Source: an uncultured Candidatus Bathyarchaeia archaeon (GTDB lineage: Archaea; Thermoproteota; Bathyarchaeia; Bathyarchaeales; Bathycorpusculaceae). Taken from it: a stretch of DNA of 17,894 bases. Positions 1 to 17,894 of the stretch are shown one piece after another. Each line of letters begins with the position of its first letter. Position 1 is the stretch's first letter. The notes beneath the pieces were generated by a model, which saw only the letters and a list, made by a program, of their open reading frames with translations, searched no databases and was not told where the DNA came from. Both the position numbers and the translations under genes were made by a program. The stretch lies in the NCBI GenBank assembly GCA_964450845.1, contig CAYVGZ010000026.1, positions 1 to 17,894 on the forward strand, read 5' to 3'.

Positions 1-1
1 T

Positions 2-739
2 CGGAAGACTGTGGAAATGAAGATTGCCGGCTCCGGCTTCTGCTGTGCAAATCGCAATTTTGACGCTGAACCCATTGTGGCTTATGGGGCTTCTGAAATG
101 ATGCGTGTCTGGCTACAGAAGAAAATAATTGGCTCTGCAGTTGTTGTTTGTGAGGGAGCCGGCACAGTAATAACATCGAATGGAGAGCTTGTGCAATCAA
201 TCGGCGCTCGTTTAACTGGCATAATCAAAACTTCGCCTATCAAAGAGATTATTGAACACGTTGAAGCAGACGGCGGAGTTGTTTTAGACAACGCTAATGC
301 ACGGATTGACCAAGTTGAAGGTGTTAAACGAGCTTTCGATTTAGGCTTTAAACGTGTTGCCGTAAGTGTTGCAGGCTTCCAAGCTAAGGATATAAGTCAA
401 ATCAGAAATTTTGAGGCTAGTGCAGAAAAGGATGTTTCGGTCTTTTCTGTCTGCAACACATGTGTAGGCAATGCGGACGTGACGCACATAGCCAAAGCAG
501 ATGTTGCCTGTGCAAGTGCTTCGAACCTGCTTCGAGCGGAAATCGGAAAAAAAGCATTACTACAGTTAGGTGTTACGATTCCAGTTTATGCCTTATCTGA
601 TAAGGGCAAAAGGCTTGTTTTAGCTTATCTAGCCGAGTTTAAAGACAAACTTGCTGTTTTCAGAACACACAAACTACCATACCAAACGGAAGGTAGAGGT
701 CCAAGGCTTAAGGGTTATGTGGACAGCCGAAAACCTTGA
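2..739 (+). CDS. DUF2099 family protein (methanogenesis marker protein 8), 5'-truncated by the window edge
   Basis: The frame is open from position 2. Motifs GFCC..R, AYGASEMM, AVVVCEGAGTVI, VQSIGARLTGIIKTSPI, ARIDQVEGV, ADVACASAS and LQLGVTIPVYAL match my recollection of DUF2099/marker 8. Confidence 0.85.
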   Translation, partial: RKTVEMKIAGSGFCCANRNFDAEPIVAYGASEMMRVWLQKKIIGSAVVVCEGAGTVITSNGELVQSIGARLTGIIKTSPIKEIIEHVEADGGVVLDNANARIDQVEGVKRAFDLGFKRVAVSVAGFQAKDISQIRNFEASAEKDVSVFSVCNTCVGNADVTHIAKADVACASASNLLRAEIGKKALLQLGVTIPVYALSDKGKRLVLAYLAEFKDKLAVFRTHKLPYQTEGRGPRLKGYVDSRKP

Positions 740-831
740 AAACAGATTTCTTTTGCACATTCCCTTTTTCAAAAACAAATATTCTTATTACATACATGAA
801 TAAACATTTAGATTTGAATGGTGGAGTTTCC

Positions 832-1587
832 TTGGACAAATGGAAATATTATGATATTTGCCTCAAGAGGCATCTGTTATGCAATCCGATAAGTGAAGAG
901 AAGTTCGAAAGATTGTGCAGACTCCTCAGACTAGAACGGGGAGCCCGCGTGTTAGATATAGCCTGTGGAAAAGGGGAATTTCTAATCAGATTAGCAGAAC
1001 TGTATGACATATCTGGCGTGGGTGTAGACATATCGCCTTACTGCATCAGAGATTGCTTGGAGAAACACAAAAACCGTCTGCCAAATTCCAACATCAAGTT
1101 CATAGAAATGGATGGCGCAAAATACAAACCTGAACCCTCTGAGGCTTTCGATTTAGCCATGTGCATAGGGGCAAGCTGGGTATATGGAGGCTACCGAGGA
1201 ACAGTACAAGCCCTGAAGAAAGTAACAAAACCCAACGGATTAGTAATAATAGGAGAGACCTTTTGGTTGAAAGAGCCAAGTGAGGAGTATTTGAGGGCGG
1301 ATGGGTTTCGAAGAGACGAGTATGGCCCTCACTACGACAATGTAAGAGTAGGCGAGGAAGAGGGATTATCCTGCATTTACACGCTTGTAAGCAACCATGA
1401 TGATTGGGACCATTACGAGACGCTTCACTGGTGGTCGATAGACGAGTACGTAAGGGCTCACCCTGAAGATCCAGATGTTCCAGAATTATTGGAGCGAAAC
1501 AGACGAGAAAAAGAAACATATCTCCACTGGCGAAGGGAGACATTGGGTTGGGCCATATACGTTTTTAGGAAACATAACCCTACCTAA
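832..1587 (+). CDS. Class I SAM-dependent methyltransferase, YjhP-like
   Basis: Motif I VLDIACGKGE, motif II GVDIS, LAMCIGASW, LVIIGETFW, plus N-terminal LCNPISEEK and C-terminal LGWAIYVF, similar to E. coli YjhP. Start refined to TTG 832 behind GGTGGAG. The ORF track start is 736 and there is an in-frame ATG at 796. Confidence 0.85.
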   Translation: MDKWKYYDICLKRHLLCNPISEEKFERLCRLLRLERGARVLDIACGKGEFLIRLAELYDISGVGVDISPYCIRDCLEKHKNRLPNSNIKFIEMDGAKYKPEPSEAFDLAMCIGASWVYGGYRGTVQALKKVTKPNGLVIIGETFWLKEPSEEYLRADGFRRDEYGPHYDNVRVGEEEGLSCIYTLVSNHDDWDHYETLHWWSIDEYVRAHPEDPDVPELLERNRREKETYLHWRRETLGWAIYVFRKHNPT

Positions 1588-1711
1588 AAAGTGGAAGTTC
1601 AGAAAACTTGGGAAAAGCCAAGGTAACTGAAAGAAAATAGCGCAACAACCAAAAGCCTTAAGTGTTAATGCAATGTTATGTTTTTTGTCAAAAAATAAGG
1701 TGTTGAATAGA

Positions 1712-2206
1712 TTGGCTGTTGAAGGTTTTTCAAGAAACAGACAACCCGTAGATGCGAAAGTTGGCGAATTGAGTCCGGCTTCTAGAGCCGTAAACGTCAC
1801 AGCGAAAGTAATTTCAAGGAGCGAAGTTAGAAATATTGCCGCTGGAAGAGATGGAGCACCACACCGTGTTTGCGACGCTTTGGTCGGCGACGAAACAGGC
1901 TGTGTCTACCTAACCCTGTGGGACGATAACATCGAAAAAGTGAACGACGGCGACACCATAAAAGTAGGAAACGGTTATGTAAGTCTTTTCAGAGGCAACA
2001 TGCGCTTGAATGTTGGCAGATACGGCACCCTAGAGGTCGCAAAAGAAGCATTAGCAGGCGAAGTAAACACTGAAAACAACATGTCCAGCAAAGTCTATGA
2101 ACAAGAGAGACGCCCATTCAGAAGAGGCGGTGGACGAGACTACGGTGGTCGCGGAGACTACGGTGGACGAGATAGAAGAGGCGGCTACAGACCAAGAAGA
2201 TACTAG
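1712..2206 (+). CDS. ssb: Single-stranded DNA-binding protein, single OB fold (crenarchaeal SSB/RPA-like) with RGG-rich tail
   Basis: KVGEL.P....VNVTAKV, ALVGDETG.VYLTLWD and NGYVSLFRGNMRLNVGRYG align with the Sulfolobus SSB OB fold, followed by a G/R-rich tail. Start refined to TTG 1712 behind AAGGTG. Confidence 0.9.
   Translation: MAVEGFSRNRQPVDAKVGELSPASRAVNVTAKVISRSEVRNIAAGRDGAPHRVCDALVGDETGCVYLTLWDDNIEKVNDGDTIKVGNGYVSLFRGNMRLNVGRYGTLEVAKEALAGEVNTENNMSSKVYEQERRPFRRGGGRDYGGRGDYGGRDRRGGYRPRRY
2128..2172 (+). repeat. Short intragenic repeats encoding the GGRDY/GGRGDY tail of SSB
   Basis: GAGACTACGGTGG occurs at 2136-2148 and 2154-2166. CGGTGGACGAGA occurs at 2128-2139 and 2161-2172. Confidence 0.8.
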
Positions 2207-2221
2207 CAACTTCACGTTTCC

Positions 2222-2228
2222 AAAAAAA
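2222..2228 (-). terminator. Oligo-T tract, putative archaeal intrinsic terminator of the minus-strand methyltransferase
   Basis: T7 on the - strand, 8 nt after the stop at 2236, in the convergent gap with ssb. Confidence 0.4.
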
Positions 2229-2235
2229 TTTCCAA

Positions 2236-3015
2236 TTATTTTCTTCTAAGCAATGTCATAGGTCTGTTCATTTTCTTCGCTTTTTCTAAAGACTCTGCCA
2301 AGCTGAAGTTGTTATACCAACCTAAAAACTTGAATTGCCCATGCTTTTCAACCAGTTCTAAGAATTCTTGTGGAAAAATTATTTTGTCTACTTTCTCCGT
2401 TTTGAAAACAGTTGTTTTCCCTTCTTCAAAAACTTCAACGATGAGTCTGTCGATGATTTTTTGTTCAACGAGACTCATGGGAACCTGCTCCCAAGTAACA
2501 TTCACTGTTAACCCATTTTTTATTATGGTCCACCTTTCTCTGCCCAGCCCAGTCCAATCAAAATCAATGGAAGCATCAATCAAATATAGTCCACCACTTC
2601 CCAAACAACCTGCAACAGAGTCTAAATGCGAAAGAAAATCCCTATTTGATTCAATTGAAATTGAGCCAAGCATGCAGAAGATGAAATCAAACTTTTCCTT
2701 TGTTTCAAAGCTGCGCATATCTGCATGAACCGTCTTTATTTTAATTCCAGCTTTACGTGCCTTCTTCAAAGAATAATCAAGCATTGCGCTGCTAAGGTCC
2801 AAACCAGTAAAAACGTAGCCACGTTTAGCCAGTTCCAGCATGTAAGGGCTTGGTCCACATCCAATGTCAAGAACTTTGTTGACTTTAATTTTCGAGAACT
2901 TTCTGATGCATTCTTCGAAAAAATCTACTTCTTTGCTTATGTCTCTAAAACCGAATGCGACATCATAATAGAAAGGAGAATCATACAAATCAGGCGGTTT
3001 TTTCTCCATTCCCAT
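2236..3015 (-). CDS. Class I SAM-dependent methyltransferase (Methyltransf_25-like)
   Basis: Motifs VLDIGCGPS, TGLDLSSAMLD, HADMRSF, FDFIFC and GGLYLID. Start is ATG 3015 or 3009 (ORF track gives 3042). Confidence 0.85.
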   Translation of the reverse strand: MGMEKKPPDLYDSPFYYDVAFGFRDISKEVDFFEECIRKFSKIKVNKVLDIGCGPSPYMLELAKRGYVFTGLDLSSAMLDYSLKKARKAGIKIKTVHADMRSFETKEKFDFIFCMLGSISIESNRDFLSHLDSVAGCLGSGGLYLIDASIDFDWTGLGRERWTIIKNGLTVNVTWEQVPMSLVEQKIIDRLIVEVFEEGKTTVFKTEKVDKIIFPQEFLELVEKHGQFKFLGWYNNFSLAESLEKAKKMNRPMTLLRRK

Positions 3016-3127
3016 AATGCATCCGCTGTTCCTTAAATTCAATTTGAACCAGTCTTGTTTTTTGAATCGGATATATATATTTATGGTGAGTGAGCGTCAA
3101 TAACGAAGTTTTCCGTTAAAGCATACC

Positions 3128-3141
3128 GTAACCTTTTAAAA
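3128..3141 (+). promoter_or_regulatory. Putative BRE/TATA promoter of malic enzyme
   Basis: GTAACC-TTTTAAAA about 45 nt upstream of the start codon. Confidence 0.5.
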
Positions 3142-3185
3142 CTCTAATTTCTAAAAACAACAACACCTCATTAAAGGAGAAAATT

Positions 3186-4571
3186 ATGATGACTCAAACA
3201 AAAAAAGAGGAAAGAAAACCAACAGTAGAAGAATTGTTGGCTAAAGCCAAAAAACCATCACAGTTAGCTACGCCAATGCATAAGTTTTATGAAGGAAAAG
3301 TGCAAGTGATGCCAAAATGCGCCATAACAAGCCCTAAAGACTTTGCAATATGGTATACGCCGGGCGTCGCTGTTCCATGCAAAGAAATTCAAGCAAACCC
3401 AGACAAGTCCTTCGAACTTACAAACCGTTGGAACTATGTAGCTGTAGTATCAGACGGCACCCGTGTATTGGGTTTAGGCGACATAGGTCCAGAAGCAGCC
3501 ATGCCTGTTATGGAAGGAAAAGCTTTACTCTTCAAATACTTAGGCGGCGTAGATGCCTTTCCAATTTGCCTAAAAACCAAAGACCCAGAAGAAATAATCC
3601 ACGCATGCGAGCTTATTGAACCTTCATTTGGCGGCATAAACCTAGAAGACATACAGAAACCAAAATGCTTCCATGTTCTGGAAAAAGCAAGAGAACGCCT
3701 AAAAATCCCCGTTTGGCACGATGATCAACAGGGAACAGCCACAGTAATTCTTGCAGGCTTGATAAACGCATTCAAAATAGTAGGCAAAAAACCGAAAGAA
3801 AGCCTCATAACCTTAGTGGGCGCAGGCTCAGCGAACCTTAGAACAGCTTACGTCTTAATAAGATGGGGCATAAAACCTGGCAACATAATAATGGTAGATA
3901 CCAAAGGCACAATTTATCCAGGCAGGAACGACATAATAAAAGAAGAAGACCCATGGAAATATGATCTAGCCCAAAAAACAAACGCGGAAGGCAGGAGAGG
4001 TGATATACCAGAAGCTTTCAAGGGCGTAGACGCCGTTGTAGCCGCATCAAAACCCGGACCAGGCACAATAAAGAAGGAATGGATAGCTACGATGGCTGAC
4101 AATTCAATAATCTTCGCCTGTGCAAATCCGATACCTGAAATATGGCCGTGGGAAGCTGCAGAAGCTGGAGCCCGCATAGTAGCCACAGGTAGAAGCGACT
4201 TTCCAAATCAAGTCAATAATAGTCTAGGCTTTCCAGCCATCTTCCGAGGCGTCCTTGACGTTAAGGCAAAAACCGTCACAGATGACATGTGCATAGCAGC
4301 AGCCAATGAGCTTGCAAAATTTGCAGAAGAAAGAGGAATGCATGACAAGGATATTCTGCCAAGAATGGAGGAATGGGAAGTTTACCCGCGGGAAGCAGTG
4401 GCATGTGCTTTGAAATCCATAGAGCAGGGCGTGGCAAGAGTCAAACCAAGCAGACAAGAGCTTTACGAAAGAGCCGTGGCGATAATCCAAAACGCCAGAG
4501 ACTCTGTAAAAGTGCTAATGAAAGAGGGTTTAATAAGGCAGGCGCCACCAGAAGAGGAACTACTAAAATAA
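3186..4571 (+). CDS. mae: NAD(P)-dependent malic enzyme (short archaeal/bacterial type, no PTA fusion)
   Basis: YTPGVA, VVSDGTRVLGLGDIG, VMEGKALLFK, INLEDI, HDDQQGTA, GAGSA, ACANPIPE and NNSLGFPAIFRG are all malic enzyme motifs. AAAGGAG RBS upstream. Confidence 0.95.
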   Translation: MMTQTKKEERKPTVEELLAKAKKPSQLATPMHKFYEGKVQVMPKCAITSPKDFAIWYTPGVAVPCKEIQANPDKSFELTNRWNYVAVVSDGTRVLGLGDIGPEAAMPVMEGKALLFKYLGGVDAFPICLKTKDPEEIIHACELIEPSFGGINLEDIQKPKCFHVLEKARERLKIPVWHDDQQGTATVILAGLINAFKIVGKKPKESLITLVGAGSANLRTAYVLIRWGIKPGNIIMVDTKGTIYPGRNDIIKEEDPWKYDLAQKTNAEGRRGDIPEAFKGVDAVVAASKPGPGTIKKEWIATMADNSIIFACANPIPEIWPWEAAEAGARIVATGRSDFPNQVNNSLGFPAIFRGVLDVKAKTVTDDMCIAAANELAKFAEERGMHDKDILPRMEEWEVYPREAVACALKSIEQGVARVKPSRQELYERAVAIIQNARDSVKVLMKEGLIRQAPPEEELLK

Positions 4572-4640
4572 AATGGGCTGAATCAGATAAGCGATAACCA
4601 TAAACAACGATAAAATTCCCCGTTTTTGCCCTTCAACCGT

Positions 4641-4655
4641 AGAAAATTATTTAAA
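4641..4655 (+). promoter_or_regulatory. Putative BRE/TATA promoter of the HhH membrane protein
   Basis: AGAAAA-TTATTTAAA about 40 nt upstream of ATG 4695. Confidence 0.55.
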
Positions 4656-4694
4656 CTCTTCCGCAGAACATAAAGGGATTAGGGAGAAAACAGC

Positions 4695-5165
4695 ATGCGT
4701 TCAGATTACGCACTCTACATGGTAGCAGTAATATTTTTCATTCTGACAGGCATAGTGCTTGCCTATCAAATAGAACTCAAAGAATTGTGGGTCGTAACAA
4801 CCGCTATACTGGGACTTCTATTCATAGGTCTAGGCTACACCCAGAAACCAAGGACACAAGCCATAAGAGTTGAAGCACCCCCGCAGACACCTGCACCAGA
4901 AATGCCAACGCCTTCACCCGTTACAGAAGTTATGACAGAAGAAAAAGTGGAAACTGTTATGGAGGTTGCACCGCCAAAAGTGGAGCTTACACAAGTGAAG
5001 GGCATCGGAGAAAAGCGGGCACAACAATTAAAAGCTCTGGGCATAAGTGGCGTTGAACACTTAGCAGAGGCTTCAGCCGAAGATTTAGCCGAAAAACTGA
5101 AGATTTCACCGAAAATCACTGGACGATGGATTGAAAACGCAAAGAATCTCGCTGAAAAATCCTAA
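4695..5165 (+). CDS. Membrane-anchored helix-hairpin-helix protein (2 N-terminal TM helices, Pro/Glu linker, C-terminal HhH_5/DUF4332-like domain)
   Basis: Two hydrophobic segments within about the first 50 aa. Linker APPQTPAPEMPTPSPVTE. C-terminal LTQVKGIGEKRAQQLKALGI...LAEASAEDLAEKLKISPKITGRWIENAK. GGGAG RBS and TATA upstream. Confidence 0.8.
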   Translation: MRSDYALYMVAVIFFILTGIVLAYQIELKELWVVTTAILGLLFIGLGYTQKPRTQAIRVEAPPQTPAPEMPTPSPVTEVMTEEKVETVMEVAPPKVELTQVKGIGEKRAQQLKALGISGVEHLAEASAEDLAEKLKISPKITGRWIENAKNLAEKS

Positions 5166-5180
5166 AGTCAAAGTGAAACT

Positions 5181-5450
5181 TTAGTTTACAATTCCCAAGA
5201 TTCTTATTATATTCCTTCTTTCCAGCCTTCTTATAGCATCTAAAAACTCGTTCTTTTTCTTGCCAGTTAACTCGAAGTTTTTGAGCATGTCTTTTATTGG
5301 CATTTCCGGCTTTCCGAAACCTGCGTTTCTTTTGTAGAGGTGTTTCACTATCAGCCGTTCTAGCTTTCCACACCTCCAAGTGGTGTTGCGAATGAGAACC
5401 ACTATTGCCCTAACAAGCCTCTTTGTTTCGCTATTTCTTTTTCCAGTCAA
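5181..5450 (-). CDS. Small basic hypothetical protein, possibly winged-helix
   Basis: 89-aa ORF that fills the gap between two genes. It is K/R-rich, and the C-terminal EFLDAIRRLERRNIIRI resembles a wHTH recognition helix plus wing. TTG start. Confidence 0.6.
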   Translation of the reverse strand: MTGKRNSETKRLVRAIVVLIRNTTWRCGKLERLIVKHLYKRNAGFGKPEMPIKDMLKNFELTGKKKNEFLDAIRRLERRNIIRILGIVN

Positions 5451-5530
5451 GATTTCTTCACAGTTATAGTTTTATCCGTAAACGTTTTTAGGGTTTGCGC
5501 TCAAATGAAGTGGAATTGAGGAGAATTGAT

Positions 5531-5956
5531 GTGTTAAAGGGACAAGCGGGAAGAATGTGTTTTTCGCGTATACTAGAAGGCGAAGACTTGGCTGAAGCCA
5601 TTAAAAAAAGAGCGGAAGAAAGCGGCATAAAAGCAGGAATTTTCTTACTGATTGGAAGTTTGAAAGAAGTGATGCTGGGATACTACAAAGATGAAAAATA
5701 CAAGTCTATTCGATTGGATGGTCCTTTAGAAATAGTTTCATGTATGGGAAATATAGCGGTTGACGAAAGAGGCGAAGTAATGATTCATCCACATGTGGTT
5801 GTAGCGAATGAGAAGGGCGAGGCTTTCGGCGGTCACTTAATGGCGGGTTCTCATGTTGGCGCAACAGCAGAACTAGTGATGATTGAAGCAGTAGGAGTAA
5901 AATTGCAGAGGGTTTTTGACGAAAAAACAAAGCTAAAATTGTGGAGGTTAGGTTAA
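5531..5956 (+). CDS. PPC domain / DUF296 family protein
   Basis: RILEGEDL, IGSLKEV, LEIVSCMGNI, HPHVVV and GGHL are the DUF296 signature with its His metal ligands. Start refined to GTG 5531 behind GAGGAG (ORF track gives 5495). Confidence 0.9.
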   Translation: MLKGQAGRMCFSRILEGEDLAEAIKKRAEESGIKAGIFLLIGSLKEVMLGYYKDEKYKSIRLDGPLEIVSCMGNIAVDERGEVMIHPHVVVANEKGEAFGGHLMAGSHVGATAELVMIEAVGVKLQRVFDEKTKLKLWRLG

Positions 5957-6400
5957 GTCCTTTTTTAGGTATATTCCGTGGACATTTCCATAATAGTTTT
6001 TAAGTTTTGCAACTTTTTTGTATCCAAATTTTTGATAAAGCCTTAACGCTGCAATGTTGTCTTCCCTTACTTCAAGATGACATGCTTTAACACCTTTTTC
6101 TTTGAAGATTTTTTCAGTTTCTTGCAGAAGTTTGTGTGCGGTTCCTTTTCGACGGTGGATGGGTGAGATGTCTATTGTTAGTATATGTCCAGTCAGCGAG
6201 TTTCTTTCAGGGTATATCGTGCCTATGATAAAGCCAATGATTTCGCCATTTGCCTTTGCGACTAAACTTACAGAATTATAATCAGTCAGCAAACGTGCAA
6301 TTTGCTGCTTTGTGAAAGCCTCTCTGTCAAAGCATTCCATTTCAATCTCATATAGCCTAGCCAAATGGCGAATTGACGCGTCCTCTATAGTTATCGACAT
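5948..6400 (-). CDS. rimI: GNAT N-acetyltransferase, RimI / archaeal Ard1-like
   Basis: HILTIDISPIHRRKGTA (acetyl-CoA motif A), LEVREDNIAALRLYQKFGY and KNYY. Overlaps the convergent DUF296 gene by 9 bp. Confidence 0.88.
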   Translation of the reverse strand: MSITIEDASIRHLARLYEIEMECFDREAFTKQQIARLLTDYNSVSLVAKANGEIIGFIIGTIYPERNSLTGHILTIDISPIHRRKGTAHKLLQETEKIFKEKGVKACHLEVREDNIAALRLYQKFGYKKVAKLKNYYGNVHGIYLKKDLT

Positions 6401-6435
6401 TCAATCCTCTTTTTAACATGAAGCGAAAGCAAGAT

Positions 6436-7536
6436 TTAGGTTTTTTCCGTTTCAGACATAACCATTTTATTGTTTTTGTCTGTTGCAGTTATTCCTTTAA
6501 AACCAAGCCATTGCTGTGCTGCAAATCCTATGATAAACCTAAACCACAACGTTAAAAGTCTGATCAAAATTGTTACCGTTGCGCTTGTTTGTGCGGGCAC
6601 ACCAACAATAATGAATAGAGTCGTCAGTGTCATTTCAGGTAGACCAACTTCAAAAGGAAGACCTATCGGTACGGATTTCGCTGCTGCAAAAATTGAGCAT
6701 ATCACCAGTATTGCGCCCCAACTAATGGAAGTATATCCGATGGATAAAAATGACAGATAAAAGACAGTTACAGCTAGAATCCATGAAATAATAGAAAAGG
6801 ACGAGGCTATAACCAGCGTTTTAGGGGCATGACCAAATTCCCTCATTGCACCATGAAAAGCCTTGGCAGCTTCGACAACTTCTTTCCTAACCATGGTTAA
6901 CTTCCAGCGGCCTCTACTTATCCACTCCGCAAACCGTATTATTACATCGACTATTCGTAGGGTCCACTTTTCCTTAATACATAAAAGCAAGAGCAATAAA
7001 AGGAAAACAAAAGTCAATGCTATAAGAATTAATGTAATGAGGATTAATGTGAAGTTGAGCGTAGTTCCGAAGAGCTGTCTCTCCATAAGCAAAAGAATAG
7101 CTCCCACTAAAAGAGTGACGATGTTTATACCCATGCCGATAAGCCTTTGAGCAACGAGCGACGCCGTAACTTTTCCTGTGGTTCCATTCTGTTCCTTCGT
7201 TACTAAATAGAGTTTTGAGATTTCTCCGCTTATTGATTCTGTGGGAATCAGTATGTCCATGAATATTCCAAACCATACGAAAAGCAGTGACTTGACTATT
7301 GAAAGTTTCACGGACAGAAACTTGAGCAGAAACCGCCATGCAAGAGTGAAAAACAATGTGTCAAGCAAGACGGCAACAGCTGCTAACAAGTAGATATAGA
7401 TGTTTATGCCTTGGATGATGGCAATGATCTCTAAAATGTCTACATTGAAAATGTATATGTATGCGAAGAAGGCTGCTAGTCCTATGAGTGGAAAAATGGC
7501 GGCTTTCCAAGTGACCTTGTACTTCGCTGAAACCAT
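6436..7536 (-). CDS. UPF0104 / lysylphosphatidylglycerol synthase TM-like (flippase-like, AglD2-type) membrane protein
   Basis: Multi-TM protein with LAWRFLL, P...SGE..K and GLPFEVGLPE..RLLTLW motifs. Start probably ATG 7536 (ORF track gives 7548). Confidence 0.82.
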   Translation of the reverse strand: MVSAKYKVTWKAAIFPLIGLAAFFAYIYIFNVDILEIIAIIQGINIYIYLLAAVAVLLDTLFFTLAWRFLLKFLSVKLSIVKSLLFVWFGIFMDILIPTESISGEISKLYLVTKEQNGTTGKVTASLVAQRLIGMGINIVTLLVGAILLLMERQLFGTTLNFTLILITLILIALTFVFLLLLLLLCIKEKWTLRIVDVIIRFAEWISRGRWKLTMVRKEVVEAAKAFHGAMREFGHAPKTLVIASSFSIISWILAVTVFYLSFLSIGYTSISWGAILVICSIFAAAKSVPIGLPFEVGLPEMTLTTLFIIVGVPAQTSATVTILIRLLTLWFRFIIGFAAQQWLGFKGITATDKNNKMVMSETEKT

Positions 7537-7690
7537 GAAGGTTTGCACCTAAACGTGAAAGCAAAAGGATTGTAGCTTTATTATATATTTTACCTATTTC
7601 CGCCGCAAAACAGCCATTTTCTAGGCAAAATTCTTTCTGTTTGGCAAGATTTAATTGCATTGGCACGCTAATGTTCAATTGGTGTCGATA

Positions 7691-8596
7691 TTGAATTTAA
7701 AGGGTGTTCATTTTCTCCTGACATATAGATGCGATTTAGAATGTGATCATTGCTTTGTTTGGGGAAGCCCTAAAGGAAAAGGCACGTTTAGTCTTAAGCA
7801 GATAAGGAATATCTTGACAGAAGCCAAAAAGTTGGGAATGGTAAATTTTGTTGCAATAGAAGGCGGAGAACCTTTTCTATACTATCCAATCATGCTTAAG
7901 ACCCTTCAAGAAGCGGTGAAACTTGGTTTTCACGTGGAAATTCTTTCAAACTGTTATTGGGCAACTTGCCCAGAAGACGCCGTAGAATGGCTTCTTCCCA
8001 TAGCCGAAGCCAAAGATGTTGAGCTAAGCTTAAGCAGTGACCTTTATCATGGAGAAAACTGGGAAACTGAAGAGGTAAGAAACGCTGCAAAGGCTGCAAA
8101 GCTTCTAAACATCAAAGCTGGCGTAATATCTGTCAAATATCCAAACAGTGAAGCGTCTAGTATTAAGGAGATTGAGGGAGCAAACGTCAGTTCATGGGAT
8201 TTAATGTACAAGGGAAGAGCATTCTCAAAATTGACCGAGAAAGCAGGCAAAAAGCCTTGGCGGGAGTTTACAAGATGTCCTTACGAAGACTTCGTGAATC
8301 AGAATCGAGTACACATTGATCCCTTTGGGCATGTTCACGTTTGCCAAGGCATCTCAATCGGCAACGCTTGGCAGAAGCCTTTTTCAAAAATAATTGAAGA
8401 ATATAATCCATATCAGAATCCTATTCTTGAAGCTTTAGTTCGTGGTGGTCCAGTGGCTTTAGTTGAAAAGTTTAGCCTGTCCCATGATGAGGTTTATGCT
8501 GATGCTTGTCACTTATGTTCTGCTGCACGCTGCATGCTACGAGATAAATTTCCAGAAATCCTTGTTCCAGACCAAATGTACGGAGAATTCGAATAA
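7691..8596 (+). CDS. Radical SAM enzyme with C-terminal Cys-rich (twitch/SPASM-like) region
   Basis: CxxxCxxC motif (CDLECDHC), GGEPF, and C-terminal CPYED...HIDPFGHVHVCQG...GN and ACHLC. Start refined to TTG 7691 behind GGTG. Confidence 0.9.
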   Translation: MNLKGVHFLLTYRCDLECDHCFVWGSPKGKGTFSLKQIRNILTEAKKLGMVNFVAIEGGEPFLYYPIMLKTLQEAVKLGFHVEILSNCYWATCPEDAVEWLLPIAEAKDVELSLSSDLYHGENWETEEVRNAAKAAKLLNIKAGVISVKYPNSEASSIKEIEGANVSSWDLMYKGRAFSKLTEKAGKKPWREFTRCPYEDFVNQNRVHIDPFGHVHVCQGISIGNAWQKPFSKIIEEYNPYQNPILEALVRGGPVALVEKFSLSHDEVYADACHLCSAARCMLRDKFPEILVPDQMYGEFE

Positions 8597-8613
8597 CAAC
8601 AGGAGCCTAATGC

Positions 8614-9390
8614 TTACAGTTTCCCTTTTACCTGAAGATTGTGAAGAGCTCTATAATATGCTAATGCGCCTAATATGGCGAATGGGATACTTGTCAAAAT
8701 AAGAGTGCCAATAACATTCAGCTGAATAGGATTGCCTTTGAAAGCAAATTCGCGGAGAGCTTCTGCTGCGACGCTGAGCGGATTTACTGATGCAACTTTT
8801 ACTAAAAATGAGGGAAGATATTGCGCTAAAACTTGTTGCGGATAATAAACTGTGCTGAAGGTCAACAAGGATACTTGTATTATTTGTTGGTATGCAAAGA
8901 AAAATTCTCCATGAGTAGACGCTGATGCAGCGAGCGCAGCGGCGATACCTGCAAGACCCATGGCAAGTATGAAAAGAAAAGGCAACAAAATTAGAGCATT
9001 CAAAACAGCAGGAGCTGGAAGAACGATAAGCGCAACTAGCAGCAGAGAACTGGAATACACCATGGCTGAAAGGCTTCCAGCAATCAGGTAAGCAGCAACT
9101 AGACCCCTATTGCTGATTGGCAAAGAAAGATAATATTGCGTCACGCCTTCCCGAAGGGCTAGCCATATTCGTCTACCTGTGTCCATGGAACCCATAAAAA
9201 GTCCCATAACCACAACCGCTGGGGCAAAGAACTGAAAATAATCAAAACTCATCAATCCATTGTAGACTAAGCCTATCACGAGCATGTCGGAAATGTTTAA
9301 ACTTAAAAGAACTGCCATAAGCCATTTAGTTCGGAAAAAGTAGGAAAAATCTGTGCGTGCTATCTGCAAAATGCGTAGTAATTCTGTCAT
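8614..9390 (-). CDS. ABC-2 type exporter permease
   Basis: About six TM segments, QFFAPAVVVM, FSTVYYP and VNPLSVAAEALR. ATGA overlap with the upstream permease. Confidence 0.85.
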   Translation of the reverse strand: MTELLRILQIARTDFSYFFRTKWLMAVLLSLNISDMLVIGLVYNGLMSFDYFQFFAPAVVVMGLFMGSMDTGRRIWLALREGVTQYYLSLPISNRGLVAAYLIAGSLSAMVYSSSLLLVALIVLPAPAVLNALILLPFLFILAMGLAGIAAALAASASTHGEFFFAYQQIIQVSLLTFSTVYYPQQVLAQYLPSFLVKVASVNPLSVAAEALREFAFKGNPIQLNVIGTLILTSIPFAILGALAYYRALHNLQVKGKL

Positions 9391-10148
9391 CCGCTTTTCA
9401 CACCTTCCACAAGTCGTTGAAGCAGAAAAGTGCCAAGCCCAAGTGTACCAACAGCTAAAGCTGTCAGAACAGCCACAGCAATGCGAGGGTCAACAAGTAT
9501 GCCGGGGTCAAATCCGAGAAGGAAACGAACTAAGTCGGACCCATAAGTTAGTGGACTAAAAATGGCAACGTTAGCATAAGATGTTGGCAGAAAAATGAAG
9601 GGATAGAATACGGTGCTGAAGCGAATGATAAGCGTGCTTAATGCTGTTACGATAGCAGTGTATATGTCTGCTGAACGGAAGGCTATGAACGACAATGCAA
9701 GCATAAGTCCTGAAACGCCGAAACCTAGCCAGAAAAGTGTAGCCACAGCCGATGTTATAGACAATGCTGTGAGGTTTCCTATAATTGACAACGTTACGAA
9801 TAGTGGAATAGCCAAAAGCAAAGCTAACTCAACCCCGCCTTGAAGAGCCACAGATAGGTAAAGCTTCCAGCGTGGAATCGGCAAGCTAAGGAGGTAGGGC
9901 AATCTTCCTTCATGTGCATGTTCTACGAAGTGTCGTCCAGTGTGGGAGCCTATATCAAAGGTCATCATAATCACAAAGCCTATGGCATAGAACTGAAGAT
10001 AATCATCCATTTTAGTGACGAGTCTAGACATTAGTGCTCCGTACATACCTAACTGAACAGCAAAAACAATCCATTCCACTGCTATCCACACTGGCGGATT
10101 AAGCTCTTGCTTTAAATCGAACCATATGAGTCGAATTATGCTATTCAA
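9387..10148 (-). CDS. ABC-2 type exporter permease
   Basis: Multi-TM protein with YLLSLPIPR, FSTVFYP and SPLTYGSDLVR. True start is probably TTG 10148, overlapping the ATPase stop (TTGA); the ORF track start at 10277 lies inside the ATPase. Confidence 0.85.
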   Translation of the reverse strand: MNSIIRLIWFDLKQELNPPVWIAVEWIVFAVQLGMYGALMSRLVTKMDDYLQFYAIGFVIMMTFDIGSHTGRHFVEHAHEGRLPYLLSLPIPRWKLYLSVALQGGVELALLLAIPLFVTLSIIGNLTALSITSAVATLFWLGFGVSGLMLALSFIAFRSADIYTAIVTALSTLIIRFSTVFYPFIFLPTSYANVAIFSPLTYGSDLVRFLLGFDPGILVDPRIAVAVLTALAVGTLGLGTFLLQRLVEGVKSG

Positions 10149-11095
10149 TTGATTGTGGCTCCTAAAACTCGTCCTGTGAAGTGTAGAAATACGTCGTCTA
10201 GGGATGGTTCTGTTACCCTCACAGAAAGAACACGTATGTTCTTTTGATAGCAGAGGTTCGTCATTTTGGGCACCCAAGCCTCAGCCATTGAAACATAAGC
10301 GCGCAACTGGTTCTCGTTTGAAGCAATCACACGGAAAGTCCCTTCAATTTTGCTTAGCTCTTCAATTATGTTATTATTTTTAGGTGCCTCAACTTCCAGC
10401 TCCACTATGTCCCCGCCTGCAATGCTGTCCTTTAGGCGCTGGACAGTTTGACAAACTACACTTTGCCCTTGATCCAAAATTGTTATTCGATCAGCTAAAT
10501 ATTCTGCTTCACGCACTTCATTGGTGGCTACAAGAACCGTTGAACCGTCGTCTCTTAACTTGCGTATGTGATCCCAAATAATGCGTTTACCTCGAAGATC
10601 CACTTGGCTGCTGGGTTCATCAAAAATTGCCAAACGAGGACGCTGAATTAAAACTTTAGCGACTTCTAATCGTTTAGCTTGACCACCTGAAAGATGCATA
10701 AAAAGTTTCCCACGAGCATCCCAAAGCTCTAAATCTTTCAATATCTGCTCTATCAAAGCTTCCCGCTTAGCCTTTGGAACGCCGCAAACAGTGGCATGGA
10801 AACGCAATATTTCCATAGGCTTGTGCCGCCAGAAGCCGCGAGCTCCCTGAAATGCTATGCCTAGTATTTGGCGAACTTGTGTTGACTGTTTAACAACATC
10901 AAAGCCCATTACGCTGGCAGTTCCTGATGTTGGTTTAAGAACTGTGGCGAGGATTAGAAGAAGAGTGGTTTTTCCAGATCCATTGGGACCTAGTAGAACC
11001 ATTATTTCGCCTTCGTTTAGAGTGAAGTCTAAGCCTTTAAGCGCTTTCGTCTTGCCATACAGTTTTGTTAGGTCTTTTGTTTCAATGGCAACCAA
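10145..11095 (-). CDS. ABC exporter ATP-binding subunit (DrrA/NodI-like, with C-terminal extension)
   Basis: Walker A GPNGSGKTT, Q-loop IAFQ, signature LSGGQ, Walker B AIFDEPS and C-terminal EPSLDDVFLHFTG. The switch position reads ATNE rather than the usual TTH. Confidence 0.93.
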   Translation of the reverse strand: MVAIETKDLTKLYGKTKALKGLDFTLNEGEIMVLLGPNGSGKTTLLLILATVLKPTSGTASVMGFDVVKQSTQVRQILGIAFQGARGFWRHKPMEILRFHATVCGVPKAKREALIEQILKDLELWDARGKLFMHLSGGQAKRLEVAKVLIQRPRLAIFDEPSSQVDLRGKRIIWDHIRKLRDDGSTVLVATNEVREAEYLADRITILDQGQSVVCQTVQRLKDSIAGGDIVELEVEAPKNNNIIEELSKIEGTFRVIASNENQLRAYVSMAEAWVPKMTNLCYQKNIRVLSVRVTEPSLDDVFLHFTGRVLGATIN

Positions 11096-11173
11096 TTGTA
11101 AGGGTTCTCCTAAGCGATTTTGGTTTTTCCAGTAGAATAGCGCATCTCCTATATTAAAGTCGTGCGACGGATG

Positions 11174-11189
11174 TGGAGAAGTTATAAAT
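11174..11189 (+). promoter_or_regulatory. Putative BRE/TATA promoter of the HDIG gene, back-to-back with the ABC operon promoter
   Basis: GGAGAAG-TTATAAAT on the + strand. On the - strand, TTTAATAT at 11158-11151 is a plausible TATA for the ABC operon. Confidence 0.55.
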
Positions 11190-11225
11190 TATGGCTTTTC
11201 TACATTAAGGATTCAAGGTGATATT

Positions 11226-11780
11226 ATGCTATCCAGAGACGAAGCCATAAGCTTAGTTAAGAAGAATGTTGCAAAAAGGAATGTTGTTTATCATATGCTT
11301 GCCGTTGAAGCCATAATGCGAAGCGTGGCAAAACATTTTGGAGAAGACGAAGACAAATGGGGTTTAGTCGGCATGCTTCATGATGTTGATTATGAGAAAA
11401 CTGAGGCGACGCCTGAAAAGCACAGTCTTTTGGCTGAAGAAATTTTGAAGGGATTTGTGCCTGATGAGCTTATAAGAGCCATAAAAACCCACAATTTCAA
11501 ATATACGGGCGTGATGCCTGAAACTCGTATGGAGAAGGCGCTGATTGCTTCTGATGCGATTTCTGGTTTGCTGGTGGCGTGCGCTTTGGTTATGCCTTCT
11601 AAAAAGTTGGTAGACGTGAAAGTTGAAACTGTCGCCAAGAAGTTTAAGGATAAGGATTTTGCAAGAGGAGCTGAGAGAGAAAGAATCATTGTTTGCGAAG
11701 AAATCGGAATTCCGAGGGAGAAGTTCTTTGAAATTGCTCTAAACGGACTGAAAAGCGTTGCAACAGAAATAGGTTTATGA
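11226..11780 (+). CDS. HDIG domain HD-superfamily metal-dependent hydrolase
   Basis: YHMLAVEAIM, GMLHDVDYE, EKHS, IKTHN, ALIASDAISGL and KFKDKDFARG. GGTGA RBS upstream. Confidence 0.9.
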   Translation: MLSRDEAISLVKKNVAKRNVVYHMLAVEAIMRSVAKHFGEDEDKWGLVGMLHDVDYEKTEATPEKHSLLAEEILKGFVPDELIRAIKTHNFKYTGVMPETRMEKALIASDAISGLLVACALVMPSKKLVDVKVETVAKKFKDKDFARGAERERIIVCEEIGIPREKFFEIALNGLKSVATEIGL

Positions 11781-11846
11781 GTTCGAGTGTCTACATAAAA
11801 TTCTTAAATTCCTTTCAAACACACATCAATCAGAAGTGATTTTAAA

Positions 11847-12344
11847 ATGAGCCTACTTGTTAACGTTTCTGAAGAAGAAGCTTTTCGTTTACTAATGGAC
11901 TATTTCACGTCAAAACATATGAAAATAATAGCTTCAAGCTCCCCTTCTTACATTAGAGCAGAGTTTGGTTCATGGACTTCGATGTCTCTTGATAATGCAA
12001 ATGGAGAGGTTGAAGCTGAAATAAAGGAAAGAAATGGCGGAACCTATACGCATCTTAATTTTAGCTTTTTAAAAGAATACCTGTTCGCTTTGATAGTCGC
12101 AATCTTTGGAACATTATTTTTGTGTGCAGTTATGTGGTGGAGAGCAACCAGAGACTTGCCGCGAATAAATCCCGCAGATGTAGGCAACTTTTTTCTCAAA
12201 ATAAATTTGATTACATTTGGGTTATCGGCGGTTATATTTGCTGTTGTAATCGGACTTGTCGGATACAGCACTTCGCTGACAAGAAAAAGGTTCATTGAAG
12301 AGTTTAACATATTTGTGCAATCGTTGCCTTCCAAAAAGGACTAG
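11847..12344 (+). CDS. Hypothetical membrane protein (soluble N-terminal alpha/beta region plus two TM helices)
   Basis: 165-aa ORF with an ATG start and its own TATA-like element. Two long hydrophobic segments: YLFALIVAIFGTLFLCAVMWW and LITFGLSAVIFAVVIGLVGY. Confidence 0.75.
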   Translation: MSLLVNVSEEEAFRLLMDYFTSKHMKIIASSSPSYIRAEFGSWTSMSLDNANGEVEAEIKERNGGTYTHLNFSFLKEYLFALIVAIFGTLFLCAVMWWRATRDLPRINPADVGNFFLKINLITFGLSAVIFAVVIGLVGYSTSLTRKRFIEEFNIFVQSLPSKKD

Positions 12345-12460
12345 TGCATATTCCACGGGTAGCCGTTAAACTGCTGCGTCTAAAGCTTTTAATCGCTTTT
12401 ATAGCGTCAACATCTATACTAAACTAGTTAAACGTGGAAAGATTAAGGTGTTGACAGTCC

Positions 12461-13465
12461 ATGTCAGAAACACTCAGAGAGATTGAACTTAAAAAGATTC
12501 GTCCAAGCAGACTTAACCCACGGTTAGAGATGAACATAGAGCGTCTTAATGAGCTTGCTACTAGCATACGAGAAGTTGGGTTACTAGAACCGATAATTGT
12601 GAGACCAGTAAATGGTGAATATGAGGTTGTTGTCGGTGAAAGACGATATAGGGCTTCACAGCAGGCTGGACTTGAAAAGGTTCCCGCAATAATAAGGGAG
12701 TACAGTGATGATGAAGTAGTTCAGTTGAACCTCATAGAAAACGTTCAAAGAGAAGAGCTTAACGCAATTGAAAAGGGAAACGTATGCAAATACCTGCTTA
12801 AGAATTGTCCAGAAAAGTATCCTTCCCAAAATGCAATAGCTAAGAAAATTGGCGTAGGCAGCAACGCTGTGTCTCTTTGGCTGCGAACGGTTGAAGTTGT
12901 TCCTCAAGAGGCTCAAAAATACGTTGCGCCTTCAACCATTTCTGGGCAGGTGCCGGAGGGCAAAATTGATTATCAGACAGCGGTTAAGGTTGGTCGTTCT
13001 GTTGAGGAGCCAGAGAAGAGAGTAAAGGTGATTAAGAAGCTTGCGGAAAAACGTCTTCCTGTTAAGGAGAGAACAGAAGTCATTAAGAAGGTGGCTCTTG
13101 AACCAGAAAAGCCTATAGAGGAGGTTTTTGAGGAAGTGGCTAAGGCTCCTTACGAAATGCGATTCACGGCTGACGACAAGAAGCTCTTACTTGAGGGCGT
13201 CAAAACTCAAACTTCAAGAAACGACATGCCCGACCCCAAAATCAAAGCTGGAGCAATCGTTCATGCAGCTATTTGGGAACCTCACATTGTAGACTTGCGA
13301 ATCATGTCTATCGAAAGGAAAAGGCTGAGATACTTTGACGAAGAGGATGCAAAGAGAGAAGGCGGCTACACTCTGAAGGAATTCATGAAAAAGTGGAAAG
13401 AGACTCACGGAGAATGGGATGAAAACCAACTTGTCTACGTAATACATTTCGAGAAGATAAAATAA
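12461..13465 (+). CDS. parB: ParB/RepB/Spo0J family protein fused to a C-terminal ASCH domain
   Basis: ParB N-domain: LATSIREVGLLEPIIVRP, VVGERRYRA, LIENVQREELN. HTH: SQNAIAKKIGVGSNAVSLWL. ASCH from about nt 13151: MRF...LLEGVKTQTSR, KAGAIV, DEEDAKREGG, VYVIHFE. Confidence 0.9.
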   Translation: MSETLREIELKKIRPSRLNPRLEMNIERLNELATSIREVGLLEPIIVRPVNGEYEVVVGERRYRASQQAGLEKVPAIIREYSDDEVVQLNLIENVQREELNAIEKGNVCKYLLKNCPEKYPSQNAIAKKIGVGSNAVSLWLRTVEVVPQEAQKYVAPSTISGQVPEGKIDYQTAVKVGRSVEEPEKRVKVIKKLAEKRLPVKERTEVIKKVALEPEKPIEEVFEEVAKAPYEMRFTADDKKLLLEGVKTQTSRNDMPDPKIKAGAIVHAAIWEPHIVDLRIMSIERKRLRYFDEEDAKREGGYTLKEFMKKWKETHGEWDENQLVYVIHFEKIK

Positions 13466-13490
13466 ATTTAAATGGAAAACTCTTGTTGCT

Positions 13491-14306
13491 TCATTCGCTG
13501 ATAGTCTTGTAATCCTCCTCGCTTTTGACGCCTATTCCAAGCTCGACGGCTCTGCGAATTTGTGGGTAGCTCCATGGATCAGCTGTTAGACTAGCGCCTT
13601 CGAAGTTTTCAATGACTTTTATTGCTTCGACATCCATGGCTATTCTGTCTCCAGAAGCCAGCACAACGTTTGGGTTTCGCAATTCGCCACATGCTGGTCC
13701 ACCCGAAATGAAGCATTTTCTTCCATCCATAACAATAAGGCTCGGATGCACAACCAAGTTTAAATCCGCAATTTTCTCTTCCAAATACCTAGCATGCAAC
13801 ATCATCCTTTCACTGGGCTTCATAAAACCCACAGCCAACTTTAGACTTAAAGTAAACTTTGCCCACCTGTGCGTTTTCATGCAACAAACACAAACAAGCT
13901 TCTTCGCTGCCAAAGCCCTTTCAGGCAGGCTCATTGTCCTAAGATACTTGCCGCCAGTGCCAACCTTAACCCACTTACCTTCGTCAAAATGCACAACCTC
14001 GGCTCCAGCCTCTTCTGCCTTCTGAAGCATGCCTGTCTCTTCCAAAACCTTGCGTGTAGAAAGCGAAAACATCGAAGACTCTCCTAGAATTACTTTGGAA
14101 GCGCCATGCTCATAAAGCAGTTCGATAACGGCTTTGACAAAATCTGGGTCACTCGAACCAGGCGGAGCATCAGCAGTGTTAAAATTAGGCTTTAACAAGA
14201 TTTCATCGCTCTTCTCAAAAGCTTTGCTGAATCCGCCAATTAAGTCAACAGCCTCTAAGATATTCGCTTTCATATTCTGCCCATTAGTAGCAACCTTGCT
14301 GACCAA
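13491..14306 (-). CDS. DUF362 domain-containing protein
   Basis: ILLKPN, SDPDFVKAVIELL, ILGESS, CCMKTH..AKFTLSLK.AVG, VMDG, GGP and ASGDRIAMD. No C-terminal ferredoxin domain. Start probably TTG 14306 (ORF track gives 14390). Confidence 0.85.
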   Translation of the reverse strand: MVSKVATNGQNMKANILEAVDLIGGFSKAFEKSDEILLKPNFNTADAPPGSSDPDFVKAVIELLYEHGASKVILGESSMFSLSTRKVLEETGMLQKAEEAGAEVVHFDEGKWVKVGTGGKYLRTMSLPERALAAKKLVCVCCMKTHRWAKFTLSLKLAVGFMKPSERMMLHARYLEEKIADLNLVVHPSLIVMDGRKCFISGGPACGELRNPNVVLASGDRIAMDVEAIKVIENFEGASLTADPWSYPQIRRAVELGIGVKSEEDYKTISE

Positions 14307-14500
14307 AATCTTACCGTTACGCCTAAACAGATTCTCTCTAACACAACCGATTCCAACTACAGCACTCATACAAACCACTAACCAATGCAAATGTCACGCG
14401 AAAATTTAGCTTTTACCAACATATATGGGGGATACTAAAAGTTAGAAACCTATTTGTGGAACCATTACGCAAGTAGTTTTCTGCTATGAGGGTAAGCTGA

Positions 14501-14986
14501 ATGGACAAGAAAAAGTATTCATACGGAATATGCGGCGTTTATTGTGGCCAATGCCCAAATGGAAATGGACGAGTAAAGATTATTGCTGGAGAGTTAAAGA
14601 GACTCGTCGATACAGTTCGCTATGACTGGCTCGAGTTCGCAGTTAAATCATTCAAGTTCTTCGAGTTTAGGAAAGGTTTAGAATGGTTTGCTGAAGCGCA
14701 ATGCCCCACGTGTCTGAACGGTGGCGGTGCACCTTGCGAAAACAGAAAATGCGCCGCCGAAAAGAAGCTTGAAAGCTGTCTTCTTTGTGATGATTACCTT
14801 TCCTGCAAACACACAGAGTATCAACGAGATTGGTATCCTTTCGTAGTCGACAATTACAAACGCGTTAAGCAAGTGGGCTTTGAGAAGCACCTTGAAGAAG
14901 AAGAGGAAAGAGTCAGAGCAGGCATAGATTTGATGGGTCATTTGGAAAGATGCTGCAAAGTGGTAAAACTAGAAGAACAACAATAA
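14501..14986 (+). CDS. DUF3795 domain-containing Cys-rich protein
   Basis: CGVYCGQCP, CPTC, C...KCAAEKKLESCLLCDDYLSC, which is the DUF3795 Cys pattern. Confidence 0.82.
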   Translation: MDKKKYSYGICGVYCGQCPNGNGRVKIIAGELKRLVDTVRYDWLEFAVKSFKFFEFRKGLEWFAEAQCPTCLNGGGAPCENRKCAAEKKLESCLLCDDYLSCKHTEYQRDWYPFVVDNYKRVKQVGFEKHLEEEEERVRAGIDLMGHLERCCKVVKLEEQQ

Positions 14987-15233
14987 GACCTTCACCCAAG
15001 CGGCCTGAAGCAGTCACAAAATGTGACCACAACACGTGCGTCGCTTTTTATATCCTATAAGCCATGATTCCCTTCTTGGAAGAAGTGAAAATGGAGTCCT
15101 TGTCAGAAGAAGAAGTAAACATCGCTCAAGCTCATAAACAAGTGACTGTGTACGTGGTCGGCGGGTTGGTCACTTTTTTCCAGAATAATAAAGTGAGGTG
15201 CCCAATCCTTTAATTACAAAAGGAGGAAAGAAC

Positions 15234-16475
15234 ATGCCCTTCCTCGGAACTCTCAGACAGGAATTCTCGTTTATAAGAGGAAACTATGCAGTTCTGATAG
15301 CAAGCTGGATAATGATAGATTTCGCCATGGAATTGCCAGCCACCTACTACGGGCTCTACGTGCTTGGACTTGGCGCCACTGAAACCATTCTAGGCGTGAT
15401 AGGACTCGCCCAATTCTTAGCGTTGGCTTCGTTGCAGTTTCCTGGTGGCTACTTAGCAGATAAATACGGGAGAAAATGGCTCATCTCAACAATGACTTTC
15501 GGCGTAGCCCTTAGCTTCATACTCTACGCAGTCGCACCATCATGGCCATTTATACTCATCGGCGCAGTTCTAATGAGTATATTCAACTCAACTTATCAAC
15601 CAGCCCTAAACGCAATGATTTCTGACTCGCTACCACCAGAAAGAAGAGGAATGGGATTCAGCATACTCATGCTCATAGCAAGCGCTTCCACAACACCAAG
15701 CCCAGCCGTCGCAGCTCTACTGCGAGCTAACTTCGGACTAATCGACGGCATGAGAATAGCTTACGGCATCGTTGTAACCCTCTTTCTTACTGCAGCATTT
15801 TTCAGACTATTTTTCTTGAAAGAAACCGTCATAGGAACCTCCAAACCACGCTTGAACGAAATTATACATAGCTATCCGACAGCTTTGAAAGAAAGCTTCA
15901 GCGTGTGGAGAAAAGTACCCAAGTCGATGCTCTATCTGTTCTTATCATTCTCTATTGTGATCTTCGGGTTCTCGTCCATGAACCTCTTCACAGTCGTTTA
16001 TGCCACAAGAGTACTCCTCATAGACGAGATAATGTGGGGATTTATCGCTGCAATCATCCCTATAACCACAATTATCTTAGCCATACCTATAGGCAAGCTT
16101 GTGGACAAAATCGAGAGGAAAATACCCATTCTCATCTCACTGCTGATCTTCGGGTTAGCAATTTGGGTCTTCATGAATGGAGACCTAGCAAAGGTTGCGG
16201 TATCACTGATCCTTCTAGGCGCAGGACAAGTAATGCTGAACGCTTCTTTTGGAGCATTACAGACAGATTTAACGCCAAAAGAGCAACGCGGGAAAGTAAA
16301 TGGCTTCATTAACTTCGCCAACTACATAATCATGGCAATGGGCAGCCTACTTGGCGGATATTTATATGAACATGCATCCCCTCAAACACCATTCATGGTC
16401 GCCATAGCAACAATCTTTCCCTCATTCCTGCTAATCTTAATGTTGGTGAAAGAACCAGAAAAAAGAGAAGAATAA
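15234..16475 (+). CDS. Major facilitator superfamily transporter
   Basis: About 12 TM segments, MFS motif A GGYLADKYGRK and its C-half repeat GKLVDKIERK, and PPERRG. Start refined to ATG 15234 behind AGGAGG. Confidence 0.92.
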   Translation: MPFLGTLRQEFSFIRGNYAVLIASWIMIDFAMELPATYYGLYVLGLGATETILGVIGLAQFLALASLQFPGGYLADKYGRKWLISTMTFGVALSFILYAVAPSWPFILIGAVLMSIFNSTYQPALNAMISDSLPPERRGMGFSILMLIASASTTPSPAVAALLRANFGLIDGMRIAYGIVVTLFLTAAFFRLFFLKETVIGTSKPRLNEIIHSYPTALKESFSVWRKVPKSMLYLFLSFSIVIFGFSSMNLFTVVYATRVLLIDEIMWGFIAAIIPITTIILAIPIGKLVDKIERKIPILISLLIFGLAIWVFMNGDLAKVAVSLILLGAGQVMLNASFGALQTDLTPKEQRGKVNGFINFANYIIMAMGSLLGGYLYEHASPQTPFMVAIATIFPSFLLILMLVKEPEKREE

Positions 16476-16560
16476 CCTGACAGAGTTCGCAATAATAGAA
16501 CGAAGGGTTCAATCTATATATAAGGGGGCTATAAACTCCGCTGAGAGCAATATCTCCCAC

Positions 16561-16580
16561 CAAAAAAGCATAATATAAAA
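16561..16580 (+). promoter_or_regulatory. Putative BRE/TATA promoter of the E1 alpha/beta operon
   Basis: CAAAAAAGCA-TAATATAAAA about 40 nt upstream of ATG 16621. Confidence 0.5.
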
Positions 16581-16620
16581 GTATCCAGTCTATAAAAAGT
16601 AAGCCAACTCAAACCAAAGG

Positions 16621-17598
16621 ATGGGAAAACAAATGACACTAAAACTAACCAAAGACATGCTTGTTGAAATGCATAAGCAAATGCTTAAAATCCGCTTTTT
16701 CGAAGAAAAAGTCTTCGACCTCTACGCCCAAAACCTTGTTCCAGGCACAATCCACCTTTACCTCGGAGAAGAAGCCATAGCAGTAGGCGTCTGTAGCGTC
16801 CTCAGAAAAGACGATTACATCACTAGCACGCATAGGGGACATGGACACTGTATAGCAAAAGGTGCGGACCTAAAACGCACAATGGCTGAGATATTAGGCA
16901 AGAAAACAGGTTACTGCAAAGGCAAAGGAGGCTCCATGCACATCGCAGACTTCAGCATAGGAATGCTAGGCGCAACAGCAGTCGTCGGAGCTGGATTGCC
17001 AATAGCTGTTGGCGCAGGGTTATCCGCAAAACTTAGAAAAACAGACCAAGTCGTCGCATGTTTCTTCGGAGATGGAGCCTCAAACCAAGGAACATTCCAC
17101 GAAAGCATAAACATGGCATCCACATGGCACTTGCCAGTAATCTTCGTCTGCGAAAACAACCTTTACGCCATGGGAACACGCCAATCAAGAGTCATGAACA
17201 TTGAAAACATTGCAGACAGAGCCACAGCCTACGGAATTCCAGGCATAGTTGTAGACGGAAACGATGTCTTAGCAGTTCATGAAGCTACGCAGAAAGCTGT
17301 TGAAAGAGCCAGAAAAGGCGAAGGACCAACACTTATCGAATGCAAAACTTATAGGCATAAGGGGCATTCACGAGTCGACCCAGCCAAATACCGACCCAAA
17401 GAAGAAGTTGAAGAATGGCTAGCTAAAGACCCAATCAAACGCTTTAAGGAAAAGCTCTTGCAAACACACACTCTAAAAGAATCCGAAATTCAACAAATCG
17501 AAAAAGAAATCGCAGTCGAAATTGAAGAAACAGTCAAATTTGCCAAGGAAAGCCCATATCCAGCCCCAGAAGAGGCTTTAGAGGACGTATACGCATAA
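16621..17598 (+). CDS. pdhA: TPP-dependent 2-oxoacid/acetoin dehydrogenase E1 alpha subunit (PdhA/AcoA-like)
   Basis: HLYLGEEA, STHRGHGH, GKGGSMH, TPP motif GDGASNQG...ENN, and TYRHKGHS..D. The substrate (pyruvate or acetoin) cannot be resolved by eye. Alternative start is ATG 16633. Confidence 0.92.
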   Translation: MGKQMTLKLTKDMLVEMHKQMLKIRFFEEKVFDLYAQNLVPGTIHLYLGEEAIAVGVCSVLRKDDYITSTHRGHGHCIAKGADLKRTMAEILGKKTGYCKGKGGSMHIADFSIGMLGATAVVGAGLPIAVGAGLSAKLRKTDQVVACFFGDGASNQGTFHESINMASTWHLPVIFVCENNLYAMGTRQSRVMNIENIADRATAYGIPGIVVDGNDVLAVHEATQKAVERARKGEGPTLIECKTYRHKGHSRVDPAKYRPKEEVEEWLAKDPIKRFKEKLLQTHTLKESEIQQIEKEIAVEIEETVKFAKESPYPAPEEALEDVYA

Positions 17599-17616
17599 AT
17601 TAAGGAGGAATCAAAT

Positions 17617-17894
17617 GTGCGGAAAATAACTTATAGAGAAGCCTTAAAAGAAGCCTTAAAAGAAGAAATGCAACGAGACTCAACAGTCTTTCTTTTAGGC
17701 GAAGACATTGGCAAATATTGGGGTGGAGCTTTCAAAGTAACAGAAGGCTTAGCAGAAGAATTTGGGGACGAAAGAGTCAGGGATACGCCAATATCGGAAT
17801 CAACCATCATTGGCACAGCAGTAGGTGCAGCAATAACTGGAATGCGTCCAGTAGCGGAAATAATGTTTGGAGACCTAACAGCCCTAGCCATGGA
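17617..17894 (+). CDS. pdhB: TPP-dependent dehydrogenase E1 beta subunit (PdhB/AcoB-like), 3'-truncated; absent from the ORF track
   Basis: My translation from GTG 17617 (behind AGGAGG): [101 protein letters not shown] and RPVAEI are E1 beta motifs. Confidence 0.93.

Follow-up and report, generated by a model that had tools for sequence, protein, structure and literature searches.

A ParB nucleotide-switch and DNA-binding module joined to a YqfB-type ASCH barrel in an orphan bathyarchaeial protein

RESULTS AND DISCUSSION

The gene at 12461..13465 on the forward strand of the window, the 17,894-nucleotide stretch of DNA analyzed here, encodes a ParB nucleotide-switch and DNA-binding module joined to an ASCH barrel. 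The predicted protein has 334 amino acids, counted from the first start codon downstream of an in-frame stop, followed by a stop codon. It is an orphan that is fixed in the chromosome and stands outside ParABS partition. We tentatively favor, at somewhat less than even confidence, the explanation that it binds DNA under the control of an NTP switch and carries an amidohydrolase or reader domain for N4-acylcytosine.

The sequence-only reading of this DNA had raised the possibility that the architecture was novel. It is not. Kaljevic et al. (PNAS 2025) listed proteins with ParB-CTPase and ASCH domains (PF02195 plus PF04266), the class to which the window protein belongs, as archaea-enriched (PMC12704722), and Iyer et al. 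noted fusions of ParB-HTH to ASCH (PMC4738411). The combination receives one sentence ("RNA-related") in PMC12704722, and the accessible portions of its text and supplements show no test of an ASCH fusion. Both Pfam labels, ParB_N and ASCH, are already attached to hundreds of proteins in the databases, and a search of the literature found no experiments on ParB-ASCH proteins. Because the architecture was already catalogued, the value of the present analysis lies in sharpened hypotheses rather than in discovery of the fusion.

ParB nucleotide pocket and HTH core

Pfam searches, which the sequence-only reading had recommended, placed ParB_N (the ParB/Srx CTPase fold) at residues 3 to 96 (12467..12748; E 1.3e-31) and ASCH at residues 240 to 333 (E 4.3e-6; 27.8 bits versus a cut-off of 21.2). 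HTH_ParB matched residues 98 to 211 just under its cut-off (E 8e-4). These results bear out the proposed fusion of ParB to ASCH, with a Spo0J/Noc-like HTH core between the two. In a six-frame search of the genome the gene was the sole ParB_N match (E 1.8e-32). Like the gene, the domains, motifs, and TATA-like element described here lie on the forward strand.

The pocket motifs recognized earlier, GERRYRA (Box II or P-motif, residues 59 to 65, 12635..12655) and ENVQRE (Box III, residues 93 to 98, 12737..12754), are intact, and the pocket residues are about 100% conserved across 75 species. G59, R61, R62, and A65 of Box II and E93, N94, and R97 of Box III were present in 75/75 fusions, and E60 was present in 74/75. 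Box I, the C-motif region, reads LNPR (12512..12523), and its N19-P20-R21 is likewise invariant (75/75). Alignment to 1vz0 and 7ng0 set Asn19 against the Gln of QPR in Spo0J and Noc. That Gln is implicated in CTP hydrolysis, and its Ala mutant in canonical ParB has been crystallized with CTPγS (7bnr title). Every fusion has Asn in its place, and hydrolysis kinetics may therefore differ from those of canonical ParB.

From HTH_ParB, the 1vz0 alignment, and the structural model, residues 98 to 228 (12752..13144) were assigned to the DNA-binding part of ParB, comprising an HTH and a helical core. TIGR00180 (parB_part) scored 137.7 bits versus a cut-off of 58.45, and residues 8 to 220 could be aligned with Spo0J of Thermus (1vz0; E 5e-29) as well as with Noc. 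Helices were modeled at residues 102 to 115, 123 to 130, 134 to 146, and 171 to 228, with a pLDDT of about 90. Identity of the ParB part to Spo0J and Noc through the HTH/helical core is 33 to 34% over residues 3 to 220. Identification as Noc itself was rejected, with TIGR04285 giving 142.1 bits versus a curated cut-off of 315.

In our favored explanation, the N-terminal pocket would bind an NTP, most likely CTP, and thereby change the self-association and DNA-binding state of the protein, as in other ParB-fold switches, and the HTH core would keep the protein on DNA. The nucleotide specificity of ParB folds is unpredictable from sequence or AlphaFold3; in DRaCALA, CTP was bound in vitro by two other kinds of ParB fusion, the phage fusion to the PUA-like DUF3850 and the archaeal fusion to DUF488-HTH (PMC12704722).

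Partitioning and clamp formation

If the protein were a standard partition ParB of a chromosome or plasmid, it would be expected to score above the TIGR00180 cut-off, as it does; it is also the product of the sole ParB_N gene of its genome, and its database name is that of a partition protein. However, the [LIFV]G[KR]G[LIFV] ParA-binding peptide is absent from the protein, whose start coincides with that of the ParB_N fold. No ParA gene lies near the fusion, weak MinD/ParA-like genes being present on other contigs only, whereas phage ParB-DUF3850 fusions are accompanied by ParA. There is no Pfam match to the C-terminal ParB dimerization domain, and residues 232 to 334 form the ASCH barrel instead. 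Matches to the bacterial parS consensus with up to 2 mismatches were not enriched (12 versus 8 in the control, none exact), a count to which other types of site are invisible. Chromosomal ParABS is generally absent in archaea (PMC12704722), and no more than about 26 of 301 Bathyarchaeia have the fusion, which is also missing from one syntenic relative. A partition function is thus extremely improbable, in agreement with the earlier suggestion that this is a system other than plain partitioning.

Spo0J/ParB and Noc are CTP-dependent DNA clamps (1vz0, 6sdk, 7ng0, and 7ol9). The window protein has in common with them the ParB_N fold with GERRxRA and ENxQRE but differs in having NPR rather than QPR in Box I, in having neither a ParA partner nor an excess of bacterial-type parS matches, in lacking an N-terminal ParA-binding or membrane-targeting peptide, and in carrying an ASCH barrel instead of a flexible linker and dimerization domain.

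A closed ParB ring requires a second, permanent dimer interface. In the window protein ASCH replaces the domain that provides this interface, and YqfB-type proteins are described as monomers. The idea of a CTP-gated sliding clamp, advanced from the sequence, is therefore not supported, and with the usual dimerization domain absent, closure into a sliding clamp would be expected only if the ASCH domain or the helical core dimerizes.

A YqfB-type ASCH domain in place of the dimerization domain

Pfam, profile searches, Foldseek, and VIA-align identified residues 232 to 334 (13154..13462) as a YqfB-type ASCH domain, a PUA-like beta-barrel, in the position of the ParB C-terminal dimerization domain. 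Its extent had been estimated as about nt 13151 to 13462, in good agreement with the first strand of the model at residue 232 (nt 13154). A single-sequence search of the PDB with the ASCH part yielded just chance-level Aca1 matches, which were discarded, and a profile search was therefore needed. The fused-domain profile matched YqfB alone in the PDB (1te7, E 7.9e-4; 9kyf, E 6.5e-3), with end-to-end alignment. YqfB was also the top structural match to the C-terminal region: the AlphaFold2 model of the domain (pLDDT 88) had 9kyf as its best Foldseek match (E 4.8e-7; TM 0.70/0.77), and VIA-align aligned 99/102 residues to it (Z 12.9; rmsd 2.2 Å). In the full-length model, which is confident (pLDDT 89.4; pTM 0.73), a linker of only about 3 residues separates the last ParB helix at residues 219 to 228 from the first ASCH strand at residues 232 to 234. 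A BFVD search returned phage ParB-like proteins and no clear full-length ParB plus PUA counterpart.

YqfB is an Escherichia coli N4-acetylcytidine amidohydrolase (PMC6972931) with the same barrel, GxKxxTxR octapeptide, and downstream Glu (PDB 9kyf/9kyh; PMC6972931). In the profile alignment, K248, T251, and R253 of the octapeptide GVKTQTSR (residues 246 to 253, 13196..13219) and E300 of DAKREG (residues 296 to 301, 13346..13363) correspond to YqfB K21, T24, R26, and E74, so that, as the sequence-only reading had it, all four catalytic positions are kept in the window copy. The two proteins nevertheless differ in several respects. Identity between YqfB and the fused ASCH domain is about 18 to 20%, YqfB is a free 103-amino-acid monomer whereas the window ASCH is fused to a ParB module, the Gln250 that is invariant in the fusions is Ile in YqfB, and the genomes that carry the fusion have no known ac4C writer.

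Among the 75 fusions, Lys of the octapeptide is retained in 71, Thr in 56, and Arg in 57; Thr is thus missing from 19 species, Arg from 18, and Lys from 4. These losses indicate that catalysis is dispensable in part of the ParB-ASCH family. Q250 and G301 are present in 75/75, and D296 and E300 are each present in 74/75 (one Asp in place of E300). One possibility is that the ASCH domain serves chiefly as a structural element or as a reader, either substituting for the dimerization domain or docking on a modified base, RNA, or double-stranded DNA without catalysis, in a Noc/KorB/VirB-like NTP-dependent chromatin organizer or transcription regulator. The near invariance of Q250, D296, E300, G301, and the ParB pocket in a family in which about a quarter of species have other residues in place of Thr/Arg, and 4 species in place of Lys, would be consistent with such a role, as would the solitary gene with stable synteny and what appears to be its own promoter. 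The ASCH domain of TRIP4 has been crystallized on double-stranded DNA (8yfj and 9kyl titles), and the PUA-like relatives SRA, EVE, and YTH are readers (PMC4738411). However, the complete YqfB-type residue set is present in the window copy and in about 70% of orthologues, YqfB-type proteins are described as monomers, and the surroundings of the gene contained neither an operator-like palindrome nor a repeated site. The inverted repeats around the gene amounted to one weak palindrome (12333-12352) with nothing operator-like, and the aligned upstream regions of orthologues had no palindrome in common. We therefore consider this organizer or regulator model unlikely, although it is an alternative to be taken seriously.

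If the protein is instead an NTP-switched amidohydrolase or reader, as we favor, the rigidly attached ASCH barrel would bind N4-modified cytosine, and copies with Lys, Thr, Arg, and Glu, such as the window copy, would hydrolyze the N4-acyl group. The substrate could be the DNA, or else a nucleotide or nucleic acid that the protein encounters there.

Distribution and gene context

Full-length orthologues of ParB-ASCH, 47 to 92% identical, were found in about 75 species-level genomes, mostly of Bathyarchaeia, with some Dehalococcoidia and one Thermoplasmatota. This species distribution is new in this analysis, as are the residue counts for the nucleotide pocket and the ASCH motif, the gene contexts, and the TmcA/Nat10 survey described here. 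All three regions of the protein are constrained, with mean identities to the window copy of 80%, 70%, and 66% among 63 solitary orthologues.

Genes of the window clade are solitary, with stable synteny. A TATA-like archaeal promoter element, GCTTTTATAGCG, lies about 55 to 65 nt 5' of the ATG (12395..12406) and is the single match in the window. A TTCTTAAATA-type box occurs at the same relative position in most orthologous loci, and the loci of the closest relatives, L027 and L037, have the same TATA-like variant as the window. The element is thus a candidate for the fusion gene's own promoter. The neighbors of the window gene are an HD gene, an ORF of unknown function, and a DUF362 gene. Across 78 loci, an HD-domain hydrolase gene was upstream in 37, DUF362 was found in 25, and a 165-amino-acid upstream ORF was found in 4; there was no conserved operon partner for the window clade. 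HD and DUF362 were rejected as functional partners, the pattern fitting vertical synteny with HD confined to the closer clade. In a sister family, a convergent topoisomerase IB gene is the neighbor.

Early-branching relatives have a different context. In Dehalococcoidia, Thermoplasmatota, and a few Bathyarchaeia, an M19B homologue (E 1e-43 to 1e-68) directly follows the ParB-ASCH gene, adjoining 10 full-length early-branching fusion relatives and two partial copies (L086 and L106). At locus L096 an Eco57I-type methylase gene comes directly after. PDC-M19 is a PADLOC phage-defense candidate consisting of M19A, a DUF488 protein, and M19B, a protein of about 260 amino acids. M19B is common to PDC-M19 and the early-branching cassettes, but in the latter ASCH occupies the place of DUF488. 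In a quick tree, the M19B-paired forms were nearest to bacterial ParB outgroups. The window fusion probably descends from a two-gene cassette of ParB-ASCH and PDC-M19B protein, with subsequent loss of the partner. Unlike in PDC-M19, M19B is not beside the fusion in the window clade. PADLOC had no match among the window neighbors, and M19B was not found in the window's own genome with either PDLC04508 or the closest bathyarchaeial M19B protein as the query. A weak PADLOC MTase_II match to the ParB_N part was rejected as defense evidence because the model evidently contains a ParB-like N-domain.

ac4C writers and possible substrates

Neither of the ac4C writers TmcA and TmcAL was found in the window's own genome, which is 93.5% complete, and a TmcA/Nat10 homologue was absent from all 26 fusion-bearing Bathyarchaeia sampled, own genome included. 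By chance, a sample of 26 would be expected to contain about 2, and thus the absence of TmcA is suggestive only. Taken together, these results make endogenous ac4C-containing RNA an unlikely substrate. The earlier proposal that the ASCH domain could be an eraser of modified cytidine needs qualification: the window copy has the full motif, but Thr or Arg is lost in 18 to 19 of 75 species, and neither TmcA nor TmcAL was found in the genome.

Stand-alone bathyarchaeial relatives of the ASCH domain have GxKxxTxR and an acidic residue in common with it, and in at least 12 genomes their genes lie directly downstream of the TmcA/Nat10 acetyltransferase gene, with overlapping ends. The TmcA-ASCH operon in other Bathyarchaeia is independent genomic evidence in favor of ASCH proteins being the natural counterparts of ac4C writers. 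In a preprint (10.64898/2026.02.27.708502), all 19 ASCH proteins tested stripped ac4C from tRNA, with Lys plus Thr/Glu essential, and archaeal ASCH proteins with an extra HTH bound tRNA and removed its ac4C. The window protein resembles these ASCH-AAAD_HTH erasers in combining an archaeal ASCH amidohydrolase with an HTH nucleic-acid-binding module, and by analogy it might erase ac4C from tRNA or rRNA, with the ParB HTH region as an RNA-binding module. However, the ASCH-AAAD_HTH proteins have a small C-terminal LysR-like, tRNA-binding HTH, whereas the window protein has a whole N-terminal ParB NTP switch and ParB HTH. An RNA eraser would leave the invariant NTP pocket unexplained, and the writer survey also argues against it. 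We regard this alternative as very unlikely.

Free ac4C is a substrate of YqfB and of EOLA1 (PMC6972931; 10.64898/2026.08.01.741249), and it is conceivable that the ASCH domain deacylates scavenged free N4-acetylcytidine or its nucleotides, with the ParB fold sensing the end product CTP and the HTH coupling pyrimidine salvage to gene regulation. The lack of a detected writer in the genome would fit such a role, as would the HD-domain hydrolase gene upstream in nearly half of the loci and an ASCH domain that is the only one found in the genome. A six-frame search with Pfam ASCH returned nothing at E 0.001, missing even the window gene, and is therefore insensitive here; the fused-domain profile was used instead, and the window gene was its only match. 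However, an HTH core of Spo0J grade, 70% identical among orthologues, is hard to square with a soluble enzyme, plain vertical synteny suffices to explain an HD neighbor seen only in the closer clade, and the M19B-paired relatives suggest nucleic-acid rather than metabolite biology. Salvage is therefore improbable.

It is also possible, though we rate it a long shot, that after NTP-dependent loading on DNA the YqfB-like domain erases or reads N4-acyl cytosine marks in DNA, such as N4-acetyl-deoxycytidine or a viral N4 adduct. If this were true, the window protein would be the first DNA-tracking eraser or sensor of N4-cytosine modification, domesticated from a two-gene candidate defense cassette.

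Implications

ParB-fold CTP switches have been known since 2019, and ASCH ac4C amidohydrolases have been known since 2020. The window protein unites these two recent themes in a single polypeptide, and both active sites appear to be intact. Thus, a single purifiable protein could provide an opportunity to ask whether a ParB switch works without its usual dimerization domain, whether such a switch gates or targets an enzyme, and what role a YqfB-type domain has in organisms without known ac4C writers.

Identification of the ParB-ASCH protein

The gene at window:12461-13465(+) encodes a 334-amino-acid open reading frame that opens at the first start codon past a stop. The window has a G+C content of 42%, and its genome comprises 1.64 Mb on 120 contigs (93.5% complete). 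The nearest protein relatives in a database search carry Bathyarchaeota/Bathyarchaeia names. The fusion of ParB to ASCH proposed in the sequence-only reading is real: Pfam placed ParB_N at residues 3 to 96 (E = 1.3e-31) and ASCH at residues 240 to 333 (E = 4.3e-6, above the gathering score), with HTH_ParB at residues 98 to 211 falling below threshold. The protein scored 137.7 bits against the NCBIfam parB_part model (cut-off, 58.45) and was far under the cut-off of the Noc model. Residues 8 to 220 aligned in a PDB search to Thermus Spo0J (E = 5e-29), and also to Noc, with 33 to 34% identity. All of the motifs quoted in that reading were found: GERRYRA (residues 59 to 65), ENVQRE (93 to 98), GVKTQTSR (246 to 253), and DAKREG (296 to 301).

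A PDB search with the ASCH part as a single sequence gave no meaningful match. A profile built from eleven fused ASCH domains matched YqfB, the Escherichia coli N4-acetylcytidine (ac4C) amidohydrolase, and no other structure (1te7, E = 7.9e-4; 9kyf, E = 6.5e-3), covering YqfB residues 2 to 101 of 103. In this alignment K21, T24, R26, and E74 of YqfB correspond to K248, T251, R253, and E300, so that the four active-site positions that had been thought to be retained are indeed kept. Structural models pointed to the same protein. AlphaFold2 modeled the full-length protein with a pLDDT of 89.4 and a pTM of 0.73, and the ASCH domain alone with a pLDDT of 88. The top solved-structure match of the domain was YqfB 9kyf (Foldseek E = 4.8e-7; VIA-align Z = 12.9, rmsd of 2.2 Å over 99 residues), with other ASCH structures ranking lower.

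At the position of the ASCH barrel, canonical ParB carries a flexible linker and a dimerization domain. The full-length model shows the final ParB helix (residues 219 to 228) joining the first ASCH strand (232 to 234) almost directly, and the barrel therefore occupies the place of the linker and dimerization domain. Because ASCH replaces the ring-closing domain, a closed sliding clamp is left as putative. In line with the sequence-only reading, the protein is not one of partition: it lacks a ParA peptide, a ParA neighbor, the dimerization domain, and an excess of parS sites (no excess over the control in a motif search with the bacterial consensus). These same absences make an ordinary ParB, despite the strong ParB profile scores, scarcely credible and the last of the four alternatives in rank.

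Distribution and conservation

Among database proteins clustered at 50%, about 14 clusters contain full-length fusions. Scanning prokaryotes at one genome per species recovered 88 relatives of the fused ASCH. Purpose-built ParB and ASCH HMMs confirmed the window copy and 74 other loci as full-length fusions, 75 in all. The hosts are nearly all Bathyarchaeia, apart from six Dehalococcoidia/Chloroflexota, a single member of the Thermoplasmatota, and an unclassified archaeon. Two contigs binned as Acidiferrales/Acidoferrum (Acidobacteriota; loci L035 and L077) carry copies nested among Bathyarchaeial ones in the tree, and L035 also retains Bathyarchaeial flanking genes; binning error is most likely, rather than bacterial occurrence. 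About 26 of 301 sampled Bathyarchaeia have the fusion, including 7 of 48 genomes from the family of the window, all 6 from one sister family, and about 12 of 15 from another. A fusion-less genome of the window's family is syntenic as far as the HD gene upstream, beyond which gene order is no longer shared; the gene is therefore accessory at the family level.

Conservation across the 75 fusions is uneven between the two active sites. N19-P20-R21, G59, R61, R62, A65, E93, N94, and R97 are kept in every fusion and E60 in 74, making the ParB pocket essentially invariant. Asn19, fixed family-wide, departs from canonical ParB: it replaces the QPR Gln of Spo0J and Noc, at the position mutated in the Myxococcus xanthus Q52A structure with CTPγS. 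In ASCH, Q250, D296, E300, and G301 show little or no variation and K248 occurs in 71 fusions, but T251 in only 56 and R253 in only 57. The window copy retains all seven. A Noc/KorB-like regulator with a noncatalytic ASCH, serving as a reader or as a structural part, ranks first among the alternatives and is a possible but rather unlikely reading of these patterns. Mean identity to the window copy among 63 solitary orthologues (those with no adjoining PDC-M19B gene) is 80% for ParB_N, 70% for the HTH core, and 66% for ASCH, so that all three are maintained.

Two gene contexts

In paired loci, a homologue of PDC-M19B, a protein of the PADLOC phage-defense candidate PDC-M19, lies directly 3' of the fusion (235 to 279 amino acids; E = 1e-43 to 1e-68). 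Such loci (L096:3344-7364; L097 to L102, L104, L084, and L105) occur in Dehalococcoidia, Thermoplasmatota, the unclassified archaeon, and a few Bathyarchaeia. In L096 the next gene encodes an Eco57I-type restriction-modification methylase. Two metagenome-assembled genomes have both copy types (L055 with L105, and L043 with L106, whose paired copy is truncated). No M19B gene was found beside the window copy or elsewhere in its genome. In a quick tree search, with bacterial ParBs as a long-branched outgroup, paired forms were near the base and solitary forms made up two derived groups, one of which (53 rows; support, 99) includes the window copy. This topology fits partner loss but is no proof of it.

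HD hydrolase and DUF362 genes neighbor the fusion in 37 and 25 of 78 loci, respectively, as ordinary vertical synteny. The flanking radical-SAM (7655-8596), DUF362 (13491-14390), and DUF3795 (14501-14986) genes have no evident tie to the fusion beyond close-relative synteny. An ABC-transporter block (window:8614-11095, minus strand; an ATPase and two membrane ORFs) between the radical-SAM and HD genes is absent from syntenic relatives L020 and L125 and present in only 2 to 3 of 78 loci. A 165-amino-acid ORF without a family match (window:11847-12344), between the HD and fusion genes, occurs in 4 loci. Each appears to be a local insertion. The TATA-like element at 12395-12406 matches the TTCTTAAATA-type box of orthologues; the strongly conserved AATTCTTAAATAG box, ~35 to 50 nt ahead of the start codon in most orthologues (L028 to L070), probably serves as BRE/TATA in an archaeal promoter for a monocistronic transcript. 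Fusion genes of the sister family converge on a topoisomerase IB gene of eukaryotic type, with Topoisom_I_N and the catalytic core, and overlap its stop (L021:4499-6001, L022:6731-8233, L023:4018-5520, and L024:6987-8489).

Relationship to ac4C

Stand-alone ASCH relatives of 103 to 156 amino acids, found in about 65 of 301 Bathyarchaeia, share the GxKxxTxR motif with the fusion and have an acidic residue where it has E300. In at least 12 of 25 genomes bearing TmcA, a TmcA/Nat10-type RNA cytidine acetyltransferase, the ASCH gene is directly downstream of the TmcA gene on the same strand, as read from coordinates. Pfam confirmed both genes in three loci (L107:2218-4867, L109:1891-4510, and L110:1940-4580), with TmcA_N, helicase, and GNAT domains in TmcA (770 to 787 amino acids) and ASCH (103 to 125 amino acids) at E = 1e-13 to 1e-15; the genes overlap by 14 to 32 nt. 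The arrangement resembles an operon of ac4C writer and eraser, of which no mention was found in the literature searched. ASCH proteins have been reported as ac4C amidohydrolases and tRNA erasers (PMC6972931; 10.64898/2026.02.27.708502), activities for which the apparent writer-beside-eraser layout is independent genomic support.

TmcA is missing from all 26 fusion-bearing genomes (~2 with it expected by chance), a gap that is suggestive rather than significant, and TmcAL was not found in the window's genome, which has five N6/N4 DNA methyltransferase-family genes. With TmcA and TmcAL missing, RNA ac4C made by the organism itself is an unlikely target of erasure by the fused ASCH. A tRNA eraser, third in rank, has the precedent of the reported ASCH enzymes but is very improbable. 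A CTP-regulated salvage enzyme acting on scavenged ac4C, ranked second, is improbable to a lesser degree.

Implications

The architecture is catalogued already and not new. ASCH (PF04266) is listed in one sentence, as "RNA-related," among archaea-enriched partners of the ParB-CTPase fold (Kaljevic et al., bioRxiv 10.1101/2025.10.10.680097; PNAS, PMC12704722), and cyanobacterial ParB-HTH/ASCH fusions were noted earlier by Iyer et al. (PMC4738411). More than 120 database clusters (78 to 92% identity) carry both Pfam labels under the name "ParB family partition protein." The text and supplements of Kaljevic et al. give no sign of ParB+ASCH among the assayed proteins; phage ParB+DUF3850 (PUA-like) and archaeal ParB+DUF488-HTH fusions bound CTP, and nucleotide specificity was not predictable from sequence (PMC12704722). 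The earlier interpretation is partly supported; the architecture and the two apparently intact sites stand.

Its residues and neighbors mark the window copy as a solitary variant in which neither site has been lost. Our leading, still tentative, reading is that an NTP, probably CTP, would switch a DNA-binding protein whose ASCH part, carried on DNA, would act there as an N4-acylcytosine amidohydrolase or reader. The solitary protein would probably have been domesticated from a ParB-ASCH and M19B cassette. The two contexts, the uneven conservation, the missing writer in fusion-bearing genomes, and the TmcA-ASCH operon are new, and the fusion is a good experimental target.
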